A stretch of 64,000 nucleotides of DNA from Chloroflexota bacterium. Its GTDB lineage: Bacteria; Chloroflexota; UBA11872. The stretch spans positions 302,013-366,012 of the forward strand of contig CBDAOU010000001.1 in NCBI GenBank assembly GCA_965198185.1, given 5' to 3'. Numbering within the stretch: the stretch's first letter is position 1; the number at the start of each line of letters is the position of its first letter. Shown here one piece after another: positions 1 through 64,000 of the stretch. A program made the position numbers and the translations under genes. The notes beneath the pieces are model-generated. The model was not told the origin of the DNA. It made no database searches and worked only from the letters and a program-made list of their open reading frames with translations.

Positions 1-1236
1 TTCGATCTCGCGCGCAACGGCGTCCGGGTTCTCATAGCCCACGTTGAGGGCGCGGCACTCATCCGGCGGAATCGCGGTTGCCAGGCGGACATCGATGCGC
101 GGTGTTTCGCGTCCGTTCACCAAGGGCGCATCGCCCTTGATCAAGACACCGAGCGTAAGCGCCAAGGGACTGACACCGTGGGGCTGCCAGGCCTCGGGAT
201 GGGCGAGGAGATAGGGCCATCCGTGGAGACCGACTTGGCTTATGGCGCGGCCGTGGTTGGCGGATATCTCCCGCACGGCCGGGGCGTACAGGACAAGCTC
301 GCCGCCGTCGGCCACTGTGTCGTCGCCCCGGAACACGCCCTTGGCGCCGGTCCAGAGCTCCGGGTACAGCCACGTGCCATCGGGCATGCGCGGCGTGGCC
401 GCCACCGCGCGCGAGACTTGGCGGGTGGTGTATCGGACGTTGACCTCGGCGCTCAACGCCGCCGCCGCGCGGGTGACCTCGCGCCACCCGTCGGGCTGCA
501 CGAACACGCCCCGCGTGGCTCCTGACGCATCGTCGACCACCAGGGCGATGCTGGTGATGGGAACCGGAACATGTCGGGCCATATCGTCGATCAGGTCGCG
601 CACGGGGTTGTCAAGTACGCCTTGAATGGCCCGCGCGCCGCGCAAGCTGCCAATGGTGTGAAGGAGGTTGATCATCTCGGGCCCCGAGACTCCGGGAAAA
701 ATCTGCTTGGCCCCACCCGCAAATCCCGCGCCCTCGTGCGGCTGGACGCGCGTGATGAGGACGACTCGGTCATAGTCGAGCAGGCGGCGATTGATCCGCA
801 CGGGCATGTCGCGGCTGAAGCCCAGCCCCGGCGCAAGGTCCCCGTATTCGCCGAAACGCGCCTGCTGTTCGGCCAGCGGTACGGAACCGATTTCGACCAA
901 GGCGTCGGCCCGTGCCCACTCGTGGTCGTAGATGGTGACCTCGGGGTAGGCGTCGGATCCGAACACCCACTGTGACTTGGCTGCCGTAGGCATCGACGCG
1001 TGGGTGCCCTGAGCAATCATGACGTCCACGGAAGCAACGCGCCCGCGCAGTGCCTGCCAGACGGCTCGAAAGGTCTGGCTCACCGGAAGCTTGCGGGTGT
1101 CGTCGGGCGCGAGAACGAGCACGCGGGAGGCATCAAGCGGGAGTCCGGCCAGCCCGTCCGCGATCACAGCCGCGGCATCTGGCGCCGTGACCACGGGCGA
1201 CGCCGTGGCCTGGAGCACCTGGGATCGGACGGTCAT
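1..1236 (-). CDS. LarA-like (DUF2088, lactate racemase family) protein, 3'-truncated by the window edge
   Basis: My own translation of the minus strand from ATG at 1236 runs to position 1 with no stop. Contains ...LITRVQPHEGAGFAGGAKQIFPGVSGPEMINLLH..., resembling the LarA/DUF2088 HFFAGFSGG motif. Start overlaps the pepF stop (ATGA at 1233-1236). Absent from the supplied ORF track because it has no stop inside the window. Confidence 0.55.
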   Translation of the reverse strand, partial: MTVRSQVLQATASPVVTAPDAAAVIADGLAGLPLDASRVLVLAPDDTRKLPVSQTFRAVWQALRGRVASVDVMIAQGTHASMPTAAKSQWVFGSDAYPEVTIYDHEWARADALVEIGSVPLAEQQARFGEYGDLAPGLGFSRDMPVRINRRLLDYDRVVLITRVQPHEGAGFAGGAKQIFPGVSGPEMINLLHTIGSLRGARAIQGVLDNPVRDLIDDMARHVPVPITSIALVVDDASGATRGVFVQPDGWREVTRAAAALSAEVNVRYTTRQVSRAVAATPRMPDGTWLYPELWTGAKGVFRGDDTVADGGELVLYAPAVREISANHGRAISQVGLHGWPYLLAHPEAWQPHGVSPLALTLGVLIKGDAPLVNGRETPRIDVRLATAIPPDECRALNVGYENPDAVAREIE

Positions 1237-3035
1237 GCGCCCCCGGAGGCCAGCGCCTCGGCCTGCGACACCATGTCGCCCAAGATTGCCACACCGCCCG
1301 ACCAGAAGCCTGGGTCGTTCAGATCAATGCCCATTGGGCGGACCAGCTCATCGGGCGAGACGGAGCCGCCACGGCTGAGCATCTCGGCGTAGGCCGGTGC
1401 AAAGGCGGCGCCCTGCGCGTCGTACACCTGGAGCAGCGCCAGGACCAGCAGCTCGCCAAACGCGTAGGCGTAGACGTAAAACGGCGAGTGCACGAAGTGC
1501 GGGATATAGCTCCACCAGGTGCGGTAGTCGTCCGTCAGGGTCACGGCGTCGCCGTGCATCGGCGCGTTGGCCTCGATCCACAGCTCGCTCAGGCGCTGGG
1601 CCGGCAGTTCGCCTTCGGCGCGTCGGGCTGCGTGCGCCGACTCCTCGAATCGGTGCATGACGATCTGCCGAAACACCGTGGCGAAGCTGTCTTCGATCTT
1701 GCTCGCCAGCAGCGATAGGCGCGCCGCGTCGGACGGCTGGGCCTCCAGCAGACGGCGAAAGACCAACATCTCGCCAAACACAGAGGCCGTCTCGGCCGTC
1801 GTCAAGGGCGTGTGCGATTGCAGATAGCCGACCCCACGCGACAGGAACTGGTGCGCTGCATGGCCCAGCTCGTGGGCAACAGTCATGACGTCGCGGATGC
1901 GGTCGGTGTAGTTGCAGAGCACGTAGGGGTGCGTCTGAGTCGTCGAGCCGGCGCTGAAGGCGCCGCCCCGCTTGCCCAGGCGCAGCTCCGCGTCGATCCA
2001 GCGCTCCTCGAACGCCCGTGACGCGATGCCGCCGAGTGTCTCCGAGAACGCGGCGTAGCTCTCGACCACGATCTCGCGGCAGCGGACCCATGAGTACACG
2101 GTGTCGTCGGCCTTGAGGGGCGCATAGCGGTCGTAGTCCAACAGTTCGTCGAGCCCAAGGAGACGCCGCTTGAGGCGGTAGTACCGCTGCACAATGCCGA
2201 ATCCGGCCTCGCAGGCGGCCACCAGCGCCTCGACGGCGGCCGGCTCGATCTCGTTGGCCAGATTCCGGGCGGCGATCGGCGTCGGGTAGTGCCGCAGCCG
2301 GTCGTCGATGGCGTGATCTTGCAGGCGGACGTTGAAGACGTAGGTCAGCGGATGCTGCTGGGCCGCCAGCGCCACGGTGAGGCCGGCGGCGGCGCTGCGG
2401 CGGGTGGCGCGGTCGGGGCTGTACAGCTGGGCCAGGGTCTCGGCTTCGGTCAGCGTGCGCCGCTCACCGTCAATCTCGACCTCGCAGGTGATGCGGCTGG
2501 TGATCTCGTCGAACAAGCGCGACCACGAGCGCGCGCCGGTGTTGGCCTTTTCATCCATCACCTGCTCTACGCCCTCGACCAGTCGGTGCGGCTTGGTGCG
2601 GCGCTCCCGCTCGAGGAGGTAGGCAAAGTCCGCCAGCAGCGGGTCTGCCATCAACTCCGCGGCGCGTTCGTCGTCCAGATGGACCCATTCCAGATCGAAG
2701 AAGATCAGGTGGCGGCGAATCTCGGTGCTGCGCGCCTGGGTGCTGTTGAGCAGCCGGCCGGCGGCGGGATCGTCGCTACGGGCCGCGTGCTGCAGATGCG
2801 CAAAGATCTCCGGCGCGTCCATGAGCTCGTAGATGTCTTGCAGCTCGCGAAGGGCCTCGCACAGGCCGGACGCGGGCAGCTCCGCAAGCCGGCCGCGATA
2901 GCGCGTGGCGAAGGCCTGAGCGCGGGTGTCGGCGGCGTCGTGGTCGCGCTGGATGCGTGGATCGTCGAGCCCGGCGTAGAGCGCGGACAGGTCCCACACC
3001 ACGCCGTCGGCGGAACTGGACGGCACGACGGTCAT
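1233..3035 (-). CDS. pepF: oligoendopeptidase F (M3B metallopeptidase)
   Basis: 600-aa product from internal Met MTVVPSSS... within the 798-aa ORF. HELGHAAH zinc motif and M3-family conservation throughout. The N-terminal 198 aa of the listed ORF are Arg/Ser-rich read-through of the upstream region. Confidence 0.85.
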   Translation of the reverse strand: MTVVPSSSADGVVWDLSALYAGLDDPRIQRDHDAADTRAQAFATRYRGRLAELPASGLCEALRELQDIYELMDAPEIFAHLQHAARSDDPAAGRLLNSTQARSTEIRRHLIFFDLEWVHLDDERAAELMADPLLADFAYLLERERRTKPHRLVEGVEQVMDEKANTGARSWSRLFDEITSRITCEVEIDGERRTLTEAETLAQLYSPDRATRRSAAAGLTVALAAQQHPLTYVFNVRLQDHAIDDRLRHYPTPIAARNLANEIEPAAVEALVAACEAGFGIVQRYYRLKRRLLGLDELLDYDRYAPLKADDTVYSWVRCREIVVESYAAFSETLGGIASRAFEERWIDAELRLGKRGGAFSAGSTTQTHPYVLCNYTDRIRDVMTVAHELGHAAHQFLSRGVGYLQSHTPLTTAETASVFGEMLVFRRLLEAQPSDAARLSLLASKIEDSFATVFRQIVMHRFEESAHAARRAEGELPAQRLSELWIEANAPMHGDAVTLTDDYRTWWSYIPHFVHSPFYVYAYAFGELLVLALLQVYDAQGAAFAPAYAEMLSRGGSVSPDELVRPMGIDLNDPGFWSGGVAILGDMVSQAEALASGGA

Positions 3036-3090
3036 CGCGAGACCTTCGGCGGATCCGGCGGATTGACCGCAGTTGCTGTGAGCACGGGGG

Positions 3091-4812
3091 CTACCCAGGC
3101 GGCGCGTCGGGGCTGAGCGCGGCGAGCAGCGCGTCGTGCTCCGCGCGGACTCGCGCCACGGCGTCCGCGGCCGCCACCTGCTTGCGGTCATCCTGGTGCC
3201 GCAGCTTGATCTCGACCGCGTCCGCCCGCACGGTGCGGCGGCTGACGGTGCAACGAATCGGTATGCCCAGAAGATCGGCATCGTTGAACTTAACGCCGGC
3301 GCTTTCGTCGCGTTCGTCGACCAATACCGTGAGTCCGGCCTCTTCGAGATCGTGGGCCAGGCGTTGCGCGGCCTCCTGCACCTCGGCCTGTCCCAGCTGC
3401 ACCACGTGCACGTCATAGGGCGCCACGCTGGCGGGCCAGATGATGCCGTGTTCGTCGTGGTGGAGCTCCACAATAGCCGCCGCCAGCCGCGTGATCCCGA
3501 TGCCGTAGGAGCCCATGACGATGGGCTGGGGAGACCCGCCTTCGGATAGAAACGTGGCATTGAGCTTGTCGCTGTAGTAGGCGCCAAACTTGAACGTGTT
3601 GCCAATTTCGATACCCGTCCGCAGCTCAAGCGCCGTGCCGCACTTCGGGCAAGGATCCCCGGCGGCGACGTCGGCGATATCAGCGACGAGATCAGCGGCG
3701 AAGTCGCGCGGGTAGTTCACGTTCAACAGGTGAACGCCGGGCATGTTGGCCCCGGCAACCAGATTGGCCGCGCACTGCACCGAGCGATCCACGACCACCA
3801 CGACCTGCTCCAACCCCACCGGCGAGGCATAGCCCGGCACAAGGCCGGCCGCGGCCAATTCTTGATCGGCTGCGAGACGAATGTCAGGGGCGCCCAGCGC
3901 CCGGCGCAGCTTGGCCTCGTTGACGTCCAGATCGCCGCGAATGGCCACAAACGCAATCTGGTCGCCGGTCCAATAGAACACGGCCTTGAGCGTGCGGCGG
4001 GTCGGGATGCCGAGATAGCCGGCCACGGCGGCGATCGTCTCCTGCCCGGGGGTTTCGACCTTCTCCAGGGGGAGCGGCTCGGCGTCGTCAGGCTGGGGCG
4101 GCTGGGTGGTCGCCACCTCCTGGTTGGCCCCGTAGTCTCCGGTCGGGCAGACCACAATCGTGTCCTCGCCGGCAGACGTCAGGGCGTGGAACTCGTCGGC
4201 GTCCGAGCCTCCCATGGCGCCCGCGTCCGACTCGACGACCAGCGGCTCGATCCCGCAGCGGCGGAATGCGCGCACATAGGCCGCGACGAACTGCTGATAG
4301 GTCGCGTCCAGACTCTCTAACGACGGGTCGAACGTATAGGCGTCCTTCATGGTGAATTCGCGGGTGCGCAACAGGCCGCCCCGCGGTCGAGGCTCGTCGC
4401 GGAACTTCGTTTGAAAGTGATAGACGCTGGCGGGGAGCTGTCGGTAGGAACCTACGAGGCGGGCGGCAAGATCGAGCGCAATCTCCTCGTGCGTGAGCGC
4501 CAGCACCATGTTGCGATCGCTGCGGTCCTTGAAGCGCACCAGCTCGGGCCCAAGCGAGGCAAAGCGTCCGGTGCGTTCCCAGAGGGTGGACGGATGCACC
4601 ACGGGCATGAGGAGCTCCTGGCAGCCGATGGCGTCCATTTCTTCGCGCACGACCTGCTCGATCCGTCGCAGGGTGCGCCAGCCCAACGGCAGATAGCTGA
4701 AGATGCCGGCGCCGAGGGGACGTATGAAGGCGCCGCGCACCATGAGCCGGTGGGACGCGATGGTGGCGTCGGAGGGGTCTTCACGCAGGGTGCGACCGAA
4801 CAGCGAGGACAT
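3091..4812 (-). CDS. proS: prolyl-tRNA synthetase (bacterial type, with editing insertion)
   Basis: Class II aaRS motifs (FRDEPRPRGGLLRTREFTMKDAYTF; GSYGIGITRL) and a C-terminal anticodon-binding domain. Start taken at MSSLFGRTL (ATG 4812). Confidence 0.9.
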   Translation of the reverse strand: MSSLFGRTLREDPSDATIASHRLMVRGAFIRPLGAGIFSYLPLGWRTLRRIEQVVREEMDAIGCQELLMPVVHPSTLWERTGRFASLGPELVRFKDRSDRNMVLALTHEEIALDLAARLVGSYRQLPASVYHFQTKFRDEPRPRGGLLRTREFTMKDAYTFDPSLESLDATYQQFVAAYVRAFRRCGIEPLVVESDAGAMGGSDADEFHALTSAGEDTIVVCPTGDYGANQEVATTQPPQPDDAEPLPLEKVETPGQETIAAVAGYLGIPTRRTLKAVFYWTGDQIAFVAIRGDLDVNEAKLRRALGAPDIRLAADQELAAAGLVPGYASPVGLEQVVVVVDRSVQCAANLVAGANMPGVHLLNVNYPRDFAADLVADIADVAAGDPCPKCGTALELRTGIEIGNTFKFGAYYSDKLNATFLSEGGSPQPIVMGSYGIGITRLAAAIVELHHDEHGIIWPASVAPYDVHVVQLGQAEVQEAAQRLAHDLEEAGLTVLVDERDESAGVKFNDADLLGIPIRCTVSRRTVRADAVEIKLRHQDDRKQVAAADAVARVRAEHDALLAALSPDAPPG

Positions 4813-4869
4813 TCGTTGCACAGGCGGCCTCACGACGATCAATGGCGGTCGCTCAGTGTATCGGCCAGC

Positions 4870-5526
4870 TCAGATCACGTAGTCGGGCGGGTCGCGCCGC
4901 TCACCGAGCTGCCGGATCGGCTGCCGCCGCACCGGCTCGCCTTGACGCTCCACATAGCTGGCGCGGGGTCCGACCACCGTCGAGCCGGGGGGCACGTCTT
5001 CGGTGACGATGGCGAGCGCGCCAATGCGGCTGCCGGCGCCAACCGTAACCGGCCCCAGAATGCTGGCTCCAACGCCGATGGTCACGCCGTCCTCGACGAT
5101 CGGGTGGCGCCGCTTGCCGCCGATGCCGTCATCACGCCACCACCCCGTGGCGCCCAACGTCACCTGGTGGTAGAGCATGACGTCATCCCCCACGCGCGCG
5201 GTTTCACCGATCACGACGCCGGAGCCGTGGTCGATGAAGAATCGACGGCCGATCACGGCGCCCGGATGGATCTCAATGCCGCCGGTGGCGAGGCGCGCGA
5301 ACTGGCTGATGGCCCGGGGCAGCACGGGCAGGCCGCGTACATACAGCCAATGGGCGATGCGATGGAAGAACAGCGCGTGCACGCTGGGATAGAGCAATAC
5401 CTCCAACACATTTCTCGCGGCTGGGTCTTTGTCGAGCACCACCCGCATCCACTCCGGCCCGCGACGCTTCTTGACCGGGGTTTCCCGCTTCTCGGCAGGG
5501 CCGCCATTTTCCGGGCTGATTCGCAA
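4870..5526 (-). CDS. cysE: serine O-acetyltransferase
   Basis: Hexapeptide-repeat acyltransferase. [27 protein letters not shown] matches the CysE signature. Confidence 0.8.
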
Positions 5527-5542
5527 ACTCCCTCCAACGCGC

Positions 5543-5575
5543 GAGGAGCGCCCATCCCGAAGGACGGGCGCTCCC
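5543..5575. promoter_or_regulatory. near-perfect 13-bp-stem hairpin with CGAA loop in the cysE/5920 divergent intergenic region
   Basis: ggagcgcccatcc-cgaa-ggacgggcgctcc read directly. The sequence is palindromic, so the same hairpin forms on either strand. Confidence 0.3.
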
Positions 5576-5919
5576 GTGATTCCACCTTCCTGCGCTGCGG
5601 CCTCGCGGCACGCAACCTCAGCGGGTGCCGAGGCACCCTAGCCCGCTAACGGGGGCCAGCCGGCTCGGCCTACGCACGGCATTGCTTCGGCCGAGCGGCT
5701 CCCGAGGGCAATTCGCCGTCCAACGCGCACCGGCCTCGCACCGTCGCCGGCTCGCTGTCCGCATGAGGGACGGCTACTGGTCTCGCTCAACGCCGCACAC
5801 TTGTTTGTTCCCCGTACTTACGCCCCGAAAGCGCGGCTGTCAACCTTTAGGCGGCACCAATTGCCCCACTGGGGGCGGCGTAGAATGCCGGGCATGCGAA
5901 GACTGGCGGCGACGCAGCC

Positions 5920-6663
5920 ATGACGGCCAACGGTCGAGGCGGGCGGGCCCGAGCCCCTCACTCGGATACCGACGGCGCGGACCCAGGGCACGAGCAGGGA
6001 TCAATGGAGCGCTTTGCCGACGGTGGTCCGGGAACCAGTGAGACGCCGTGGGCGGGCCCTTCGTCCGGAGATCCTGAGCGTCCGCTGACGCTGCGCGAGA
6101 CCTGGGACGACTTCGCGCGGTGGCTGAGCCGCACACGCTGGCGACGGCCAATTGCCGCTGGCGCCCTCGTCATCACCGGCGCCCTCGCGTGGGCGGTTAT
6201 CTCGGTGATCGTGCCGTGGCCGGAAGGAATCCTCGGCACCGTGCAGCGAGTTTTGGCCATGGACGTTGGCTGGTCGCCGTTGCCCATTCCGGATGATCCG
6301 CGGCTCGCAGCCGATCTGAGCCTGGTGACGGCGGCCTGGGTCGGAGCGCCGCTGGTCCTGAGCGCGTTCTGGTTCGCCGCGGCGTATCACCTCGACCGCG
6401 AAAGCCGCCGGGCGTTCGGCGTGAGCCGCATCCCCGGCGTGCGCCACTCGACCGGCTACACGGCGATGGCCGTGCTGCTTGTGTTTCCGTTGATTGTGCT
6501 CGGCCTGGCCAGTGGCGCGTGGGGCGTGTTCATGCTCGGAACCTGGGCGATCACGTTCAGCGCCTGGGGACCCGCTGGGACACTGCTGGTGCTGCTGGCA
6601 GTCTTCGGACTCGTCGTGCGGCTGGCCAACGCGACGCTCGACCGTCGGGCGGGAGTGTCGTAG
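5920..6663 (+). CDS. hypothetical polytopic membrane protein
   Basis: 247-aa ORF with four or more hydrophobic helices (ALVITGALAWAVISVIV, VLLVFPLIVLGLASGAWGVFMLGTWAITF). No recognisable family. N-terminus may start later (MERFADGG). Confidence 0.5.
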   Translation: MTANGRGGRARAPHSDTDGADPGHEQGSMERFADGGPGTSETPWAGPSSGDPERPLTLRETWDDFARWLSRTRWRRPIAAGALVITGALAWAVISVIVPWPEGILGTVQRVLAMDVGWSPLPIPDDPRLAADLSLVTAAWVGAPLVLSAFWFAAAYHLDRESRRAFGVSRIPGVRHSTGYTAMAVLLVFPLIVLGLASGAWGVFMLGTWAITFSAWGPAGTLLVLLAVFGLVVRLANATLDRRAGVS

Positions 6664-7272
6664 CCCGACGCCGACCGCGCGAAACGGTGAGTCGGATCGG
6701 CCCACGCGCGCTCGCCCCGCACCCACGAAGCAGACCTGCGCCGACGTGCAACTAGGCTCGTTCAGCGACCGGCGGTTTTGCCGGGTGGCGCGCTATTCCT
6801 CGATGGTTGGCCCGAGGACTAGGCGATCGCTCTCGGGATCATCGACGAGCAAGAACTCAACCGTCGTCTCTCTGGTAACCATGAGCCGTAGCCGGTCACC
6901 AACTCGCTCACACCCCACCGCCTCTTCGGGTGTGACATCGACGCGACGACATGCGTCGGCGTATAGATCGCTCAGCGATACCCGCCGTCGTGTGGCCAAA
7001 TGAACTCTCCTCCCTCTGCAAAGTGCAAGGCTTGCACATCGCCCGCGCACCTTAGTCTGCCCAACCATACGCCGACCAGTCAGTCGCTGGGCAAGGATGG
7101 GGGGCGGGACAATGCGCGGCGGTCGGGGAAGCTGCTACAGTGTCGCGCGGCCTCGGGCGCGTGTAAATGTCGGCAGCGTCTAGTTGACTTGACATTGTGC
7201 GCGTGCGCCCACCGGGCGTGCGGGGTCGTTGAGACGCGGGGAGGCGTTGGGGTAGCTTTCGCTCGCCCATGA

Positions 7273-8550
7273 TTGGGGGCCTCCTTGAACAGCTTGCGTA
7301 GGTATCGGCTGTTCCTCACGCTGCTTGTTGGACCGGCGCTTGTCATCGCCATCATTGTGGTCCTGATCATCACCTTGTTTGGGGGCGATGGCGAGACGGG
7401 GACCCCCGATGACCCCGCCGCGCCAACCGCCACCGCTTCGCCAGGACCAGGCGGCACGCCGCCGCCCGTAGGGACCCCCACGCCGACGATTCAGGTGCTG
7501 GCAACCCAGACACCGGTCATCGTGGACACGCCGACCCCGACGGCACCGGCCGAACCCGCCGCAACGCCGACGCCAGCCGCGACGCCGACCCCCACCGGAC
7601 CCATCGAGCACACGGTCCAGCCAGATGAAACGCTGTCAGGTATCGCGGATACCTATGGTGTGCCCGTGGATGACATCGTCAGGTTCAACAACCTGTCGGA
7701 CGCCGAAACGATCTTCGTGGGACAGATCATCTTGATCCCGACGGATCCGAGCCAGCTCGAAGCAGTGCTTGAGTCGCGCCCCGTGACGACGACGGGGGTG
7801 GTGATTCCCAGCGATGGGCTCAACGTGCGCAACGAGCCCAACACCACCACCAGTACGGTGCAGTACGTCGCGCGCGCCGGGTCGCAACTCAACCTGTCGG
7901 GCGTCTTCCAGGATATCGACGGCATTCGGTGGCACGAGGTCGAGGACGGCAACTGGGTGCAGAGCCAGTATCTGGAGCTGGGCGCCGCGGCTGCCCCGGC
8001 CCCGGACACCGCGCCAGCTACGGGTGCGGCGCCGGCCACGGGCGCGGCGCAGACGGCGGTGGTGATTCCGAGCGATGGACTGAACGTGCGCGACGAGCCC
8101 AACACCGCCACCAGCACGGTGCAGTACGTCGCGGGCGGCGGAACCCAGATCAACCTCACGGGCGTGGTTCAGGAGATCAGCGGCATCCGTTGGCATGAGG
8201 TCGACGACGGCAACTGGGTGCAGGGCCAGTACCTTGAGCTGGGCGGAACGGCTGCTCCCGCCCCGGCCGCCACAGCGGCACCGGCGCAGACTGCCGCTCC
8301 GGCGGCAACTGCCGCAGCAACCGCGGCTGCCACCGAAGCGCCGAGCGACGACGAGCTCACGGCAGTGGTGGTGCCGGAAGGCGGGCTCAACGTGCGCACG
8401 GAACCGCGTGCCGACGGCGAAGTGGCGTATGTCGCGCCCGCAGGATCGCGGCTGCAGATGACCGGCGAGAACACCGTGGTCGACGGCGTGACCTGGTGGG
8501 AGCTTGAGGACGGGAACTGGGTCCAAGGCCAGTTCCTACGGTTCGGCTAG
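7273..8550 (+). CDS. secreted/membrane-anchored LysM domain protein with three SH3b-like repeats
   Basis: N-terminal TM helix, Pro/Thr-rich linker, LysM (TVQPDETLSGIADTYGVPVDDIVRFNNL), then three ~62-aa repeats each ending ...IRWHEVEDGNWVQ.QYLELG. Confidence 0.8.
   Translation: MGASLNSLRRYRLFLTLLVGPALVIAIIVVLIITLFGGDGETGTPDDPAAPTATASPGPGGTPPPVGTPTPTIQVLATQTPVIVDTPTPTAPAEPAATPTPAATPTPTGPIEHTVQPDETLSGIADTYGVPVDDIVRFNNLSDAETIFVGQIILIPTDPSQLEAVLESRPVTTTGVVIPSDGLNVRNEPNTTTSTVQYVARAGSQLNLSGVFQDIDGIRWHEVEDGNWVQSQYLELGAAAAPAPDTAPATGAAPATGAAQTAVVIPSDGLNVRDEPNTATSTVQYVAGGGTQINLTGVVQEISGIRWHEVDDGNWVQGQYLELGGTAAPAPAATAAPAQTAAPAATAAATAAATEAPSDDELTAVVVPEGGLNVRTEPRADGEVAYVAPAGSRLQMTGENTVVDGVTWWELEDGNWVQGQFLRFG
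7798..8547 (+). repeat. three in-frame ~186-nt tandem-dispersed repeats encoding the SH3b-like modules (7798-7983, 8059-8244, 8366-8547)
   Basis: Repeats 1 and 2 are roughly 85% identical at DNA level by eye. Repeat 3 is more diverged. Confidence 0.8.
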
Positions 8551-8628
8551 CCTCCCACGCGCAGGACGGCACGGCGGGCGTCGCGCCGGCGTTATCCGTC
8601 GCCTGGGGTCAGGCTCGGGCGCGGTGAC

Positions 8629-9645
8629 TCACCGAGCGCGCAGCCATCGATCCATGAAATCCAGCGGCGCCTGGGGCAGGAATTCGTGGCCCCCGTCGAA
8701 TTCGTCGCGGGCCAGGCGATCCGCCGCACCTGCCGCCGCGTAGATGGCCGCAAGATGCGCGTGGGCCTGCCGCGACGCCTCGATGTTGAATCCCCGATCG
8801 GACCGTCCCGCCTGGATGAGCAGCGGCCGCGGGGCGATGCACCCGTGAATGTCCGGCACATCGGCCAGGTCGTACACACCCGGTAGGAATTGGGAGCCGC
8901 AGAAGTTCCCGGCGTCAAGGGCATAGGCGCGGAAGGTGGTGAGATAGCCGCTCACCACAACGGCCGCCGGGCGCTCGTCGAGCGCCGCGAGATACATCGC
9001 GCGGGTGCCTCCAAACGAGAGTCCGGCGACGCCGATGCGGCTCGCGTCCACCTCGGGCCGGTCCTGGAGGAGATCGAGGGCGCGCTGGTCGTCCCAGAGG
9101 GCGAGGGTCATGAGGTTACGCCCGAAGAGGGCCAGCTTGAGAAAGTTGATGTTGCAGCCGTCGCGACCGCCGTAGCGCCGGAATCGCTCGCCGCGCTCGC
9201 CAAAGCCCGGAGCGTCGGGAGCCAGCACCACGTAGCCGCGCTGGGCGAAGCACTTTGCAAAGGCGTGGTAAATCCCGGCGGTGACGAGATCGTCCTTGCC
9301 TCCGCCGTGGCCGTGCAAGGCCAGGATGGCCGGCGCCGGATGGCGGGCGTCGACGCCGTCGGGTACGAGCAGATAGGCGGGCACGTCAACATCGGGCGCG
9401 GAGCGATACACGAGCTTGGTCTGCACGTAGCCGGGGCAGACGGTGCGCTCGACCTCGACGGGCTCAGGGTCGACCGGGGCGGGCAACGGTCCGAGGAGGC
9501 CCTTGATCGCCTCTCGCAGGTTGTCGCGCCACGCATTGAAGTCAAGGCCCGGCCGGAAGGCGTGGCTTGGTTGGTGCGCGGCGTCCAGCCGCATGAGTTG
9601 ATCGTCGAACGCGAACTGCCATTCCCGCGGCGCTGTGGCACTCAT
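8629..9645 (-). CDS. alpha/beta hydrolase (dienelactone hydrolase / acetyl-xylan-esterase-like)
   Basis: 338 aa from MSATAPREW. HGHGGGKDD and GLSFGG nucleophile elbow. Start overlaps the stop of the upstream TIM-barrel gene (ATGA). Confidence 0.7.
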   Translation of the reverse strand: MSATAPREWQFAFDDQLMRLDAAHQPSHAFRPGLDFNAWRDNLREAIKGLLGPLPAPVDPEPVEVERTVCPGYVQTKLVYRSAPDVDVPAYLLVPDGVDARHPAPAILALHGHGGGKDDLVTAGIYHAFAKCFAQRGYVVLAPDAPGFGERGERFRRYGGRDGCNINFLKLALFGRNLMTLALWDDQRALDLLQDRPEVDASRIGVAGLSFGGTRAMYLAALDERPAAVVVSGYLTTFRAYALDAGNFCGSQFLPGVYDLADVPDIHGCIAPRPLLIQAGRSDRGFNIEASRQAHAHLAAIYAAAGAADRLARDEFDGGHEFLPQAPLDFMDRWLRAR

Positions 9646-10424
9646 CGGCGGAGCTGCGCGCGCAGGTAGGCCAGCGCCTGTGGCGCCTGGCGATCGAAGC
9701 TGTCGAACCGCTTCCCGTTGTCTTCGATGCTGATTCGGCCGGTGTAATTCACCGCGGTGAGCGCCCGCAGAAACTCGAGCAGACCAGCATCGGTGGACTG
9801 CGGCGGAGAGCCGGCCAGCGGCGGAACCGGCACGTGGACGTGGCGTAGTCGATCGCGTGCCTCGGACAGGTTGGTCAGAGGCTCCCGCTCGTGTGCCATG
9901 TGCCACCAATCGGCCAGCGCCGCCACGCGGGGACTTCCGGACTCGCGGGCGACCACCGCCGCCTCGAGGACGGTGTTGATCGTGTCGCATTTCTCGCGCC
10001 AGAGCGGCTCGATCACGATGTCCAGGTCGTAGGGCGCGGCGGCATCCGCCGCCAGCGCCAGGAATTCCAGAATCTGGCCCGGTACCCGGTGCCGGTCGAA
10101 GCCCGGCGGCGTGGCCCGGGCCGGTCCGCTGCCGAAGACCACAAGGCGAGCGCCTAGCTCGGCCACGCGTCCCATGGCAGTTTCCAAGTACGCACGCAGC
10201 GCCGGGAGGTCGCGCCGGGGCCCGACAACCGGGTGGTGCGCCGGTACGAAGACATTGAAAGCCTCCGCCGGCAGGCCCACATCCTGGATGCGGCGGCGGA
10301 TGGGCGCGTAGACCGCCTCATCCGCGTCGGGAACCAGGTCCACCACGCGCGGCTCGACATAGGCAAAGCCGGCCTGCCGCACCGCCTCCAGGTCGGCCAA
10401 CGATGCACAACATCCAAGCCGCAT
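9642..10424 (-). CDS. sugar phosphate isomerase/epimerase (xylose-isomerase-like TIM barrel)
   Basis: 260 aa, AP-endonuclease-2/TIM-barrel family features (IEPLWREKCD, HMAHERE). Translationally coupled to the hydrolase. Confidence 0.65.
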   Translation of the reverse strand: MRLGCCASLADLEAVRQAGFAYVEPRVVDLVPDADEAVYAPIRRRIQDVGLPAEAFNVFVPAHHPVVGPRRDLPALRAYLETAMGRVAELGARLVVFGSGPARATPPGFDRHRVPGQILEFLALAADAAAPYDLDIVIEPLWREKCDTINTVLEAAVVARESGSPRVAALADWWHMAHEREPLTNLSEARDRLRHVHVPVPPLAGSPPQSTDAGLLEFLRALTAVNYTGRISIEDNGKRFDSFDRQAPQALAYLRAQLRR

Positions 10425-10513
10425 GTCACCACCGCTTCACGACGTCGGAACGTGGCACGTTCGCAGACGCTAGAGTGCCACGAGCGTCCAGTCGCTGCCG
10501 CCGGAGTTGCCTG

Positions 10514-11212
10514 ATGGCGACCGATCCCGCGTCGGGCCATTCGGAGGACGATGAGCAGCTCGCCGTCACGCAGGCGGACGGCACGCCGACCGGCGTCATC
10601 AAGTCGCGCAGGGCAATTCACACCGACGGCGACTGGCACCTCACTCGAAGTGTTTGGGCGCTGCTGATGAACGCCCCCGCCGGGCCGGCGCTGGTGCTGC
10701 AGCAGCGCGGACCATTCAAGGCCTCGTGGCCCGACCGGCTCGATGCGAGCTCGGCCGGGCACTTGCGCGTCGGCGACCCCGACACGTGGCGCGAGGCGGA
10801 GGAGGAGCTGGGTCGGCGTCCCGGTGCAGGCGAGGTCTTGTCGTTAGGCAAGCGGCAGAGCGGGGGCCGCCTCCCGAACGGACAGATCGACCTCGAGGTC
10901 CAAGAGCTATGGCTATGGCGCTGCCCCTTCGACTTGCTTGACCTTGAGCCGCCTTATCCGGAGGTGGGGGCGTTGCTGGCCGTGGCCCCCGACGCCCTCC
11001 GGCGTCTCGCGTCCGGCGAGGTGCAGCGCATTCCGGCGGTGGTACGGCGGCCCGGCGCGCCCAACGTGGAGGCTGGATACGCCACGGCGGACCAACTGAT
11101 TCCCGGCGAGGAGCCCTACATCAAGCAGGTGTGCGAGATCACGCTGCGCACCCTGGCAGGCCAATCGTGGACGCCGCTGGACGTGGACACGGAATACGAA
11201 CTCGGGCCGTAA
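10514..11212 (+). CDS. NUDIX hydrolase
   Basis: Nudix box-like GHLRVGDPDTWREAEEELG from Met MATDPASGH. The listed ORF start at 10403 is probably too far upstream. Confidence 0.6.
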   Translation: MATDPASGHSEDDEQLAVTQADGTPTGVIKSRRAIHTDGDWHLTRSVWALLMNAPAGPALVLQQRGPFKASWPDRLDASSAGHLRVGDPDTWREAEEELGRRPGAGEVLSLGKRQSGGRLPNGQIDLEVQELWLWRCPFDLLDLEPPYPEVGALLAVAPDALRRLASGEVQRIPAVVRRPGAPNVEAGYATADQLIPGEEPYIKQVCEITLRTLAGQSWTPLDVDTEYELGP

Positions 11213-11260
11213 CCGAACCTCCGCGAGCGAGTGGCACGACCGTCACAAGGAGGCTCGCCG

Positions 11261-11803
11261 TCAGCGGCGCCTGATGACGAGGAATGCGCCGAACGCGATC
11301 AGGATCAGCGGCCACAACCGCCAAGCATCGAATTGCGCGAAGAGCCCCAGTGAATCCAGCAGCGCAAGCACCCCAATGGCAACCAACGCCAGCCCGACGA
11401 TTGCCGGACCGCCCATGCGACGGCCGCGATTGCCGGCCGATCGTCCCGGCGCGTACGGCTGGTACGTCGGCGCGGCGTCAGGGGCTGCCGGCTCGGCATG
11501 CTGTTGCGGCGCGGATTCCGCACCTTCGGGCTCGTCGTCCGGCTGCAGCGTTTGTCCAGCTTCGGCGGGTTCGTCATCCGCTCCAACCGCTCCGGGTTCA
11601 ATCCCCGGCCCGGGGGCGGGGGGCGTGGGCACGACGACCACCATGACGAGGTACGCGATGATGGCGACCCCACCGGTGAAGATGGCGAGCAGCACCCAGA
11701 CCAGGCGCATAAGCGTGGGATCAACGTCGAAATAGTCCGCCATGCCGCCCGACAGTCCGGTGAGCAGCCGGTCGTGCTCGCTGCGATAGAGGCGGCGTTG
11801 CAT
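11261..11803 (-). CDS. PspC-domain membrane protein
   Basis: N-terminal [34 protein letters not shown] is a canonical PspC domain followed by a TM helix. Acidic/Pro-rich linker and C-terminal TM pair. Confidence 0.75.
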
Positions 11804-11860
11804 GACAGGGTCCTCCGCGCGCGTATGCTCCGGAGGTCACTCTAAATCCGGGAGCACTTT

Positions 11861-12685
11861 TTGTCATCGCGCGCCGGCCACACGCCAGATCCCGACGCCG
11901 ATCGCCAGGACCAACTGGCCGACCGCGGCTTGCGGCTTCAGGTGTTTCTGGCGCGGGCGGGGCGCGGGTCGCGTCGGACGATGGAGCAGGCGATCCGCGG
12001 TGGACGGGTGGCCGTCGACGGCGAGGTCGTGACAACGCTCGGTGTGCGGGTTGATCCTCGGCAGCAGGAAGTCCGGCTGGACGGGAAGCCGGTTCAACCC
12101 ACGCAGCGGCCGGGAACGGTCATCGCGCTACACAAGCCGCCACGGGTGCTCACGACCACCCACGATCCCCAGGGGCGCCCGACGGTGCTGCATCTACTGC
12201 CGGGAGCGCTGCGGCGGGAGCGCTTGTATCCCGTCGGCCGGCTCGATTTTGCCTCCGAGGGTCTGGTGCTGATGACCAATGACGGTCAGTTGGCGTTTCA
12301 GCTCATGCATCCGCGCTTCGGCCACGAGCGCGAATACGTCGTGACAGCACGCGGGCCTGAACCGCCCGATCTTGCCCGGCGCCTGACCGAAGGCGTCGAT
12401 ATCGGCGACCGGCGGCCGGCCCGGGCCGTGCGCGCTCGACGAGTAAGCGACGGCTGGCAGCTGGTGCTGACGGAGGGCCGCAAGCGCCAAGTGCGGCGCA
12501 TGTTCGAGGCGCTCGGGATGCGCGTCACCCGGCTGTGCCGCGTGCGCATTGGTTCGGTGGCTCTAGGCGACCTGGCGCCCGGAGAGGCGCGGCAGCTAGA
12601 GGCCGACGAACTGGCGGCGCTGCGGCGAGAGGTGGCGGGAGCTACGGACAGCCGCGACTCAGACGGCTCTGGTCAGCCTCCCTAG
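11861..12685 (+). CDS. pseudouridine synthase, RsuA/RluB family, with S4 domain
   Basis: RLQVFLARAG S4 motif. Catalytic LYPVGRLDFASEGLVLMTNDG. True start may lie downstream of 11861. Confidence 0.8.
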   Translation: MSSRAGHTPDPDADRQDQLADRGLRLQVFLARAGRGSRRTMEQAIRGGRVAVDGEVVTTLGVRVDPRQQEVRLDGKPVQPTQRPGTVIALHKPPRVLTTTHDPQGRPTVLHLLPGALRRERLYPVGRLDFASEGLVLMTNDGQLAFQLMHPRFGHEREYVVTARGPEPPDLARRLTEGVDIGDRRPARAVRARRVSDGWQLVLTEGRKRQVRRMFEALGMRVTRLCRVRIGSVALGDLAPGEARQLEADELAALRREVAGATDSRDSDGSGQPP

Positions 12686-13101
12686 ACGCTCTCCGCCGGG
12701 CGCATGTTGGAGCGGTTGCGCTGGATGAAGGCGGCGATGCCCAGCGCGATCCATGCCGGGAGCGAGAGGACGAGCGGGTAAAGCACGATTCCCACCGGAC
12801 CGAACAGCCCGCCGATCACCGCCCCATAGACCGTCAGGGGCGCCAGCACGGCACCGCACACATAGGCCAACACGCGGACGCGCCGGTGCAGAAAGGTCAC
12901 TGCCAGAGTCAGCGGCAGCGCGGCGATCCAGGTGAAGAGGACCATGAGCGCAATCATCGCGACCGCGTTCGGAATCCCGCCCGCTTCCTCACCCGGGGAC
13001 AGGGTGGCGAAGCGGATGGCCGTGACCACCAGAATCACCAGCGGGAGCCAGAGCGAAAGAACCAAGAGTCGCAGAACGCGTCGGATCGTTGACTGTTGCA
13101 T
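12682..13101 (-). CDS. hypothetical small membrane protein
   Basis: 139 aa with four hydrophobic helices. Convergent with the pseudouridine synthase gene. No family recognised. Confidence 0.4.
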   Translation of the reverse strand: MQQSTIRRVLRLLVLSLWLPLVILVVTAIRFATLSPGEEAGGIPNAVAMIALMVLFTWIAALPLTLAVTFLHRRVRVLAYVCGAVLAPLTVYGAVIGGLFGPVGIVLYPLVLSLPAWIALGIAAFIQRNRSNMRPAESV

Positions 13102-13304
13102 GTGCCCACCAGTGCGCCACGCGTATCGGACATTCTATCCCTCGCCCTGCCCGACCCGACTGTAGCGACCACCACACAAACGCCGACGTTTGGCGAATGA
13201 CCATCCAGCGTCATTGGCGCCGGCAAGCGCGCCCAGGCATGTAGGCTAGGCCGCCGAGCCGCCGGCCGCGCCTTTGCGGCGAGCGTGCAGGACGAGGAGT
13301 CCGC

Positions 13305-14069
13305 GTGGAGACGCAGACGGAGTTCGCCGCGGGTTTGGGGCAGATCATCCTGTTCGACCTGATCTTGAGCGGCGACAACGCCGTGGTGATCGGGGTGGTG
13401 GCAAGCCGGCTGCGGGGGCGGCAGCGGCGACTGGCCATTCTGTTCGGCGCGGGTGGCGCCGTGGTGCTGCGGATAGCGTTCGCGTCCATTGCGACGCTGC
13501 TGCTACAGGTGCCGGTGATCTCGCTGGTCGGCGGGCTGGCGCTGTTCTGGGTGGGCTGGCGCCTGCTTGCTCCCCACGGGGACGACGAGCACCACGAGGC
13601 GGCAACGACCTTTGCCCAAGCGCTGCGGCTGATCATTCTGGCGGACGTGGTGATGAGTCTGGATAACGTCCTGACCGTCGCCGGCGCGGCTCACGGAAAC
13701 ATCTGGCTGCTGGTGATCGGGCTGGCGCTGTCCATCCCGCTGCTGTTCGTGGGCTCGGGCCTGATCGCACTCGCGACCGAGCGGCTGCCGCTGATCATCT
13801 ACGCGGGTAGCGCGCTGATCTTCCGCATCGCGCTGGTCCTGATCATCGACGATCCGGCGCTGCACGAGCGACTGATCGTTGAGGATCGGGAAACACTGAA
13901 CTTCGTCATCGCGCATGTCATACCGTGGCTCGCGGCAATTGCCGGTCCGGCGCTGTACGTGCTGGTGGCGCGGTGGCGGGGACGGCGGGTGCTGCCGATC
14001 TGGGCCGGGTCGTCGGACACGCGCGACGCGGCGGATGAGTCGCCGGGCGCACCGTCGGGCGGGGCGTGA
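13305..14069 (+). CDS. TerC family integral membrane protein
   Basis: LILSGDNAVVIGV and SLDNVLTVAGAAHG duplicated TerC motifs. Confidence 0.8.
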   Translation: METQTEFAAGLGQIILFDLILSGDNAVVIGVVASRLRGRQRRLAILFGAGGAVVLRIAFASIATLLLQVPVISLVGGLALFWVGWRLLAPHGDDEHHEAATTFAQALRLIILADVVMSLDNVLTVAGAAHGNIWLLVIGLALSIPLLFVGSGLIALATERLPLIIYAGSALIFRIALVLIIDDPALHERLIVEDRETLNFVIAHVIPWLAAIAGPALYVLVARWRGRRVLPIWAGSSDTRDAADESPGAPSGGA

Positions 14070-14105
14070 GACTATGGGCCAACACCGTGTGAGGAGGTCC
14101 GATCT

Positions 14106-14489
14106 ATGGCTCAACTGCTGCATACGCGCATTCGCGTCAGCGATCTCGACCGCTCGATTCGGTTTTACGAGGACTACCTAGGCTTCAGCGTCATCAGCCG
14201 GACGGACCGATCGCCCTCCGGGAACCACATCGTGCACCTGGAGCTGCCGGGCAATGCGCACACGATCGAGTTCACCTGGTCCGAGGACTACGATCTTCGC
14301 GTGCCCGAGGACCTGATGCACTTCGCCATCGCCGTGCCCGACCTGATTGCGTTTTGCGACGACCTGGAGCGCCGTGGGATCGAGATCTGGCCCGACGGTT
14401 GGCGGGAGAAGTTTCCGCTGGGGCGGAAGATGGCGTTCATCGACGATCCGGACGGCTACGAAATCGAGCTGCTGGAGCGGGCGGAATGA
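14106..14489 (+). CDS. gloA: glyoxalase I / VOC family lactoylglutathione lyase
   Basis: MAQLLHTRIRVSDLDRSIRFYEDYLGF...HLELPGN...EFT with an MAFIDDPDGYEIELLE C-terminus. Typical small GloA. Confidence 0.75.
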   Translation: MAQLLHTRIRVSDLDRSIRFYEDYLGFSVISRTDRSPSGNHIVHLELPGNAHTIEFTWSEDYDLRVPEDLMHFAIAVPDLIAFCDDLERRGIEIWPDGWREKFPLGRKMAFIDDPDGYEIELLERAE

Positions 14490-15361
14490 GCGAAGCAGGC
14501 ATGACGACGACACCGCTGGAGGACGAGTTCGGCGACGTCATCGGCAAGGCCCGCCGCGGACTCGGTCTGGAGCCCGCGGAGGCTGCACAGCGCGCTGACC
14601 TCGACGAGGCGGTCGTGCGCAGCATGGAGGACTACGAACGCCAACCGACGCGGGCCGAGAGCGACCGCCTGGCGGCGGCGTTGGAGCTACACGCGCCGAG
14701 CCTCTGGGATGTCGCCACGGAGGCGTGGCGACCGCAGGCGCAGCCAGCAACGCTGGACGGCGGCCTAGAGGTGCGCATGATTCCGCATCCGCCAATGCGC
14801 GTGACGATGTACATCGTCGGCGACCCGTCGACCGGCGACGCGCTGGTGGTGGACCCAGGCGCGCTGCCAGACACAGTGCTCGAAACCGTGAGCGAGGCCG
14901 GTTGGCGCGTGACGGCGTATCTGATCACGCATGGCGATGCCGACCACATCGACGCTCTGGCAGCGGTCTACGCACAGGCGCCCGCCCCGGTGTGGGTGCA
15001 TGAGGGCGCGCGGCCCTTGGTGCACGGCGTCAACGACTCGGACCTGAACGTTGTGACCGCCGACGGACCGTTCTCCGTGGGGCCCTTCGCGCTCGAAGCG
15101 CTCGAAACCCCCGGCCACGCGCCCGGCCACACGGCCTATGCGCTGCGCGACGGGGTACTCGTAGGGGACACGGTGTTTGCCGGGTCGATCGGCGGCACGC
15201 GGACGGGCAGCCTCGGCTACGCCGGACAGCTGGCCGCCATCCGCGCCAAGCTGCTGACCCGCGGCGACGACACGAAGTTCTTTCCCGGACACGGCCCCCC
15301 CACGACCGTGGGCGAGGAGAAGCTCCACAACCCGTTCTTGGCTGCCGCGCCGGGCGTGTAG
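14486..15361 (+). CDS. HTH (XRE-like) domain fused to an MBL-fold metallo-hydrolase (glyoxalase-II-like)
   Basis: ATG overlaps the gloA stop (ATGA at 14486-14489). N-terminal LGLEPAEAAQRADLDEAVVRSMEDYERQP is helix-turn-helix-like. Then ITHGDADH (HxHxDH) and a downstream GHAPGH metal ligand. Confidence 0.7.
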   Translation: MSEAGMTTTPLEDEFGDVIGKARRGLGLEPAEAAQRADLDEAVVRSMEDYERQPTRAESDRLAAALELHAPSLWDVATEAWRPQAQPATLDGGLEVRMIPHPPMRVTMYIVGDPSTGDALVVDPGALPDTVLETVSEAGWRVTAYLITHGDADHIDALAAVYAQAPAPVWVHEGARPLVHGVNDSDLNVVTADGPFSVGPFALEALETPGHAPGHTAYALRDGVLVGDTVFAGSIGGTRTGSLGYAGQLAAIRAKLLTRGDDTKFFPGHGPPTTVGEEKLHNPFLAAAPGV

Positions 15362-15431
15362 GCCAATCTGGGCGGATGCGCGACAATAGCGTGGCAGCTT
15401 GCCGCTACGGCGCGCCTTTTAACGGGAATCG

Positions 15432-16187
15432 ATGTTCGTCTACGACATTTCAACCCGACTCGCGTGCTCAACGCTCTTGTTCCGCGCCCAGTCGCTGGAC
15501 CGGGCGCTGGACGGCGTGAAGGCCGCCGGCATCGAACATGTCGATCTATGGGCGGCGCCGACGGTGCTGGCCCACGTGGACCCCGCGGTCGAGAGCGCGG
15601 CGGACGTGCAGGCCGTGCTCGAAGCGCGCGGGCTGCGCGCGTCGTCGGTGACGGCCGTTGCGACCTCCGGCGACACGATGCTTCAGCGAATCAGCTTCGC
15701 CGCCGAGCTCGGCGCGCGCGTGGTCATTGCCACGGCGCCGCGGCGCGACTATGACCGCCGCGAAGCGGCCGACGACGTCCGCGCCTATGGCCGCACGGCG
15801 CAGGAAGCCGGCGTCACCCTCTGTCTGGCGCACCAGGCGGATACCTGGATGGACACGGCCGAGGAAGTCTCCTCGTTCCTGGACGACGTGGGTCATCCCC
15901 GCGTGCAACTGAGTCTGGACCCCGCGCAGGCCGCGCGCGACGGAATCACCTTCAAGGCGCTGGCCGACGCCGCCGGCACCCGAATTGGCCACGTGCACCT
16001 GACCCACGCGGCGGATTCCGGCAGCTCGCACACGCTGGGCGCCATGTTCGACCAGCTCGAAGAGCGCAACTACTACGGCATGTTCACCTTCAGCTGGGAC
16101 GGCACGGACAACCTGCCGCCGGAAGAGGTGGAAGCCACCGTGCGCGAAGCGCGCGCCCACGTGCTGGAGGTCTCCAAGGCCGGGTAG
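15432..16187 (+). CDS. sugar phosphate isomerase/epimerase (TIM barrel)
   Basis: 251 aa. Xylose-isomerase-like TIM-barrel family pattern (IEHVDLW, IGHVHLTHA). Confidence 0.65.
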   Translation: MFVYDISTRLACSTLLFRAQSLDRALDGVKAAGIEHVDLWAAPTVLAHVDPAVESAADVQAVLEARGLRASSVTAVATSGDTMLQRISFAAELGARVVIATAPRRDYDRREAADDVRAYGRTAQEAGVTLCLAHQADTWMDTAEEVSSFLDDVGHPRVQLSLDPAQAARDGITFKALADAAGTRIGHVHLTHAADSGSSHTLGAMFDQLEERNYYGMFTFSWDGTDNLPPEEVEATVREARAHVLEVSKAG

Positions 16188-16216
16188 CGCGGAGGTCAGC
16201 CGCCTACACTGTTCCC

Positions 16217-16507
16217 GTGAACGTGGGAACCCTGGAGCTGGTGCTGCGCATCCACGGCGCGGACTCCCTCAAGGACCGGCGCCGGGTGGTGCGGGCGCTC
16301 ACGGCCCGGCTGCGCAACAGCTTCAACGCGGCCGTCGCCGATCTGGAGCAGGACCCCGAGCCGCACTCGGCGCGCGTGGGCGTGGCCTGCGTCGCCAACG
16401 ACAGCCGCTATCTGGACGGCCAGCTCACCGCCATCGTGAACTTCGTCGAGGCCCTGCACCTGCCGCTGGAAGTGGTGAGCGACGCCCGCGAGATCGTGCG
16501 CCTGTAG
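16217..16507 (+). CDS. DUF503 (YlxP-like) protein
   Basis: 96 aa; LELVLRIHGADSLKDRRRVVRALTARLRNSFNAAVADL matches the DUF503 pattern. Confidence 0.7.
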   Translation: MNVGTLELVLRIHGADSLKDRRRVVRALTARLRNSFNAAVADLEQDPEPHSARVGVACVANDSRYLDGQLTAIVNFVEALHLPLEVVSDAREIVRL

Positions 16508-16600
16508 CCGGAGCCGGGCCTCAGCCGCGCCGCGCCTGCCTCACTGCGTCTGCAATGCACCCATTCTGGTGAGTTCGTCCCAGTCCGTCGTGAGCCGCTG

Positions 16601-16625
16601 CCGTTCGTGGTGAGCCTGTCGAACC
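16601..16625 (-). repeat. 25-bp dispersed repeat copy 1 (reverse complement of the copy at 55515-55539)
   Basis: ccgttcgtggtgagcctgtcgaacc is the exact reverse complement of ggttcgacaggctcaccacgaacgg. Each copy seeds a spurious ORF starting MVSLSNHE/R. Embedded in a longer GC hairpin-rich stretch (16580-16760). Confidence 0.8.
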
Positions 16626-17409
16626 ACCGCGAGCACCTTGGCCGGCATCGACCGATCCCCCTCAACCTCGCCTTTCCCACCAGGGGAGATGGGACCGGAT
16701 GCATACGCTCCGCACACCCCGCGCGCCATTCCAGGATCTCCACTCCCCAATCGCCATCTCCCCACGCGCAGTCGCCAACGCTCCGGTACACTGCGCGCCG
16801 AATAGCGGCGAAGGGCTTGGAGTTGCAGCGGTGGCCGTAGTTGCTCATCCGGGAAACCGGCGGAGCGTAGGAGGCATGCCGTTGCCAGTCGAAGCCATTC
16901 TTGGTCTAGTAGCCTTTCTGGGCTTCTTCCTGATGTGGGCTGTAGTTCCGGCCCAAATCCGAAAGCGATAGCCGAACCGGGCACTTCCCCGTAGAAGGCG
17001 CCGCACTGATGCGCGTTGGGCAAAGCTCGCCCAAGCCAGCTCGATGGCACAGAGCCTGGTGGTCGCCCCGCGACTCCAAGCCCCCGCCGCATTCAAAATC
17101 CCCGACGACAAGCCACGCCAGCGGGAATAGAGACGCCGTTCGCAACCCGTCGACAGCCGCACCAGCAATACCTCTGGGATTGACAGCCGCCGACGCATTG
17201 CGCACGCTTTGCGCGTACACCCCCTGCATGCTTCGGCGGCAGGGCGCAAGGCTGCCGCAAGGCAGCCTTAGCTTTTGTGGGGATGATTGACATCCGCACC
17301 AACGTCTACGTAGACGGCTTGAATCTCTACTATCGGGCGTTGCAGGTCACGCCGCCGTCGCTCAGTCCTTGCGTCCGCGCCCGCTCGCGTTCCAGCATCG
17401 ACAGGCGCG

Positions 17410-17727
17410 TCAGCGCACGGCGGTGACGTGCAGCCGAACGCCTTCGTGCCGCTGGATCTGGTTAATGACCTCGAACAGGTTGCGGGCCTGCGGGTTGCCG
17501 TTGGGACCGAACATGCGCATCAGGCTCTTGGACGGTTTGCCGGTCAGGCGTCCCAATTCATCGAACCCGACCGTAGCGTTGATGTAGTCGCGCAGCAGGG
17601 CCTTGCCAACATCCACTTCACCATTCAGCAGCGCCCCTATTCCTTCGTTCAACAGCCCTTCCCGGAACTCTGCGTCGCGCTGCGCGCGGGCCAGCACCGT
17701 CTCCCTGAAGTCGCGCGTGAGCGGCAT
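17410..17727 (-). CDS. putative addiction-module antidote protein (TIGR02684-like HTH)
   Basis: 105 aa. The C-terminal half, LGRLTGKPSKSLMRMFGPNGNPQARNLFEVINQIQRHEGVRL, matches the G-NP...L...L.ALG..L pattern of antidote proteins that partner RelE/ParE-like killer proteins. Confidence 0.55.
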   Translation of the reverse strand: MPLTRDFRETVLARAQRDAEFREGLLNEGIGALLNGEVDVGKALLRDYINATVGFDELGRLTGKPSKSLMRMFGPNGNPQARNLFEVINQIQRHEGVRLHVTAVR

Positions 17728-17730
17728 GTC

Positions 17731-18110
17731 CTAGGTCTCCTCTCGCTTGCGGCGTAGGTAGGCCGCCCAACGATTCTGGGCCGCGGTGATATCCGCCGAC
17801 TGGCGCTGCTTGGTTCCTCCGCCAAGCAGAATGATTACGGTGTCACCATCTCGGCCGAGCAGAGTAGATCCGGTAGCCGAGTCCAGTGTGCATGCGGTAC
17901 TCCAGCACCCCGCCCTCCGCCAGGGGTCCGGACAGCTTTGACTGCGTCGTCGATGCGGACAGAGCGCACGTACAACCCGAACTCCGGGCGGAGTATCCCG
18001 TATGGCGGCGCTCAACGACCAGCCGCACTCCTGGCCGCCACCCGACCGTCGAGTCGATTGAACCAGTCGGCAAACGGGCTGCGGCCCTTGTGACCGATGT
18101 ACTCCCGAGG
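17731..18110 (-). pseudogene. frameshifted RelE/ParE-superfamily addiction-module killer protein
   Basis: The conserved killer C-terminus ([32 protein letters not shown]) is in one minus frame (ORF 17731..18114). The preceding conserved block ([21 protein letters not shown]) is in another minus frame (ORF 17843..18286). At least one frameshift is required, and no intact N-terminus was found. Confidence 0.5.
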
Positions 18111-19186
18111 CCATATCGATGCCACGAGAACCGCCTCAGTTCGCGGTCCCGCGCCCGCTTGGCTACACGTCGAATATGGCTTGTACGAGCCACGTCAAAG
18201 GCCATCCAAGCGACCGGCCGCCGTGCACGTCCCGCTCCGCTTCCAGGATATGCCTGGTCTTCCGACCAGGGCGTCGTCTTCCACACCTATCGACTCAGGA
18301 AATTCACGGCCGACAAGAGGTGACGCCGGCGCTCTATGCCACCGGGATGCCGTACCTTATCGATGAAATGCATCGCCTTCGTCGAGCCGTTCGTGCGGAT
18401 ATCGTGAACAGCAACGGTCACGTGCCGCAGACGCGGGGTTCGAGCCGTAGGAGAACGCTTCGCGCTTTGGCGTCAGCCAAATGTTCGCGGCAGCTATTCG
18501 AGATCGCTCTCGATCGATGAGCAAACTCCCCTTTTGAGCAACTTCGACTCCTTCGCAAACGGAAGCTGGCGTGCAATGCGGAGCCAGATTCTCACGTCGG
18601 CGCTCGAGGAGCCTCATATCCGGACTCAACGACCACCTTGCCGTGCTGCTCAAACGGGCGGGCTTGCATGACCAGGGCGTGGCTATCCCGGGAAACGCCA
18701 GCACTACGTCTTGCGACCACGGCGAGAGTGATGCTGGAAGAAGATTGTTCTCGATGGCATCGACCGGCAGCGCCGACTGTTCGAGGCCGTGCAGCCGCAA
18801 TCAGCTGCCGCTATAGATAGATCTGGGTCATGAGGTCGCAGGTCGACCCATCGCCTGCCGTCCTTGATGACGAGCAAGTCGATGTCGAATTCTCTTCTAC
18901 CGGCCGCAACGGCGAGCGTGGCCCAAGTGAGGCCAGCGCGGCCGGCGGTAGGCGGCGACATCGACCCAAAGAGGCGCAATCGTAGGAGATTTTCTCCGGC
19001 CGATCGAGATTGGCAATTCCACATCATCTGAGGCACGATGCGCGTGATTCTCCTCGCTGATTTCTTTCAGGGTGTCAACTGGGCCTGGTCAATCGCATGC
19101 TTAACAGGCAAATCGGTCTCGACCACGGCTGCAGGCAGGGGCGCGATGCGGCCGTGGTCCTCGGGGATTATGCGCTTCGGCATCTC

Positions 19187-19837
19187 CTAGCGCCATCGAC
19201 CAGGTTCATCGGTGAGAGTGCGCTTCGGCCGGCACGGCTCCGGGGACGCATCCCAGCGGACGGTCGGCGCGGCGGCCGGCGGCGGCGGCGAGGAGCGGCG
19301 GCAGCGTCCACTTCGAGGGCCAGGGCGGCGATGACGGCGCCGGCGGGGGCTGTGAGCAGCGATGACGGCGCCGGCGGGGGCTGTGACGACTGCCGCGACG
19401 ATGCCGCTGGTGAGGTCGGCGTAGGCGCCGAGGACCAGGCGGCCGAAGCCGAGCATGCGCCACTGCAAGCGGCGGCGGAGATGAAGGCGCAGGCCGTGGA
19501 TGGCGGCGGCCCCTAGGGCGCCGAGCGCGAGCCCACCGATGATGGCGGCCGGGTGATCGGGCATGACCGCGGCTCCCGCCAGGCCGCCGGCCACGGGCCG
19601 CAGCACCCAGCCCACGCGGTCCATGAGGCCCCCGCTGCCGGGGAACTTGTCGGCGAAGAGGTCGATGGGCAGGAGCAGCAGGGCGATCAGGAAGACCGCC
19701 CCCGTGCCCACGAAGGCAAAGGCCGGGTTGGGCGTCACCAAGTCCGAGCGCCAGGCGAAGAGCGCGGTGAGCGCCACGGTGACGTAGGGATTGAGGCCGG
19801 CGGCGACGCCCAGGACGGGCGCTTGGAGGAATTCCAT
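19187..19837 (-). CDS. DUF4126-like membrane protein with a frameshifted C-terminal tail
   Basis: N-terminal 160 aa are a polytopic membrane protein. The tail (AHSPRRRRHRRPGPRS...) is Arg-rich out-of-frame read-through caused by the 31-bp tandem duplication at 19328-19389. Confidence 0.55.
   Translation of the reverse strand: MEFLQAPVLGVAAGLNPYVTVALTALFAWRSDLVTPNPAFAFVGTGAVFLIALLLLPIDLFADKFPGSGGLMDRVGWVLRPVAGGLAGAAVMPDHPAAIIGGLALGALGAAAIHGLRLHLRRRLQWRMLGFGRLVLGAYADLTSGIVAAVVTAPAGAVIAAHSPRRRRHRRPGPRSGRCRRSSPPPPAAAPTVRWDASPEPCRPKRTLTDEPGRWR
19328..19389. repeat. 31-bp direct tandem duplication (gcgatgacggcgccggcgggggctgtga + 3 nt) inside the 3' end of the DUF4126 gene
   Basis: Read directly. 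Units start at 19328 and 19359. The period of 31 is not a multiple of 3. Confidence 0.85.
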
Positions 19838-19890
19838 TTAAGGTGTCCGCCTGTCGAATCGGCGCGGTGCGGTGCTGGTCACGGGGCCTG

Positions 19891-19958
19891 GATTCCCGCC
19901 CCGGATCGAGTCCGGGGCAGGCTCTTCGCGGGAACGACGGATGGGGCGGGAATGACGG
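19891..19958. repeat. nested GC hairpin repeat, copy A (gattcccgc-[hairpin]-caggct-cttcgcgggaa-cgacgg plus a partial second arm)
   Basis: gattcccgccccggatcgagtccggggcaggctcttcgcgggaacgacgg atggggcgggaatgacgg. Same architecture as 24421-24468. Confidence 0.7.
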
Positions 19959-20229
19959 GTTCGGGTCCCAGGCTGCGCGCAGCCTGGGCCACCGGACACC
20001 GAATAGATGTCGTCAAAATCGCGACCGGTCATCCCGACTCCGTAGGTTTGCCCGCAGAATGCGCCAGCCTACCGATTTACGATCCGCCTCGTGCGTGTCG
20101 ATCAAACGCATCGGCACGCGTTGACCTTGTACGGTGGGCGCCGCCGCGGTGCCGGCACGTGACACAAGCCGGCCGGAGCAGGCGACTGCACCGACATTAG
20201 GACCGCGATCACGCGGAAGGAGCAATCGG

Positions 20230-20595
20230 ATGGCGAACAGCGTTGTGCATTTCGAAATCAACGGCACGGACGGTCCTGCGCTGCAGAAGTTCTACGGCGA
20301 CCTCTTCGATTGGGAGATCACCTCCGACAACCCCATGGGTTACGGGGTGGTGAGCGCGCCGAGCGACGGCCCCGGTATCGGCGGCGGCATCATGGGCATG
20401 GGCGACGTGGTGCCCCCCACGCGGGTCACGTTCTACGTGGGTGTGGACGACGTGTCCGAATACCTGGAGAAGGCCCAGAGCATGGGCGGCAGCATCGTGA
20501 TGCCCGAGATGGAGGTGATGGAGGACGTGGTCATCGGGATCTTTGCCGACCCCGAAGGACACGTGATCGGCCTGGTCAAGAACATCCCGATGTAG
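20230..20595 (+). CDS. VOC/glyoxalase-like family protein
   Basis: 121 aa from MANSVVHFEINGTDGPALQKFY. Small PhnB/glyoxalase-fold protein pattern. The listed ORF start at 20134 is upstream junk. Confidence 0.6.
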   Translation: MANSVVHFEINGTDGPALQKFYGDLFDWEITSDNPMGYGVVSAPSDGPGIGGGIMGMGDVVPPTRVTFYVGVDDVSEYLEKAQSMGGSIVMPEMEVMEDVVIGIFADPEGHVIGLVKNIPM

Positions 20596-20601
20596 GCGGC
20601 G

Positions 20602-20931
20602 CTACTTGGGCGGCAGGGAGCGGGCGAACGACACGCCCAGCTCCACCCAGCCGGCGAGGTCGGCATCGTCCGCCGTGCCTTCCGGCGCCACCAGCACCCA
20701 GCCGTTCATGGGCCGCCCGCTGAGATCGAAGATGCGCGCATGGGCGTGGGCCAGCGCCTCGTCGAAGCGATCCGGGCCGCAGCGCACCATCAGCTCGTCG
20801 CTCGCGACGCCGACGGCCATGTTGCCGCCCAGCATGAAGGCGATGCCGCCGAACATGCGCCGCTCGGTGAGCCCGTCTTCGTTCGCCAGCGCCTCCCGCA
20901 GTCGCTGTGCCAATCCTTCGTCGTAGGCCAT
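20602..20931 (-). CDS. TfoX N-terminal domain protein
   Basis: 109 aa from MAYDEGLAQRLREAL...ERRMFGGIAFMLGGNMAVGV...LMVR, TfoX_N-like. Confidence 0.6.
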   Translation of the reverse strand: MAYDEGLAQRLREALANEDGLTERRMFGGIAFMLGGNMAVGVASDELMVRCGPDRFDEALAHAHARIFDLSGRPMNGWVLVAPEGTADDADLAGWVELGVSFARSLPPK

Positions 20932-21492
20932 GGGGTCCTCGGCTTGGTGTGTACGGCGCTGGGTCATTTTGCATCCGGCGCCATCCGTGCTTCGTGGGCG
21001 ACCTTCACTTGCGGGCAGGTGTCCGGCGATCGCCTCGATGAGACCGTGGGAGAGCGGGGTCGTCCCCGGCCCGTAGCGCAGGCCCAGAGCCCGAACAGTT
21101 GCCGGGCCACCGCGGCGAGCCCGCATCCGCAAGGTAGGGCCTCAGCGCAGCGGCGCAGACCGGACGTGCGGCATCGATGTCGCCGTCCACCCGCCCTGGC
21201 GGGTCACGTGCCAAGCCGCCCAATGCTGGAGGCCAGTGGCGGCTACGAAGGCGGTGGTGGACGCCTTGGCCGCCACCGGGCTCTGCCGGTGGTGGTGGTT
21301 GCGCGCTCGCCCGCTGATGGGAGAGGGGGCCGGGCGGCACTTCTGGCAGTCATGCTGGGCCCGGGCGTGGCCAGCGATGCCGGAGAGCGCTTGGCGCTGA
21401 TCTAACGTGGTTCGTGACCCGACCGCGCGGGGCGGGCGTCCTAGCTGGTGCGATACTCCACGGGCCGATAGCACTGCTTGCAAAGAGATCCC

Positions 21493-21795
21493 ATGGCCAC
21501 CTTCATTGCTCTGCTCAACCTGCCCGACAGCGATGCCGCCGAGCCCGGATCCCACGCCCACAAACTGGAAGAAGGGGCGCCCGAGACGCGCAAGGTTCTG
21601 GAGGCGCACGGCGGCAGGCTGATCGACATCTACCTGACCATGGGGCAGTTCGACGGCGTGGCGATCATGGAGTTCCCAACCACCGTGGCCTGCGCGCAGG
21701 CGATGATGGCGTTCCGGGAGCGCTTCGGCGGCGGCACGCAGACGATGGAAGCGTTCCCCGAGAGCCAATGGGCGGAGCTGGCCCAAGGGATCTGA
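21493..21795 (+). CDS. GYD domain protein
   Basis: MATFIALLNLPD...GGRLIDIYLTMGQFDGVAIMEFPT matches the GYD family. Confidence 0.65.
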   Translation: MATFIALLNLPDSDAAEPGSHAHKLEEGAPETRKVLEAHGGRLIDIYLTMGQFDGVAIMEFPTTVACAQAMMAFRERFGGGTQTMEAFPESQWAELAQGI

Positions 21796-21956
21796 GGCCG
21801 ACTTCCGCCCAAGGTCAGTTGTTCACGACGCACGAAGCGCCAGGTGACTGGTCGCCCGTGGATGGGCGGGCCTTGATAGCCCCCAAGCAAGCTCGGACTG
21901 GATTCCGGCTTCCGCCGGAATGACAGACCGAAAGCGGCTCACTGCCCGGTTGCGCA

Positions 21957-23174
21957 TTGCGTGTCGCACGGGCCTATCATGCGGCCATGCGCGCAGAGTC
22001 GGCGGCCACTGAACAGGACGCGATTGAGCTTCTGACGGACTTGGTCAGCACGCCGAGCGTGTCGCCCGAGATTCCGGAAGGCACGGGCGAAGCGGCGATG
22101 GCGGCCAAGGTCGCGGCCTATGCCGAAGCCTGCGGAGCGGATGTCGTCTTCCAGGAAGCGCTGCCGGGGCGCGCGAACGTGGTCGGCACGCTCGAAGGCG
22201 ACGCCGGCGCGCCGGTCCTGATGCTGGAAGCGCACATGGACACGGTGGCCCTGGGCGCCATGAAGCGCGGGCACGAGCCGTGGCTCGACGATGTGGGGCT
22301 ACTGCACGGCCGCGGCGCCTGTGACACCAAGGGCTCGCTGGCGGCCATGCTGCTCACGCTGCGCCGCGTATCCCGTGAATCGGCGCGGCCCTGCACGCTG
22401 GTATTGGCGGCCACCGTGGACGAGGAGACCGGCAGCACCGGGGCCGACACCCTGGCCGCCTCGGCTGTCACCGCGGACGGCGCGATCGTGGGCGAACCGA
22501 CGAGCCTTGAGATCGTGCGCGCGCATCGCGGCGGCCGATTTTGGAAGATCACCACCGCCGGCAAGTCGGCGCACAGCTCGCGTCCGGACCTGGGCGACAA
22601 CGCCATCTACCACATGGCCGACGTTATCCAGGTGCTGCGCGAAGAGTTCACGCGGCGCCTGGCCGGCCGCTGGCATCCGCTGTGCGGGGATTCCACGTTC
22701 TCCGCCGGAAGAATCCGCGCGGGCACGTCGTTCAACGTCGTGCCGGACCACTGCGAGCTGATCTTCGACCGCCGGTTCCTGCCGGATGAGGCGCTCGACG
22801 GCGTGGACGCGGAGCTCGAAGAAGTGCTCGCCATCGCGCGCGAGCGGTATCCCGGCCTGCAGGTAGAAGCCGTGCCCGAGGTCGTCGCCGGCTCGCTGGA
22901 CACGCCCGAGGCGGCCGGCGTCGTGCAGGCGCTCATGGCGGCGTGCGAGGCCGTGACCGGACGCGCGGCCATTGCGGGGGCGCCCTATGGCTCGGACGCG
23001 GCGTCGCTGGCGGCCGTCGGAATCCCGAGCGTGCTATGCGGGCCCGGCGATATCGCCGTGGCGCACAGCGAAGACGAATGGGTGCCGGTCGCGGAGGTCG
23101 TGCAGGCGTCGGAGGTGTACTACGCCGCCTGGCGCCAGTTCGCCGACATCCAGGCGAACGGAACCCCGAGCTAG
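21957..23174 (+). CDS. M20 family metallopeptidase (ArgE/DapE-like deacylase)
   Basis: LEAHMDTV, GRGACDTKG and AHSEDEWV motifs. 405 aa. Confidence 0.8.
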   Translation: MRVARAYHAAMRAESAATEQDAIELLTDLVSTPSVSPEIPEGTGEAAMAAKVAAYAEACGADVVFQEALPGRANVVGTLEGDAGAPVLMLEAHMDTVALGAMKRGHEPWLDDVGLLHGRGACDTKGSLAAMLLTLRRVSRESARPCTLVLAATVDEETGSTGADTLAASAVTADGAIVGEPTSLEIVRAHRGGRFWKITTAGKSAHSSRPDLGDNAIYHMADVIQVLREEFTRRLAGRWHPLCGDSTFSAGRIRAGTSFNVVPDHCELIFDRRFLPDEALDGVDAELEEVLAIARERYPGLQVEAVPEVVAGSLDTPEAAGVVQALMAACEAVTGRAAIAGAPYGSDAASLAAVGIPSVLCGPGDIAVAHSEDEWVPVAEVVQASEVYYAAWRQFADIQANGTPS

Positions 23175-23273
23175 CGGACCTGCCGGAGGGTCCCGATCCG
23201 CGCGGTAGCGGACGCGCGGCGGCGGCCGAGGCCGGTGCTAGTCTGGCCCGTGCCGCGCCCCGCGTGAGGTGAC

Positions 23274-24344
23274 ATGCTTTCCGATCCCCGAGTCGAACGC
23301 CTGGCCGAGATCCTGGTGCATCACTCGACGAAGCTGCAGGCGGGCGAACTGGTGGCCATCATGGGGCCGGCTGAGGCCAAGCCGCTGATGCTGTCCTGCT
23401 ACCGCCTCGCACTCGAGGCGGGCGCCCATCCGCGCATGAGCGTGACGTTCGAGGAGACCGAGGTGCTCTTCCTGCGGAATGCGTCGGAGGAGCAGCTGAG
23501 CCACCTGGACCCGGTGCGCAAGTTCGAGGCCGACACCATCGACGCGGCCATCCGCATCCGCGCCGCCAGCAACACTCGCGCGCTCACCAGCAGCGATACG
23601 AGCAAGATCGGGACGGTGATGACCGCCTCGCGGCCCGTGATGAACCAGATCATCGAGAACGTGCGCTGGGTGCTCTGCGACTACCCCACCGACGCCTTTG
23701 CCCAAGAGGCCGAGATGGCGCTGGACGAGTACGCGGACTTTCTGTTCGGCGCCACCAACATCGACTGGTCCGCGATGGAGGCGGAGCTGACCCGCATCAA
23801 GGCGCGATTGGAGGGGGGGAGTGAAATCCGCATCGTTGCGCCGGAAACCGACCTGACGCTGCGCGTGGAGGGGCGAATCTGGGAGCCGGCGGCGGGCACG
23901 CACAACATGCCGGACGGGGAGATCTTCACCGCGCCGATCGAGGACGCCACCGAGGGACACATTCGTTACGAGTTTCCGGCCATCTACCAGGGACGCGAGG
24001 TGCAGGGCATCCGGCTCGACTTCGCCGGCGGAAAAATCGTGGCGGCGACGGCGGACAAGGGCCAGGAGTTCCTCACGGACATTCTCGACACGGACCCGGG
24101 CGCCCGGCGGCTGGGTGAAATCGGCATTGGCACGAACTTCGGCATCCAGCGCCACACGAAGAACATCCTGTTCGACGAGAAGATGGGCGGCACGGTGCAT
24201 CTGGCCATCGGTCGGGCCTATGAGTTCACGGGCGGGCGCAACGAGTCGGCCGTGCACTGGGACATGATCAAGGACCTGCGGCAGGACGGCGCGCTGTATC
24301 TCGACGGCGAATTGATCCAGCAGGATGGACGGTTCTTGATCTAG
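23274..24344 (+). CDS. M29 family aminopeptidase (AmpS/aminopeptidase T-like)
   Basis: 356 aa with MPDGEIFTAP, GEIGIGTN and HLAIGRAYE motifs. Confidence 0.8.
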   Translation: MLSDPRVERLAEILVHHSTKLQAGELVAIMGPAEAKPLMLSCYRLALEAGAHPRMSVTFEETEVLFLRNASEEQLSHLDPVRKFEADTIDAAIRIRAASNTRALTSSDTSKIGTVMTASRPVMNQIIENVRWVLCDYPTDAFAQEAEMALDEYADFLFGATNIDWSAMEAELTRIKARLEGGSEIRIVAPETDLTLRVEGRIWEPAAGTHNMPDGEIFTAPIEDATEGHIRYEFPAIYQGREVQGIRLDFAGGKIVAATADKGQEFLTDILDTDPGARRLGEIGIGTNFGIQRHTKNILFDEKMGGTVHLAIGRAYEFTGGRNESAVHWDMIKDLRQDGALYLDGELIQQDGRFLI

Positions 24345-24420
24345 CCCCGGGGTCGCCGGTGCAAGGCCTCCAGAGTCTTGCTGGGGGCGATGGCAGGCGG
24401 ATTGCGGTCGGCTGAGTGTA

Positions 24421-24468
24421 GATTCCCGCTCCCCGCCTACGCGGGGACAGGCTTCGCGGGAATGACGG
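24421..24468. repeat. nested GC hairpin repeat, copy B
   Basis: gattcccgctccccgcctacgcggggacaggcttcgcgggaatgacgg. Inner hairpin tccccgc-ctac-gcgggga inside outer attcccgc...gcgggaat. Confidence 0.7.
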
Positions 24469-24791
24469 ATCAAAGTGCTCCACGTCCGCCCATGTGGCCG
24501 CTTAGTTTATGTAGCTACAAGATCCAAATCAGCGTGGCTGTGGCAGCGCCGAGAGCCCCGGCTGTGATACCATTAAGCGTGCAAGTTGGCGGTGCGAAAC
24601 TCTTACGAATTGACCGGGCGGGCTCGTCTCGCGCCGATTGTCGCCCCTTCTGATTGACGCTTCAGCATGGGGTGTGACGCAACCGCCCGTAGGCCATGTG
24701 GCATCGTGTGTCCGCGCTGGCAGTGGCCCGTGCCCTCCGGCTGCCCGTTCGACTGGCGTTTTGCTTAGACAAAACATCGCGCAACCCGTGA

Positions 24792-26708
<1,917 letters not shown>

Positions 26709-26731
26709 GCGGAGGTTGCGTCCTGCATCTT

Positions 26732-27733
26732 GTGGCTCCCCGAATCGCGCTTGACGCGATGGGCGGCGACTATGCGCCGGCGGAAACCGTGCGCGGCGCT
26801 CTGGCCGCGCAACGGGAGGCGGGCGTAACGCCGCTTCTCATTGGGGACGAAACCGCGCTCCGCGCGCAGCTGGACGCCGACGGCGTTGAGGCGGCGCCGT
26901 GGCAGATCGTGCATGTTCCGGAGGCCGTGGCCATGGACGAGCACGCGGTCGCGGCGGTGCGCTCGCGGCGGCCGACATCGATCCGTAAAGCGTCCGAGAT
27001 GCTGAGTGCGAACGAGGTCGATGCGGTCGTGACGATGGGTCACACCGGGGCGGCCGTGGCGGCCGGCGTGCTGATCGTCGGGCGGCTGCCAGACGTCGAG
27101 CGCCCGGGTCTGGGCGTCCTGCTCCCGGCACGCGATCCGCGTCCCCTCCTGATCGACGTGGGCGCGAATGCCGAGGCGCGTCCACGGCATCTAGCGCAGT
27201 TTGCGGTGATGGGGCGCGTCTATCAGGAGCGCCTGCAGGGCATCGCAAATCCCCGGGTAGGGCTGCTGAGCATCGGCGAGGAGGAGTCAAAGGGGAATGC
27301 GCTGGTGCACGAGGCCGCGGCCATGCTCGCATCGGGCAGCGTGAACTACGTTGGCCACGTGGACCCGGCCCACATCTTTCACGATGAGACCGACGTGATC
27401 GTGTGCGACGGGTTCACCGGCAACGTGGTGATCAAGACGGCGGAAGCCACGGCGGAATACGCATTTGGCGAGTTGCGGGTCGAGGTTGAAAAGCGCTCGC
27501 TGGCGAAGCTGGCGGCGCTCGGTCTGCGGCCGGCGTTTCGCGCCCTGCGGCGGCGGATTGACTATGCGGAGATCGGGGCCACGCCCTTGCTGGGCCTCAA
27601 GGGCCTGCTGCTGATCGGCCACGGGCGATCGAAGGCGCCCGCCGTGACCAACGCGCTGCTGGCGGCCGACCGCGCGGTCCGAGCGAAGCTGGTGCCCACC
27701 ATCGCAACCGGGCTGGAAGCGGCGACAACCTAG
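26732..27733 (+). CDS. plsX: phosphate acyltransferase PlsX
   Basis: IALDAMGGDYAP N-terminus and family-wide similarity. Non-ATG start. Confidence 0.85.
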   Translation: MAPRIALDAMGGDYAPAETVRGALAAQREAGVTPLLIGDETALRAQLDADGVEAAPWQIVHVPEAVAMDEHAVAAVRSRRPTSIRKASEMLSANEVDAVVTMGHTGAAVAAGVLIVGRLPDVERPGLGVLLPARDPRPLLIDVGANAEARPRHLAQFAVMGRVYQERLQGIANPRVGLLSIGEEESKGNALVHEAAAMLASGSVNYVGHVDPAHIFHDETDVIVCDGFTGNVVIKTAEATAEYAFGELRVEVEKRSLAKLAALGLRPAFRALRRRIDYAEIGATPLLGLKGLLLIGHGRSKAPAVTNALLAADRAVRAKLVPTIATGLEAATT

Positions 27734-27943
27734 CGGCGCTCCTCGGCCGACGCCCGAGGGTGCGGCACGCGCATCGCGAACAGGTGCGACCGGGTCACGA
27801 CGGGGCGTACTGTGTCGCGTTACCCACGGCAACAGCGTCCACCGCATGCCACCATGGGCCTCACCTATGTCCCGATTTGCCACCTTCGGATGCGCCGTCT
27901 GGCGACAGCAACTGCCGTCGCGGCGCCCCATGGCCCGCGTTCG

Positions 27944-28933
27944 ATGGATCCAATGAACGGCTCGGGGCACCACAGGCAGTCGTCGTCGCGACGTTCGCGA
28001 CGCCGGGTGCTCCAGGGAGGCGGCCTGGCCCTCGCGGCCGGAGTGGCACAGGCATGCGATGCCTGGTCGGTGGTGGGCAAGGCCGACGACCGCTACCCAG
28101 GGGGATCGCCCTTCGCCATCGAGGCGCTGCGCGCACGGGACTACCGGGCGGGCGACATCCGGCTGCACCGCACGCTCAACCAGCGCCCCAGCTATACGAC
28201 CTACGCCATCACGTACCGCTCGGACGACTTGCTGCTCACGGGGGTGGCGACGATTCCGAAATCGGCCGGACCGCACCCTGTCGTCGTGCTGAACCACGGA
28301 TTCATGCTGCCGGTGCAGTACGACAGCGGCGACGGCACCCGGGCCATGGCCGCCGAGCTGTCGCCGCGTGGCTTCATCACGCTCGCCAGCGACTATCGAG
28401 GACATGGCGGGTCCGAGGACGACACGCGGCTGAATTCGGGCGCGCGGCTCGAGTTCGCCATCGACGTGCTCAATCTCGTCGCCTCGATTCCCTCGCTACC
28501 CGACGCCCAACACGAGCGCGTGGGCATGTGGGGCCATAGCCTGGGATGCGACCTGGCCCTGCGTGCCGCGGAGGTCGACGCGCGGGTACAGCCGGTGGGG
28601 ATGTGGGCGCCGTTGAGCGCGTGGGCGGAGGACCTGGTGGACTACTACCGGCTCCCGACGCTGTCGTCGTCAAAGGACCTGCGCCACGCGCTATCGCCGG
28701 GGAACTTTCTGAACTATCTCGTCGGACCGGTGACGATCCATCAGGGCGCGGCCGATCTTGCCGTCAAGCCTCGGTGGGCGGCACGGCTGCACGAGGCGCT
28801 GAACGAGGCGGGGGTGGAGAGCGAGTTGACGATTCATCCCGGCGTGGGGCACTACCTGACCCTGAACGCTCGGCGGGCGGTGACCGCAACGGCGGACTTC
28901 TTCGAGCGCGAACTCCTGCACGACGCCAGGTGA
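27944..28933 (+). CDS. Tat-secreted alpha/beta hydrolase (prolyl oligopeptidase/S9-like)
   Basis: Twin-arginine signal SRRSRRRVLQGGGLALAAGVAQA. GHSLG nucleophile elbow. Confidence 0.65.
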   Translation: MDPMNGSGHHRQSSSRRSRRRVLQGGGLALAAGVAQACDAWSVVGKADDRYPGGSPFAIEALRARDYRAGDIRLHRTLNQRPSYTTYAITYRSDDLLLTGVATIPKSAGPHPVVVLNHGFMLPVQYDSGDGTRAMAAELSPRGFITLASDYRGHGGSEDDTRLNSGARLEFAIDVLNLVASIPSLPDAQHERVGMWGHSLGCDLALRAAEVDARVQPVGMWAPLSAWAEDLVDYYRLPTLSSSKDLRHALSPGNFLNYLVGPVTIHQGAADLAVKPRWAARLHEALNEAGVESELTIHPGVGHYLTLNARRAVTATADFFERELLHDAR

Positions 28934-29469
28934 CGACGCACCACGGCGACCATGGCGAAACGAGCCTGTTCGATGGCGCCCGCGTGGAGAAGGTCGACGC
29001 GCGGATCGAGGCGCTGGGCGCGGTGGACGAGCTCAACTCGTGGCTGGGCTTTGCCGCGGCGCAGCCCGACGTCGCCGGCGTGGGCGACCGGCTGCGCTGG
29101 GTCCAGGAGCGGCTGCTCGAGGTCGGCGCGGACCTGGCCAATCCCGGCGGCCGCGCCCGCAGCACCTCGCTGGCGCCGGGGTCGCTACAGACGCTGGATG
29201 CCTGGCTGGCCGAATACCGCGACGCGCTCCCACCACTGCGGCACTTCATCCTGCCCGGCGGGCACCCGCTCGCCGCCGCGCTGCAAGTTGCTCGCTCGGT
29301 GTGCCGCCGCGCCGAACGCGGCGTATGGCGCGTGGTGACGGATCCCGCGCCGGAAGGCTCGCCGGTGTTTCTCAACCGGCTGTCCGACGTGCTCTTCGAG
29401 ATGGCCCGCGCGGCCAACGCCGCCGCCGGCACCGAGGATCCCCAGTGGCGCGGGCGGGGCGATGTCTAG
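28930..29469 (+). CDS. ATP:cob(I)alamin adenosyltransferase, PduO type
   Basis: GTG overlaps the upstream stop (GTGA). TTHHGDHGETSLFDG at the N-terminus; GGHPLAAALQVARSVCRRAER... C-terminus. Confidence 0.75.
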   Translation: MTTHHGDHGETSLFDGARVEKVDARIEALGAVDELNSWLGFAAAQPDVAGVGDRLRWVQERLLEVGADLANPGGRARSTSLAPGSLQTLDAWLAEYRDALPPLRHFILPGGHPLAAALQVARSVCRRAERGVWRVVTDPAPEGSPVFLNRLSDVLFEMARAANAAAGTEDPQWRGRGDV

Positions 29470-29729
29470 CTTGTCTGCACTAACGTAGGCGCCCGTCTAC
29501 ACCTTCAGGCTTTCCGGTATTCGCCATCAGTCGCTCGCGGAGCCGGCGCGAGCTTCGCGCCGCATCTCCCAGCCGGTAGCAGCATTGGGTGATCGACTTG
29601 ACGATCCGCTGCCATCGTCCTGCGCGAGCGGGCTGCTCGTGATGCCCTCCGACTACAGCTTTGTCGGCGGGCCGAAGGTCAACCGTTGTATGATCTCGGG
29701 TTATATGCGGAGGACGCGAGGCTAGACCA

Positions 29730-30251
29730 GTGATTACGCAGCTATTTGGCGGACGGATTCCACCTCTGCTTCGCAATATCTTCAGCTTTCCGAATCCGGT
29801 CAACGAAGTGGCTGCAAGGATCGTAGCTGGAATGGTAGTCATCCTATCCATTATTGTATTAGTAACCGGTCAGTGGTGGTTGATGTTTCTCCTTGCGTAT
29901 GGCTTTCTGGCCAGAGTAGCCACCGGGCCTACGCTAAGCCCGATGGGCCTGCTGGCGACCAGGGTGATCGCGCCGCGAATTGCTCAACAGCGGCTCGTCC
30001 CGGGGCCGCCGAAGCGCTTTGCTCAAGCGGTGGGGCTTATTTTCTCGATGACCGCACTGGTGTTGCACTTCGTCGCAGGATTGTCGGTGGCAGCTGGCGC
30101 CGTCTTGGCGGTGCTGACCGTATTTGCCGCGCTTGAGTCATTTCTGGGTTTCTGCGCCGGATGCTTTGTGTTCAACTACATGATTCGCTGGGGGTTGGTG
30201 CCGAAGTCGGTCTGCGAGGAATGCCTAAACTTTGACTCGACACGGACATAG
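29730..30251 (+). CDS. DUF4395 family membrane protein (lower-GC insert)
   Basis: 173 aa with four TM helices and C-terminal C..C.....C motifs (FCAGCFVFNYMIRWGLVPKSVCEEC). Local GC is visibly lower than the flanks. Confidence 0.55.
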   Translation: MITQLFGGRIPPLLRNIFSFPNPVNEVAARIVAGMVVILSIIVLVTGQWWLMFLLAYGFLARVATGPTLSPMGLLATRVIAPRIAQQRLVPGPPKRFAQAVGLIFSMTALVLHFVAGLSVAAGAVLAVLTVFAALESFLGFCAGCFVFNYMIRWGLVPKSVCEECLNFDSTRT

Positions 30252-30357
30252 GCAGCTCTTTGACCACCGTCGCAAGCGTTCCGCATCACACGAACATTGG
30301 CGGGGCGCATGGCGGTTCGACAGCCTGAGTCAGTCCGCGATTCCCGCGATGCAGACC

Positions 30358-30540
30358 GCCCGTTCCATCTGCCGCCGCGCCGAACGCGACGTGTGGCGCG
30401 TGGTGACGGAGCCGGTGCAGGAAGCCTCGCCGGGGTTCCCTAACCGGCTGCCGGACGTGCTCTTCGAGATGGCCCGCGCAACCAACGCCGCCGCCGGCAC
30501 CGAGGATCCGCAGTGGCGCGGGCGGGCGGAGAGCCCGTAA
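30358..30540 (+). pseudogene. 3' fragment of a second PduO-type adenosyltransferase gene (diverged direct repeat of 29293-29469)
   Basis: ARSICRRAERDVWRVVTEPVQEASPGFPNRLPDVLFEMARATNAAAGTEDPQWRGR versus ARSVCRRAERGVWRVVTDPAPEGSPVFLNRLSDVLFEMARAANAAAGTEDPQWRGR in the intact gene. Roughly 89% nucleotide identity over ~150 bp. Confidence 0.75.
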
Positions 30541-30690
30541 GCCGGACGACCATGGCATTGCGAGGGCGGAATGCTCTTGTGAGTGGTAGATGGGAGTCCC
30601 TGAATATGCCCGCCGCGCCAACCTGATAGACGGCTAGGCGGCGCGGGCGCCGTGCATGGATTGTGCATGGATGGGGTCGCAAAGCGTGGC

Positions 30691-31212
30691 TTAGCTGCCG
30701 TCTTGCTGTTCCAACTCCGCGCACGCGATGTACCACGCGTGGCGTGTTTCAAAGAGGTCGAAGATGGCCTCACCCTCGCTGTCCCACCTCGTGGTGTTGA
30801 GGGCGGTTTGCAGCGCCCAAAGGATTCGGCGTCCCGTGACTCCCGCTGCCTGCTGCGCACGCTCGGTCCAGCAGTCGCCCGGACGCCAGTTGTCCGGGAT
30901 TTCCTTTTCGGGGATCAGTCCCAAGCGCTCGCACCGGTCGCAGGATTCGCGTTCAGGGGCCAGAGAATTGCCCAGCAGCACGCCGGTGCGCAGGCTGGCG
31001 AGGGTCCGACACGCGAGGCACATGCGCTCGTCGCTCTCAGCCACCGAACCGTGTCGGTCCCAGCCGACATCAGCAATATCGCCGCAGTCAGGCTTGCCGC
31101 AGAACGTGCACAGCATCGGCGGCGGCGCAAAGTCCTGCGAAGGCCATTGGTCCCGCTGCGAATAGACGCAGGACGGTTGACCACACTGCGGGCAGAGGTC
31201 TCTTGACTTCAC
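30691..31212 (-). CDS. Cys-rich hypothetical protein with two predicted zinc ribbons
   Basis: 173 aa. CPQCGQPSC...CTFCGKPDC...CLAC...CDRCERLG, then a helical C-terminal half. Starts 2 nt after the stop of the T5orf172 gene. No family recognised. Confidence 0.55.
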   Translation of the reverse strand: MKSRDLCPQCGQPSCVYSQRDQWPSQDFAPPPMLCTFCGKPDCGDIADVGWDRHGSVAESDERMCLACRTLASLRTGVLLGNSLAPERESCDRCERLGLIPEKEIPDNWRPGDCWTERAQQAAGVTGRRILWALQTALNTTRWDSEGEAIFDLFETRHAWYIACAELEQQDGS

Positions 31213-31214
31213 CG

Positions 31215-31781
31215 TTAACTTCCCCCGCCTTCGCCCACAGCGCCAACGTCTATCTGGCTCGCCACGTCAGTCGCGGGAGGCGCGGTGCTTTCAACGGGAC
31301 GGAGGGACTCTTGAAAGCGCCAAACAGGCTCGTCTACGCCTGGCATTTGGATCACAGCCATGTAGGGAGTGAGCCTTTCGATGACACCCTCACCGCCGTC
31401 GAAGGTGACAGACTGGCCGACAGCCAAGTCGACGCCCGGCGGTTCATCGTCGCGCTGCGGCGTGACGTCCTCTCCGTCTAGCAGTTCCAGAATTGCCGCA
31501 ACTTGCTCCACCGCCACCTCAAAGAACTCGCGCCATGCGTGGACGCGCGCTGGCTCGAACGCCTGATGGAGTGCGGCTTCGACGGCTTGATAGTTGTCGA
31601 CTAAGCGGGCGATTTCGCACCTAAAGGGAGTCGGGACGCCCGAGGACCATAGGCCCTTGAGTCGCTTGTCGAGGTTTCCGTCGCTTGTGCACCCGATCTT
31701 GACCACATCCGGCATCGCCGGGTTCGTCAGCACGTAGACGATGCCGCGGTCATCATTGGACGTGGTGTCCTCAGTCGCCAC
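31215..31781 (-). CDS. T5orf172 (GIY-YIG superfamily) domain protein
   Basis: GIVYVLTNPAMPDVVKIGCTSDGNLDKRLKGLWSSGVPTPFRCEIA...REFFEV is a close match to the T5orf172/MUG113 domain. Acidic C-terminal extension of unknown function. Confidence 0.7.
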   Translation of the reverse strand: MATEDTTSNDDRGIVYVLTNPAMPDVVKIGCTSDGNLDKRLKGLWSSGVPTPFRCEIARLVDNYQAVEAALHQAFEPARVHAWREFFEVAVEQVAAILELLDGEDVTPQRDDEPPGVDLAVGQSVTFDGGEGVIERLTPYMAVIQMPGVDEPVWRFQESLRPVESTAPPATDVASQIDVGAVGEGGGS

Positions 31782-31840
31782 TAACGCGACTCCATCATGG
31801 TCCGGCAGCGGACGGCGAGCGTATCAGACAGATTCGCGGC

Positions 31841-32150
31841 CTACGCCGCCCCCGGCAGCCGCCGCCGCAGGGCGTAGCCGAAGTCAACGTAGCACCCGCC
31901 ACTGTGTCCGCCCGGCGTGAACAGGATCAGATTTGTAGCCTCGCGGATGTCCGCCAAGTCGATCTGGGCGCAGCGGCGTCGCTCAAGCGTCGTCAGCGCC
32001 TCGATTGGCTTGCGAAGGTCCGCGTTCGCCACCGGGTTATGCCAGCGGTTCACGACGGGGAATCCCAGGTCGCGCAGCTGCTAGGCGTAGCCTTCAATCT
32101 CAGCGTGCCGCTCGAACCGCGCCGCGAGGTAGATGCCGTGAATGGGGTTC
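31841..32150 (-). pseudogene. nucleoside 2-deoxyribosyltransferase-like gene interrupted by an in-frame TAG (32071-32073)
   Basis: My translation: ...ENPIHGIYLAARFERHAEIEGYA*QLRDLGFPVVNRWHNPVANADL...ILFTPGGHSGGCYVDFGYALRRRLP. IYLAg...G.P and G..SGG.yvdfGYA resemble the NDT/DUF4406 family. Only the part after the stop is in the ORF track (GTG 32053). Confidence 0.45.
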
Positions 32151-32294
32151 TCGGTCACGGGTGGCCCGCCTCTCCCTGTGCATGGGTCTGCTCATAGATA
32201 GAGGTGCACGGGCGCACACGGAGAGCAACCGGCGACCGCTCGCGGGGCACGATTACAGAAGGGAGAGGCCCCTTCGCGCACGGAGAGAAGCGTG

Positions 32295-32371
32295 TGGTAG
32301 GGCATGCGGGATTCGAACCCGCGATCTCCGCCTTGAGAGGGCGGTGTCCTGGGCCGCTAGACGAATGCCCC
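32295..32371 (-). tRNA. tRNA-Glu (anticodon CUC)
   Basis: Minus strand reads GGGGCATTCGTCTAGCGGCCCAGGACACCGCCCTCTCAAGGCGGAGATCGCGGGTTCGAATCCCGCATGCCCTACCA. 7-bp acceptor stem, D-arm TCTAGCGG, anticodon stem CCGCC/GGCGG with loop CTCTCAA, T-arm GGGTTCGAATCCC, encoded CCA. Confidence 0.85.
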
Positions 32372-32584
32372 ATGCGGTGTTGCGCCGCTCGCCATGCTAC
32401 CGAAACGGCAATGCACGGTGTAGCCGCGTAGAATCGAAGGTCGTGGGTCACAGCGCTTGCTGGGGCCTGCCGCCTCACCCTAGCCCTCTCCCCAACGGAG
32501 AGGGGACCGGACCGGTTTCGCTAGCCATATCGGCAGAGGCCGGAATTCGCAGGAGGTCTGCCACGCCTAGCCAGACCAGCGCCA

Positions 32585-33922
32585 ATGTTTGACACCCTGA
32601 CCGAGCGGTTGGGAGGCGTCTTTCAACGCCTTGGACGTCGCGGGCGGCTTTCCGAGAAGGATGTGACCGCCGCCGTGCGCGAGGTGCGCATGGCGCTGCT
32701 CGAGGCCGACGTCAACTTCAAGGTGGCGCGCGACCTCGTGGCGGGCATTCGCGAGCGCGCGCTGGGCGCCGAGGTCCTCGAAAGCGTCACGCCGGCGCAG
32801 CAAGTCATCAAGATCGTCAACGATCAGCTCGTCGAACTGCTGGGCACCGAGGCGGTGCCCATGGCGACCGCTTCGTCGCCACCCACCGTCGTAATGCTGG
32901 TGGGCCTGCAGGGGTCGGGCAAGACCACGACGGCGGCCAAGCTGGCGCTGGGCGCCAAGGGCCGCGGCGGCACGCCGCTATTGGTGGCCGCCGACACGCA
33001 GCGGCCAGCGGCGATTGACCAGCTCGTCACGCTGGCGCAGCAGGTTGACCTGCCGGTGCACGAGGAAGGCACCGACCCCTCGCCGCTGAAAATCGCCGTC
33101 AACGGCGTGGCCCGCGCCCGCGCCGAGGGCCACAGCCACGTGATCCTCGACACCGCCGGCCGCTTGCAGGTGGATGACGCGCTGATGGACGAGATCGGGC
33201 ACATCTCGAAGCGCATCAAGCCCCACGAGACGCTGCTGGTCGCCGACGCCACCACCGGCCAGGAGGCGGTGACCGTGGCCGAGGCGTTCCACGCCCGCAG
33301 CCCGCTCACGGGGCTGATCCTCACCAAGCTCGACGGCGACGCCAGGGGCGGCGCGGCCCTCTCGGTGCGGGCGGTGACCGGGGTGCCGATCAAGTTCGTC
33401 GGCACGGGCGAGGCCGTCGAGCCGCTCGAGACCTTCCATCCCGACCGCATGGCCTCGCGAATCCTCGGGATGGGCGACGTGCTTTCGCTGGTCGAGCGGG
33501 CCGAGCAGGTGATCGACGAGCGCCAGGCCAAGGAGATGGAGCGCAAGATGCGCGAGGACTCCTTTGGGCTGGACGACTTTCTGGATCAGCTGGAGCAGGT
33601 GAAGAAGATGGGGTCGCTGAGCCAGGTGCTGGGCATGCTGCCGGGCATGAGCGGCGCGCTGAACGATCCGGAGGTTCGGCAGGCCGTGGAGGGCGAGGGG
33701 CTGCGCCGGTTCGAGGCGATCATCCTGTCGATGACGCCCCAGGAGCGCGCGTCGCCGGACATCATCACCGGTCGGCGGCGGCGGCGCATCGCGGCCGGCA
33801 GCGGGACGTCGGTGCAGGACGTCAACCACCTGCTGAAGCAGTTCAAGCAAGCCCGCCAAATGATGCAGATGATGAGCAGCGGCAAGATGCCGGCCGGCTT
33901 GCGGGGGTTGCTGGGGAACTAG
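32585..33922 (+). CDS. ffh: signal recognition particle protein Ffh
   Basis: NG domain (GLQGSGKTTTAAKLA; DTAGRL) and M domain (Met-rich C-terminus QARQMMQMMSSGKMP). Confidence 0.95.
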   Translation: MFDTLTERLGGVFQRLGRRGRLSEKDVTAAVREVRMALLEADVNFKVARDLVAGIRERALGAEVLESVTPAQQVIKIVNDQLVELLGTEAVPMATASSPPTVVMLVGLQGSGKTTTAAKLALGAKGRGGTPLLVAADTQRPAAIDQLVTLAQQVDLPVHEEGTDPSPLKIAVNGVARARAEGHSHVILDTAGRLQVDDALMDEIGHISKRIKPHETLLVADATTGQEAVTVAEAFHARSPLTGLILTKLDGDARGGAALSVRAVTGVPIKFVGTGEAVEPLETFHPDRMASRILGMGDVLSLVERAEQVIDERQAKEMERKMREDSFGLDDFLDQLEQVKKMGSLSQVLGMLPGMSGALNDPEVRQAVEGEGLRRFEAIILSMTPQERASPDIITGRRRRRIAAGSGTSVQDVNHLLKQFKQARQMMQMMSSGKMPAGLRGLLGN

Positions 33923-34731
33923 GCGAGCGCCGGCGCCTCGCCGAGCAGCTCGTGGTCGCGCCAATCGGACACGAACATGTGGCCGGGGGCGTGGGTGATC
34001 ATCAGCGGGGGCCGCGAAGCTTGCGCCACGGCCTGGGGGGTGACGCCACAGGCCCAGAACACCGGCACCTCGTCCGCGCGCAGCTCGACGGGATCGCCCC
34101 AGTCGGGTGCTGCGATATCGGCAATGCCCAGCGCTTCCGGGTCGCCGGCGTGTACGGGCGCCCCGTGGACGCGCGGGTAGCGGGCCGAGATCGCGTGGGC
34201 CTCGTCCACCCGACCGGCGGGGATGGGGCGCATGCTCACAACCATGGGACCGGCAAACGGGCCGACCGGCGTGCAGTCGACCGACGTGCGGTACATCGGC
34301 ACGATCACGTCCTGCTCAAGGTGACGCAGTGGGATTCCAACGTCCTCCAAGGCGGCCTCGAACGTGAAACTGCAGCCGAGCAGGAACCCCACCATGTCCT
34401 CGCGCCAGTGCGCCAGCACATCCGTGGGTGCCTCGCCGCGCGCCTCGCCGTCAACGTAGACGCGGTAACGGGGCGCGTCGCGGCGAATGTCGGCGCCCGG
34501 GGCAAACTGCGGTGGCTCGGCGTCACCAACCGCGGTGCGCTCCAGCAGCGGGCACGGTTGCGGATTGGCGATGCAGAAGGCCTCGAAGTGGTCGGCCAGC
34601 GCAGCCGGCAGCATCACCAGATTCGCCTGCACATATCCCGGGGCCAGACCGGCGGTCGTCGCATTCCACGAGCCGTCCCGGCATGCCGCCCGCACGGCCG
34701 CGCCTGTTTCGAGCTTTTCCACCACCGTCAT
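33919..34731 (-). CDS. DUF1445 (YcsI/UPF0317, putative hydro-lyase) protein
   Basis: 270 aa with family-wide similarity (GYVQANLVMLP, FWACGVTPQ). Confidence 0.65.
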   Translation of the reverse strand: MTVVEKLETGAAVRAACRDGSWNATTAGLAPGYVQANLVMLPAALADHFEAFCIANPQPCPLLERTAVGDAEPPQFAPGADIRRDAPRYRVYVDGEARGEAPTDVLAHWREDMVGFLLGCSFTFEAALEDVGIPLRHLEQDVIVPMYRTSVDCTPVGPFAGPMVVSMRPIPAGRVDEAHAISARYPRVHGAPVHAGDPEALGIADIAAPDWGDPVELRADEVPVFWACGVTPQAVAQASRPPLMITHAPGHMFVSDWRDHELLGEAPALA

Positions 34732-35609
34732 GCCGCACCTGCCGTTCCGCGGAAGCGTTCCACGATTTCCCGCAGCCGATTGAGTATCTGCGCGTTCACC
34801 TCGAGCGAGTGGCCGTCGACCATGGCGGTGTTCGAGCGAGTCATGCCGTCCACGGCGCCGGCCGCCACGAGACGCTCAATCCAGCCCGCCTCAGTGGCGC
34901 CGTCCGGCAGCGTGTCGCGGCCGGTCACGATATCCAGCATAGCGACAAGGCCGTAGGCGCCCCAGTTGCTGACCTCGGCCAGCAGGAGGTGCGCAGCGCG
35001 GGTCACGCTCACACCTGGGATGAGCCCCTTGGCCCCGAGGAATTGCGCGATGGCGCCCATGCCGATTTCATTGCCGCCGTCGCCGACCGCCACCGAGAGC
35101 GGGGCGCGCATCAGCGGGTCCAGCGCGGCGGCTATGCCGGTGATGTCCTCACCGCGCATGGTGATCAGCCGGTCGTCGGCCGTGAGCCCCGGCCGCTCGA
35201 TCGCCACGACCAAATCGGGTGCATACTTCCGGCGCAGCGCCTCGCAGGCCGCCTGGGCGCCGCGACCGGTGCTCGGAGCCGCAACGACCGGCCCGATGTC
35301 GGCAAGCAGCGCATCGACGACGGGAAACGTCGTCTCGCAGGCCACCGTGACCACGTCCCAGCCGAGATCCGTCAGCGTCCTCCCGACCGCCATCGCGCCC
35401 GGCGGGCCGTCGGTCTCGCCGATCCCGCCGACGGGAAACCCCGTGAGGAGCATCGCCTGGGCGGGCGGGCGATCCGCGATAGCCACGGCAGTTCGGGCGT
35501 AGGCGTCCTCCGGCAGGAGACCGCGGCATGCGCCAAGGCCGCGGCTGTCCGTGGGGAAGACGGCGGCGGCTATCGCCTCTGCCGCGTTGCGCTGCCACCC
35601 CTGCATCAT
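34728..35609 (-). CDS. DUF4392 protein (second half of a split D-glutamate-cyclase-like enzyme)
   Basis: 293 aa; GFPVGGIGETDGPPGA and VGDGGNEIGMG motifs. Stop/start overlap with the DUF1445 gene (ATGA). Confidence 0.6.
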   Translation of the reverse strand: MMQGWQRNAAEAIAAAVFPTDSRGLGACRGLLPEDAYARTAVAIADRPPAQAMLLTGFPVGGIGETDGPPGAMAVGRTLTDLGWDVVTVACETTFPVVDALLADIGPVVAAPSTGRGAQAACEALRRKYAPDLVVAIERPGLTADDRLITMRGEDITGIAAALDPLMRAPLSVAVGDGGNEIGMGAIAQFLGAKGLIPGVSVTRAAHLLLAEVSNWGAYGLVAMLDIVTGRDTLPDGATEAGWIERLVAAGAVDGMTRSNTAMVDGHSLEVNAQILNRLREIVERFRGTAGAA

Positions 35610-35764
35610 TTGCGTTGGCCGGTCGTCATTCGAATCCCCAGTGAGTTTACGCCGACTCTACTTGGGCGCGAGCGTAGAATGCGGATCAACCGGCGACGGC
35701 CTCACGATACATTCTCGATTGTCAATCGCGGCCCTGGTCGCAAGACACTGCAGACAAGAGAAAC

Positions 35765-36343
35765 TCAAGACTCTCTAGCAAAGACACCAAGAAAGCTAAT
35801 CCAGCCCAAGATACCGATCAATACAATAGTAAATTCACCTCTGCCCAACGGCGCTATCGCCGACCTCGGAGACGACTGCCAATAGCGATTCAAATCCTTC
35901 TGTATATACGACAAGATGCAAGCCGTAGCCAGTACATCGGTAAGAAATGCCACCTGAGAAATCGCAGCTATCTCAAAAACTTGGGAGTCCATCCCGATTT
36001 CCCAAGGGTATAGCAGCCTCATGGCGGGAAACATAAATCCAAATAGATATACAAAGCCAAATGCAATCACAGCTAGCACAGGCTTGATGGATGTGTCCAA
36101 GCCTCGTGCTACCATCAGATCCTTGTATGCCCGCACGTGATTGTGAACTTGAAACAGGCCATAAAACGGCACTAGAAACGACAGAGCATGCAAGAGTGGA
36201 TATGCCGTTCTTCCAGTATGATCCCTATAGTGCTTCCAGGTACGGAATGCCCAATACAGAAGGTATAGACCTCCTGATATCAATGAGACAATAACTACAC
36301 CTCTCACTGGTATTACGTATTGGTTTGAGTACACTCTCGGCAA
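35765..36343 (-). CDS. hypothetical membrane protein encoded in an AT-rich segment
   Basis: 192 aa with five hydrophobic helices. The local sequence is conspicuously AT-richer than the surrounding genome. Confidence 0.5.
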   Translation of the reverse strand: MPRVYSNQYVIPVRGVVIVSLISGGLYLLYWAFRTWKHYRDHTGRTAYPLLHALSFLVPFYGLFQVHNHVRAYKDLMVARGLDTSIKPVLAVIAFGFVYLFGFMFPAMRLLYPWEIGMDSQVFEIAAISQVAFLTDVLATACILSYIQKDLNRYWQSSPRSAIAPLGRGEFTIVLIGILGWISFLGVFARES

Positions 36344-36518
36344 ATTTTGTAACTAATGTCAATCCCCGACGCTAAGGGCGTAGCCCTAACTTTAACAGAA
36401 GGCTCCTTAAACATCGGTCCACATTGGCCCGTCAACGCCACCGCCCGATACAGCTCCAGCGCCACTGGTTCCCACTGGCGCGACTTGGCGCTGTAGTCTA
36501 CCGCAGCAATAGCTTCGC

Positions 36519-37220
36519 TTAGCCGCGGCCGAAAAGGCCGAACACGGCGAGGCCGCCGAGGAAAAGCACGCTCCCCGAGACCGCCACCAGCGCCTCTGTA
36601 CGGGCGATCCCCCGCGGCAGCAGCGCCATGACGCCCATGTTCACCGCCGTGTGCACGGGGATGAGAGCAATCACCAGCAGCGGCCAGCGCGCGACGAGCA
36701 GCGTGAACCCAATGTGCGCGGCGCCCGCGAACAGCCGCTCGACGACGCCCCAAGCCGGTGCAATCTCGCGGTCCAGTCCCATCTTGGCGAGCTCTTGCCG
36801 GGCCTCCAGCGCCCGTGGGTCGTCGCGGCGCATGAGCGCCAGCCGCACGAACCCCACCTGGATCCCGTAGACGGCCTCGACCGCGGCCCAGCCCGCGCCG
36901 ATAGCGTAGGCCGTGGCGAAATCCTGACTGGCCACCAGCACCACGCCCAGCCGCGCCAGCTCCTCGGTCGGACCCGCCAGTGCGGGCGTCCAGCGGCGCA
37001 TGACGTCCGGGCCGGCACCGAGCTGCCGCAGGCCGAAAACCACCGGCAGGCGCAGCACCAGCGCCAGCGTCCATCCCAGCGCGCCCGCCCCGAACCAGCC
37101 CCAGGGCACCTCATGGCCCAAGCCAACGGGGACAAACACCAGCGCGGCCGTTGCGGCGAGCGCACCGACGCCACCCGCCGCGTGGGCAAGCCCCTCACGA
37201 ACGGACATGCGAGCTGTCAT
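36519..37220 (-). CDS. hypothetical polytopic membrane protein
   Basis: 233 aa with six or more TM helices. No family assigned with confidence. Confidence 0.5.
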   Translation of the reverse strand: MTARMSVREGLAHAAGGVGALAATAALVFVPVGLGHEVPWGWFGAGALGWTLALVLRLPVVFGLRQLGAGPDVMRRWTPALAGPTEELARLGVVLVASQDFATAYAIGAGWAAVEAVYGIQVGFVRLALMRRDDPRALEARQELAKMGLDREIAPAWGVVERLFAGAAHIGFTLLVARWPLLVIALIPVHTAVNMGVMALLPRGIARTEALVAVSGSVLFLGGLAVFGLFGRG

Positions 37221-37230
37221 TCGAGGCGTG

Positions 37231-38265
37231 CTAAAGGTCCAGATTCACTGGCTCCCACTGGCGCGACTTGGCGCTGCGGTAGGCCGCGTCGATCACCATG
37301 TTGGCGATGTATCCGTCCACGAAGTCCTCGTCGGAGGGCTTGCCTTGGCTCAGGGCCTCGACGAAGTGGAACATCTGGCCGTGGTAGCCGTACTGCCACG
37401 TCTCATCGGCTTGAGGGAAGGTCCAGCCGGTGTCCGAATCGGCCTTTTCCTGGACATAGCCGATGGAGTTGAGACTGAAGGCGCGTATCGGCGTGCCGTG
37501 CGTGGAGTTGATGTGGATCAGCCCGTCGGTGCCGTAGACCTCCGTGCGCACGTCCATGCCGCCGTGGTTGCTCCAGCCGGCCTCGACCTGTCCCAGGCTG
37601 TCGTTCTCGAACCGCACCAGCGCGATGGCGTTGTCCTCGAACGGCACGTCGTGCTCCAGGGTGTCGGCCCAGCAGAACACCTCGGTGGGCATCACGTCCT
37701 TGCCGATGAAGATACGGCAGGCGGCCACGGCGTGAATCCCCATGCCCAGCAGCGGTCCGCCGCCGCTCTTTTCCACATCCCAGGCATAGCTGGCGTGTGA
37801 GCCCGTGTGCGCCTCGCGCGCGCGGACGATGAGGACCCGGCCGATGGCCCCGTCCTGCACCGCCTGCCTGGCGCGCAGGACGTCGGGCATGAACGCCTCG
37901 GTCTCCGCATATCCGTGCCAGACGCCGTGCTCGCGCACCGCGTCGAGGATGGTCTTGGCCTCGGGCCCATTGCGACCCAGCGGCTTGGTGCAGACGACGG
38001 CCTTGCCCGCCTCGGCGGCGGCAATGCAGGCCGGCGCGTGGGCGTCGTTCGGCAAGCCAATCGCGACAAGATCGACATCGTCACGGGTGACGGCCGCTTG
38101 CATGTCGGTCGTCCACGCGGGAATGTCCCACTCCGCCGCGAACTTCGCCGCCCGGGCCTCGGTGCGCGAGAAGTTGACCACGACCTGCTGCCCCGGCACG
38201 TAGCGCAGCGCGCGCATGAAGAAGTCACACACAAACCCGCTGCCGAGCATGGCGATGCGAATCAT
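37231..38265 (-). CDS. Gfo/Idh/MocA family NAD(P)-dependent oxidoreductase
   Basis: MIRIAMLGSGFVCDFF Rossmann start and family C-terminal domain. Confidence 0.8.
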   Translation of the reverse strand: MIRIAMLGSGFVCDFFMRALRYVPGQQVVVNFSRTEARAAKFAAEWDIPAWTTDMQAAVTRDDVDLVAIGLPNDAHAPACIAAAEAGKAVVCTKPLGRNGPEAKTILDAVREHGVWHGYAETEAFMPDVLRARQAVQDGAIGRVLIVRAREAHTGSHASYAWDVEKSGGGPLLGMGIHAVAACRIFIGKDVMPTEVFCWADTLEHDVPFEDNAIALVRFENDSLGQVEAGWSNHGGMDVRTEVYGTDGLIHINSTHGTPIRAFSLNSIGYVQEKADSDTGWTFPQADETWQYGYHGQMFHFVEALSQGKPSDEDFVDGYIANMVIDAAYRSAKSRQWEPVNLDL

Positions 38266-38285
38266 CTGGACGGTCCTTTCCCTGT

Positions 38286-40103
38286 CTACGAGCCTCGGGC
38301 GCCAAACATCAGCGCCAGCATGCCGAAGTCCACCAGCAATACAAGCAGGGCGATGGGAATTCCGGCGCGCGCAAAGTCACGCGGACGAAAGTTTCCAGGT
38401 CCCATGACGAGCAGATTGACCGGGTGAGCGTACGCGGTGATGAAGCCGGTGGAGGCCGCCAGGGCCACGCCCATGGCAAACATGCGTGGGTCCGCTCCGA
38501 CCAGGGCGGCGGCGCTGAGCGCCACGGGCGCCATGAGCACCGCGGTGACGTGATTCCCGAGAACGTGGGTAAACATTGCGGTGAGCAGGAGCATGCTCGC
38601 AAGCACGATCCAGGGCCCTCCGTCGCCGAGCGATTCAGCCAGCGACTCTCCGACCAGGGCCGCCGCGCCGCTCTGACGCATCGCCTCGGCCAGGGTCAGC
38701 ATGCCGCCAATGACCACGATGGCGCGCCAGTCGACGGCGGCCAACGTCTCGCGGCCACGGACGCAGCCCGTGACGACCATGGCCACCGCCGCCGCCAGCG
38801 CCACGATTGCCACCGGCGCCAGCTGGAACATGAGCGCCGCAACAAACCCGGCCACGATGGCGACGGCGATCGGCGCCTGCCGCGGCCGCAGCGTCAGGCC
38901 CACGCGCTCGGTCACGACAACGAAGTCGGGGTCTTCACGCAACTCGGCAATTCGCGGCAGCGGTCCCAGCACGAGCAACGCGTCGCCAACGCGCAGCGGC
39001 ATGTCATGCAGATGCGTGCGGCGGGGCGCGCCGTCGCGCCAGATGCCCAACACGCTCAGCCCGTAGCGGTCGCGAAAGTTGAGTGAGGGCACTGTCTCAC
39101 CCTCCAGCGTGCTGCGCGGGGCGAGCGACGCCTCGGCGAACTCCACGTTCTCCGTTTGCAGCGCGGCGGCGCCGAGCGTCGACGGCCGGGGTTCCGGCAG
39201 CTCGAATCGCTCGCGCAGCTGGGCGATGTCGCGGTCGCGAGCGCTCATCACGAGCACGTCCTGCGCACCAAGCATTCTCTCGGGCGCGGGCGCAATGTCC
39301 GTACGACCATTTCGCTGGATTGCCACGATCGAGATACCGAAATCGGTGCGAATACCGCTGTCGCGCAGGGTCAGGCCCACGAGGGGGCTCGCGGGCGGAA
39401 TGGCAACTTCGTACAGGCGCTCCTCAAGCCGATAGGGGACGTGGTCCTCGCGTGCGCGGGGGAGCAACGCGTCTCCGGCCGCGCCGGACGCATGCCGTGG
39501 CAGCAGGCGGTGCCGCCCGAACACCAGCGCCAGGATCCCGGCAACCAGAATCGCCGCTCCGAAGGGCGTGAAGTCCAGCAGGCCGAACGGCTCGATCCCT
39601 TCCTGGGCGACCACGCTATTTACCAGCAGGTTCGACGGCGTCCCCACCAGGGTGAGCGCGCTCCCGAGCAGGGTGGCGTAGGACAACGGCAGGAGCACGC
39701 GGGAAATGGGCGTTTTCAGCTCGCGGGCGGCGGCCACCGCGGCCGGCAGGAGCACGCCGCCGGCGGCAATCGCGTTCATGAACCCGGAGAGCAAGCCGGC
39801 CGCCAGCACCGTGACGGCGATCAGCCGGGCTTCGCTGTTGCCGGCGAGCCGGCCGATCAGGCGTCCCGTCCAGTGCGCCACACCGGTGTTCGCGAGACCC
39901 GCGCTCATCACCATGACCGCGCCGATCGTCACGACCGCGCTGTTGGAAAACCCGCGCAAAGCGGCTTCCAAATCGATCGCACGCCCGAGGAACAGGACCA
40001 ACAGCACGCCGATGGCCGTGACTTCGAACGGCACCCGCCCGCTGGCGAAGACCACGACCGCGACGCCCACGACCACCAGCACGAACACGATCTCGCCGGT
40101 CAT
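38286..40103 (-). CDS. SLC13/DASS-type anion permease with two internal TrkA-C domains
   Basis: 605 aa. Duplicated permease halves flanking two TrkA_C-like soluble repeats (RVEAIGHQWWFE...; GETVPSLNFRDRYGLSVLGIWRDG). Confidence 0.75.
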   Translation of the reverse strand: MTGEIVFVLVVVGVAVVVFASGRVPFEVTAIGVLLVLFLGRAIDLEAALRGFSNSAVVTIGAVMVMSAGLANTGVAHWTGRLIGRLAGNSEARLIAVTVLAAGLLSGFMNAIAAGGVLLPAAVAAARELKTPISRVLLPLSYATLLGSALTLVGTPSNLLVNSVVAQEGIEPFGLLDFTPFGAAILVAGILALVFGRHRLLPRHASGAAGDALLPRAREDHVPYRLEERLYEVAIPPASPLVGLTLRDSGIRTDFGISIVAIQRNGRTDIAPAPERMLGAQDVLVMSARDRDIAQLRERFELPEPRPSTLGAAALQTENVEFAEASLAPRSTLEGETVPSLNFRDRYGLSVLGIWRDGAPRRTHLHDMPLRVGDALLVLGPLPRIAELREDPDFVVVTERVGLTLRPRQAPIAVAIVAGFVAALMFQLAPVAIVALAAAVAMVVTGCVRGRETLAAVDWRAIVVIGGMLTLAEAMRQSGAAALVGESLAESLGDGGPWIVLASMLLLTAMFTHVLGNHVTAVLMAPVALSAAALVGADPRMFAMGVALAASTGFITAYAHPVNLLVMGPGNFRPRDFARAGIPIALLVLLVDFGMLALMFGARGS

Positions 40104-40130
40104 CCGGCCAATCCGCGCCGCATCGAGCGG

Positions 40131-41084
40131 CTAGTCCTCATCCGCTTGGGGTTCGAGTAACGTCGCGGCTCCCTCGACGTAGGTCGGGTAGCGCAGCTCG
40201 ACGCCGAGCTCCCTTCGCACCTTTGCGTTCGAGGTCGGGTAGGAGCCGGTCACGAGGCCGAACAGGCTCGAAGAGATCGACGCCCTGGTGCGCGTTACGC
40301 TGGTGAAGCCTTCGTGCAGCTTCACCAGCCCCTGCACCACGAGCTTGGGCGACGACCGCGGCGGCCGCGCTCCGACTTGCGCCGCCAAGTACTCCAGGTA
40401 CTCGCGGGCCGGAACCGGGTCGTCATCCACCGCCAGGTACGCCTCGCCGGAGCGCCCGCGCAACGCGACGGCTTCGAGGATGGCGGCGGCGTCCTCGACG
40501 TGAATGCGGCTGGTCGGGTTCCTGCCGCCGCCGATGAGCCGCAGATTGCCGCCCCGCAGCGACTCGAGCGTCCCACCCCCAGGGCCGTAGACGGTCCCTG
40601 CCCGCACGATGCGCGCCGGAAATCCCTCCGTCTCGTGCTGCTCTTGCAGGAATTGCTCCGTTTCGACATTGAGTCGGCCCAGCCCGGTATTCGGTCGGAG
40701 CGGCGACGTTTCCGTCAGCGTGTCCCGCGACCCTGGGCCATATACGGCCATGGTGCTGCCATAGACGAACGAGGCAATCTCAGTCCCGCGCAGGGCGTCG
40801 ACGACGTTCATCACGCCACGAATCGTGCGCCGCTCCATGTCTTCCTTGCTGTCCGACACGCTGCGCATCACGTAGAAGACGTGATCGCCGTCCTGGCCGA
40901 GGGCTTCGAGCTCATCCGGGTCGCCCACGTCGGCGAGCTCGATGGAGATGCCGAGCTCGTCAAGCTCGGGCGCGGCGTCTTCGTGCTCGTCGATACCGCG
41001 GACATCCCAGCCTGCCGCCGCCAGCCGGCGCGCTAGGGCGCCGCCGGTGAAGCCGGTGATGCCGATGATGAGTCCGCTGGGCAT
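40131..41084 (-). CDS. NAD-dependent epimerase/dehydratase (SDR family)
   Basis: GITGFTGGALARRL Rossmann motif and YGSTMAVYG region. Confidence 0.75.
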   Translation of the reverse strand: MPSGLIIGITGFTGGALARRLAAAGWDVRGIDEHEDAAPELDELGISIELADVGDPDELEALGQDGDHVFYVMRSVSDSKEDMERRTIRGVMNVVDALRGTEIASFVYGSTMAVYGPGSRDTLTETSPLRPNTGLGRLNVETEQFLQEQHETEGFPARIVRAGTVYGPGGGTLESLRGGNLRLIGGGRNPTSRIHVEDAAAILEAVALRGRSGEAYLAVDDDPVPAREYLEYLAAQVGARPPRSSPKLVVQGLVKLHEGFTSVTRTRASISSSLFGLVTGSYPTSNAKVRRELGVELRYPTYVEGAATLLEPQADED

Positions 41085-41171
41085 GGTTTTGCCGGGAGAT
41101 TGGGCGGGCGCTACATCGTGACGCTACCGCTCGCGCCCATGCAAGCCGCCCGGAGCCGCTAGGCTTGCGGC

Positions 41172-42269
41172 ATGGGATCTTCGCGTGATCGCCTGCGCGT
41201 GGGCGTCATCTTCGGCGGCCGCTCGGGCGAGCATGAGGTTTCGCTGCGCTCCGCCGCGTTCGTGATGGACTCCCTCGACCGCGCCGACTACGACGTGGTG
41301 CCCATCGGCATCGGGAAACAGGGCGAGTGGCTCTTGGACGCCGATCCCATGCACCGGCTCAGCGCCGCTCCGGCCACCGATCCCGGCGCCGCGCTGCCGG
41401 TCACGCTGCCGACAGCGCGCCTGCCTGCCGCCACAAGAGCATCGGTTGGGAATCTCGACGTGGTGTTTCCGGTGCTCCACGGCACCTACGGCGAAGACGG
41501 CACGGTGCAGGGGCTGCTGGAGCTGGCCGACCTGCCCTACGTCGGATCAGGCGTCACGGGCTCGGCCGTGGCCATGGACAAGGGCTTGGCGAATGCGATT
41601 CTGCGCGACCACGGCTTGCCGGTTGGCTCCTGGCACGTCGTGCCCACGGCCGCGTGGCGGGCCGATTCGTCCGCCGTCCGCGCGGAGATCGAGGCCCGGC
41701 TGAGCTATCCGCTATTCGTCAAGCCCTGCAACTTGGGGAGCAGCGTGGGAGTTTCCAAGGTCAATCACGCCGGTGAGCTGGACGCCGCCATGGCCGCCGC
41801 CGCCGAATTCGACCGCCGCATCATCGTCGAGCAAGGCGTCCTGAACGCACGGGAGATCGAGGTCAGCATTCTCGGCAACGATGAGCCGGCGGCGTCGGTG
41901 TGCGGAGAGGTCGTTCCGGCGGGTGAGTTCTACGACTACGTCTCGAAGTACGAGGACGATCGATCGCAGGCCGTCGTCCCCGCCGACCTGCCACCGCAGC
42001 TTGCCGATCGCATCCGCGCGGACGCCGTGCGCGCCTTTCGCGCGCTGGATTGCTCCGGCTTCGCGCGAGTGGACTTTCTGGTCGACGCCGAGACGCTTGA
42101 GCCGGTGATCGGCGAGATCAACACCATCCCCGGATTCACCGAGATCAGCATGTTTCCCAAGCTATGGGCGGCCAGCGGCGTGCCCGCGCGAGAGCTGATG
42201 GACCGGCTGATCCGGCTGGCGCTCGAGCGTCATCGCGAACGCCGCAGCCTGCGTACGTCCTACACCTAG
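41172..42269 (+). CDS. ddl: D-alanine--D-alanine ligase
   Basis: RVGVIFGGRSGEHEVSL N-terminus and ATP-grasp core (FVKPCNLGSSVGVSKV; GEINTIPGFT). Confidence 0.9.
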   Translation: MGSSRDRLRVGVIFGGRSGEHEVSLRSAAFVMDSLDRADYDVVPIGIGKQGEWLLDADPMHRLSAAPATDPGAALPVTLPTARLPAATRASVGNLDVVFPVLHGTYGEDGTVQGLLELADLPYVGSGVTGSAVAMDKGLANAILRDHGLPVGSWHVVPTAAWRADSSAVRAEIEARLSYPLFVKPCNLGSSVGVSKVNHAGELDAAMAAAAEFDRRIIVEQGVLNAREIEVSILGNDEPAASVCGEVVPAGEFYDYVSKYEDDRSQAVVPADLPPQLADRIRADAVRAFRALDCSGFARVDFLVDAETLEPVIGEINTIPGFTEISMFPKLWAASGVPARELMDRLIRLALERHRERRSLRTSYT

Positions 42270-42279
42270 CGGACTGAGG

Positions 42280-43011
42280 CTAGAGGCCGGTCATCTCGCG
42301 GAGCTTGGCCACCGTGAAGCCGGGCTGCTGCGCAAACTCCTTGCGCCCGGCCTCGAAGTCGAGAACCTGACGCGACGCTTCCGCGAGCTCGCCCGTCACT
42401 TCGTCCGGGATCACCACCACGCCGTTCTCATCGGCATGCACGAGATCGCCGGTCTTTATCGGCGTGCCGTCGATGATCACCGGCTGGCCCGGCTCCAAGC
42501 ACACCGACGTGCCGTGAGACACGGTCACGCCGCGGGCGAAGTACTGGACGCCAATCTCGCGCACCTCGGAGAGATCCCGCACGCATCCATCGGTGACGAC
42601 GGCCACGCCGCCCAGTGCCTTGAAAGTGGTTGCCATGACGTCGCCGAAATGGCAGGACTTGGCCGGATTGTTACCAGCGTCCTGGATCACCAGGATTGTT
42701 GGGCTCGGTGAGCGCTCCACCAGCTCCCACAAATCCATCTGCCCCGAGGGATTGCGCTGGCGCCCGTGGGTCGTGCTATCGCCCTTCACCGTCACGGCGT
42801 AGCCCACGACGGCCTCGCCGACCTCCGGGAACAGACAGCGCACGTCGCTGCCCAGGTATCCCTCGGTCCTGTCGCGAACGTTGAACTCTTCGATCGCGTT
42901 GGCGATCGTGGCTGAATCGATCTGGCGCAGCTCTTCGAGCTGTTCGGGCGTCAAGTTGACGGCCAAGGCGCACCTCGTGGCGTCCTTCACACGCGGGGCA
43001 AACCGTACCAC
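42280..43011 (-). CDS. RraA-like protein (RNase E regulator / 4-hydroxy-4-methyl-2-oxoglutarate aldolase family)
   Basis: GDVMATTFKALGGVAVVTDGCVRD signature. Confidence 0.7.
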   Translation of the reverse strand: MVRFAPRVKDATRCALAVNLTPEQLEELRQIDSATIANAIEEFNVRDRTEGYLGSDVRCLFPEVGEAVVGYAVTVKGDSTTHGRQRNPSGQMDLWELVERSPSPTILVIQDAGNNPAKSCHFGDVMATTFKALGGVAVVTDGCVRDLSEVREIGVQYFARGVTVSHGTSVCLEPGQPVIIDGTPIKTGDLVHADENGVVVIPDEVTGELAEASRQVLDFEAGRKEFAQQPGFTVAKLREMTGL

Positions 43012-43104
43012 GGACCTGTCGGATCGCCGGGTCCCGTATTGCGCTTAGGTCGCCAACAGCCTGGCGCTAGGGCGAGTCTCGCCGCGGGACGGTGGCTGAA
43101 CCGC

Positions 43105-43908
43105 TTACCCAAGCTCCTGCGATCGGCGGTAGGCCGCGGCCACGGCGGCGAGGAACGCCGCGCGCAGGTCCCGCTCGTCGAATACGTCGAGCGCGGCGGC
43201 CGTGGTGCCGCCGGGCGAGGTGACGGCATGCCGCAAGGCCGCCGCGCTCATGTCTCCGGCGTTCCAGAGCTCGGCCGATCCGACGAGGGTCTCCCGAACC
43301 AGCGTTGTGGCCAGTTCCCGATCGAGCCCGATCGAGACGGCGGCGTCGATCCACGCCTCGGCAACCAGATAGACATAGGCCGGGCCGCTGCCGTGCACCG
43401 CCGTGGCCGCGTCGAGCATGAGCTCGGCGTGGACCTCGATCTCGGTTCCGAACGATCCCAAGATCTGTTGGGTACGCCGGCGGTCGGCATCGTCAACGCC
43501 GCCGCCCGCCATCCATACCGTCATGCCGCGCCCGATCTGGGCCGGTGTATTCGGCATTGCGCGAACGACGCGAGACGTACCCAGCGCCGCTTCCATGGTT
43601 TCCAGGCGCACCCCGGCCATGATCGAGATCACCAGTTGCGTCGGCGCCAGCGCGGGCCGCAGGACTTCCGCAACACTTGGGAACGACTGCGGCTTCACGG
43701 CGAGCACCAGCACCTGCGCGCCGGCCACGTCTTGCGGCAGCCCCTGGCCGGCGGTTGCGCCAGTCGCCGCCACCACCGCCTCGCGACGCGCATCGTCGAT
43801 CTCGCTCACGACGATTGACGCGGCGGGCACCGTGCCGCTGGCAGCCAGGGCGGATACAACCGCACCGCCCATCGCCCCGGCTCCGATGACGGTGACGCGC
43901 TCGCTCAC
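43105..43908 (-). CDS. proC: pyrroline-5-carboxylate reductase
   Basis: VTVIGAGAMGGA Rossmann start, KPQ and SPGGTT motifs. GTG start at 43908 chosen; the longer ORF start at 44088 would overlap comEC. Confidence 0.8.
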   Translation of the reverse strand: MSERVTVIGAGAMGGAVVSALAASGTVPAASIVVSEIDDARREAVVAATGATAGQGLPQDVAGAQVLVLAVKPQSFPSVAEVLRPALAPTQLVISIMAGVRLETMEAALGTSRVVRAMPNTPAQIGRGMTVWMAGGGVDDADRRRTQQILGSFGTEIEVHAELMLDAATAVHGSGPAYVYLVAEAWIDAAVSIGLDRELATTLVRETLVGSAELWNAGDMSAAALRHAVTSPGGTTAAALDVFDERDLRAAFLAAVAAAYRRSQELG

Positions 43909-43972
43909 TGGTCGCGACCTCAAAGCAAAACCCAAGTTGGCGATCCTACCTGCTGCATGGCCTGGGCAAGAC

Positions 43973-46201
43973 TCAGCGCCGGACCTCGATGGTTCCAAGA
44001 TCGGCGCGAACTCGGGCGCTTCCAACAAGCCGGGCGGTATCGGACGGGTTTTCGGGAAGCACAACGTCCCCGTCCTCATCCACGGCACGCGCCACTATTT
44101 CGGGGAGTCGCGGATGTGGGGCGATCACGACCGCGACGCCCGCATCGCGCAAGACGGACGCGGGTATGGAACCGAGTGTTGTTGATCGACCAAACACCAG
44201 CACGTCCGCCTGCAACGCCGCCGGCAGGGAAGGCTGCGACACCGTCGGCGGTGCGATGGCGAACGCCGCGTCGCCGGACCTCACCAGCACCCAGGCGCCG
44301 CCGTCGACCGCAATGATCTCGGTTTCCAGATCGCCAGTGGTGCGACGCGGGTCCGCGGTGACGGGTGCGCGGCCGGCGAGGTCGGGCGCGACCAGGTGCG
44401 CCCCGAGCGCGTGGGCGGGAGGCGCCTGCACCACGGTCACGTCGCGGGTGCCAACGAGGTCGAGGGCCATGTGCGAGAGATCGCCGCCTGACGAAGCGAT
44501 GGCCAGGTTGTCGATCTGGAGGTCCCAGCGCGGCAGGGCGCGGTCAAGCAGCAATCGATCCAGGCGGCTTCCCGCGACGACCACCCGATCATCGCCCTTC
44601 CTGACGTAGACCGTGGGAGCACGCCCGGAGAGGTCGACCGTGGCCAACGTGGCGCCGTCGTCAAATAGGCGAGGCATGCCCGCGACCGCCATCACCGGTG
44701 GTGCGACGAGGGCCGCGAGCGCGACGCCGTACACCGCGCGCCGGGGGAGGAACAGATTCCCGACGCGCGAGCGAACGAGATGCGGCGGTGGGCGTCCAAG
44801 CAGGACCAGCGCCGCGCCGATGCAGAGATACGAGGCCAGCGCCTGCGGGAAGTCGAATCCGGTGGTCGCGAGGGAGGCGCCCGGCAACTGCGCGGCCAGC
44901 CGCCCCGCCTGAATCAAGTACTCAAGCGGCAGCCAGGCGGCCCATCCGACGACATCGACCGCCGGCCATCCGGCGGAGGCCCAGATGGCGACCGGCGCAC
45001 CGGTGGCCATGATGGCGGCCGGCGATGCCAGCGCCAGCAGATTGGCCGGCACCGCCATGAGCTGAAAGCGCTCGAACGTATGCGCAATGATCGGGGTCAC
45101 CATCAGACTTGCGGCCACGGTGGTGGCGAGCAGCTCGGCGCTCCACCTGGGGAATCGGACGCGCTCGGTGAGCACGCTCGAAAGTCGAGGCGCGATCACG
45201 ATCAGGCCCAGCGTGCCGGCGAATGACAGTTGGAACCCAACGTCGCCCAGCGCCTGTGGCTGCACCAGCGCCATGCCGGCTCCCGCCAGCCCAAGGACGG
45301 TCAGGGTGTCGGCGTCGCGCCCGATGATCCAGGCCAGGAGCACCAGGTCGCCCATGATGGCCGCGCGAACCACGCCGGGCTCGGCGCCGGCCAACACGGC
45401 GTAGAGCGGCAGCAGCACAGCTGCGAGGCCGACCCCATAACGGCCCAGGGCCCATCCGGCGAGCCGTCGCACCCAGAGCGCGATCAACGTGATGTTGAAG
45501 CCGGAAATGGCGACGATGTGAATCAAGCCCGAGGTCAGAAAGTCGTCGCGCAGCTCGTCGGGCAGCCGCTGGCGGATGCCCACGAGCATGGCCGAGAGCA
45601 GGGAGGCGTGCGGCTCGGGCAGCGCCGAGCGAATGCTGGCATCGACATGTTGGCGCAGTCGCAGCAGCCCCGGCGGATCGGCCGCCGTGCCGGCCTCGAT
45701 TACCGTCAACTGCGGATCGTCGAGCGTCCCTGCCCAGGTGTCGGAGTGCCCGGAAAGAGCGTTGGCGGCGCGCGGATGCGCCGGCACGAACACGCCGCTG
45801 ACCGCCACCCGCGCGTTGGGCAACGCCAGTGCCCGTGGAACGAAGACTTGCACGCGTCCTGCCGCCGGCCGTGGCTCCTCTTTCTCGCCATCGACGACCG
45901 CTTCTACCTGGAGCGTTCGGCGAGGCCCTGGCGCGTCGTCCACGACGGTTGCGATGACCGTGAGCGTTGTGCCGGCGGGCGCTTGCACTACGGGTGGCTG
46001 CGAGGCCACGTGATGTCCGCCGCGCGCCAAGCCAAGCGCCAGCGCGGCCAGGACCGCACCCATCAGCAATGGACGGCGCCCCGTGGCGGCCGCACCCGCT
46101 CCAACGACCGCCAGCGCGATGATCGCCCAGGCGGGCGCGGGGCCCCACCAAGCCGCCAGGGCAATGCCAAGCAGGATCGCCGCGGCCAGCCAGGCCGTCA
46201 C
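43973..46201 (-). CDS. comEC: DNA internalization-related competence protein ComEC/Rec2
   Basis: Competence domain (LIHIVAISGFNITLIALWV) and C-terminal MBL domain. 742 aa. Confidence 0.85.
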   Translation of the reverse strand: MTAWLAAAILLGIALAAWWGPAPAWAIIALAVVGAGAAATGRRPLLMGAVLAALALGLARGGHHVASQPPVVQAPAGTTLTVIATVVDDAPGPRRTLQVEAVVDGEKEEPRPAAGRVQVFVPRALALPNARVAVSGVFVPAHPRAANALSGHSDTWAGTLDDPQLTVIEAGTAADPPGLLRLRQHVDASIRSALPEPHASLLSAMLVGIRQRLPDELRDDFLTSGLIHIVAISGFNITLIALWVRRLAGWALGRYGVGLAAVLLPLYAVLAGAEPGVVRAAIMGDLVLLAWIIGRDADTLTVLGLAGAGMALVQPQALGDVGFQLSFAGTLGLIVIAPRLSSVLTERVRFPRWSAELLATTVAASLMVTPIIAHTFERFQLMAVPANLLALASPAAIMATGAPVAIWASAGWPAVDVVGWAAWLPLEYLIQAGRLAAQLPGASLATTGFDFPQALASYLCIGAALVLLGRPPPHLVRSRVGNLFLPRRAVYGVALAALVAPPVMAVAGMPRLFDDGATLATVDLSGRAPTVYVRKGDDRVVVAGSRLDRLLLDRALPRWDLQIDNLAIASSGGDLSHMALDLVGTRDVTVVQAPPAHALGAHLVAPDLAGRAPVTADPRRTTGDLETEIIAVDGGAWVLVRSGDAAFAIAPPTVSQPSLPAALQADVLVFGRSTTLGSIPASVLRDAGVAVVIAPHPRLPEIVARAVDEDGDVVLPENPSDTARLVGSARVRADLGTIEVRR

Positions 46202-46602
46202 GGATCGACCGGCACTTGTGAGCGGAGCTGTTCCACCACGCGCGCGGGAATGCCGAGGTCGACGAGCGTCTGCGCCTCGGTGACGGGGCCAAACAGGCGG
46301 CGGTGAGTCGTGATCCGCTCCGCGTACAAGGGGCCGATGCCGGGTAGCCGATCGGCCAGCTCATCGACGGATGCGGTGTTAATCCACTGGAGTGCCCTGG
46401 CCGAAAGCTCGACTGCCGGGGGCGATTGCACGGCCGAAGGCTGAGCGAGTTCCGGCAGGGCGCTGGGTGTCAGGACCGCCAGCGCCACTGCGGCGGGCGC
46501 GAGGAGCACGCCAAGCCAGCGATAGACCCGCAGCTGCGACCGCGACTCGCCGCGGTCAAGCCGGTCGTCCGAGCCAGGCGCCTGCCCCGACGTGTTCGGC
46601 AA
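46198..46602 (-). CDS. comEA: competence protein ComEA (TM anchor + helix-hairpin-helix DNA-binding)
   Basis: C-terminal INTASVDELADRLPGIGPLYAERI...LVDLGIPARVVEQL HhH pair. TM helix WLGVLLAPAAVALAVL. Start uncertain: TTG at 46602, one nt after the moeA stop. Overlaps the comEC start (ATGA). Confidence 0.65.
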   Translation of the reverse strand: MPNTSGQAPGSDDRLDRGESRSQLRVYRWLGVLLAPAAVALAVLTPSALPELAQPSAVQSPPAVELSARALQWINTASVDELADRLPGIGPLYAERITTHRRLFGPVTEAQTLVDLGIPARVVEQLRSQVPVDP

Positions 46603-46603
46603 G

Positions 46604-48613
46604 CTAGGGCAGCGCTTCGCGCGTCGGCGACTGCGGGAGTTCGGCGGCAACGTGCCCCATCCGCGACGTGTCGTAGCCGCCCATGGCCTCGACCTGACGC
46701 GCAAATGCGGGCTCGCGCAGCACCGCCAGCACGGGCCGCAGCACGGGTGATTCGTAGTGCTCCCGGGGGATGACGAGGTCGTAGCGCTCTTCGAGCAGCG
46801 GGATGAAATCGAGGTCCAGCGCCCGAGCCGCGGCCAGCACGCCAAGCCCGGCGTCCGCGCCGCCGGCGGCCACCTCGGCGGCCACCGCGACGTGGGTGTA
46901 CAGCTCGCGTTCGTAGCCGCCAATTGCCGCGCCGGCAAGACCTCGGCGCTTCAGTTCGTAGTCCAACAACATCCGCGTGCCCGAGCCTCGCTGCCGGTTC
47001 ACGAACACCACACCGTCGCGCAGCAAATCCTCGATGGCACGGATACCGAGGGGATTCCCCGGAGCGACCATGAGTCCCTGCTGCCGGTGGGCGAACGTCA
47101 CGAGGAGGACATCGCGTCCGGGAAGGATGCGCTGGACGTCCGCGACGTTGTAGGTGCCGGTGGCCGGATCGATCAGGTGGCATCCGGCCGCATGCGCATT
47201 GTTCCGGCGCAGCGCCACCAGCCCACCCTGACTCCCGACGTTGGTCGATGCCACGGTCGCCGGGGCAAACCGCCGGTGGACCTCGTTTGCCAGGAGGTCG
47301 AGGGCGGGGTCATGGCTGCCGATGATCACTGCCGTGTGGCGTACGGCGCCCGGATCGGTGAGCAGCTCCACGTCCACGGACGATCCGGCCGTCAACCCCT
47401 CGGACATCCGCGGGATGCGGATGATCCCGTCGGCGCGCACCATCGAGGTGATCATGCCGGCCCCGCGTGCGAGCGGCGCGGCGATGGTGCGCGCCCCGAC
47501 ACGCCCGAGCTTCACGCGCACGAACTCGTCGTCGCCCATGGGCGACACGACGGCCCGCGGAACCACCGCCGCAAGCGTTGGGCGTCGCCGTCGCTGACGC
47601 CCGAGCCTGGCGTCGATGAGCGGCGCCACGAAGAGCTCCATCGCCAGCGACGCGGAAACGGGATACCCCGGAATTCCAACGACGGCGCGGCCGCGCGCGA
47701 GGCCCAGAACCACCGGGTGACCCGGGCGAATCGCCACGCCGTGGACGAATACCTCGCCGAGTTCGGCAACGACGCGTGCTGTGAAGTCTTCGGACCCGGC
47801 AGACGAGCCGGCGTTGATCACCACGATGTCGGCGCGGTCAAGCGCCGCATCCACCGCCGCTCGGAGGCGCGCGAAATCGTCGGGTATCGGCGACGACCGC
47901 TCGGCGTCCGCGCCCCACTCGCGGGCAGTCGCCGCCAGCATGAGCGAGTTCGAGTCCACGATCTGGCCCGGCCCAGCCGCCGCTCCCGGCGGCACCAACT
48001 CCGAGCCGGTGGGGAGGACTACGACGCGCGGGGGCTGGCGCACGTCGAGCGATGCGTGGCCTGCGGCGGCGGCGGCGGCGATGTCCACGGGGCGGAGCGT
48101 GTGCGCGGCCGGCAGCACCAACTCAGTCGCCACGATGTCCTCGCCCAGCGGGCGGACGTGTTGCCACGGCGCGACGGCGGCCATGATCTCGACGCTGCCG
48201 CCGCCGATGTCGTGCAGATCCTCGGCCATCACCACGGCGTCCATGCCCGGCGGTATGGCGTCGCCCGTGTCGATCCACACCGCGTCTCGGTCCAACCGAA
48301 GATGCAGCGGCGAGGTGGGCGACGCGCCGCGAGTCGACGCTGCCGCAACCGCGATGCCATCCATGGCGGCGGCGTGGTAGTGGGGATTCGACGTGCGCGC
48401 CCACACTGCTGCCGCCGTCACCCGGCCAACGGCTTCTTCCAGGGGCACGGCAACGGCCGGGCCCGGCGCCAGCGCGCCCGCGCCGCGCAGCGCCTCGTGG
48501 AATCGCGTCCGCGCCTCGTCGAGCGGCACGTCCCGCAGATAGGGAACGCGGTGGTCGCTCTGAAGCGGAGCGTCTCGCCTGGGTCGCTCGCCCGATACGC
48601 GGGGCGCGGTCAT
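46604..48613 (-). CDS. moeA: molybdopterin molybdotransferase MoeA fused to a C-terminal periplasmic-binding-protein-like domain
   Basis: MoeA core (AAMDGIAV; GIPGYPVSA), then a ~250-aa PBP-like extension (IIGSHDPALDLL...). Confidence 0.75.
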   Translation of the reverse strand: MTAPRVSGERPRRDAPLQSDHRVPYLRDVPLDEARTRFHEALRGAGALAPGPAVAVPLEEAVGRVTAAAVWARTSNPHYHAAAMDGIAVAAASTRGASPTSPLHLRLDRDAVWIDTGDAIPPGMDAVVMAEDLHDIGGGSVEIMAAVAPWQHVRPLGEDIVATELVLPAAHTLRPVDIAAAAAAGHASLDVRQPPRVVVLPTGSELVPPGAAAGPGQIVDSNSLMLAATAREWGADAERSSPIPDDFARLRAAVDAALDRADIVVINAGSSAGSEDFTARVVAELGEVFVHGVAIRPGHPVVLGLARGRAVVGIPGYPVSASLAMELFVAPLIDARLGRQRRRRPTLAAVVPRAVVSPMGDDEFVRVKLGRVGARTIAAPLARGAGMITSMVRADGIIRIPRMSEGLTAGSSVDVELLTDPGAVRHTAVIIGSHDPALDLLANEVHRRFAPATVASTNVGSQGGLVALRRNNAHAAGCHLIDPATGTYNVADVQRILPGRDVLLVTFAHRQQGLMVAPGNPLGIRAIEDLLRDGVVFVNRQRGSGTRMLLDYELKRRGLAGAAIGGYERELYTHVAVAAEVAAGGADAGLGVLAAARALDLDFIPLLEERYDLVIPREHYESPVLRPVLAVLREPAFARQVEAMGGYDTSRMGHVAAELPQSPTREALP

Positions 48614-49848
48614 GACAGCCGGCGGATATCGACCGACGCGCCGGCCGGAAGACCGTTGGCATCGGCCGGAATCCGGATCAGGGCGTCGGCGCGCACGAGC
48701 GTGAAGATGAGGTTCGATGCGCCAAAGATGGGGTCTGCCCAGGTGGAGCCGTCACGCTCGGCGAGGCGCGCCGGGATGAAGTCGACGCGGCCCGCCGTGG
48801 AAGCCACGTTGCGAGCCAGCCGCGCACGCAGCGGCGGTTCGGTGCTGTCGGCCGGTGCACCTTGAAGGCGGCGGATCGTCGGCGCCACCAGCAGGTCGAA
48901 AACCACCAGCGCGGACACCGGATTGCCAGGCAGGCCGAACACCGGCGTGCCGTCGGCCAACGCCACAATCGACGGCTTGCCGGGCTTGAGGGCCAGACCA
49001 TGCGCCAAGATGCCGGGCGACCCCAGCGATCCAATCACGTCCGCCGTGTGATCGCGCGTGCTCACGGAGCTGCCGGCGCTGATCACGACCATGTCGCACT
49101 CCGCTTGCGCTTCCCGCGCGGCGCTGCGCAACGCCGAACGCACATCGGGCACGATGCCGTAGGCCCGGGCCACGCCACCGGCACGCTCCACCTCCACGGC
49201 AAGCGTGGTCGAGTTCACATCCCGGACTTCGCCGGGTTCCGGCGTTTGGTTGGGCGGCACGATCTCGTCGCCGGTCGCGATCAGCCCCACGACGGGTGCT
49301 TGGGCAATCGGGACGTGCGTCACGCCGAGCGCGGCCAGCCCGCCAAGGTCCTGTGATCGCAGGCGCGTGCCCTGGGGAACGACCACGGCGCCCTCGGCCA
49401 CATCATCGCCGCGCTGGATCACCGCATCTCGGACAGCGACGGGCCGCATGACCTCGATCATGCCGTCATCGATCCACTCGGTGTGCTCAACCATCACGAC
49501 CGCGTCGCTGCCTGCCGGCAACATGCCGCCGGTGTGGATCACCATGGCCTCGCCGGGCGAAATGCCACGCCTCGGCGGCGCGCCCATCGGCACCTCGCCG
49601 GCCACGGCGAGGGCGGCGGGCAAGGCCTCGGTCGCGCCAAACGTGTCCGACGCGCGCACGGCGAAGCCGTCCATCAGCGACCGGTCGAAGGGTGGACTGG
49701 GCTCGAGCGCGCGCACAGCGCACGCCGCGACACGACCGGCAGCGGCCGCGAGCGCCGCAGTTTCCACGCGCGGCTCCGGCAAGCCGGCTTCGAGGAGCCG
49801 CTCCAGCGCCGTTTCGGGCGGGACGACGTCGAACAGCTCAGTTGCCAT
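48610..49848 (-). CDS. moeA: molybdopterin molybdotransferase MoeA (second paralog)
   Basis: 412 aa from MATELFDVV. SLMDGFAV and GLPGNPVSA motifs. 4-bp overlap with the downstream moeA-PBP gene. Confidence 0.85.
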   Translation of the reverse strand: MATELFDVVPPETALERLLEAGLPEPRVETAALAAAAGRVAACAVRALEPSPPFDRSLMDGFAVRASDTFGATEALPAALAVAGEVPMGAPPRRGISPGEAMVIHTGGMLPAGSDAVVMVEHTEWIDDGMIEVMRPVAVRDAVIQRGDDVAEGAVVVPQGTRLRSQDLGGLAALGVTHVPIAQAPVVGLIATGDEIVPPNQTPEPGEVRDVNSTTLAVEVERAGGVARAYGIVPDVRSALRSAAREAQAECDMVVISAGSSVSTRDHTADVIGSLGSPGILAHGLALKPGKPSIVALADGTPVFGLPGNPVSALVVFDLLVAPTIRRLQGAPADSTEPPLRARLARNVASTAGRVDFIPARLAERDGSTWADPIFGASNLIFTLVRADALIRIPADANGLPAGASVDIRRLS

Positions 49849-50408
49849 GCCCGCGGCCCGTTTCAGCTGACGCCGGTGTGCTTGATTCTGTCGCGCGGGC
49901 GGCGCGGCGTCCACGCCGGCCCACCCTATACTCGGGCGCCGTTCACCGATGGCTAGGCTGATGTCCGACGCGCCGCAGTCTCGTGACGATCCCCGGGCGG
50001 CGGCCTCGCTTGATTTCGGTGAGGTTACGGTCGAGGTATCCGTGTGGCGCGGCACTTCCACCTGGCGCGCTGCCGTGCAGGTTGGCCGGCGTGAAGTTTT
50101 AGTCATGGATGCCGCGAGTCGCGACGACGCCCTCACCCGCCTGCGCGAGAGCCTGCTTGCCAACGCGGAAGTGGCCCGTGCGCTCGGGCTCGCGCCGAAG
50201 AGGCGTTGGTCGGCCAATCCGTATTGGAAGGGCCGCTAGCCGCGCGAGAGGCCGAGCAAGGTTTCGGCGACTCACTCTGTTTGGCCGGGAGCCGCTGCGC
50301 TACAATTTGGCGCTAACGAAGCCTTTCACCGGCTGATCCGCGCGACGGGCTCTGATATTGCCCGCGCGCCTTTCCCACACGGCTCACACAAGCAGGAGGC
50401 TGCCGAGT

Positions 50409-52046
50409 ATGCCTGGCAATCCCAAAGAGCTCCGATTCAGCGCCGAGGCCCGCGGCGCCTTGCTGTACGGCGTGGACGCGGTCGCCAACGCGGTGCGCGT
50501 CACCCTAGGCCCCCGGGGGCGCAATGTGGCGCTCGGCCGCAATTTCGGGGCCCCCGTGGTCACGAACGACGGCGTGACGGTCGCCCGAGACATCGAGCTC
50601 GGAAGCAACTTCGCAAACATGGGCACGCAGCTCATCAAAGAGGCGGCCAGCAAGACCAACGACGTCGCGGGCGACGGCACGACAACCGCCACGGTCTTGG
50701 CGCAGGCCATGATTCACGGCGGCTTGCGGGCGATCGCGGCCGACATGAACCCGATGATTCTCAAGCGCGGGATCCAGAAGGCGCTCAAGGCGGCTGACGA
50801 CGCGATCAGCGAGCAATCGCGCGAGGTCGACGAGCCGCGACAGATGGAATGGGTCGCGACGATCTCTTCGGGCGACCCTGAAGTTGGCCGAATGATCGCC
50901 GAGTCGCTGGACCGCGCGGGCAAGAACGGCGCGGTTTCGGTCGAGGAAGGCCGCACGAACGCGCTGGAACTCGAGCTGGTGGACGGCATGCAGCTCGACC
51001 GCGGCTACATCTCGCCTTACCTGATCAGCAACACCGACCGCATGTCGGCAGAGCTTGAAGACGCCAGCATCTTCGTCACCGACTGGCAGCTCAAGAGCGC
51101 GCAAGACCTCTTGCCGTTCCTGGAGCGCCTGGTGCAGGGCGGACATCGCAACATGCTGATCATTGCCGACGATGTTGAGGGCGACATGCTGGCGACGCTG
51201 GTCGTCAACAAGGCCCGCGGCATCCTCAACTCGATCGCGATCAAGGCGCCGGCCTACGGCGACCGGCGGAAGGCGATGCTTGAGGACATCGCGATCTTGA
51301 CCAAGTCCACGGTGGTGGCGCGCGACCTCGGGGGTGACCTCAAGGACACCCAACTGTCCGTGCTGGGCAAGGCTCGCCGCGTGATGGTGACCAAGGACGA
51401 GACCACCATCGTCGAAGGCGCCGGGTCGACGCGCGACATCAACGCCCGCATCGAGCAGATCCGTGCGGAGATGGACAACACCGATTCGGCCTACGACCGC
51501 GAGAAGCTCCAGGAGCGCGCGGCCAAGCTGGCCGGCGGTGTGGCGGTGCTGCGCGTGGGCGCCCCAACCGAGGTGGAGCTGAAGGAGAAGAAGCACCGCG
51601 TCGAAGATGCCCTGTCGGCGACCCAGGCCGCGGTGGACGAGGGCATCGTGCCCGGTGCCGGGACGGCGTATCTCCGCGCGATGGCCGCCGTGGACCAGGT
51701 GCACAAGGAGCTTTCCGGCGACGAGGCGATTGGGGCCCGGATCGTGCGCGACGCGCTGCCGATTCCCCTGCGTCAGATTGCCGTCAACGCCGGCGAGACG
51801 GGCGATGTCATCGTCCAGCGCGTCGCCGACGCCGAAGGCCCGATGGGCTACAACGGCGCGGATGGGCAGATCGCCGATCTCACCGAGGTTGGCGTGGTCG
51901 ATCCGACGAAGGTCGTCCGAGCCGCGCTGCAAAACGCCGGCAGCGTCGCGGTGATGATTCTTTCCACGGAGACGCTCATCGCGGACCTGCCGCCGAAGAA
52001 GAAGGCGTCGCCGATTCCGCCCAGTGACGACCTCGGCATGATGTAG
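50409..52046 (+). CDS. groEL: chaperonin GroEL (divergent paralog, no adjacent groES)
   Basis: 545 aa with GroEL conservation throughout ([28 protein letters not shown]). AGGAGG RBS. C-terminus ends ...DDLGMM rather than a long GGM repeat. Confidence 0.9.
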
Positions 52047-52201
52047 CCGAAGGGCGACTTGCACGATGCCCGGCACATGATGCGCCGGGCATCGTGCGTT
52101 AAGGCACCAACGCAGCTTTGACGAGGCCGGCCCGGAGCCCGGCCCGGCGCGGCGCTGGGGAGCCTCCGAAGCAGCAACGGAGATTTCCGGCCTCCACAGC
52201 G

Positions 52202-52288
52202 CCCAATCCGTTCGATAACCCTTCACACAGGCTCAGAGCCTGCCCTGAGTTCACCGAAGGGCGAACGGATTGGGGCTGGGGTTTTTTT
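52202..52288 (+). terminator. long stem-loop (13+6 bp outer stem with internal hairpins) followed by a U7 tract
   Basis: cccaatccgttcg...cccttc...gaaggg...cgaacggattggg then ggggttttttt, read directly. A second shorter GC hairpin lies at 52061-52097 immediately after the groEL stop. Could be the groEL terminator or the 3' end of a small RNA. Confidence 0.5.
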
Positions 52289-52501
52289 ACGCGTTCGGGC
52301 GTTTTCTTCGTTTTCGAAGTAACGACCCGGTGGCCCAAGCGATCGGCAGCCCGTGGACGCGCGAGTTGCTGCCTGGTTCCAGATATCCCCAATCGCGCTT
52401 GGGCGGTCCCTACATGCAGGCCCTGATGGTGTTTTCCGGAGTGTCCGGGATCGGCTCCGGCATCTTCAGTTCGCGCCAGCGCCGGCGCTTGAGGCGCTGC
52501 T

Positions 52502-52765
52502 TTACGAGACGTCCCCGCGCATTTTGCGCATTCGCTCTATGAGACCACGTCGGCCCCAACCGGTTTGCTTGGGACCCAAAATCTGGCCTAGGGTCGTGCG
52601 AGGGATCGGGCTGTGCTTTTCCGGAATCGTGGTTCGACGGTAGGTATCGCCCTGCCCAGTGGTAAATAACCGTCCGTGAGGGCTCTGTCGTTCGGTCCAC
52701 CCCTCATGTCGGAGAATATCCATCAACTCTCTTGGCGATATCGTGAGCCGCCCACCTGATCCCAC
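52502..52765 (-). CDS. hicA: HicA-like toxin (YcfA/HicA family mRNA interferase)
   Basis: 87 aa; ISPRELMDILRHEGWTERQSPHGRLFTT...RTTIPEKHSPIPRTTLGQIL follows the HicA pattern. Confidence 0.5.
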   Translation of the reverse strand: MGSGGRLTISPRELMDILRHEGWTERQSPHGRLFTTGQGDTYRRTTIPEKHSPIPRTTLGQILGPKQTGWGRRGLIERMRKMRGDVS

Positions 52766-52780
52766 GTCCGCGCAGCGACC

Positions 52781-53203
52781 TTAGGCGACAGCCGGAGCCA
52801 ACGACAGTTGATACTGCGGCAGCCACGGCGGCAACGTTTCCGATGACACCGGTTCAAGCGCCGGCAACCGAGACTGCTGTACATCGCGCAGACAGTCGAG
52901 CACCATTTCCGGCAGCGGGAGAACCTCGATACCGCAGGACGCGAAGACGTTGGCGCGCTCACCATCGGCCTCAACGGAGTTGAGTTCAAATAGCACAAGT
53001 TCCTTGAGCTCGTGTGATACCTGGTCGAGATCGTCCCCGTACGTCGACGTGCCGAACTCCTCGCACACGCCTACCCAGACCGCGTCTTCGCAGGTGTACG
53101 TCATACGCAGCGCAATCAACACCGGCGGATCAATTTCGGCATTAAAGTAGAACTCGATCGAGCACCTCCGGGTGTCATCCATGGTCTCAACCTCCCTCCT
53201 CAC
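52781..53203 (-). CDS. hicB: HicB-like antitoxin (UPF0150 N-domain)
   Basis: YTCEDAVWVGVCEEFGTSTYGDDLDQVSHELKELVLFEL resembles the HicB/UPF0150 fold. 15-nt spacing to hicA. Real start may be the Met at 53182. Confidence 0.45.
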   Translation of the reverse strand: MRREVETMDDTRRCSIEFYFNAEIDPPVLIALRMTYTCEDAVWVGVCEEFGTSTYGDDLDQVSHELKELVLFELNSVEADGERANVFASCGIEVLPLPEMVLDCLRDVQQSRLPALEPVSSETLPPWLPQYQLSLAPAVA

Positions 53204-53527
53204 TTTCGTTCCTCGCCAGCAGTCTCGGAGTATACAAATCGGTCAATGTGACAACCGCAAGGGAAATTGCCATCCATTTCGCCGATTCGAATACGCTGGC
53301 TTACCTTCCGTTAGGTTGGCGTAGGCCAGCCACTCGCCCACAGTCCCACGCGCCATCGCCTGCATCTGGTCCAACGTATCAAGCGACGGTCGACCGGCAG
53401 CACGTGGACGTGTCCGTGCTACGCGGGGAGCACCGACGCTGTCAGTCCGATCAGCGCGAGGCCTCCCGGGCACAACCAGTAACCCCAACCACCCCCACGC
53501 CGTCTACACGACTCATGGGACGTGCCG

Positions 53528-54640
53528 TTAGGCCAGGAAGTCCTTCAGGCGGCGGGCCAGGCGCGGATGGCGGAGCTTGCGCAGCGCCTGCGATTCGATC
53601 TGGCGGATGCGCTCGCGCGTCAAGCCGAACTCCTGGCCGACCTGATCGAGGGTGCGCGGCGTGTCGTCGTCGAGGCCGTACCGCAGACGCAGAATCTTCT
53701 GCTCGCGCGGATCGAGCATTTCCATCACGTTGTCGAGCTGCTCGGTCAGCAACTGCCGCGTGGCGGCCTCCATGGGCTCCACCGCGTCGTCGTCGGGGAT
53801 GAGGTGCCCAATTTCGGTGTCGCCGTCCTCGCCGATCGGGGTTTCCAGCGAGATGGGCAACCTGGCCGCCTGCTTGAGCTCGCCGATCTGATCCTCCGAC
53901 ATCTCCATTTCACCGGCGATCTCGTCGTCGGTCGGCTCGCGGCCAAGGCGAAGCTGAAGGTCCCGCTGTACGCGATAGGACTTGGTGAGCTTCTCGTGCA
54001 CGTGGACGGGCAGCCGGATGGTCCGGCTCTGCTCGGCGATGGCGCGGGTAACGGCCTGCCGGATCCACCACGTGGCGTAGGTGCTGAATTTGTAGCCGCG
54101 CCGCCAGTCGAACTTCTCGGCCGCGCGCATCAGCCCGGCGTTGCCTTCCTGGATAAGGTCTAGCAACGGGATGCCGTGCCCGGTGTATTTCTTGGCCACG
54201 CTCACGACGAGGCGGAGGTTGGCCGTGATGAGGTGCTCGCGCGCACTTTCGTCACCACGCTCGATCCGCTGCGCGAGGTCAACTTCCTCCTTGGCGGTGA
54301 GCAGCAGGATGCGGCCGATCTCATTGAGGTAGCTGCGGACGGTGTCTTGGCTTGCCGATTCAAGCTCGAATTGCTCTTCGCGCTGGCTGCGGGCGGTGGT
54401 GATCGGCGCCGGCTCTTCGGTGCGCTCCTCGGGCCGCTCATCCCGGAGCTCGATTTCTTCCTCGACGAGCCGCTGGCGGAACCACTGCACAATCTCGTCG
54501 GGGATCTGCGTGGCGTCCGGCAGCACCCGGTTGATGGCGTCGCGGTAGATGAATCCGGGCTCGGCGCCGAGCGCCACCAGCTCGGCCAGCCCGTTTTCGA
54601 GAGTTTCTTCGTCAAGTACGAGAGCGACTTCAAGCGTCAA
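53528..54640 (-). CDS. rpoD: RNA polymerase sigma-70 factor (principal sigma, compact form)
   Basis: Region 1.2 through 4.2 present ([18 protein letters not shown]; [22 protein letters not shown]; region 4 HTH). Confidence 0.9.
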
Positions 54641-54966
54641 CGACAGCCCACCTTTGTTCTCATCGGTGCGTCAGCCCCCACCCTGCGCTGACGGCTCCGG
54701 CCCCAGGCTGGCGCGCCGCACCAGCGCATGGGAATCGCGGAAGCTGCGTCTGCCGATCCAGAGTGAAGGGGTCAGATTATGACTCGGGCGTTCGCCCGCG
54801 AGGTCCGGTCGAGGCGTGAACGCAGCAGCCTCATTCAGCGCACGGGTACCAATCTCCACGTAATTGTATACGCCCGCGCCAGCCATGCGTAAGTAAGGTT
54901 TGGGAAAATGGCTTCGTCGTTGCACGGCGCGGGAGCGCGCCTCTATGCTTTACGGTCGGCAGTCGG

Positions 54967-55428
54967 TTGCCGACCAATCTCCGAGGCACTCACATTCCGA
55001 TTCCCGCGCGGCGCGCCGTGTTTCCGCTGCTGCTGGTCGCGGCATTCCTCTTCGCGGCCTGCGACCAAGGGCTGGCGTATGTCGTGGCCGAGAATCCGCC
55101 GCCCGATTTATTGTTCGCGCCGACCACGGAATGCCTAGAGCCGTCATGCCAGGTGATCGACGTCACGGTGACCGACTTCAAGATCGTGCCGGCGACCATG
55201 TCGACGAGCGCGTCACGGGTTCGCTTCCGCATCACGAATGAGGGCACGTTTACGCACGCGCTGGAGCTTGCTGTCGATCGTGATCCCGTCACGTCGCCGA
55301 ACATCGGTGCGGGGCAGACGGGATATCTCGACGTTGACGTCCTGCCGGGCACGCATACGCTGACGTGCCCCATCACGGGCCATGCGGTGCGGGGACAGCG
55401 GGCGACGCTTGAGGTGAGCGGCCGGTAG
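54967..55428 (+). CDS. cupredoxin-domain (blue copper) lipoprotein
   Basis: Lipobox-like LLVAAFLFAAC. C-terminal HTLTCPITGH..., a type-1 copper Cys-x2-His ligand arrangement. Confidence 0.6.
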   Translation: MPTNLRGTHIPIPARRAVFPLLLVAAFLFAACDQGLAYVVAENPPPDLLFAPTTECLEPSCQVIDVTVTDFKIVPATMSTSASRVRFRITNEGTFTHALELAVDRDPVTSPNIGAGQTGYLDVDVLPGTHTLTCPITGHAVRGQRATLEVSGR

Positions 55429-55514
55429 GGCCGAGCCTGGCGCCCTGGCGCGGGCGGGGCGGATGGGGAATCCCACGCTGCGCGCAGGCCACTGCACGTC
55501 GAAGGTCCGTTCAT

Positions 55515-55539
55515 GGTTCGACAGGCTCACCACGAACGG
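55515..55539 (+). repeat. 25-bp dispersed repeat copy 2, within a hairpin-rich intergenic element (55440-55660)
   Basis: ggttcgacaggctcaccacgaacgg. Flanked by two copies of ggggaatcccacgctgcgcgcag (55455, 55613), the second forming a perfect palindrome cccacgctgcgc/gcgcagcgtggg. Confidence 0.8.
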
Positions 55540-55664
55540 ACTTCGCGGGTTTCTGAGACCGGCTCATGCGGGGCGCCCCGATTTGGGCTTCGGGATCACT
55601 CGTGCGGGAAGGTCGGGGAATCCCACGCTGCGCGCAGCGTGGGCCACCGGACAGGGTCGGAGTG

Positions 55665-56444
55665 CTAGAGCGGCGGACCGGGCGACGCGGGGTGGGCGTC
55701 GGGCCGCTGGTTGAGCCAGCGAATGAACTTGACGCTGAGGATGGTCCAGAGCACCAGCGTGCCGCCCAGCTTCATGATGAGACCGCCGATGCGCTGGTCG
55801 ACGAGCGCCTCGGCCCCGCGCGCAAGCTCGTAGGTGGGGTACAGCGGGTCGTTGGCAAACACGAAGATGGCGCTGAAGAATCCCGACGGGATGGACAACA
55901 GCAGCAGGTAAAGCACCTGCATGGGCGGCACGGCCGGCGGCACGGCGCGCACCCGGCTGAGAACCGGCCACCACATGACGAGACCTCCGGCGACCATCGT
56001 GAGGTGCTCGAAATCGTGGGCGATGCGGTCCTGCAGCGCCGCCTCGTAGAGCGGCGGCATGTGCCAGATCCAGAAGGCGGCGGTGCTGAGCCCCAGCGCC
56101 ACCGGCAATCGGGTCAGCTGCTGCGCGACGAACCGCACGGCGCGCACGCGGAAGACGGGCGCCAGCAGCCAGTCCGGGAGCCCAATGAGCAAGAGGGGCG
56201 TGGCCGCAAACGCCAGCAAGCTGTGCTGCAGCATGTGGACGCTGAAATGCGTTTCCGCGAGCGTGTCGAACGGCGGGTGCAGCGTCACGAACAGCGTGAC
56301 CGTCGCGGTCACGAATGCGGCGATCCTGGGCCAAGACACCCGCTCCACCCGGTCCGGGTTCAGCGGGCTCACGGCATAGAGATAACCGCCCGTGAGCACC
56401 AGCAGGCCTAGGGTGATCTCTGGGATCAGATAGAACGTCATCAA
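55665..56444 (-). CDS. ctaG: caa3-type cytochrome c oxidase assembly factor CtaG
   Basis: 259-aa polytopic membrane protein with HMLQH and WHMPP motifs typical of Bacillus-type CtaG. Confidence 0.65.
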   Translation of the reverse strand: MMTFYLIPEITLGLLVLTGGYLYAVSPLNPDRVERVSWPRIAAFVTATVTLFVTLHPPFDTLAETHFSVHMLQHSLLAFAATPLLLIGLPDWLLAPVFRVRAVRFVAQQLTRLPVALGLSTAAFWIWHMPPLYEAALQDRIAHDFEHLTMVAGGLVMWWPVLSRVRAVPPAVPPMQVLYLLLLSIPSGFFSAIFVFANDPLYPTYELARGAEALVDQRIGGLIMKLGGTLVLWTILSVKFIRWLNQRPDAHPASPGPPL

Positions 56445-56499
56445 CTCAATCTATCAACGGCGCGGCGGCAGCGCGCTTTGGCGTCGGGCGGGAGGATCT

Positions 56500-56844
56500 C
56501 TAGGCAATCAGGCCGGTTAGCGTCCAGAACAGGAACAGAATGACCACGATGGTGCTCGCGATCATGAACGGGAACATGAAGAGCGCCGTGAAGAGCCGGT
56601 CGTCCTGCCGCAGGTGCATGTAGTACATGACCACGCCGGCGCCCTTGATGAACGACAAGATGAGCAACGACGCGGTCGTCCACACGGTGCCCAGGGTATT
56701 ACGAATGGCGTCGACGCTGGGAATCATGATCTCGACGATGGTGATGACCGTGAGAATGACGCCGACCACCACGTAGTGGACGTAGCCGTGGTGCTCCTCG
56801 TGCTCCTCGGTGGAGTGGGCGTCCGGGTGATGCTCGGTGGTCAT
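56500..56844 (-). CDS. ctaF: cytochrome c oxidase subunit IV (CtaF)
   Basis: 114 aa, His-rich N-terminus and three TM helices. Position directly after ctaE. Confidence 0.7.
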   Translation of the reverse strand: MTTEHHPDAHSTEEHEEHHGYVHYVVVGVILTVITIVEIMIPSVDAIRNTLGTVWTTASLLILSFIKGAGVVMYYMHLRQDDRLFTALFMFPFMIASTIVVILFLFWTLTGLIA

Positions 56845-56860
56845 GGCTGCGGCATGCCGT

Positions 56861-57478
56861 CTAGATCAGGTAGATCAAGGTGAAGATGGCCACCCACACC
56901 AAGTCCACGAAGTGCCAGTACAGCCCGACCATCTCGACACCCCAGGTGTCGGTCGTCTGATACCTGCCGCGATAGGAATAGAACACCACGGCGAACAGCC
57001 AGAACAGGCCGATGGCGACGTGCGCGCCGTGGAAGCCAACCAACATGTAGAAGGACGCGGCGAACAGATTGGTGGACGGCGTCAGCCCCTCGCGCACGAA
57101 CGAGGTGAACTCGTAGACCTGGCCGCCGAGGAAGATGGCCCCGAACCCGGCCACGACCAGCAGCCAGAAGCGTCCCCAGTTCAGGCTGCGATTCCGAAAC
57201 GCGGCCAGCGCGAGGACCATCGCCAGACTGCTGGTCAGCAGCACGAAGGTGGTGAACGACGTGAGCACGAGGTCCAGCATTCCCTGACCGGCCTCGAACG
57301 TGTGATCCCCGTGACCAAGCATGACCCCCAAGGTGTTGTGCTTGTTGATCAGCATGACCAGGATCAGGCTGCCGAAGAACATCGTCTCGGAGCCCAGGAA
57401 GGCCCACATGGCGACCTTCCGGCTATCGAGTCCAGTCGAGGTGGGGTGCTCTTCGTGCGCGTGAGCTTCGGCGGTCAT
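56861..57478 (-). CDS. ctaE: cytochrome c oxidase subunit III
   Basis: 205 aa from MTAEAHAHEEHP. Subunit III conservation (MWAFLGSETMFFG; HGAHVAIG). Start overlaps the ctaD stop (ATGA). Confidence 0.85.
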   Translation of the reverse strand: MTAEAHAHEEHPTSTGLDSRKVAMWAFLGSETMFFGSLILVMLINKHNTLGVMLGHGDHTFEAGQGMLDLVLTSFTTFVLLTSSLAMVLALAAFRNRSLNWGRFWLLVVAGFGAIFLGGQVYEFTSFVREGLTPSTNLFAASFYMLVGFHGAHVAIGLFWLFAVVFYSYRGRYQTTDTWGVEMVGLYWHFVDLVWVAIFTLIYLI

Positions 57479-59313
57479 CCGGGCGGTTCCTCGAGCCAGC
57501 CGATGAGGGAGATGCCGAAGAGCAAGGCGCCGACCAAGAGGAACACCTGGTGGAAGATCAGCCCGCAGGCGGTGATGACCATGCCGGCCGCCATCACTAT
57601 GGGCCAATAGGACGGGTTGGGCATGTGGATATGCGGCTCTTCGTCCTCGTGCGCCGTCTCGGCCGCGGGAGGCTCGGCCACCACCGCACCGGTGTGGCCG
57701 CCGCCGTGCTTCTCTGCCCAAACGGGGTAGCGGTTGTCGACCACCGGCACCTCGGCGAAGTTGTAGACCGGCGGCGGCGACGACATCGACCATTCGAGCG
57801 TGCCGCCGTCCCACGGGTCCGGTCCGGCCTCACGCCCGCTGCGCAACGAGCGAATGGCGTTCACGGCGAAGATGAAGATCGATAGCGCGATGACCCACGC
57901 GCCCACGGTCGACATCAGGTTCCACACATCCCAACCCATGTCGGCGCCGTAGGTGTGGATTCGGCGGGGCATGCCATCGATGCCCAACTGGTGCTGGGGC
58001 CCGAAGGCGAGGTTGAACCCGATCAGCATCAGCCAGAAGTGGACCTTGCCCCAGCCATCGCTCAGCATGCGGCCGGTCAGCTTGGGGAACCAGTAGTAGA
58101 TGCCGGCGAAGAGTCCGAACACCGTGCCGCCGAACAGCACGTAGTGCAGGTGGGCCACGACGTAGTAGGTGTCCTGCACCTGGGTGTCCACCGGCGGCGA
58201 GCCGAGACTGACGCCGGTGAGGCCGCCGACGATGAACATGGCGATGAAGCCGATGGCGAACAGCATCGGCGACCGCAGGCTGATCGAGCCGCCCCAGAGC
58301 GTGGCAATCCAGTTGAAGATCTTGACGCCCGTCGGGACGGCCACCGCCATCGTGGAGATCGCGAAGGCGGTATCGGCTACAGGTCCGAGGCCGACCGTGA
58401 ACATATGGTGCGTCCACACGCCAAAGCCCACCAGCGCGATGGCCGCCCCCGAGTAGGCCACCACCGCGTAGCCGAACAGGGGCTTCCGAGAGAACGTGGG
58501 CAAGACGTCGGACACGATCCCCATGGCCGGCAGGATCAGGATGTAGACCTCGGGATGGCCGAACACCCAGAACAGGTGCTGCCACAGCACCGGGTCGCCG
58601 CCGCCTTGGTAGAGGAAGAAGCTGGTTCCCAGATAGCGGTCGAACAGCACCAGCACCAGGCCGATGGTGATGACGGGAAAGGCGAAGATGATCAGGAACC
58701 CGGTGATGAGGGTCATCCAGACGAACATGGGCATGCGGTTGAACGTCATGCCGGGCGCCCGCAGGTTGATGATGGTGACGATGAAGTTGATGGAGGCTAA
58801 GATCGACGAGACGCCGAGAATCTGCAGCCCGAGCGCCCAGAAGTCGATCGCGTGCGTGTCGGCGAACTCGAGGGCGGTTAGCGGCGCGTAGCCGAACCAG
58901 CCCGCCGCCGGGGCGCCGCCCGCGATGAAGCTGATGTTCAAGAAGATGCCGCCGAACAAATAGACCCAATAGCTGAGCGCGTTGAGCCGTGGGAAGGCCA
59001 CGTCGCGCGCGCCGATCATGAGCGGCACCAAGAGGTTGAAGAACGCCGCCGAGAGGGGCATGAGCGCCAGAAAGACCATGGTGGTGCCGTGCATGGTGAA
59101 GAGCTCGGCGAAGCGATCGGGATCGACGAGTCCGAGCTCCGGCCGCGAGAGCTGCAACCGAATGAGCAGCGCTTCCACGCCGCCCAGCCCCAAGAACGAC
59201 AATGAGGTCACGAAATACAGCACGGCGATGCGCTTGTGATCGATCGTGGTGATCCAACTCCACGCCGTGCCGGCGTAGGTGTTGGGTCGAACGCTGATCG
59301 TTGTCGTGGCCAT
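57475..59313 (-). CDS. ctaD: cytochrome c oxidase subunit I
   Basis: 612 aa from MATTTISV. Heme-copper oxidase signatures (GHPEVYILILP; HHMF). Confidence 0.95.
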   Translation of the reverse strand: MATTTISVRPNTYAGTAWSWITTIDHKRIAVLYFVTSLSFLGLGGVEALLIRLQLSRPELGLVDPDRFAELFTMHGTTMVFLALMPLSAAFFNLLVPLMIGARDVAFPRLNALSYWVYLFGGIFLNISFIAGGAPAAGWFGYAPLTALEFADTHAIDFWALGLQILGVSSILASINFIVTIINLRAPGMTFNRMPMFVWMTLITGFLIIFAFPVITIGLVLVLFDRYLGTSFFLYQGGGDPVLWQHLFWVFGHPEVYILILPAMGIVSDVLPTFSRKPLFGYAVVAYSGAAIALVGFGVWTHHMFTVGLGPVADTAFAISTMAVAVPTGVKIFNWIATLWGGSISLRSPMLFAIGFIAMFIVGGLTGVSLGSPPVDTQVQDTYYVVAHLHYVLFGGTVFGLFAGIYYWFPKLTGRMLSDGWGKVHFWLMLIGFNLAFGPQHQLGIDGMPRRIHTYGADMGWDVWNLMSTVGAWVIALSIFIFAVNAIRSLRSGREAGPDPWDGGTLEWSMSSPPPVYNFAEVPVVDNRYPVWAEKHGGGHTGAVVAEPPAAETAHEDEEPHIHMPNPSYWPIVMAAGMVITACGLIFHQVFLLVGALLFGISLIGWLEEPPG

Positions 59314-59359
59314 CAGGAATTGCTCCGCGAGGCCGCCGTCGCGACTTGGCCGCACCGTA

Positions 59360-60358
59360 TCACTTGAGACCCATCAGATATTCCGTGAGCGCCTCGATTT
59401 CGTCCTCGGTCAGCGGGCGCGGCAGCACCATCAGATTGCCGGGCTTCATGCCCTTTGGATCGCGGAGCCAGTGCTCCAGGCTTGAGCTCGACATGTCCAT
59501 CAGGTTGCCGGCAATGTGCCCGCGGCTTCCGACGTGCGTGAGGTCCGGCCCGATGGTGCCGATCTCGGTGACTCCCCGGATCGTGTGGCACAGGGCGCAC
59601 CCGGCGGGCGTCAGTAGGGCCTCGCCGGCCTGCGCCAACTCGGTGGTCGGAGGAATGCGGTCGGTGAGTTGTTGGGCCGCCCATGCATCGAATTCTTCAG
59701 GCTCTTCCACCACCGCCGTGAAACGCATCAGCGCGTGGGCGGTGCCGCAGAACTCGGCGCACTGGCCCAGGAACGTGCCGGTCTGTTCCGGCAGGATCCG
59801 GAACACGCTGGTGCGGCCGGGAACCATATCCAGCTTGCCGCGCAACGCCGGCACCCAGAAGCTGTGCAGGACATCCTCGCTCTTGAGGATGATGGCGGCG
59901 GGCTTGCCAACCGGCAGGTGAAGTTCGTTCGCGGTCACGACGCCCAGATCCGGATAGCGGAACTCGAACCACCACTGATGCCCGATCGCTTCCACCCGCA
60001 GGGCATCGTCCTCGGGCTCCTGGGCGTTGGCGAAGATCACCGGCACCGTCAGCGCCGCCAGGAGGACGACCAGGATGGTGGGCGCAATCGTCCACCCGAT
60101 CTCAAGCTTGAGGTTGCCGTGGGTCTGGGCCGGCAGGGTATCGCCGCGCCTGCGGCGATAGCGGACGATCGTGTAGAGCAGCGCGCCCTCGACGATGACG
60201 AACACGGCCAGACCCGCCCAAAACACCACCATGAACAGCCAGTGCGAGGCGCGGGCGGCCTCGGTGGTGGGCTCGAGGATGGTCTGTGGCGTCACACCGC
60301 AGGCGGCCACCGCGAGGGCGGCAAGCACAAGGGCCGCGCCAAGGCTGGCCCGCCGCAT
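59360..60358 (-). CDS. ctaC: cytochrome c oxidase subunit II with C-terminal cytochrome c domain (caa3 type)
   Basis: CuA motif CAEFCGTAHALM and heme c site CALCH. Lipoprotein-like signal from MRRASLGAALVLAALAVAAC. Longer N-terminus in the ORF track is unlikely. Confidence 0.85.
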   Translation of the reverse strand: MRRASLGAALVLAALAVAACGVTPQTILEPTTEAARASHWLFMVVFWAGLAVFVIVEGALLYTIVRYRRRRGDTLPAQTHGNLKLEIGWTIAPTILVVLLAALTVPVIFANAQEPEDDALRVEAIGHQWWFEFRYPDLGVVTANELHLPVGKPAAIILKSEDVLHSFWVPALRGKLDMVPGRTSVFRILPEQTGTFLGQCAEFCGTAHALMRFTAVVEEPEEFDAWAAQQLTDRIPPTTELAQAGEALLTPAGCALCHTIRGVTEIGTIGPDLTHVGSRGHIAGNLMDMSSSSLEHWLRDPKGMKPGNLMVLPRPLTEDEIEALTEYLMGLK

Positions 60359-60818
60359 GACCCGCAGCGCCGGCCAAGTGGCGCCGCGCCTTAGGTGCAT
60401 GCCATGCATCAGGGCGCGCATGACGCGCACCGGTTCGTCAAATCGCAGTTGTGCGTGAGGTGAAGAGGCTCGCGGACGCGCCAGATTACCATGAGGGCGG
60501 CGGTGGCTCGGTCCGGGGGCTAACCGCTGCCCGAGGGCGCCGCGGCCCGGCCGGGACTGCCGCGGCCCATCGGTTCTTGACATCGAATTTCGCGCGGTGC
60601 TAGCGTGACTTCAGCCGCCCGCATTCTTGACGGCGGGCGCCCCGGCAACGAACCGGGTCCGTGATTTCAAATCGTTCGCAACGGTTCGTTGTGCGTCTTG
60701 GACCTCGTAGGTACCCCATGCGCGAGCTATATCACCGGCCTTTGCCACCATCCCAGGAGTCACGTGCGTCCCGTACGCGTGTGATCCCGGCTCGCCGCGC
60801 GGCGTTGGGGAGGAACTG

Positions 60819-62213
60819 ATGATGATGGACTCCGGCGGCGGTCGCGGCGGGTCGAACCGGCGGGCCCGGCGTCCGGGCCGAGGCCGCCGCGGCGGCGGAC
60901 ATGGCCGCCAGCGGTCCTATGAGCTCCAAGAAGACCCCGGCATTGAGTGGGCCGAGCTTGAGGCGCGCACGATGGACGAGCTCCAGGCTCTGGCGGCCGA
61001 GCTGGGCGTTCAGCCCAACGGCGAGGTCGACACGACCAAAGAGCTGCTCATCAATCTCATCGTGCAGGCACGCAACGAGGGCGAGGGTTCCCTGTTTCTC
61101 GAAGGCGTGCTGGAGATCGTGGACGAGGGCTACGGATTTGTCCGGCGCGACGCGGACTGGATGCCAAGTCCCGAAGACGTTTATGTCTCCCAGTCGCAGA
61201 TTCGCCGCTTTGGCCTGCGCACCGGCGATCTCGTCAGCGGACAGGTCCGACCGGCGCGCCAGAACGATCGCTATCACGGGCTGGTGCGGGTGGTGGCCGT
61301 CAACGGCCTCGACCCGGAGCGCGCGCGGCAACGCCCGCTTTTCGAAAAGCTGGTGCCCATCTTTCCCAATGAGCAGTTGCGACTCGAGCACGCCAAAGCC
61401 GAGCTGACGTCCCGCGTCATCGACATGGTGTCGCCGATTGGGCGGGGCCAGCGGGGCCTGGTGCTCTCACCGCCGAAGGCCGGCAAGACGGAGCTGATGA
61501 AGCGCGTGGCCCGCTCGGTGCTGAATAACTACAGCGACGTGCGAGTGATCGTGGCGCTGATTGGCGAGCGTCCGGAGGAAGTCACCGACTGGGAGCGCAC
61601 GGTCGATGGCGCCGAGGTAATCAGCTCGACCTTCGACGAGCAACCGCAGAGCCACACGCGCGTCGCCGAGATGACCTCAGCGCGCGCCAAGCGCCAGGTG
61701 GAGGGCGGCGAGGACGTGCTGATTCTGCTGGACAGCATCACGCGCCTTACGCGGGCCTACAACCTGGTGCAGCCATCCAGCGGGCGCACGCTTTCGGGCG
61801 GTATCGAGCCGCAGGCCCTGTATCCGCCCAAGGGGTTCTTCGGCGCCGCGCGCAAGGTGGACGACGGCGGCAGTCTGACCATCATCGCCTCGTGCCTGAT
61901 CGAAACGGGCAGCCGCATGGACGAGGTGATCTACGAGGAGTTCAAGGGCACGGGCAATTGGGAGCTGATGCTCGATCGGCGCCTGGCCGAACGCGGCACG
62001 TTCCCGGCCGTCGACGTGCTGCGGTCCGGTACCCGACGCGTCGAGCTGCTGCTGGCCGACGACGAGCTCAAGTACTTCTGGCGCCTGCGCCGGATGCTCA
62101 ACGCGCTCGACTCGCACGATGCCTCCAATTCCACCGAGCTCATGTTCGACCGCATGCGCCGCACAGCGAGCAACGCGGCGTTTTTCAAGTCTCTGAGTGA
62201 GCAAGGCGGGTAG
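60819..62213 (+). CDS. rho: transcription termination factor Rho (Arg/Gly-rich N-terminal extension)
   Basis: Cold-shock-like RNA-binding domain ([15 protein letters not shown]), Walker [17 protein letters not shown] and R loops. Confidence 0.95.
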
Positions 62214-62268
62214 ATTCGGCTTATGATCACGGCCACTCCTCACGCCAGCGGTTTCGAGCGATCCTGAC

Positions 62269-62805
62269 ATGCCAAACGTGAAAGTCGTGCTGATCAAAGA
62301 CGTGCCGAGCCTGGGTGAGATTGGCGACGTCGCCTCCGTGTCGGCCGGCTACGCGCGCAACTACCTGCTGCCCCGCGGCTTCGCCGTTACCGCCACCGCT
62401 AAGCGACTGGACGACACGCACTTTCAGCAGGAGTTGACCGACCGGCGCGAGGCAGCCGCACGGGCCGAGGCGGAGGGGATTGCCGCCGCGCTCCAGGGCC
62501 AGGCCATCACCATTGCGGTGGTCGTGGGCGACCAGGGCCGCATGCACGGCCAGATCACGAACCAGGACGTCGCCGCGGCGATTCACGAACAAGTTGGGGT
62601 GGAGGTCGACCGGCACGCCCTCCAAATCGACAGTCCCATCCGGTCGCTGGGCCGCTATCTGCTCCCGATTCGGGTCGCGGCCGGCGTGGAGGCCTCCATC
62701 ACCCTCGAGGTGACGGAATACGAGGAGCCGGCGGAAGAGCCCGAAGAGCCGGAGGAAGCGGAGTCGGGCGAGCTGGAGGAGCAGGAACTCGACTTCGCGC
62801 GCTAG
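62269..62805 (+). CDS. rplI: 50S ribosomal protein L9 with acidic C-terminal tail
   Basis: MPNVKVVLIKDVPSLGEIGDVASVSAGYARNYLLPRG L9 N-domain. Tail EEPEEPEEAESGELEEQE. Confidence 0.9.
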   Translation: MPNVKVVLIKDVPSLGEIGDVASVSAGYARNYLLPRGFAVTATAKRLDDTHFQQELTDRREAAARAEAEGIAAALQGQAITIAVVVGDQGRMHGQITNQDVAAAIHEQVGVEVDRHALQIDSPIRSLGRYLLPIRVAAGVEASITLEVTEYEEPAEEPEEPEEAESGELEEQELDFAR

Positions 62806-62847
62806 CGCGTCGCTTCCTTCTTCACACGCACAGTTTCCTGCGGTAAC

Positions 62848-63182
62848 TGTGGATAGGACCGTCCTGTATCTCATTGCTTACGGACGGCGCGCGTCCGGCG
62901 GAGGCGCTCCCGACTGACGCCCTCACCCCCGTATCGCGGTACGGGGCAGGCTCTAAGCCTCGCCCCTCAAGGGAGCGGGGATCGGACCGCACTCCCACCA
63001 CGACAGAACCTACCGGACGGGAGCAGCGGAGCGGGCCAGCGCCTGACGCCGAGCCTTGTGACCCTGTTTCCGTAGATGGGCTGTTCGTACTATGTCTGGT
63101 ATCCTGTTAGCGGTCTGTTTGGCTGGCCGCGTGCATGGTTATCCACAGGACAACCGTGCGCACAACGGTGAATTGTGGGGAT
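62848..63182. promoter_or_regulatory. cluster of DnaA-box-like 9-mers in the rplI-dnaB intergenic region
   Basis: Perfect TTATCCACA at 63139-63147. tgtggatag (1 mismatch, opposite orientation) at 62848-62856. tgtggggat (2 mismatches, opposite orientation) at 63174-63182. Confidence 0.4.
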
Positions 63183-63298
63183 GCTACACCTCGTGCTCCG
63201 GCATCACGCCATGCGATACACCTCACAGTGGCGGGTGCCTTCGAATGCCGCCTTAATGGCACGCCGCCACTGATCCCCGAGCAGACAACTTTACTGCC

Positions 63299-64000
63299 GT
63301 GACGACCGAGATCGAACGACTCCCGCCCCAGGACCTGGACGCCGAGCGCTCATTGCTGGGAAGCCTGCTGATCGACTCCGATGCCGTGAGCGCCATCAGC
63401 GGTCAGATCCAGTCCGACGACTTCTACCGCGAGCAGCACCGCGCCATCTTTGACGCCGTCAGCAATATCGCCTCGCGCAACGAACGCTCCGACTCCGTGA
63501 CGGTATCGGATGAACTCCGACGGACCGAGAGCTTGGACCTCGCAGGCGGTCCACCGTATATCGCAGACCTGATTAACGCGGTGCCCACGGCGTTCCACGT
63601 GGAGCACTACGCCTCCATCGTGCGGCGGACCGGCATCCTGCGCCGAATCATCCAGGCGGCTGGGCAGATGGTGGCCGAAGCCTATCGCGCCAGCGCCGAC
63701 CCGGACGCTGTGCTGGATGACGCCGAACGCCTGATCTTCGGGATCGCCAACGAGATGGGAACCCGCGATTTCGAGGCGCTGCGCGAGATTCTGCACGAGT
63801 TCAACGACCAGTTGATGTTCCGGATGCAGCATCGCGGGCTGCTCAGCGGCGTGGCCACCGGCATCGGCAAGCTGGACCAGTTGACGGGTGGCCTGCAACG
63901 CTCGGACCTGATCATCCTGGCCGCCCGACCGGGCATGGGAAAGACGTCGTTTGCGCTGCATCTGGCGCTGCAGGCGTGGATGGACGGCAAGGAGATACCA
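63299..64000 (+). CDS. dnaB: replicative DNA helicase DnaB (N-terminal domain and start of the RecA-like domain; continues past the window)
   Basis: My translation from GTG 63299 gives VTTEIERLPPQDLDAERSLLGSLLIDSDAV...FYREQHRAIFDA...LDQLTGGLQRSDLIILAARPGMGKTSFAL (Walker A). Not in the ORF track because there is no stop in the window. Confidence 0.9.
   Translation, partial: MTTEIERLPPQDLDAERSLLGSLLIDSDAVSAISGQIQSDDFYREQHRAIFDAVSNIASRNERSDSVTVSDELRRTESLDLAGGPPYIADLINAVPTAFHVEHYASIVRRTGILRRIIQAAGQMVAEAYRASADPDAVLDDAERLIFGIANEMGTRDFEALREILHEFNDQLMFRMQHRGLLSGVATGIGKLDQLTGGLQRSDLIILAARPGMGKTSFALHLALQAWMDGKEIP

Follow-up and report, generated by a model that had tools for sequence, protein, structure and literature searches.

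The 2.7-kb region between the DUF503 and DUF4126 genes, within a window of 64,000 nucleotides (the whole stretch of DNA that was analysed), is on sequence comparison a strain-variable accessory-gene hotspot of a sponge-type Chloroflexota MAG, with a core gene on either side. The best overall explanation combines this hotspot anatomy with a conserved small gene, an insertion zone that is most likely a consensus artefact, and recurrent loss of a toxin whose antitoxin is kept; taken as a whole, it is held with slightly more confidence than doubt.

Anatomy of the hotspot

From left to right, the region would be composed of a variable spacer, a small gene within an RNA, an ORF relic, a toxin-antitoxin (TA) pair, an orphan MntA-like gene and DUF4126. 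The features are as follows.

16217-16507, + strand: DUF503 gene, a core gene and the left flank (PF04456, E 1.8e-22)
16603-16628, + strand: 26-nt dispersed repeat element, with a second copy at 55512-55537 on the - strand (2 mismatches; 0 matches expected by chance)
16787-16792, + strand: -10-like box TACACT (7 nt before the first helix begins), with distant homologs reading TACAAT or TAACAT
16800-17094, + strand: conserved structured RNA of ~295 nt, its fold supported by conservation and covariation
16876-16971, + strand: unannotated 31-codon ORF, MPLPVEAILGLVAFLGFFLMWAVVPAQIRKR; the predicted peptide has one hydrophobic helix and a basic tail
17248-17269, + strand: terminator-like hairpin followed by a T-run
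17277-17345, + strand: ORF relic of 23 codons, ...NVYVDGLNLYYRALQ, homologous to the start of a longer ORF in L015
17410-17727, - strand: intact antitoxin gene of 105 aa, putatively of helix-turn-helix type, ORF open
17731-18125, - strand: RelE/ParE-family toxin gene, HI1419 type, with 7-13 insertions (~63 nt in total) relative to intact alleles
17859-19394, no strand: insertion zone of 1536 nt, in which 577-587 inserted nt are added to the 961 nt of the L001 allele
18287-19098, - strand: MntA-like (Pol-beta superfamily) nucleotidyltransferase gene with ~40-70 insertions, aligning block by block to L001 5098-5610
19187-19837, - strand: DUF4126 gene, the right flank (PF13548, E 8e-15)
19328-19386, no strand: near-tandem duplication, 28 nt exact with a period of 31, at the left edge of the insertion zone

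The comparison set consists of 37 fetched loci (L001, which is contig ctg780068_10x_l of ERZ25067264, and so on), including 19 TA-bearing loci fetched via antitoxin homologs. In relatives the same hotspot is either free of cassettes or occupied by the nucleotidyltransferase on its own, a low-GC cassette of 3 kb or an ImmA/IrrE cassette. The Pfam matches bear out the original prediction, made from the letters of the window, in its naming of the two flanking genes, and its patch of lower GC around 18300-18560 falls within a stretch (18250-19150) with a GC of 0.58-0.62, compared with 0.67 for the whole window. Its "junkyard" of non-coding debris is confined to the variable spacer at 16508-16780 and to 17106-17409, which holds the ORF relic; 18287-19098 is instead the nucleotidyltransferase gene, and 16800-17094 the RNA with its small ORF. 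The dispersed repeats proposed there are, for the most part, short two-copy matches essentially at chance level. Only two repeats exceed chance, one being the 26-nt element, which is also found in L001 and L016, and the other the stem by which distant parts of the conserved RNA pair.

Segment 17111-17405 is missing from loci of the L005-L014 type, and the part bearing the hairpin at 17248-17269 is present in L001-L004 and L015 only. Evidence for this hairpin as a terminator is weak, because 0.9 such hairpins are expected in shuffles and 1 was found. The longer L015 counterpart of the relic ORF is itself interrupted. A resemblance of the relic to NYN-like proteins received no confirmation from Pfam, a search of which with the relic gave no match.

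A predicted, conserved small gene within a structured RNA

Sequence comparison predicts 16800-17094 to be a conserved, self-contained small gene, in which a predicted single-helix membrane peptide is encoded inside an RNA preceded by a -10-like box. Across 19 loci the RNA block is 93-95% identical, compared with 84-91% for the genes that flank it, and its fold z-score on the + strand is -4.3. Of 83 predicted pairs, 19 are compensatory, where shuffles give 8.6 ± 2.0 (0/500) and slid controls 1-6; paired cells amount to 94% against 35-46% in the slid controls. Close relatives alone yield 1 compensatory pair and are uninformative; the covariation is clear only after divergent homologs are added. 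Closing helix P1 joins 16800-16820 to 17076-17094 through 19 bp, 10 of them covarying. Helix P2, formed by 16822-16835 and 16874-16889, takes in the start codon together with the four codons that follow it, and translation is therefore probably held off until the fold opens. The position of the -10-like box is conserved in 8 of 8 sequences of the divergent alignment (A12), from which we infer a promoter; a consensus promoter scan of both strands found nothing.

Among close relatives the 31-codon ORF is open in 17 distinct sequences, and so it is in 5 distant lineages, the stop codon keeping its position throughout. Differences are distributed over codon positions in the order 3 > 1 > 2 (for example, 9/2/15 for positions 1/2/3 versus L031). 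Five protein homologs of the peptide were retrieved at E values of 3e-9 to 3e-4 (among 1.84 billion representatives), and no Pfam or NCBIfam family contains it. A GGAGG motif lies just 1 nt from the AUG, and the start codon is replaced by ACG in two lineages. The gene is single-copy. In related Chloroflexota, out to lineages as far apart as 64-77% peptide identity, it always lies directly downstream of DUF503, whether the TA hotspot is present or absent, and each related locus has DUF503 upstream of the RNA.

A hidden RNA gene had been suspected in this region, with RNase P, tmRNA and 6S RNA named as candidates. The conserved RNA at 16800-17094 answers the suspicion in spirit, outside any Rfam family, and the rest of 16580-17400 and 18120-19100 holds no such gene. 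Rfam 15 returned no match over 16000-19800 at E ≤ 1 and, over 16700-17420 at E ≤ 10, a single noise match (mir-1181, with 15.7 bits where the gathering score is 95). A known structured RNA as the reason for the absence of ORFs, for which nothing but the absence of long ORFs speaks, is thus left with a negligible probability. A second alternative for the block is a type I TA system, in which a toxic membrane peptide would be encoded by an mRNA kept inert through 5'-3' pairing and an antisense RNA. A peptide of 31 aa with a single hydrophobic helix and a basic tail, a start codon that a conserved helix sequesters, the long 5'-3' closing helix with its 10 covarying pairs and the position beside a type II TA hotspot are all compatible with it. 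Against it stand the single copy and the fixed synteny after DUF503 in divergent lineages, hotspot or none, as well as a simple sequence scan in which no antisense promoter or antisense RNA was detected. This alternative is accordingly rated as distinctly unlikely, and the single-copy, fixed-synteny pattern is more in keeping with a core gene for a small protein than with an addiction module.

The toxin-antitoxin locus and the insertion zone

The 105-aa antidote-like ORF of the original prediction is intact, as had been claimed. It is open in 19 of 19 loci and, in all 19 of these loci fetched via antitoxin homologs, is adjoined by a TIGR02683 toxin gene or its remnant. Its partner had been described as a killer gene split over two frames, and TIGR02683 profile positions 64-93 and 44-63 do lie where they were placed, in ORFs 17731-18114 and 17843-18286, respectively. 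The N-terminal third, however, lies in the third frame, spreading the gene over three frames with 7-13 insertions rather than a single split. As written, the fragments in two frames reach 24.8 and 16.3 bits against TIGR02683, short of the cutoff of 62.85, whereas the intact 109-aa alleles of L001 (89.8 bits) and L012 (80.9 bits) exceed it; the locus is assigned to this family because those alleles pass, and the toxin gene as written encodes no member. An uninterrupted toxin ORF of ~95-110 aa is absent from the window, with the toxin position upstream of the antitoxin, at a 3-nt gap, retained. Once the insertions are removed, the toxin frame is open over 109 codons with 4 aa differences.

Toxin lesions are also present among the relatives, in the form of a lost start codon (L008-L011), a 1-nt insertion (L005-L007), a 1-nt deletion (L016-L018), replacement of the 5' part (L004) and multiple lesions (L015). 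Judged from these alignments, the lesions are independent in at least five related lineages, and the clade displays real, recurrent toxin inactivation with the antitoxin kept. An orphan antitoxin next to a decayed toxin is a familiar chromosomal pattern. The original diagnosis of a broken toxin beside an intact antitoxin therefore describes the window as written and fits the lesions of the clade; the pattern of damage in the window itself, however, is not one of gradual decay, and an artefact is more likely.

This pattern is set by the insertion zone, which spans the 3' end of DUF4126, the nucleotidyltransferase gene and two thirds of the toxin gene (to codon ~70). Comparison with relatives, which had been recommended, found the L001 allele intact and the window equal to L001 plus ~580 inserted nt. 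Global alignments to L001 at four gap costs gave 59-103 insertions with 0-10 nt deleted, and the longest common subsequence of the zone and L001 is 949 of 961 nt (98.8%), against 775 for a shuffled zone. With the insertions taken out, both the toxin and the nucleotidyltransferase frames are free of stops. The density of insertions is uniform, at ~37% of bases, and the edges are sharp and lie inside two genes, ignoring gene borders. In DUF4126 the last ~50 codons (19187-19394) are garbled, giving a product of 216 aa instead of 196. The near-tandem duplication at the edge is the only one of its kind in the 64-kb window and is absent from L001, L003, L004, L012 and L019. A search for other insertion zones over 11.3-24.5 kb, the section of the window for which L001 and L003 provide a counterpart, found only clean block replacements (21033-21314 and, in L002, beside DUF503).

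Several sources for the inserted snippets were considered. Random letters are ruled out, as the snippets carry the dinucleotide signature of the genome (log-likelihood ratio, LLR, +5.8; iid null -8.9 ± 4.3; real-DNA null 8.0 ± 3.9). Stutter copies of the flanks were rejected on test. Template matches within ±300 nt on both strands were at shuffle level, the 25-nt edge duplication excepted. A coding cassette in zone coordinates is unsupported, 3-periodicity being absent. Matching of 11-mers to the rest of the window and all loci found nothing, blastn-short and tblastx searches against the L004, L014 and L015 cassettes and all loci gave no match, and exact 29-mer scans of GTDB representative genomes and JGI metagenomes returned 0 matches each. 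A second haplotype as the source was thus found neither in the 37 fetched loci and the rest of the window nor in these two collections.

The most likely origin of the zone, inferred from its pattern alone, is a long-read consensus artefact at a hotspot that varies between strains. It would comprise the intact allele of a 99-100% identical strain with ~60-100 short, unrelated snippets interleaved. Such interleaving most likely arose during polishing of the long-read metagenome contig by partial-order-alignment consensus in 500-nt windows, where the reads would come from co-occurring strains bearing different cassettes at the locus. Polishing in metaMDBG is a racon-like SPOA consensus over non-overlapping 500-nt windows (PMC11392814). 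The preserved part of the zone, 961 nt, is near the length of two such polishing windows, and related contigs bear names of the form ctgN_3x/4x/10x_l, presumably the metaMDBG naming style. In the sister contigs L001 and L002, housekeeping genes are broken, that is, they contain indel errors. Other observations count against an artefact. The remaining genes of the window look to be in better condition than those of L001, a 10x contig (an open M20 peptidase frame is one example), so that very low coverage is not evident; the snippets are without codon periodicity, which a coding cassette should give; and a standard heaviest-path consensus would not obviously retain both haplotypes. We know of no published description of a consensus outcome in which the backbone is kept and foreign snippets are interleaved.

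Two alternatives to a polishing artefact have to be weighed. The insertions may be real, an unknown single catastrophic or short-lived process having put ~60-100 short, foreign-looking snippets into 1 kb of sequence left unchanged in other respects, in one burst with nothing deleted. The sequence stands in the public record, with the aberrant 216-aa DUF4126 product in the public protein collection (NCBI+ENA), which shows that the window has not been edited, and the source contig is apparently of good quality elsewhere. In addition, the inserted DNA resembles genomic DNA rather than sequencing noise, the genes struck look dispensable only, with the antitoxin spared, and toxin inactivation is clearly tolerated or favoured in the clade. 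A real event is nonetheless difficult to reconcile with the uniform density, with edges falling within two genes instead of at gene borders and with the absence of local templates on both strands, and the insertions are shared by 0 of the 19 related TA-bearing loci fetched. Moreover, to our knowledge bacteria have no mechanism by which dozens of snippets, untemplated or templated from afar, are inserted without the loss or duplication of even one flanking base. This reading is considered unlikely, yet deserving of appreciable weight.

Ordinary gradual pseudogene decay of the TA locus and neighbouring junk is far less credible, and is regarded as very improbable. It could draw on the toxin fragments in different frames beside an intact antitoxin, on the genuine single-lesion toxin pseudogenes of relatives and on the ORF relic at 17277-17345. 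Gradual decay, however, proceeds through substitutions, stop codons and mostly deletions, whereas the underlying sequence here is 98.8% preserved and stop-free, with 580 nt gained against at most 10 lost. Furthermore, there has been no time for it, because the flanks share 99-100% identity with L001, in which the genes are intact, with only ~14 inserted nt in 4 kb outside the zone. The broken genes of the window are thus more likely an assembly artefact than pseudogenes, going by the pattern described, which makes the early advice to check for sequence errors apt. If polishing produced the zone, the true genome may carry intact genes or a different cassette.

Implications and comparison with known systems

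A public 1.17-Mb MAG contig probably holds 1.5 kb of garbled consensus, which has the look of three pseudogenes. Zones of this sort raise the number of pseudogenes counted and could lead work on genome decay in symbionts astray; they may be screened for by their signature, a relative's allele retained as a near-perfect subsequence, with insertions only and sharp edges. Should the insertions be real, a toxin gene, a nucleotidyltransferase gene and the end of a membrane-protein gene (DUF4126) were all destroyed in one burst. The locus is also a clean natural example of orphan-antitoxin retention, with repeated loss of a RelE/ParE toxin and strict keeping of the antitoxin across related species. 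The unannotated, conserved 31-aa predicted membrane peptide within its RNA fold gives access to a new family of small proteins and RNAs and, as it adjoins DUF503, possibly to the function of DUF503.

With regard to known systems, the zone resembles Racon/SPOA window consensus errors in that the damage lies within about two 500-nt windows at a strain-variable locus, with a small junction duplication at one edge and low-coverage neighbouring contigs. The nucleotidyltransferase resembles the MntA antitoxins of HepT-MntA type VII systems as a small, cassette-borne protein with a Pol-beta/NTP_transf_2 domain (L001 product: PF18765, E 1.9e-11; PF01909, E 4.3e-9) and a weak NF047752 MntA match in the L001 allele. 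It differs from them in that this match, 34.9 bits, is under the equivalog cutoff of 60, no adjoining HEPN-family gene was called in L001-L004 or L014, the gene is present in some strains only, and the window copy is unreadable as written, with no Pfam domain match.

The TA pair shares with HI1419/HI1420-type systems (HigBA-like order) a toxin upstream of its antitoxin, 3 nt from stop to start, and intact toxin alleles in relatives that exceed the TIGR02683 cutoff. The antitoxin model may have an XRE-like, lambda-repressor-like helix-turn-helix fold. Unlike in those systems, the antitoxin matches no Pfam or NCBIfam family at E ≤ 0.1, TIGR02684 and HTH_3 included, and no PDB sequence, and the toxin is broken by many insertions instead of a single lesion.

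The small gene invites comparison with hok/Sok and aapA1/IsoA1, which are type I toxin mRNAs with long-distance 5'-3' pairing. It differs from them in its single copy and strict DUF503 synteny across divergent lineages, in an antisense partner that was not found, in having no sequence or Rfam relationship to them and in a peptide toxicity that is putative only. Like them, and like further structured RNAs that encode small proteins or have a dual function, it combines a short, hydrophobic peptide ending in a basic tail, a sequestered translation start and a long, covariation-supported 5'-3' closing helix.

Gene content between the DUF503 and DUF4126 genes

The region is bounded by two protein genes, both confirmed by Pfam as originally predicted, and encloses the following features:

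16217-16507 (+), DUF503 gene (Pfam), the left bound
16876-16971 (+), 31-codon ORF MPLPVEAILGLVAFLGFFLMWAVVPAQIRKR inside a conserved block
17410-17727 (-), antitoxin ORF of 105 aa, intact (ORF call)
18287-19098, nucleotidyltransferase gene riddled with insertions (alignment to L001, a close relative), originally taken for junk
19187-19837 (-), DUF4126 gene (Pfam), the right bound

The antitoxin, rightly predicted to be intact, has more than 8000 homologs, the nearest being Chloroflexota MAG proteins named "transcriptional regulator". Its partner, a RelE/ParE-type toxin (TIGR02683), was thought to be split over two frames; profile positions 64-93 and 44-63 do lie in the frames of ORFs 17731-18114 and 17843-18286, respectively, but the N-terminal third occupies a third frame. 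The lowered GC noted past the toxin is also seen, at 0.58-0.62 across 18250-19150. The dispersed repeats did not hold up, as short two-copy matches in the region are at chance level with the single exception of a 26-nt element, GTTCGTGGTGAGCCTGTCGAACCACC (16603-16628 and 55512-55537, in opposite orientation), which also occurs near DUF503 in L001 and a second relative, L016, and may be a REP-like dispersed repeat. Next to DUF503, 16508-16780 is a variable spacer, with unrelated sequence at that place in L002. Within the strain-limited segment 17111-17405 are a hairpin resembling a terminator and the opening 23 codons of an ORF, of which L015 carries a longer, itself broken version; a Pfam search with this relic gave no identification.

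Elsewhere in the window, within 28546-32600, the C-terminal ~65 residues encoded by ORF 28546-29469 recur in ORF 30232-30540 (...RRAERxVWRVVTxP...FLNRLSDVLFEMARAxNAAAGTEDPQWRGR). The repeat resembles a target duplication on either side of an inserted island (~29480-32500), which lies just upstream of ffh; ORF 32005-32592 translates a tRNA-like motif. Codon periodicity is low across 35401-36750, where GC is 0.53 against a window mean of 0.67.

An insertion-only zone at 17859-19394

When the reverse strand of the window, from 19394 down to 17859, is aligned with L001 4910-5870 (961 nt), the L001 allele is present almost base-for-base, broken up by 59-103 insertions of 1-36 nt each. Irrespective of gap penalties, 577-587 nt are gained and 0-10 nt deleted. 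Of the 961 L001 nt, 949 survive in the longest common subsequence, against ~775 when the zone is shuffled. The zone takes in the last ~50 DUF4126 codons, the whole nucleotidyltransferase gene and toxin codons 1 to ~70, ending ~130 nt short of the antitoxin. Removal of the inserted bases yields an open 109-codon toxin frame with 4 aa differences, and restores the nucleotidyltransferase frame save for ~8 codons at its end, which a single unaligned base puts out of frame. Insertion density is uniform (~37% of bases) with sharp edges, the left of which carries a near-tandem duplication (28 nt exact, period 31) that has no counterpart elsewhere in the 64-kb window. Outside the zone, identity to L001 is 99-100%, with ~14 inserted nt in 4 kb. 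The garbled 216-aa DUF4126 product is present in a public protein collection (1,175,210-nt contig, NCBI and ENA), and the zone is therefore not an edit of the window. At 21033-21314, a 280-nt block stands where L001 and L003 have a 35-nt hairpin element (CCCTCTCCCATCAGGGAGAGGG...), a clean strain-specific replacement in contrast to the insertion zone.

The inserted DNA has local base composition and the dinucleotide signature of this genome (log-likelihood ratio +5.8; iid null -8.9±4.3; real-DNA null 8.0±3.9). It therefore resembles real DNA more than random letters or basecaller noise. No templates were found in nearby sequence on either strand, the rest of the window or any fetched locus, no excess k-mers are common to it and the zone flanks, and no codon periodicity appears in zone coordinates. 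Exact scans with a 29-nt snippet gave no match in GTDB representative genomes or JGI metagenomes.

The original prediction of a toxin pseudogene beside an intact antitoxin stands insofar as the toxin is broken as written. Gradual decay is rejected, because the strain elsewhere matches one with intact genes at 99-100% identity and the pattern is gain-only: decay cannot add ~580 nt while removing next to nothing, introducing no stop codons and substituting ~1% of bases. A genuine shower of insertions in this strain would agree with a source contig that looks sound outside the zone; we hold it to be rather unlikely, as the zone edges ignore gene borders and no process familiar to us from bacteria would weave dozens of unrelated snippets into a sequence without base loss. 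Related contigs are low-coverage long-read assemblies with names ending 3x, 4x, 9x and 10x, presumably the naming style of metaMDBG. To polish contigs, metaMDBG builds an SPOA partial-order consensus over 500-nt windows that do not overlap (PMC11392814). The preserved 961 nt come near two such windows, and the zone lies exactly where co-occurring strains diverge. Housekeeping genes of sister contigs are broken; they are truncated at 1370-2038 and 11035-11535 of L001 (10x) and in several genes of L002 (3x), which indicates residual indel errors of this assembly set. Among the products, an M20 peptidase has 222 aa in a sister contig against 395 aa in L003, and a pseudouridine synthase 166 or 234 aa against 274 aa. 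Because of the low coverage, the polishing windows, the 961-nt span, the strain-variable site and the broken sister-contig genes, we favour, from the pattern, a putative consensus artefact in which reads of different haplotypes were merged. A second haplotype supplying the snippets was not found among the fetched loci, the rest of the window, GTDB representative genomes or JGI metagenomes. The breakage of the toxin-antitoxin and nucleotidyltransferase genes in this record is thus most likely an assembly artefact and deserves flagging.

Accessory genes and toxin loss in relatives

Comparison loci were contigs encoding identical or near-identical antitoxins (19 bearing the toxin-antitoxin locus). 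From DUF4126, these loci run through a cassette (some strains only), the toxin (109 aa), the antitoxin (105 aa) and a stretch without genes to DUF503. The cassette is absent from L005-L013 and L016-L019, is a Pol-beta/NTP_transf_2 nucleotidyltransferase in L001-L003, and is joined in L004 by a 3-kb low-GC insert in place of most of the toxin and in L014 by an ImmA/IrrE-type pair. Since it differs among relatives, the DUF4126-toxin interval is an accessory-gene hotspot.

The antitoxin ORF is intact in 19/19 loci. The comparison with relatives found an intact 109-codon toxin in seven, L001 included, while other lineages carry their own lesions: a GTG start replaced by GAG (L008-L011), a 1-nt insertion close to the 3' end (L005-L007), a 1-nt deletion at codon ~8 (L016-L018), loss of the 5' two thirds (L004) and multiple lesions (L015). 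Several were found again in independent short-read assemblies and are therefore real. These alleles show that the toxin is truly decaying in the clade. Overall, the original observation is confirmed in part and its interpretation supported in part.

A conserved small-ORF RNA downstream of DUF503

All 19 loci and five further GTDB species (L021-L025) share the segment 16776-17108 at 93-95% identity, whereas the flanking protein genes reach just 84-91% in relatives. Its 31-codon ORF was missed by gene callers in every close-relative locus. An exhaustive profile search with the peptide turned up five homologs (E 3e-9 to 3e-4) and a DNA pattern scan further ones, in all of which the ORF follows DUF503 in the same orientation at a distance of ~100 nt, a linkage that holds in circular 2.7-3.2-Mb genomes without the hotspot. 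Length and stop position are conserved, and differences by codon position follow the coding pattern 3 > 1 > 2 (e.g. 9/2/15). The start is ATG, TTG or, in two lineages (L033, L034; protein P0127), ACG; in the latter either a non-canonical start is in use or the peptide is absent.

RNAalifold with divergent sequences predicted 83 pairs, 19 with compensatory changes (shuffles 8.6±2.0, 0/500; slid controls 1-6), and 94% of alignment cells are paired (35-46% in slid controls). The best-supported helices are a 19-bp 5'-3' closing helix, 16800-20/17076-94, with 10 covarying pairs, and a 5' hairpin. The + strand is favoured by G-U pairs and fold z-score (-4.3 against -3.0). Upstream of the first helix, at a distance of 7 nt, lies a conserved TACACT/TACAAT box. 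With both fold and coding signature, the element is read as a self-contained small gene. A predicted helix, 16822-35/16874-89, pairs the AUG along with the four codons after it, and the RNA's own fold may gate translation of the ORF. A type I toxin is possible, against which stands the strict single-copy synteny with DUF503.

In one species, L025 4666-4775 holds a partial second copy (3' third, ~81% identity) ~800 nt from the full one. In the more distant genomes L027-L030 (4312-5905), DUF503 and the small ORF precede a PF21948 lipoate-protein ligase-like gene and a radical-SAM gene in the same orientation, with convergent ffh next, which may be the ancestral context predating the hotspot.

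The suspicion of a hidden RNA gene was thus borne out in essence by a conserved, covarying fold at 16800-17094, but the Rfam scan of the region returned no known family, and neither RNA nor peptide matched a family in Rfam, Pfam or NCBIfam. The toxin-antitoxin pair and the nucleotidyltransferase belong to known families and are unremarkable there, intact toxin alleles of relatives passing the TIGR02683 cutoff of 62.85 (89.8 and 80.9 bits) and the nucleotidyltransferase being MntA-like, with a score under the equivalog cutoff; what is genuinely new is the small-peptide RNA linked to DUF503, which had gone unannotated.

Follow-up and report, generated by a model that had tools for sequence, protein, structure and literature searches.

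In the window, i.e. the whole 64,000-nucleotide stretch of Chloroflexota DNA that was analysed, the 3′ end of a PduO-type adenosyltransferase gene occurs a second time downstream of a DUF4395 gene. This repeat is an old, decaying duplicate and not the mark of a recent insertion. At about even confidence, it dates from the entry of a small DUF4395 cassette into a recombination hotspot beside tRNA-Glu, in the ancestor of a group of uncultured Chloroflexota. The evidence comes from the repeat itself, from the arrangement of the same genes in related loci, and from the tRNA-Glu gene further downstream. Features and coordinates are collected in Table 1.

Table 1. Features of the PduO to tRNA-Glu region, in window coordinates
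Feature	Position	Strand	Basis or remark
PduO-type ATP:cob(I)alamin adenosyltransferase gene, intact	28930-29469	+	Pfam PF01923 (Cob_adeno_trans) 7.5e-50, profile 2-170 of 171
Repeat copy A, functional PduO gene end, last 183 nt	29276-29458	+	repeat search, MAFFT, BLAST
PduO-DUF4395 spacer	29470-29729		alignments with relatives
DUF4395 membrane-protein gene, lower GC	29730-30251	+	PF14340 7.4e-36
Non-coding stretch 3′ of DUF4395, joined directly to copy B at its 5′ edge	30252-30343		alignments
Repeat copy B with its own stop (TAA 30538-30540)	30344-30540 (repeat 30344-30526)	+	decaying pseudogene fragment of the PduO 3′ end
Short spacer following copy B	30541-30589		ends in GTGGTAG (30583-30589)
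Insert X, window-specific, ~1.7 kb, at the CCA end of tRNA-Glu	30590-32293		GC 0.64; left boundary uncertain within 30552-30590
Cys-rich 173-aa ORF in insert X	30691-31212	-	
T5orf172/PDC-S57-like ORF in insert X	31215-31781	-	Pfam T5orf172 9.1e-16; PADLOC PDC-S57 1.7e-40
Pseudogene with in-frame stop in insert X	31841-32160	-	translation
tRNA-Glu(CUC)	32295-32371	-	ARAGORN; Rfam tRNA 64 bits

The PduO gene and its duplicated end

The PduO gene is a member of PF01923 by a full-length domain match, and its GTG start codon shares bases with the TGA stop codon of the hydrolase gene before it (27812-28933), read from the sequence as GTGA. One direct repeat pair was found (copies A and B; 183 nt, 86% identity, 1068 nt start-to-start), with which the MAFFT alignment was consistent; BLAST delimited a core of 157 nt (29302-29458 versus 30370-30526) at 89.8% identity. 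The coordinates given in the preliminary description (29293-29469 and 30358-30540, ~89%) were thus essentially right. The direct repeats bracket the DUF4395 segment, and copy A forms the end of the intact target gene.

Copy B lies in an ORF at 30232-30540, which ends at a stop codon of its own, one codon later than in A. Since the Pfam match of this ORF is confined to profile positions 120-170 (4.9e-09), copy B is a fragment and not a member gene. Differences between A and B hit all three codon positions (5/7/14). The clade-specific residues of A are also carried by B, so that B is not a distant paralog. It is a dead, slowly decaying, non-functional duplicate of the clade's own PduO 3′ end. 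The preliminary description had regarded it as the displaced original gene end, which holds in so far as B is a non-functional displaced or duplicated PduO end; the interval that was duplicated is, however, indicated to be larger (see below).

Compared with A, copy B is a mosaic of 20 B-specific nt at its start, a middle segment of 62 nt with 81% identity and a last segment of 72 nt with 96% identity. Differences were counted at 12/62 positions of the middle versus 3/72 of the last segment in the window (p = 0.006), and at 14/62 versus 4/72 in L008 (p = 0.005); among functional A copies, the two segments show equal divergence. Re-homogenisation of the last 72 nt of B with A was shown for the window and for L008. 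The A/B homology ends at the stop codon in the window and in L006, and in the window the spacers following A and following B are unrelated. An assembly artefact as the source of the repeat was ruled out, because two complete long-read chromosomes (L006, OZ244789.1; L008, OZ253558.1) carry this B fragment too, joined at its 5′ end in the same way.

The DUF4395 gene and adjoining spacers

The DUF4395 gene, which encodes a membrane protein with a cysteine-rich C-terminal part, matches PF14340 over its full length (123.8 bits at a cut-off of 24.5; profile 1-130 of 130). Its GC of 0.56 and GC3 of 0.65, versus a GC3 of 0.83-0.92 in neighbouring genes, bear out the earlier observation of a lower-GC gene between the repeats. 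The low GC3 was seen in the window and nine relatives and is atypical in every genome compared; the gene is compositionally foreign. Codon positions 1 and 2 are much less diverged than position 3, by which measure the gene is evidently under purifying selection, and its tree tracks the species tree, both tree and divergence matching those of the flanking genes. Between the repeats it is the sole gene. No recombinase was found by Pfam in nine selected ORFs from 27.8-32.2 kb, no integrase was present in 29.4-32.3 kb, and no homolog of the L129 integrase (see below) was detected in the window. In a literature search, DUF4395 was mentioned in two papers, in passing only. A promoter and terminator scan of 29.3-30.7 kb was uninformative.

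The left part of the PduO-DUF4395 spacer (~29470-29600) is common to L002-5, L009, L129, L130, L132 and L133, and homologous DNA to the right part (~29610-29729) precedes DUF4395 in every relative. On the other side of the gene, codon periodicity was absent in 30252-30343 (16/17/23 variable sites, p = 0.46). A small protein encoded in the conserved 93 nt after DUF4395 was rejected on this result and on a frameshift in L007; a regulatory RNA at this position (e.g. a cobalamin riboswitch) was also rejected, as Rfam at a permissive E-value returned tRNA only. At the junction of this DNA and copy B, a short CCGCGAT duplication was noted.

For the spacer after copy B, BLAST homology to L006 extends to 30551. 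Global alignments gave 37/54 matches with the L006 spacer between B and tRNA-Glu and 37/55 with tRNA-proximal DNA of L003, versus 31-33 of 56-58 in controls; by this weak signal, the spacer tentatively resembles both.

Comparison with related loci

The order PduO, DUF4395, tRNA-Glu was found in 15/15 related Chloroflexota loci extending past PduO, conspecific L130 included, and an empty site (intact PduO, no DUF4395) was found in none of them. For DUF4395, the loci therefore display ancestral core synteny without an empty site, the arrangement that the preliminary description had itself set against its reading. The check it had proposed, whether 29470-32290 is absent elsewhere, turned out negative: only insert X is specific to the window, and this insert is absent from L130 and L006. 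From this synteny, the species-like DUF4395 tree and the purifying selection it follows that there is no empty site and was no recent insertion; the arrival of DUF4395 was shown to predate the divergence of the sampled clade. In L128, the only syntenic outgroup, the order gyrB-plsX-hydrolase-PduO is kept without DUF4395, PduO is followed by a different gene, and tRNA-Glu is missing. None of 80 more distant DUF4395 loci (metagenome scan, all ≤70% identity) had PduO, ffh or plsX nearby. Three loci (L126, L127, L133) were IS-rich or truncated contexts and contributed little. Judging by their record names, several relatives seem to come from sponge and coral metagenomes.

Copy B is kept in three genomes (window, L006 and L008), in which its first 20 nt and the junction with the post-DUF4395 DNA are identical. 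The same 5′ junction was present in the ten relatives that retain the stretch that far, L129 and L130 diverging earlier, and it persists in seven genomes without the rest of B; the loss of most of B by deletion was shown for the majority of lineages. L006, L008 and the crown-group remnants have in common a 14-nt deletion in B that is absent from the window B, a distribution for which conversion or lateral exchange is needed. Each B copy groups with the A copies of the lineage it belongs to. That B is a resident allele pushed out by recent import into the window's species was rejected, B being 81% identical to the PduO end of conspecific L130 versus 86-91% to crown-group ends.

In L130, a conspecific of the window by a third-position divergence of 0.02 in the flanking genes, PduO and DUF4395 are nevertheless only 81-82% identical to those of the window, and the L130 DUF4395 groups with L006/L008 and not with the window. 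Window and L130 differ by a whole-allele replacement beginning at the PduO start codon. As judged from these alleles, homologous exchange at the PduO-DUF4395 locus is demonstrated.

DUF4395 of L006 and L008 has on its left a direct copy (51-57 nt) of the tRNA-Glu 3′ part and on its right copy B, the PduO pair and the tRNA-Glu pair being interleaved. In the L008/L131 lineage, the same ~30-nt spacer follows the stop codon of A (L131) and the stop codon of B (L008), and the duplicated unit therefore reaches beyond the gene end; in L131, DUF4395 still stands downstream of A and this spacer. The L130 spacer consists of the window-type spacer plus ~150-165 nt, by which that of the window is shorter, and the extra DNA is homologous to the stretch directly following the tRNA-Glu fragment, just inside it, in L006, L008 and L131. 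This stretch is common to L006, L008, L130 and L131, the fragment itself is kept in L006 and L008, and the window-type spacer has neither; given the composition of the L130 spacer, one layout therefore accounts for all genomes. A decayed tRNA-Glu fragment left of DUF4395 in the window is not claimed, as its Smith-Waterman score against shuffles gave p ~0.09 and the reverse-complement control scored higher.

The tRNA-Glu side and insert X

Footprints of tRNA-Glu occur in the clade in three lengths: 7 nt (window), 24 nt accompanied by an integrase (L129) and 51-57 nt (L006/L008). The side of tRNA-Glu is a genuine site of integration and a hotspot for it, since the 24-nt fragment in L129 adjoins a tyrosine integrase and the window carries a decayed, integrase-less insert. 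This insert X abuts the 3′ end of tRNA-Glu at 32294/32295. It had no match in any relative's locus, relatives of its genes were found in none of the fetched loci, and no integrase was detected in it (Pfam; homology to the L129 integrase). Its only boundary repeat is GTGGTAG (7 nt), at 30583-30589 and 32294-32300. Insert X is the only recent event in the window, separate from the DUF4395 cassette, and is probably a deletion remnant. It resembles tRNA-associated genomic islands in its position exactly at the tRNA-Glu 3′ (CCA) end, its absence from the conspecific, its lower GC and its cargo of a defence-candidate gene and a pseudogene, but differs from them in lacking an integrase and in having a boundary repeat of only 7 nt.

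The segment 29.5-32.3 kb had been described as one composite or decayed integrative element. An integrase-less insert at tRNA-Glu is indeed present, but the segment is not one element, and only ~30590-32293 is window-specific. The integrase-associated copy that might have been expected in other genomes was found at no PduO end, the only integrase being that of L129, beside the tRNA-Glu fragment. Directly after the PduO stop codon, five different sequences were found across the loci. These five post-stop sequences, three tRNA footprints and one within-species allele swap mark the PduO-tRNA-Glu interval as a hotspot for exchange as well as insertion.

Origin of the repeat

Campbell-type insertion of a circle with captured host DNA is familiar from aberrant prophage excision (lambda gal/bio) and from suicide-vector integration, and it results in a direct duplication of the contiguous chromosomal interval flanking the insert. 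Copy B may well be, at an about even chance, one half of the footprint of a single old, additive single-crossover insertion of this type. A small circular DNA would have carried the foreign DUF4395 gene together with a captured interval of PduO 3′ end, spacer and tRNA-Glu 3′ end; such a circle might have come from aberrant excision of an island resident in tRNA-Glu. It would have entered the chromosome by a single crossover within the captured homology, through RecA or through an integrase acting in the tRNA part. The interval would then have been duplicated on either side, in the order PduO(A), spacer, tRNA fragment, DUF4395, B, spacer, tRNA-Glu, and would afterwards have been subject to decay and gene conversion. 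By homologous recombination between A and B, DUF4395 might in principle still be looped out today.

The interleaved PduO and tRNA repeats of L006/L008 are the expected product of a single crossover in a contiguous block of homology. Together with the spacer duplication of L008/L131, the interleaved tRNA fragment indicates a duplicated interval larger than an attP that mimics the gene end only. The likeness to Campbell-type insertion would lie in the joint duplication of PduO end, spacer and tRNA end, which fits the L006/L008 interleaving and the L131/L008 spacer and is not visible in the window; unlike the familiar cases, the cassette is only ~1 kb, later changes have largely overwritten the ancient event, and the circle is deduced from the repeats. 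Several points weigh against this origin. The ancestral adjacency of PduO, spacer and tRNA-Glu is inferred, and L128 differs; the window has no detectable left tRNA fragment, its spacers after A and B share no homology, and the likeness of its post-B spacer to L006 and L003 is weak; the 14-nt deletion missing from the window B calls for conversion or lateral exchange; and the grouping of B with the A of its own lineage could reflect independent origins as well as gene conversion.

The preliminary description had proposed site-specific integration of a DUF4395 element into the PduO 3′ end, with the native end B displaced and the integrase later lost. In this model, attP would have provided the in-frame end A, and a remnant like a CIME (cis-mobilizable element) would be left. 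This origin is considered unlikely. The topology A, insert, B and the foreign composition of DUF4395 fit it, the halt of the A/B homology at the stop codon in the window and L006 is as in elements that restore the end of their target gene, and the near-identical last 72 nt could be a crossover region; elements that integrate in 3′ ends of housekeeping genes and decay to integrase-less CIMEs are known (PMC5704250). It is opposed by the lack of an integrase in 29.4-32.3 kb and of an integrase-bearing element at the PduO end in all 16 clade loci (0/16). The repeat, with 183 nt at 86%, is not a short identical core, the repeat unit of L008/L131 runs ~30 nt past the stop, and the A of L131 has the 'native' spacer yet DUF4395 downstream. 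For the tRNA-Glu fragment that L006/L008 carry left of DUF4395, a further explanation would have to be found. In the literature, no link of cobalamin adenosyltransferase genes with integration sites was found.

CIMEs and tandem accretion at 3′ ends of tRNA or housekeeping protein genes, as in the ICESt1/ICESt3 type, have been reviewed (PMC5704250). Shared with them are a short integrase-less segment between direct repeats, one of which is the end of the intact target gene, and neighbouring islands accreted at the same hotspot, with the L129 integrase element at the adjacent tRNA site. In contrast to CIMEs, the repeats measure 183 nt at 86% and are no short identical core, no cognate integrase or element is known for the PduO site, the PduO repeats are interleaved with the tRNA-Glu pair, and the cassette is fixed clade-wide and not variable.

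Rather unlikely, too, is homology-facilitated illegitimate recombination, by which linear DNA of the form PduO*, spacer, DUF4395 from a relative would have been anchored in PduO and joined with its far end inside the resident PduO, replacing the gene and pushing B downstream. The whole-allele replacement from the PduO start codon between window and L130 speaks for such a route, as does the one fixed junction of post-DUF4395 DNA and B with its CCGCGAT duplication, and both the mechanism and 'orphaned 3′ regions' have been described for C-terminal displacement at rhs, CDI and T6SS effector loci (PMC5361080). Taken alone, however, it leaves unexplained the tRNA-Glu fragment left of DUF4395 and the same spacer after A and B in L008/L131, and it requires that PduO and DUF4395 were already adjacent in the donor. 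As at the rhs, CDI and T6SS loci, a new gene end is supplied with a downstream gene, the old 3′ end is orphaned just downstream, and an integrase is unnecessary. PduO is, however, a housekeeping enzyme and not a polymorphic toxin, old and new ends have the same function, there is a single orphan, and evidence of selection for diversification was not seen.

Two further readings would keep the cassette in motion. It is doubtful that the DUF4395 cassette is a still-working, integrase-free mobile unit, whose captured 'homing arm' of ~0.3-0.4 kb (PduO 3′ end, spacer, tRNA-Glu 3′ end) would be updated by the sequence of each host, and which would move by RecA loop-out and re-entry between genomes of the clade and between both ends of the variable region. 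Independent, recurrent creation of B by repeated excision and re-entry of the cassette, with a comparatively young B in the window, is improbable. It would accommodate the grouping of B copies with A copies of their own lineage, the window B without the 14-nt deletion of other B copies and remnants, and an L130 DUF4395 nearer to L006/L008 than to the conspecific, but all lineages agree exactly in the first 20 nt of B and in the junction, the window B differs from A by 19% over its middle 62 nt, which is close to neutral between-species divergence, and gene conversion is a simpler account of the same pattern.

That B is the remnant of a complete second PduO downstream of DUF4395 with its 5′ two-thirds lost, the paralog that had been offered as an alternative source, is highly improbable even though B has kept reading frame and stop codon, as no trace of PduO exists upstream of profile position 120, the 93 nt preceding B are non-coding and unrelated, derived clade-specific residues are common to A and B, 0/80 other DUF4395 loci have a PduO neighbour, and the truncation point is identical in all genomes keeping the stretch.

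Significance

For genome scans, a repeated gene end flanking a low-GC gene does not prove that the event was recent or was mediated by an integrase; in the present case, the relatives were decisive. The duplicated gene end illustrates decay, partial rescue by gene conversion and persistence as a recombination substrate. In uncultured Chloroflexota, the locus provides a worked example of a foreign gene that was fixed beside a housekeeping gene without disrupting it.

Loci compared

Relatives were collected by a scan limited to one genome per species, which gave nine close Chloroflexota MAGs (loci L001–L009), two of them closed chromosomes (L006, OZ244789.1; L008, OZ253558.1). PduO homolog look-ups contributed L127 and L129–L133, with L126 and L128 as outgroups. 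The gyrB-plsX, hydrolase and ffh trees had the topology ((L006, L008, L127), (window + L130, crown group)). L130, with flanks 98.9% and 95.7% identical to the window and a third-position divergence of 0.02, is of the same species.

Coordinates of features in the window and in loci of related genomes
Feature	Locus	Position	Strand	Remarks
PduO-type adenosyltransferase gene, intact	window	28930-29469	+	Pfam Cob_adeno_trans 7.5e-50, full domain; 3' end is copy A
DUF4395 gene	window	29730-30251	+	PF14340, 7.4e-36; between A and B
ORF with copy B	window	30232-30540	+	profile 120-170 of Cob_adeno_trans only (last third); own stop codon
Cys-rich 173-aa ORF in X	window	30691-31212	-	no match in Pfam, PHROGs, PADLOC; adjoins T5orf172 ORF
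T5orf172/GIY-YIG-like protein in X	window	31215-31781	-	PADLOC defence candidate PDC-S57, 1.7e-40, N-terminal half
Interrupted reading frame in X	window	31841-32160	-	in-frame TAG; no Pfam match; probably a pseudogene
tRNA-Glu(CUC)	window	32295-32371	-	followed by ffh
192-aa membrane-like ORF	window	35765-36343	-	no Pfam match
Integrase element at tRNA-Glu	L129	14383-15895 and beyond		tyrosine integrase, HTH_17 excisionase-like gene, DnaT_2 gene; far end past compared sequence
CobW-WD40-ABC cluster	L001	10690-16925
CobW-WD40-ABC cluster	L003	12312-14725
CobW-WD40-ABC cluster	L004	7126-9539
CobW-WD40-ABC cluster	L005	11542-15213
CobW-WD40-ABC cluster	L129	11867-14244
Giant ORF	L006	10774-16044
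Giant ORF	L007	10769-15702
Giant ORF, remnant	L001	17162-17346		3' end only
Hotspot cargo	L008	13987-16322		scant or no annotation
Hotspot cargo	L004	11133-15048		scant or no annotation
Hotspot cargo	L005	15676-17579		scant or no annotation

Repeat pair and age of the DUF4395 gene

A repeat search returned a single direct pair, 29276-29458 (copy A) and 30344-30526 (copy B), each 183 nt long and 86% identical, with 1068 nt from start to start; MAFFT gave the same register and BLAST a core of 157 nt at 89.8%, so that the repeat of the PduO 3' end reported in the preliminary description is real. The GTG start of PduO overlaps the TGA stop of the hydrolase upstream. The enclosed DUF4395 gene is, as first described, of lower GC (0.56; GC3 0.65 vs 0.83-0.92 in gyrB, plsX, hydrolase, PduO and ffh).

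DUF4395 was found between PduO and tRNA-Glu, in one orientation, in all 15 clade loci extending past PduO. For this gene the arrangement is thus ancestral core synteny with no empty site in related genomes, the finding which the preliminary description had itself set against its integration reading. The DUF4395 tree matched the species tree except for L130, with distances similar to those of the flanking genes, and GC3 was low (0.64-0.72) in 9/9 relatives measured. DUF4395 looks foreign, yet its presence in all of these loci, its species-like tree and its low GC3 in the relatives measured indicate that its arrival predates the divergence of the sampled genomes; it is no recent insert. Codon positions 1 and 2 were far less diverged than position 3, pointing to purifying selection. 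The PduO-DUF4395 adjacency is specific to this clade. PduO, ffh or plsX was near DUF4395 in 0/80 more distant metagenome DUF4395 loci, and outgroup L128 kept gyrB-plsX-hydrolase-PduO followed by another gene, with neither DUF4395 nor the tRNA.

Copy B

Full-length B was restricted to the window, L006 and L008, where its first 20 nt (CCGCGATGCAGACCGCCCGT) were identical (20/20; 13-15/20 vs any A copy). The 93 nt after DUF4395, these 20 nt and about 14 nt more were retained in 10 of 12 loci from relatives that cover the stretch, L129 and L130 departing before the B junction. The junction is thus single and fixed, and the rest of B was subsequently lost in most lineages. B carries residues specific to the clade's PduO (…Q.AR, NAAAGTEDPQWRGR; outgroups: LHVAR, NASSGV.DPEW); it therefore derives from the clade's own gene rather than a distant paralog.

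B is a mosaic. Between A and B of the window, 12 differences fell in the middle 62 nt and 3 in the last 72 nt (p = 0.006), and in L008 14/62 and 4/72 (p = 0.005), whereas functional A copies diverged alike in both segments (0.127 and 0.111). In the last segment, A and B of L008 matched at 68/72 and either matched other lineages' copies at 60-66/72; being closer to each other than to those copies, A and B appear to have exchanged sequence repeatedly, indicating gene conversion, which would also account for the clustering of B copies with A copies of their own lineage. The middle segment of B was 19% diverged, near the neutral third-position divergence between species (0.2-0.3), and A/B differences hit all codon positions (5/7/14), so B is old and unconstrained. 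A 14-nt deletion in B is common to L006/L008 and the crown group and absent from the window, for which conversion or lateral exchange would be needed.

Interleaved repeats and a possible ancestral layout

The 3' part of tRNA-Glu recurs in L006 and L008 as a direct copy of 51-57 nt left of DUF4395, with B to the right, giving the order PduO(A), tRNA fragment, DUF4395, B, tRNA-Glu. L131 is close to L008 (flanks 94-96.5% identical), and its sequence just past the A stop codon (GCACTCCAGACGCCCCGCGATAGATGC) is homologous to that just past the B stop codon of L008 (GCACCCTAAACGCCCCGCAAAAGATGC); the duplicated unit in this lineage thus comprises gene end and spacer. The L130 PduO-DUF4395 spacer consists of the window-type spacer plus ~150-165 nt homologous to the sequence immediately inside the tRNA fragment in L006/L008/L131. 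All genomes can thus go back to one layout, A - spacer - tRNA fragment - DUF4395 - B - spacer - tRNA-Glu, from which an indel over the tRNA-fragment position and the adjacent stretch would set the window-type spacer apart.

The window alone shows only half of the interleaved pattern: no significant tRNA-Glu remnant was detected left of its DUF4395, and the spacer following A is unlike the one following B. PduO/tRNA-Glu adjacency predating the insertion was not observed in the loci compared. Five unlike sequences begin directly past the PduO stop codon among clade loci (the window-type spacer, a giant gene, possibly for a surface protein, in L006/L007, a different island in L008/L127, the L131 spacer, and the CobW-ABC cluster in L001), and in such a patchwork any reconstruction is provisional.

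Insert X and the tRNA-Glu site

Homology of the window to relatives ran from gyrB through DUF4395 to ~30363 and resumed at 32292-32296 with the tRNA. Past the B stop, L006 homology reached 30551 and, tentatively, 30589 (37/54 matches vs 31-33 of 56-58 in controls). A GTGGTAG heptamer occurs at 30583-30589 and at 32294-32300, the latter being the CCA end of the tRNA. The ~1.7 kb between the heptamers (insert X) had no matches in relatives' loci, was absent at empty sites in L006 (B - spacer - tRNA) and conspecific L130, and contained no integrase. The 29.5-32.3 kb segment is thus not the one element proposed earlier; only X is window-specific. Integration at tRNA-Glu does occur in this clade: a tyrosine integrase gene (393 aa) in L129 comes immediately after 24 nt that repeat the 3' end of the tRNA, and the L129 element looks live.

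Allele exchange and other variable parts

Between window 28919-32295 and L130 9996-11885, PduO and DUF4395 were just 81-82% identical, the left breakpoint of this drop being the PduO start codon. L130 PduO clustered with L009 and its DUF4395 with L006/L008; by these comparisons the pair represents a whole-allele replacement inside one species.

A second low-GC segment (window 35600-36450; GC 0.46-0.48 vs 0.67 for the window) was a BLAST gap in L002, L008, L009, L131 and conspecific L130 and aligned through in L003, and is thus another variable insert. A cluster of genes for a CobW-like GTPase, a WD40/beta-propeller protein and an ABC peptide transporter was located left of DUF4395 in L001 and right of it in L003, L004, L005, L007 and L129, so its order relative to DUF4395 is swapped between sister genomes. 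A giant ORF (1756 aa in L006), possibly a surface protein, starts directly past the PduO stop in L006 and L007; as these belong to different subclades, lateral exchange of this allele is suggested. Cargo in L008, L004 and L005 included a low-GC 362-aa protein (weak Nuc_deoxyrib_tr match), an NYN-domain protein, a HATPase_c_3 protein between two ORFs matching no Pfam family, and an HTH + ImmA/IrrE (Peptidase_M78) protein with an adjoining ORF. In L133 (Tara metagenome contig; 8754-10525), IS481-type transposase, relaxase-like and resolvase genes precede PduO and replace the hydrolase, so synteny upstream of PduO can break too.

Origin of the repeat

Two interleaved direct duplications of adjacent chromosomal features round an insert are the mark of a Campbell-type insertion, in which the chromosome recombines by a single crossover with a circle bearing the same interval as one contiguous copy. 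Integrases targeting tRNA genes typically act in the tRNA body, and the junction between tRNA fragment and DUF4395 cassette sits there; the junction between the post-DUF4395 sequence and B, in mid-gene, looks illegitimate. An island in tRNA-Glu beside PduO may accordingly have been excised aberrantly, carrying the PduO end along; the excised DNA would have re-entered a related chromosome through homology, and all island content but DUF4395 would then have been lost.

A third possible route to B is illegitimate recombination facilitated by homology, a process put forward to explain orphaned 3' ends at rhs and T6SS loci (PMC5361080); the window and L130 together demonstrate that whole alleles are replaced at this locus. 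The model of the preliminary description, in which an element integrates site-specifically into PduO and its attP supplies the replacement end, is a possible alternative that yields the identical A - insert - B topology. It leaves unexplained the tRNA fragment left of DUF4395, the duplicated spacer that follows both A and B, and the 'native' spacer after A in L131 despite the presence of DUF4395; no integrase for such a site was found.

Compared across the clade, the repeat is best described as the footprint that an old additive insertion left at a PduO/tRNA-Glu hotspot, and is neither recent nor demonstrably integrase-mediated. The repeat as first observed stands, and the reading placed on it is supported in part. 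The closest described category is CIME-like decay and accretion at gene ends (PMC5704250); this kind of structure is already known, and the PduO/DUF4395 locus is an additional example.

What the first reader, a model, noticed from the sequence alone, without database searches (positions are those of the whole stretch)
30691..31781. Tightly coupled T5orf172 (GIY-YIG-like) + double-zinc-ribbon gene pair in a tRNA-Glu-adjacent remnant island
The two minus-strand genes are separated by 2 nt. The upstream one is a clear T5orf172/MUG113-domain protein (GIVYVLTNPAMPDVVKIGCTSDGNLDKRLKGL...VPTPF) with an acidic C-terminal extension. The downstream one is a 173-aa protein with four CxxC pairs (two predicted zinc ribbons) and no family I can assign. 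They sit between a decayed phage-type NDT-like gene next to tRNA-Glu and a diverged duplicate gene end. That context is typical of integrated mobile or defence cargo. T5orf172 domains are nuclease-superfamily modules common in phage and defence islands, but to my knowledge this pairing is not a described system. This is my best candidate for something new in the window.
Basis: partly seen in the sequence, partly recalled or inferred. Interest (0 to 1): 0.7.

Follow-up and report, generated by a model that had tools for sequence, protein, structure and literature searches.

The report
T5orf172 gene beside orphan zinc protein
A 1.7-kb leftover insertion next to a tRNA gene in a Chloroflexota genome carries a candidate anti-phage nuclease gene and, right behind it, a rare cysteine-rich gene; the two sit together only here, so this looks like a chance neighbourhood, not a new two-gene defence system.

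Summary
Two minus-strand ORFs lie at 31215-31781 (A, 188 aa) and 30691-31212 (B, 173 aa), 2 nt apart.

- **A** is a T5orf172/GIY-YIG-type protein. Its N-terminal domain matches PADLOC's untested single-gene candidate PDC-S57 (E 1.7e-40). It lacks that family's C-terminal half.
- **B** is a real gene. It has four CxxC pairs and a helical bundle, and matches no known family or fold.
- **Context.** Both genes lie in a ~1.7-kb insertion with no integrase, exactly at the 3' end of tRNA-Glu(CTC). Four sister Chloroflexota MAGs have this site empty. One holds TIR-like and HEC-09 defence candidates there.
- **The pairing is not conserved.** B's only relatives fall into two other locus types in similar high-GC contigs. 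They are 146-148 aa, always alone, and never next to a T5orf172 gene. Relatives of A sit alone among housekeeping genes, or in variable regions without a B-like gene.
- **The 2-nt gap depends on a local extension.** It requires a 32-aa N-terminal extension of B (a fourth zinc knuckle) found only at this locus.

A is a variant of a known candidate kind, B is a small lineage-restricted orphan family, and a locally evolved A+B module is not excluded (about 12%).

The parts
32295..32371 (-). tRNA-Glu(CTC). Its 3' end is the insertion point.
   Evidence: ARAGORN. Rfam tRNA 64 bits. Homology to empty-site relatives resumes at 32292-32296.
30590..32293 (.). Inserted segment of about 1.7 kb with no integrase. 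It is flanked by a 7-nt direct repeat GTGGTAG (30583-30589 and 32294-32300) and is absent from sister genomes L007, L009, L010 and L014.
   Evidence: blastn and alignment against empty sites. Synteny from tblastn and tRNA scans. Third-position GC of A (0.71) and B (0.76) is below that of the neighbouring genes plsX, hydrolase, ffh and the two D-glutamate cyclase-type genes (0.83-0.92).
31841..32158 (-). Fragment of a nucleoside 2-deoxyribosyltransferase-like gene, interrupted by an in-frame TAG (32081-32083). Probably a pseudogene.
   Evidence: The sequence reads through one stop. PHROG 355 gives E 1.7e-4 over profile positions 99-168 of 249. No Pfam hit.
31215..31781 (-). Gene A, 188 aa. It has an N-terminal T5orf172 (GIY-YIG superfamily) domain at residues ~10-112 and a short acidic C-terminal region (113-188) that replaces the usual C-terminal domain of the PDC-S57 family.
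   Evidence: Pfam PF10544 E 9.1e-16. PADLOC PDLC05041 PDC-S57 E 1.7e-40, profile positions 3-104 of 212 only. hhalign to canonical relatives covers only residues 6-114. All 20 invariant N-domain columns of alignment A4 are kept. The C-terminal motif is shared with P0003.
30691..31212 (-). Gene B, 173 aa. It is a Cys-rich protein with Zn-knuckle pairs C7/C10, C35/C38, C65/C68 and C91/C94, plus C114 (His in P0030) and invariant C164, followed by a helical bundle at residues ~111-172. It belongs to a very small family seen only in high-GC metagenome contigs. The family-conserved start corresponds to ATG 31116 (Met33).
31117..31212 (-). Locus-specific 32-codon N-terminal extension of B. It carries an extra CxxCGxPxC...W knuckle and brings B's start to 2 nt after A's stop.
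   Evidence: Absent from all homologues, which have stops 1-10 codons upstream of their starts. The motif repeat is reached by 1 of 5000 shuffles, with no DNA-level similarity. The start is GTG here and TTG in L001.
30232..30540 (+). Context: a diverged duplicate of the 3' end of the PduO-type cobalamin adenosyltransferase gene. It is ancestral flank, not part of the insert.
   Evidence: Pfam Cob_adeno_trans 120-170 of 171, E 4.9e-9. Also present in L001, L007 and L008.

Best explanation
The region is the remnant of a small insertion at the 3' end of tRNA-Glu(CTC). In this Chloroflexota lineage that site is a hotspot for variable and defence-type cargo. The insert holds three unrelated pieces.

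1. **A broken NDT-like gene.**
2. **Gene A.** This is a short-form member of the T5orf172/GIY-YIG nuclease-like group that PADLOC lists as the untested single-gene defence candidate PDC-S57. Its N-terminal domain keeps every invariant residue of its canonical relatives. Residues aligned to GIY-YIG catalytic positions are Y16, R40 and E85; K28 stands in the second-Tyr position. I infer that A is, or recently was, a stand-alone nuclease-type effector or selfish endonuclease. Its usual C-terminal, presumably target-binding, domain has been replaced by a ~45-residue motif plus an acidic tail.
3. **Gene B.** This is a copy of a tiny family seen only in high-GC metagenome contigs. Family members are ~146-aa acidic proteins with one zinc ribbon (C35/38 + C65/68). 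They probably have a second metal site (C91/94 + C/H114 + C164), clamped to a helical bundle. Elsewhere this family is a stand-alone chromosomal gene.

At this locus B gained a fourth knuckle at its N-terminus and now starts 2 nt after A. The two genes are therefore probably co-transcribed and translationally coupled here. This is a local juxtaposition, not a conserved system.

**Shown:** gene reality, domain assignments, insertion boundaries, and lack of conserved pairing.
**Inferred:** nuclease activity of A, metal binding by B, co-expression.
For: - **Insertion and hotspot.** Core synteny is plsX-hydrolase-PduO-DUF4395-tRNA-Glu-ffh in 9 sister MAGs. The DUF4395-to-tRNA interval is ~300 nt in L007, L009, L010 and L014. 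It is filled with different genes in L008 and L013. The L008 cargo is a TIR-like effector (PADLOC E 7e-10) and an HEC-09 NYN protein (E 4.8e-40). The junction lies exactly at the tRNA 3' end, with a 7-nt repeat.
- **A.**: canonical P0005 and P0013 match PDC-S57 over positions 3-208 of 212, whereas A and P0003 match only 3-104.
- **Canonical relatives are solitary**, sitting next to purM/N/F, hisS or sulfatase genes.
- **B family.** The exhaustive HMMER search of 1.84 billion representatives gave 2 hits. The profile search of 5.8 billion proteins gave 5. There were none in the GTDB, JGI or IMG/VR pattern scans.
- **B contexts lack T5orf172**. B stays next to gltX whether the adjacent variable stretch is empty (L005) or filled (L015, L019-21). 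There it therefore behaves as flank, not cargo.
- **T5orf172 as a GIY-YIG nuclease subfamily:** PMC8263062 and PMC10448857.
- **PDC systems are untested candidates:** bioRxiv 10.1101/2024.01.29.577857.
Against: - The 2-nt spacing, the Shine-Dalgarno-like GGGGGA inside A's 3' end, and the locus-specific extension of B that exactly closes the gap are what one would expect if B had been recruited as a partner of A.
- A lacks the family's C-terminal domain, so it might need a partner.
- There are only two nearly identical examples of the locus (the window and L001), so absence of conservation cannot be separated from recency.
- No biochemical evidence exists for any member of either family.
Confidence: 0.6

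Rival explanations
1. A and B form a genuine, locally evolved two-gene module. A supplies a GIY-YIG-type nuclease domain that has lost its own C-terminal recognition or regulatory domain. B is a zinc-knuckle protein recruited from a chromosomal family and fitted with an extra knuckle and translational coupling. It would act in trans as the specificity or regulatory subunit, or as an antitoxin-like inhibitor. This would be a split version of phage T5orf172 endonucleases that carry Zn-finger DNA-binding domains.
For: - The 2-nt gap and SD-like site.
- The N-terminal extension with a repeated CxxCGxPxC...W motif occurs only at this locus, and its protein-level similarity is non-random.
- A and its nearest relative P0003 lack the C-terminal half of PDC-S57.
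- Phage T5orf172 homing endonucleases are usually fused to repeated Zn-finger DNA-binding domains (PMC10448857).
- In L002 an uncalled HNH ORF overlaps the 3' end of the P0003 gene.
Against: - No other B-family locus has a T5orf172 neighbour, and no other relative of A has a B-like neighbour.
- B does not match CapR, DUF723, DUF4397 or any other Zn-finger DNA-binding family.
- B is acidic (pI 4.7), which is unusual for a DNA binder.
- The HNH ORF of L002 is not conserved in L003 or L004.
Confidence: 0.13
2. The insert is decaying junk. Both genes are relics under relaxed selection with no current function, and the tight spacing is an accident of where the first start codon falls in an open frame of GC-rich DNA.
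For: - The adjacent NDT-like gene is already a pseudogene, and the insert has no integrase.
- Between the window and L001, A has 5 non-synonymous and 2 synonymous changes (pN/pS 0.81). These include changes at the conserved G13 and at A58, which aligns with invariant column A54 of A4. The flanking genes plsX, hydrolase and ffh give pN/pS 0.03-0.15.
- The relative P0004 is truncated by a stop in L003 and L004.
Against: - Both ORFs are intact in both strains.
- A keeps all 20 invariant N-domain residues in the window.
- B gives pN/pS 0.30, from only 6 changes.
- L001 is a 2x-coverage contig, so some of its differences may be errors.
- The motif conservation in B's extension argues for translation.
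Confidence: 0.2
3. B starts at Met33 (ATG 31116), as in all its relatives. There would then be a 98-nt spacer and no translational coupling, and the two genes are simply neighbours. This is compatible with the best explanation and concerns only the coupling.
For: - All homologues begin 2-4 residues before CTFCG, with upstream stops.
- The gene caller chose this start in L001.
- The first codon is TTG in L001.
Against: - There is no SD-like sequence before ATG 31116 (GCGCCGCCGCCG), whereas GGGGGA lies 8 nt before GTG 31212.
- The extension encodes a second LCxxCGxPxC...W motif at the same spacing.
Confidence: 0.3

Closest known systems
PADLOC PDC-S57 (single-gene 'phage defence candidate', T5orf172 protein of ~212 aa)
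   Same: The N-terminal T5orf172 domain of A matches model PDLC05041 at E 1.7e-40. A shares 50-56% identity with canonical members over that domain. The gene sits in variable DNA at a site that holds defence candidates in a sister genome.
   Different: A aligns only to profile positions 3-104 of 212. The conserved C-terminal domain is replaced by an unrelated ~45-aa motif plus an acidic tail. In canonical members that domain carries invariant Trp194 and nearly invariant Arg131, Gly144 and Leu147 (P0005 numbering). PDC-S57 is itself untested, and canonical members are solitary genes.
Phage T5orf172 homing endonucleases and the ICP1 anti-satellite nuclease Odn (Gp88)
   Same: They share the same GIY-YIG-subfamily nuclease domain. 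In those proteins the domain works together with Zn-finger or other DNA-binding modules, which is a possible functional analogy for A plus the zinc-knuckle protein B.
   Different: There the DNA-binding module is fused in the same polypeptide (CapR, DUF723, DUF4397, RepA_N). B matches none of these, is acidic, is encoded separately, and occurs alone elsewhere. There is no phage context here.
PD-Lambda-1 (defence protein with a C-terminal T5orf172 domain)
   Same: A weaker PADLOC match to its T5orf172 domain (E 1.1e-9, profile positions 353-454 of 496).
   Different: PD-Lambda-1 is a ~490-aa protein with a large N-terminal region that A lacks. Only the domain is shared.
tRNA-linked integration hotspots / defence islets
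   Same: The insertion is exactly at the tRNA 3' end, with a short direct repeat. The site is empty in relatives. A sister genome has different cargo there, including TIR-like and HEC-09 candidates.
   Different: There is no integrase or other mobility gene. The insert is only ~1.7 kb, and the repeat is only 7 nt.

Membership tests
T5orf172 / MUG113 (Pfam PF10544 / PF13455, GIY-YIG clan) | Domain match above Pfam's gathering score | tested here: met
   PF10544 58.7 bits (cutoff 20), residues 13-100 against profile 1-99 of 101. PF13455 46.4 bits (cutoff 22.3).
T5orf172 / MUG113 (Pfam PF10544 / PF13455, GIY-YIG clan) | Conserved core residues (GIY-type Tyr, Arg, catalytic Glu) | tested here: met
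   All 20 invariant N-domain columns of the 17-sequence alignment A4 are kept in A. They include Y16, K28-I-G30, R40, H72, R79 and E85-F-F. The catalytic role is inferred from GIY-YIG alignments in PMC8263062 and PMC10448857.
T5orf172 / MUG113 (Pfam PF10544 / PF13455, GIY-YIG clan) | Nuclease activity | not testable with these tools
   Needs biochemistry.
PADLOC PDC-S57 | Match to the N-terminal half of the family profile | tested here: met
   PDLC05041 E 1.7e-40, 136.9 bits, profile positions 3-104.
PADLOC PDC-S57 | Match to the C-terminal half of the profile (full-length architecture) | tested here: not met
   A and P0003 stop at profile position ~104. Canonical P0005 and P0013 cover 3-208 of 212 at 244-261 bits. 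hhalign aligns only residues 6-114 of A.
PADLOC PDC-S57 | Anti-phage activity | not testable with these tools
   The family itself is an untested candidate.
Conserved two-gene system (defence or toxin-antitoxin type) | Co-occurrence of the two gene families in independent genomes | tested here: not met
   B-family loci L005 and L015-L021 lack T5orf172. Loci of A relatives L002-L004 and L022-L025 lack a B-like gene. Only the window and its near-identical counterpart L001 have the pair.
Conserved two-gene system (defence or toxin-antitoxin type) | Operon-like arrangement (same strand, short gap, internal SD) | tested here: inconclusive
   The 2-nt gap and GGGGGA site are present. The family-conserved start of B is 96 nt further downstream. 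There are no informative promoter or terminator matches.
Zinc-ribbon proteins | Two CxxC knuckles at ribbon spacing, conserved across homologues | tested here: met
   C35/C38 and C65/C68 are conserved in every full-length homologue. C91/C94, C/H114 and C164 are also conserved.
Zinc-ribbon proteins | Match to a described Zn-ribbon or Zn-finger family or fold | tested here: not met
tRNA-integrated genomic island | Presence/absence polymorphism with a junction at the tRNA 3' end | tested here: met
tRNA-integrated genomic island | Integrase and an extended att repeat | tested here: not met
   There is no integrase ORF in 30590-32293. Only a 7-nt repeat is present.

The most novel reading that the evidence does not exclude
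A short-form T5orf172 nuclease that has lost its own C-terminal domain has captured a chromosomal zinc-knuckle/helical-bundle protein as a trans-acting specificity or control subunit. The capture was achieved by adding a fourth knuckle and translational coupling. This would be a newly born split nuclease module caught at its origin. It would also give the first functional handle on an uncharacterised protein family so far seen only in a handful of high-GC metagenome contigs.
Probability: 0.12. Interest if true: 0.55.

Novelty: new variant of a known kind. Interest (0 to 1): 0.25.

Why it matters
As it stands, it matters little. The locus adds a C-terminally divergent short form to an already catalogued but untested T5orf172 defence-candidate family. 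It also documents a tRNA-Glu hotspot for variable cargo in an uncultured Chloroflexota lineage.

The most original item is gene B. It defines a very small family found only in a handful of high-GC metagenome contigs: metal-binding, helical-bundle proteins with no detectable relative in Pfam, the PDB or BFVD. Its function is unknown.

If the pair did turn out to act together, it would illustrate how a nuclease module recruits a new partner. Present evidence does not favour that.

Tried and rejected
- **Family searches of B.** Pfam, NCBIfam, PADLOC and PHROGs searches of B and its homologues gave nothing significant.
- **PDB sequence searches.** I searched with the B profile, with A, and with A's C-terminal motif. 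Nothing was found.
- **Structure of B.**
  - The single-sequence AF2 model was unusable (pLDDT 45).
  - The 6-sequence model was usable (pLDDT 75).
  - It gave only generic helical-bundle matches.
  - The afdb50 library was unavailable.
- **Pattern scans for B relatives** in GTDB genomes, JGI metagenomes and IMG/VR found none.
- **Idea that B is HNH-like**, like the ORF after P0003 in L002. Rejected: B has no His-Asn-His motif, residues 66-84 are predicted helical, and the L002 HNH ORF is not conserved in L003 or L004.
- **Idea that the window's NDT-like remnant matches the NDT/TIR-like gene at the same hotspot in L008.** BLASTP shows no similarity.
- **Idea that A's C-terminal motif is a UvrD/PcrA-type Tudor/SH3-like domain.** This was only a visual resemblance. 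No Pfam or PDB sequence support was found, and it is not claimed.
- **Search for an extended att repeat or tRNA fragment** at the far end of the insert. Only 7 nt were found.
- **Promoter/terminator scan and Rfam search** were uninformative apart from the tRNA.
- **Literature search for 'PDC-S57'** found no paper.
Full report
**What is in the sequence.**
  - A is 31215..31781 (188 aa).
  - B is 30691..31212 (173 aa).
- On the minus strand the junction reads ...GGC GGG GGA AGT TAA cg GTG AAG.... The gap is therefore 2 nt, and a GGGGGA Shine-Dalgarno-like site lies 8 nt before B's GTG.
- A also has a GGAG 8 nt before its GTG.
- In 67% GC DNA, long ORFs arise by chance in all frames (one search lists many), so gene reality had to be shown.
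- A matches Pfam T5orf172 (E 9.1e-16) and MUG113.
- B has the coding pattern GC3 0.76 > GC1 0.63 > GC2 0.53. It also has diverged homologues elsewhere (below).
- Both genes have lower GC3 (0.71 and 0.76) than plsX, the hydrolase, ffh and the two D-glutamate cyclase-type genes nearby (0.83-0.92). This fits foreign origin.

**Organism and locus history.**
- A scan of species-representative genomes with the neighbouring hydrolase returned nine Chloroflexota MAGs at 79-89% protein identity.
- tblastn and tRNA scans across them give a conserved backbone: plsX, hydrolase, PduO-type adenosyltransferase, DUF4395, tRNA-Glu(CTC), ffh, then two D-glutamate cyclase-type genes.
- In L007, L009, L010 and L014, only about 300 nt or less separate the DUF4395 flank from the tRNA. 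In the window the distance is about 2 kb.
- blastn places the right break exactly at the tRNA 3' end (32292-32296). Against L007 it places the left break at about 30551-30590.
- The junctions share a 7-nt direct repeat GTGGTAG (30583-30589 and 32294-32300), which is the end of the tRNA gene.
- The inserted ~1.7 kb contains only the NDT-like fragment, A and B. There is no integrase.
- The same site carries other cargo in two sister genomes.
  - In L008 it holds a TIR-like effector (PADLOC E 7e-10) and a full-length HEC-09 NYN protein (E 4.8e-40).
  - In L013 it holds a CobW-like GTPase and a WD40-like protein, identified by eye from the ORF translations.
- The 'duplicate gene end' (30232..30540) is a copy of the PduO C-terminus. 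It belongs to the older flank, because L007 and L008 have it too.
- The NDT-like call is weak. There is no Pfam hit, and PHROG 355 gives E 1.7e-4 when translated through the in-frame TAG.

**Gene A.**
- PADLOC's models place the N-terminal domain of A in PDC-S57 (PDLC05041, E 1.7e-40), but only over profile positions 3-104 of 212.
- Canonical relatives found in the 5.8-billion-protein search are 200-222 aa and 49-56% identical over the N-domain. They match the profile end to end at 244-261 bits.
- A profile-profile comparison aligns only residues 6-114 of A.
- All 20 invariant N-domain columns of the canonical alignment are kept in A. They include Y16, K28-I-G30, R40, H72, R79 and E85-F-F.
- T5orf172 is treated in the literature as a GIY-YIG endonuclease subfamily. 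In one case, activity depends on the aligned glutamate (PMC8263062, PMC10448857).
- Residues 113-188 of A are acidic (pI 4.05). They share a ~35-residue motif only with the nearest relative: GEGVIERLTPYMAVIQMPGVDEPVWRFQESL in A, and GHEGIIEKFTPHMAEVRYPGTGESKWHFQGTL in P0003 (152 aa, 55% identity).
- A is therefore a short-form variant, not a random truncation.
- PDC systems are 145 untested candidates derived by 'guilt by embedding' (bioRxiv 10.1101/2024.01.29.577857).
- Three canonical relatives that I inspected are solitary genes among housekeeping genes: purM/N/F, hisS with glycosidases, and sulfatases.
- P0003 and P0004 sit in a variable region with AAA_14/DUF4143 and nucleotidyltransferase genes, and have no B-like neighbour.

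**Gene B.**
- The indexed search of 5.8 billion proteins found only the near-identical copy in contig L001, which is the same locus in a closely related strain.
- An exhaustive HMMER pass over 1.84 billion representatives added a single relative.
- A profile search added three more.
- Pattern scans of GTDB genomes, JGI metagenomes and IMG/VR found none.
- Full-length homologues are 146-148 aa and 44-49% identical to B.
- They share several conserved features:
  - CTFCG.P...GWDRHG.V...ERMC..C;
  - a third Cys pair;
  - a P.DW.P motif (I-P.DW.P in most members) followed by (C/H)W;
  - a C-terminal segment AG..GR.IL..L..A..T..WD.E......WY.ACAE.
- Position 114 alternates Cys and His, as expected of a metal ligand.
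- Among the gltX-linked orthologues, uncorrected pN/pS is 0.26-0.33. This is a real protein family under purifying selection.
- With the six-sequence alignment, AlphaFold2 gives pLDDT 75 and pTM 0.68, with a confident helical bundle at 111-172.
- No Pfam family is matched, and a B-family member (P0030) has no PADLOC match.
- The protein is acidic, as are its relatives (pI 4.5-4.7).
- I infer a zinc ribbon (C35/38 + C65/68). I also infer a second site (C91/94 + C/H114 + C164) that staples the linker to the bundle. The cellular role is unknown.

**Is the pairing a system?** No other instance was found.
- One group of B-family genes is transcribed divergently from gltX.
  - It lies at the edge of a variable stretch that ends at a NUDIX gene.
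  - That stretch is empty in L005. It holds an AbiU/AIPR fragment in L015 and other ORFs in L019-21.
  - The gene stays in place whatever the cargo, so it behaves there as flank.
- A second group lies between a YqeC-family gene and an ABC-transporter operon, in three contigs.
- None of these loci has a T5orf172 gene.
- Conversely, no relative of A has a B-like neighbour.
- An HNH ORF overlaps the end of the P0003 gene in L002 (Pfam HNH E 1.1e-11), but it is absent from L003 and L004.
That is what the data show.

**What still speaks for a local functional link.**
- All B homologues start 2-4 residues before the first conserved knuckle, with stop codons 1-10 codons upstream.
- Only the window/L001 copy is open for 32 more codons.
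- These codons encode LCPQCGQPSC...W, mirroring LCTFCGKPDC...W at identical spacing.
- One of 5000 composition-preserving shuffles reaches that protein-level score, and there is no DNA-level similarity.
- This looks like an old duplication kept in frame.
- For the extra knuckle to be translated, initiation must occur at GTG 31212 (TTG in L001). That is 2 nt after A's stop and behind the SD-like site.
- A lacks its family's C-terminal domain.
- In phage T5orf172 endonucleases the nuclease domain normally works with Zn-finger DNA-binding modules (PMC10448857).
- A recently formed A+B module is therefore not excluded. I give it about 12-13%.

**What speaks for decay.**
- The neighbouring NDT-like gene is broken.
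- Between the window and L001, A has 5 non-synonymous and 2 synonymous differences (pN/pS 0.81). B gives 0.30, and plsX, the hydrolase and ffh give 0.03-0.15.
- The counts are tiny, and L001 is a 2x-coverage contig, so this is suggestive only.

**Verdict.**
- The locus is a small remnant insertion at a tRNA-Glu hotspot.
- It joins a short-form member of an already catalogued but untested T5orf172 defence-candidate family to a copy of a rare orphan zinc-protein family.
- The conserved-system reading fails the co-occurrence test.
- Interest is modest. It rests mainly on B as an uncharacterised family, and on the small chance that the pair is a newly formed module.

Noticed in passing
window 29470-32294; loci L006-L014: DUF4395 is flanked by two separate variable hotspots in this Chloroflexota lineage. 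The first lies between PduO and DUF4395. It holds 2-7 kb of different cargo in L006, L007, L008 and L010, including giant surface-type ORFs, a peptide ABC-type operon and CobW+WD40. The second lies between DUF4395 and tRNA-Glu and is filled in the window, L008 and L013.
   Followed up: partly
window 28900-30540 against L001: Identity between the window and the same-species contig L001 is mosaic: 99.1% across plsX and most of the hydrolase gene, 87-89% across PduO, about 87-89% across DUF4395 and the PduO-end duplicate, and about 98.7% across A and B. ffh has high synonymous divergence (pS 0.12 against 0.018 in plsX). This suggests recombination breakpoints around this locus.
   Followed up: partly
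L008 15323-17658: At the same tRNA-Glu site, a sister MAG carries a 362-aa protein with a TIR/NDT-like N-terminal domain (PADLOC TIR effector E 7e-10; Pfam Nuc_deoxyrib_tr E 4.4e-4, below cutoff). It also carries a 240-aa NYN protein matching PADLOC HEC-09 full length (E 4.8e-40).
   Followed up: partly
L005 1904-2344; L015 2236-2676; L019 ~7797-8234; L020; L021: One group of B homologues always lies divergent from gltX (glutamyl-tRNA synthetase), with tRNA-Gln about 4 kb away in L019 and L020. The window copy lies next to tRNA-Glu. This is probably coincidence, since the window copy is inside an insertion, but it was not tested.
   Followed up: no
L019-L021 (P0031) and L005 (P0028): Gene callers truncated B homologues to 77 and 94 aa. 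The open frames encode full-length ~146-aa proteins with non-ATG or unrecognised starts, so the family is under-represented in protein databases.
   Followed up: yes
L002 6308-6631: An uncalled HNH endonuclease ORF (Pfam HNH E 1.1e-11) overlaps the 3' end of the T5orf172 gene P0003. L002 and L003 diverge abruptly at this point, which marks a recombination junction inside the gene's 3' region.
   Followed up: partly
window 35750-36500: A sharp drop in GC to 0.47-0.49 in a 67% GC window coincides with a 192-aa, apparently multi-pass membrane ORF (35765..36343, minus strand). It has only a sub-threshold DUF4234 match. It may be another foreign insertion.
   Followed up: partly
L015 3043-3903: The variable stretch beside the gltX-linked B homologue contains an AIPR/AbiU-like fragment (PADLOC AbiU E 9.3e-15, C-terminal part only). 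That site may therefore also collect defence cargo.
   Followed up: no
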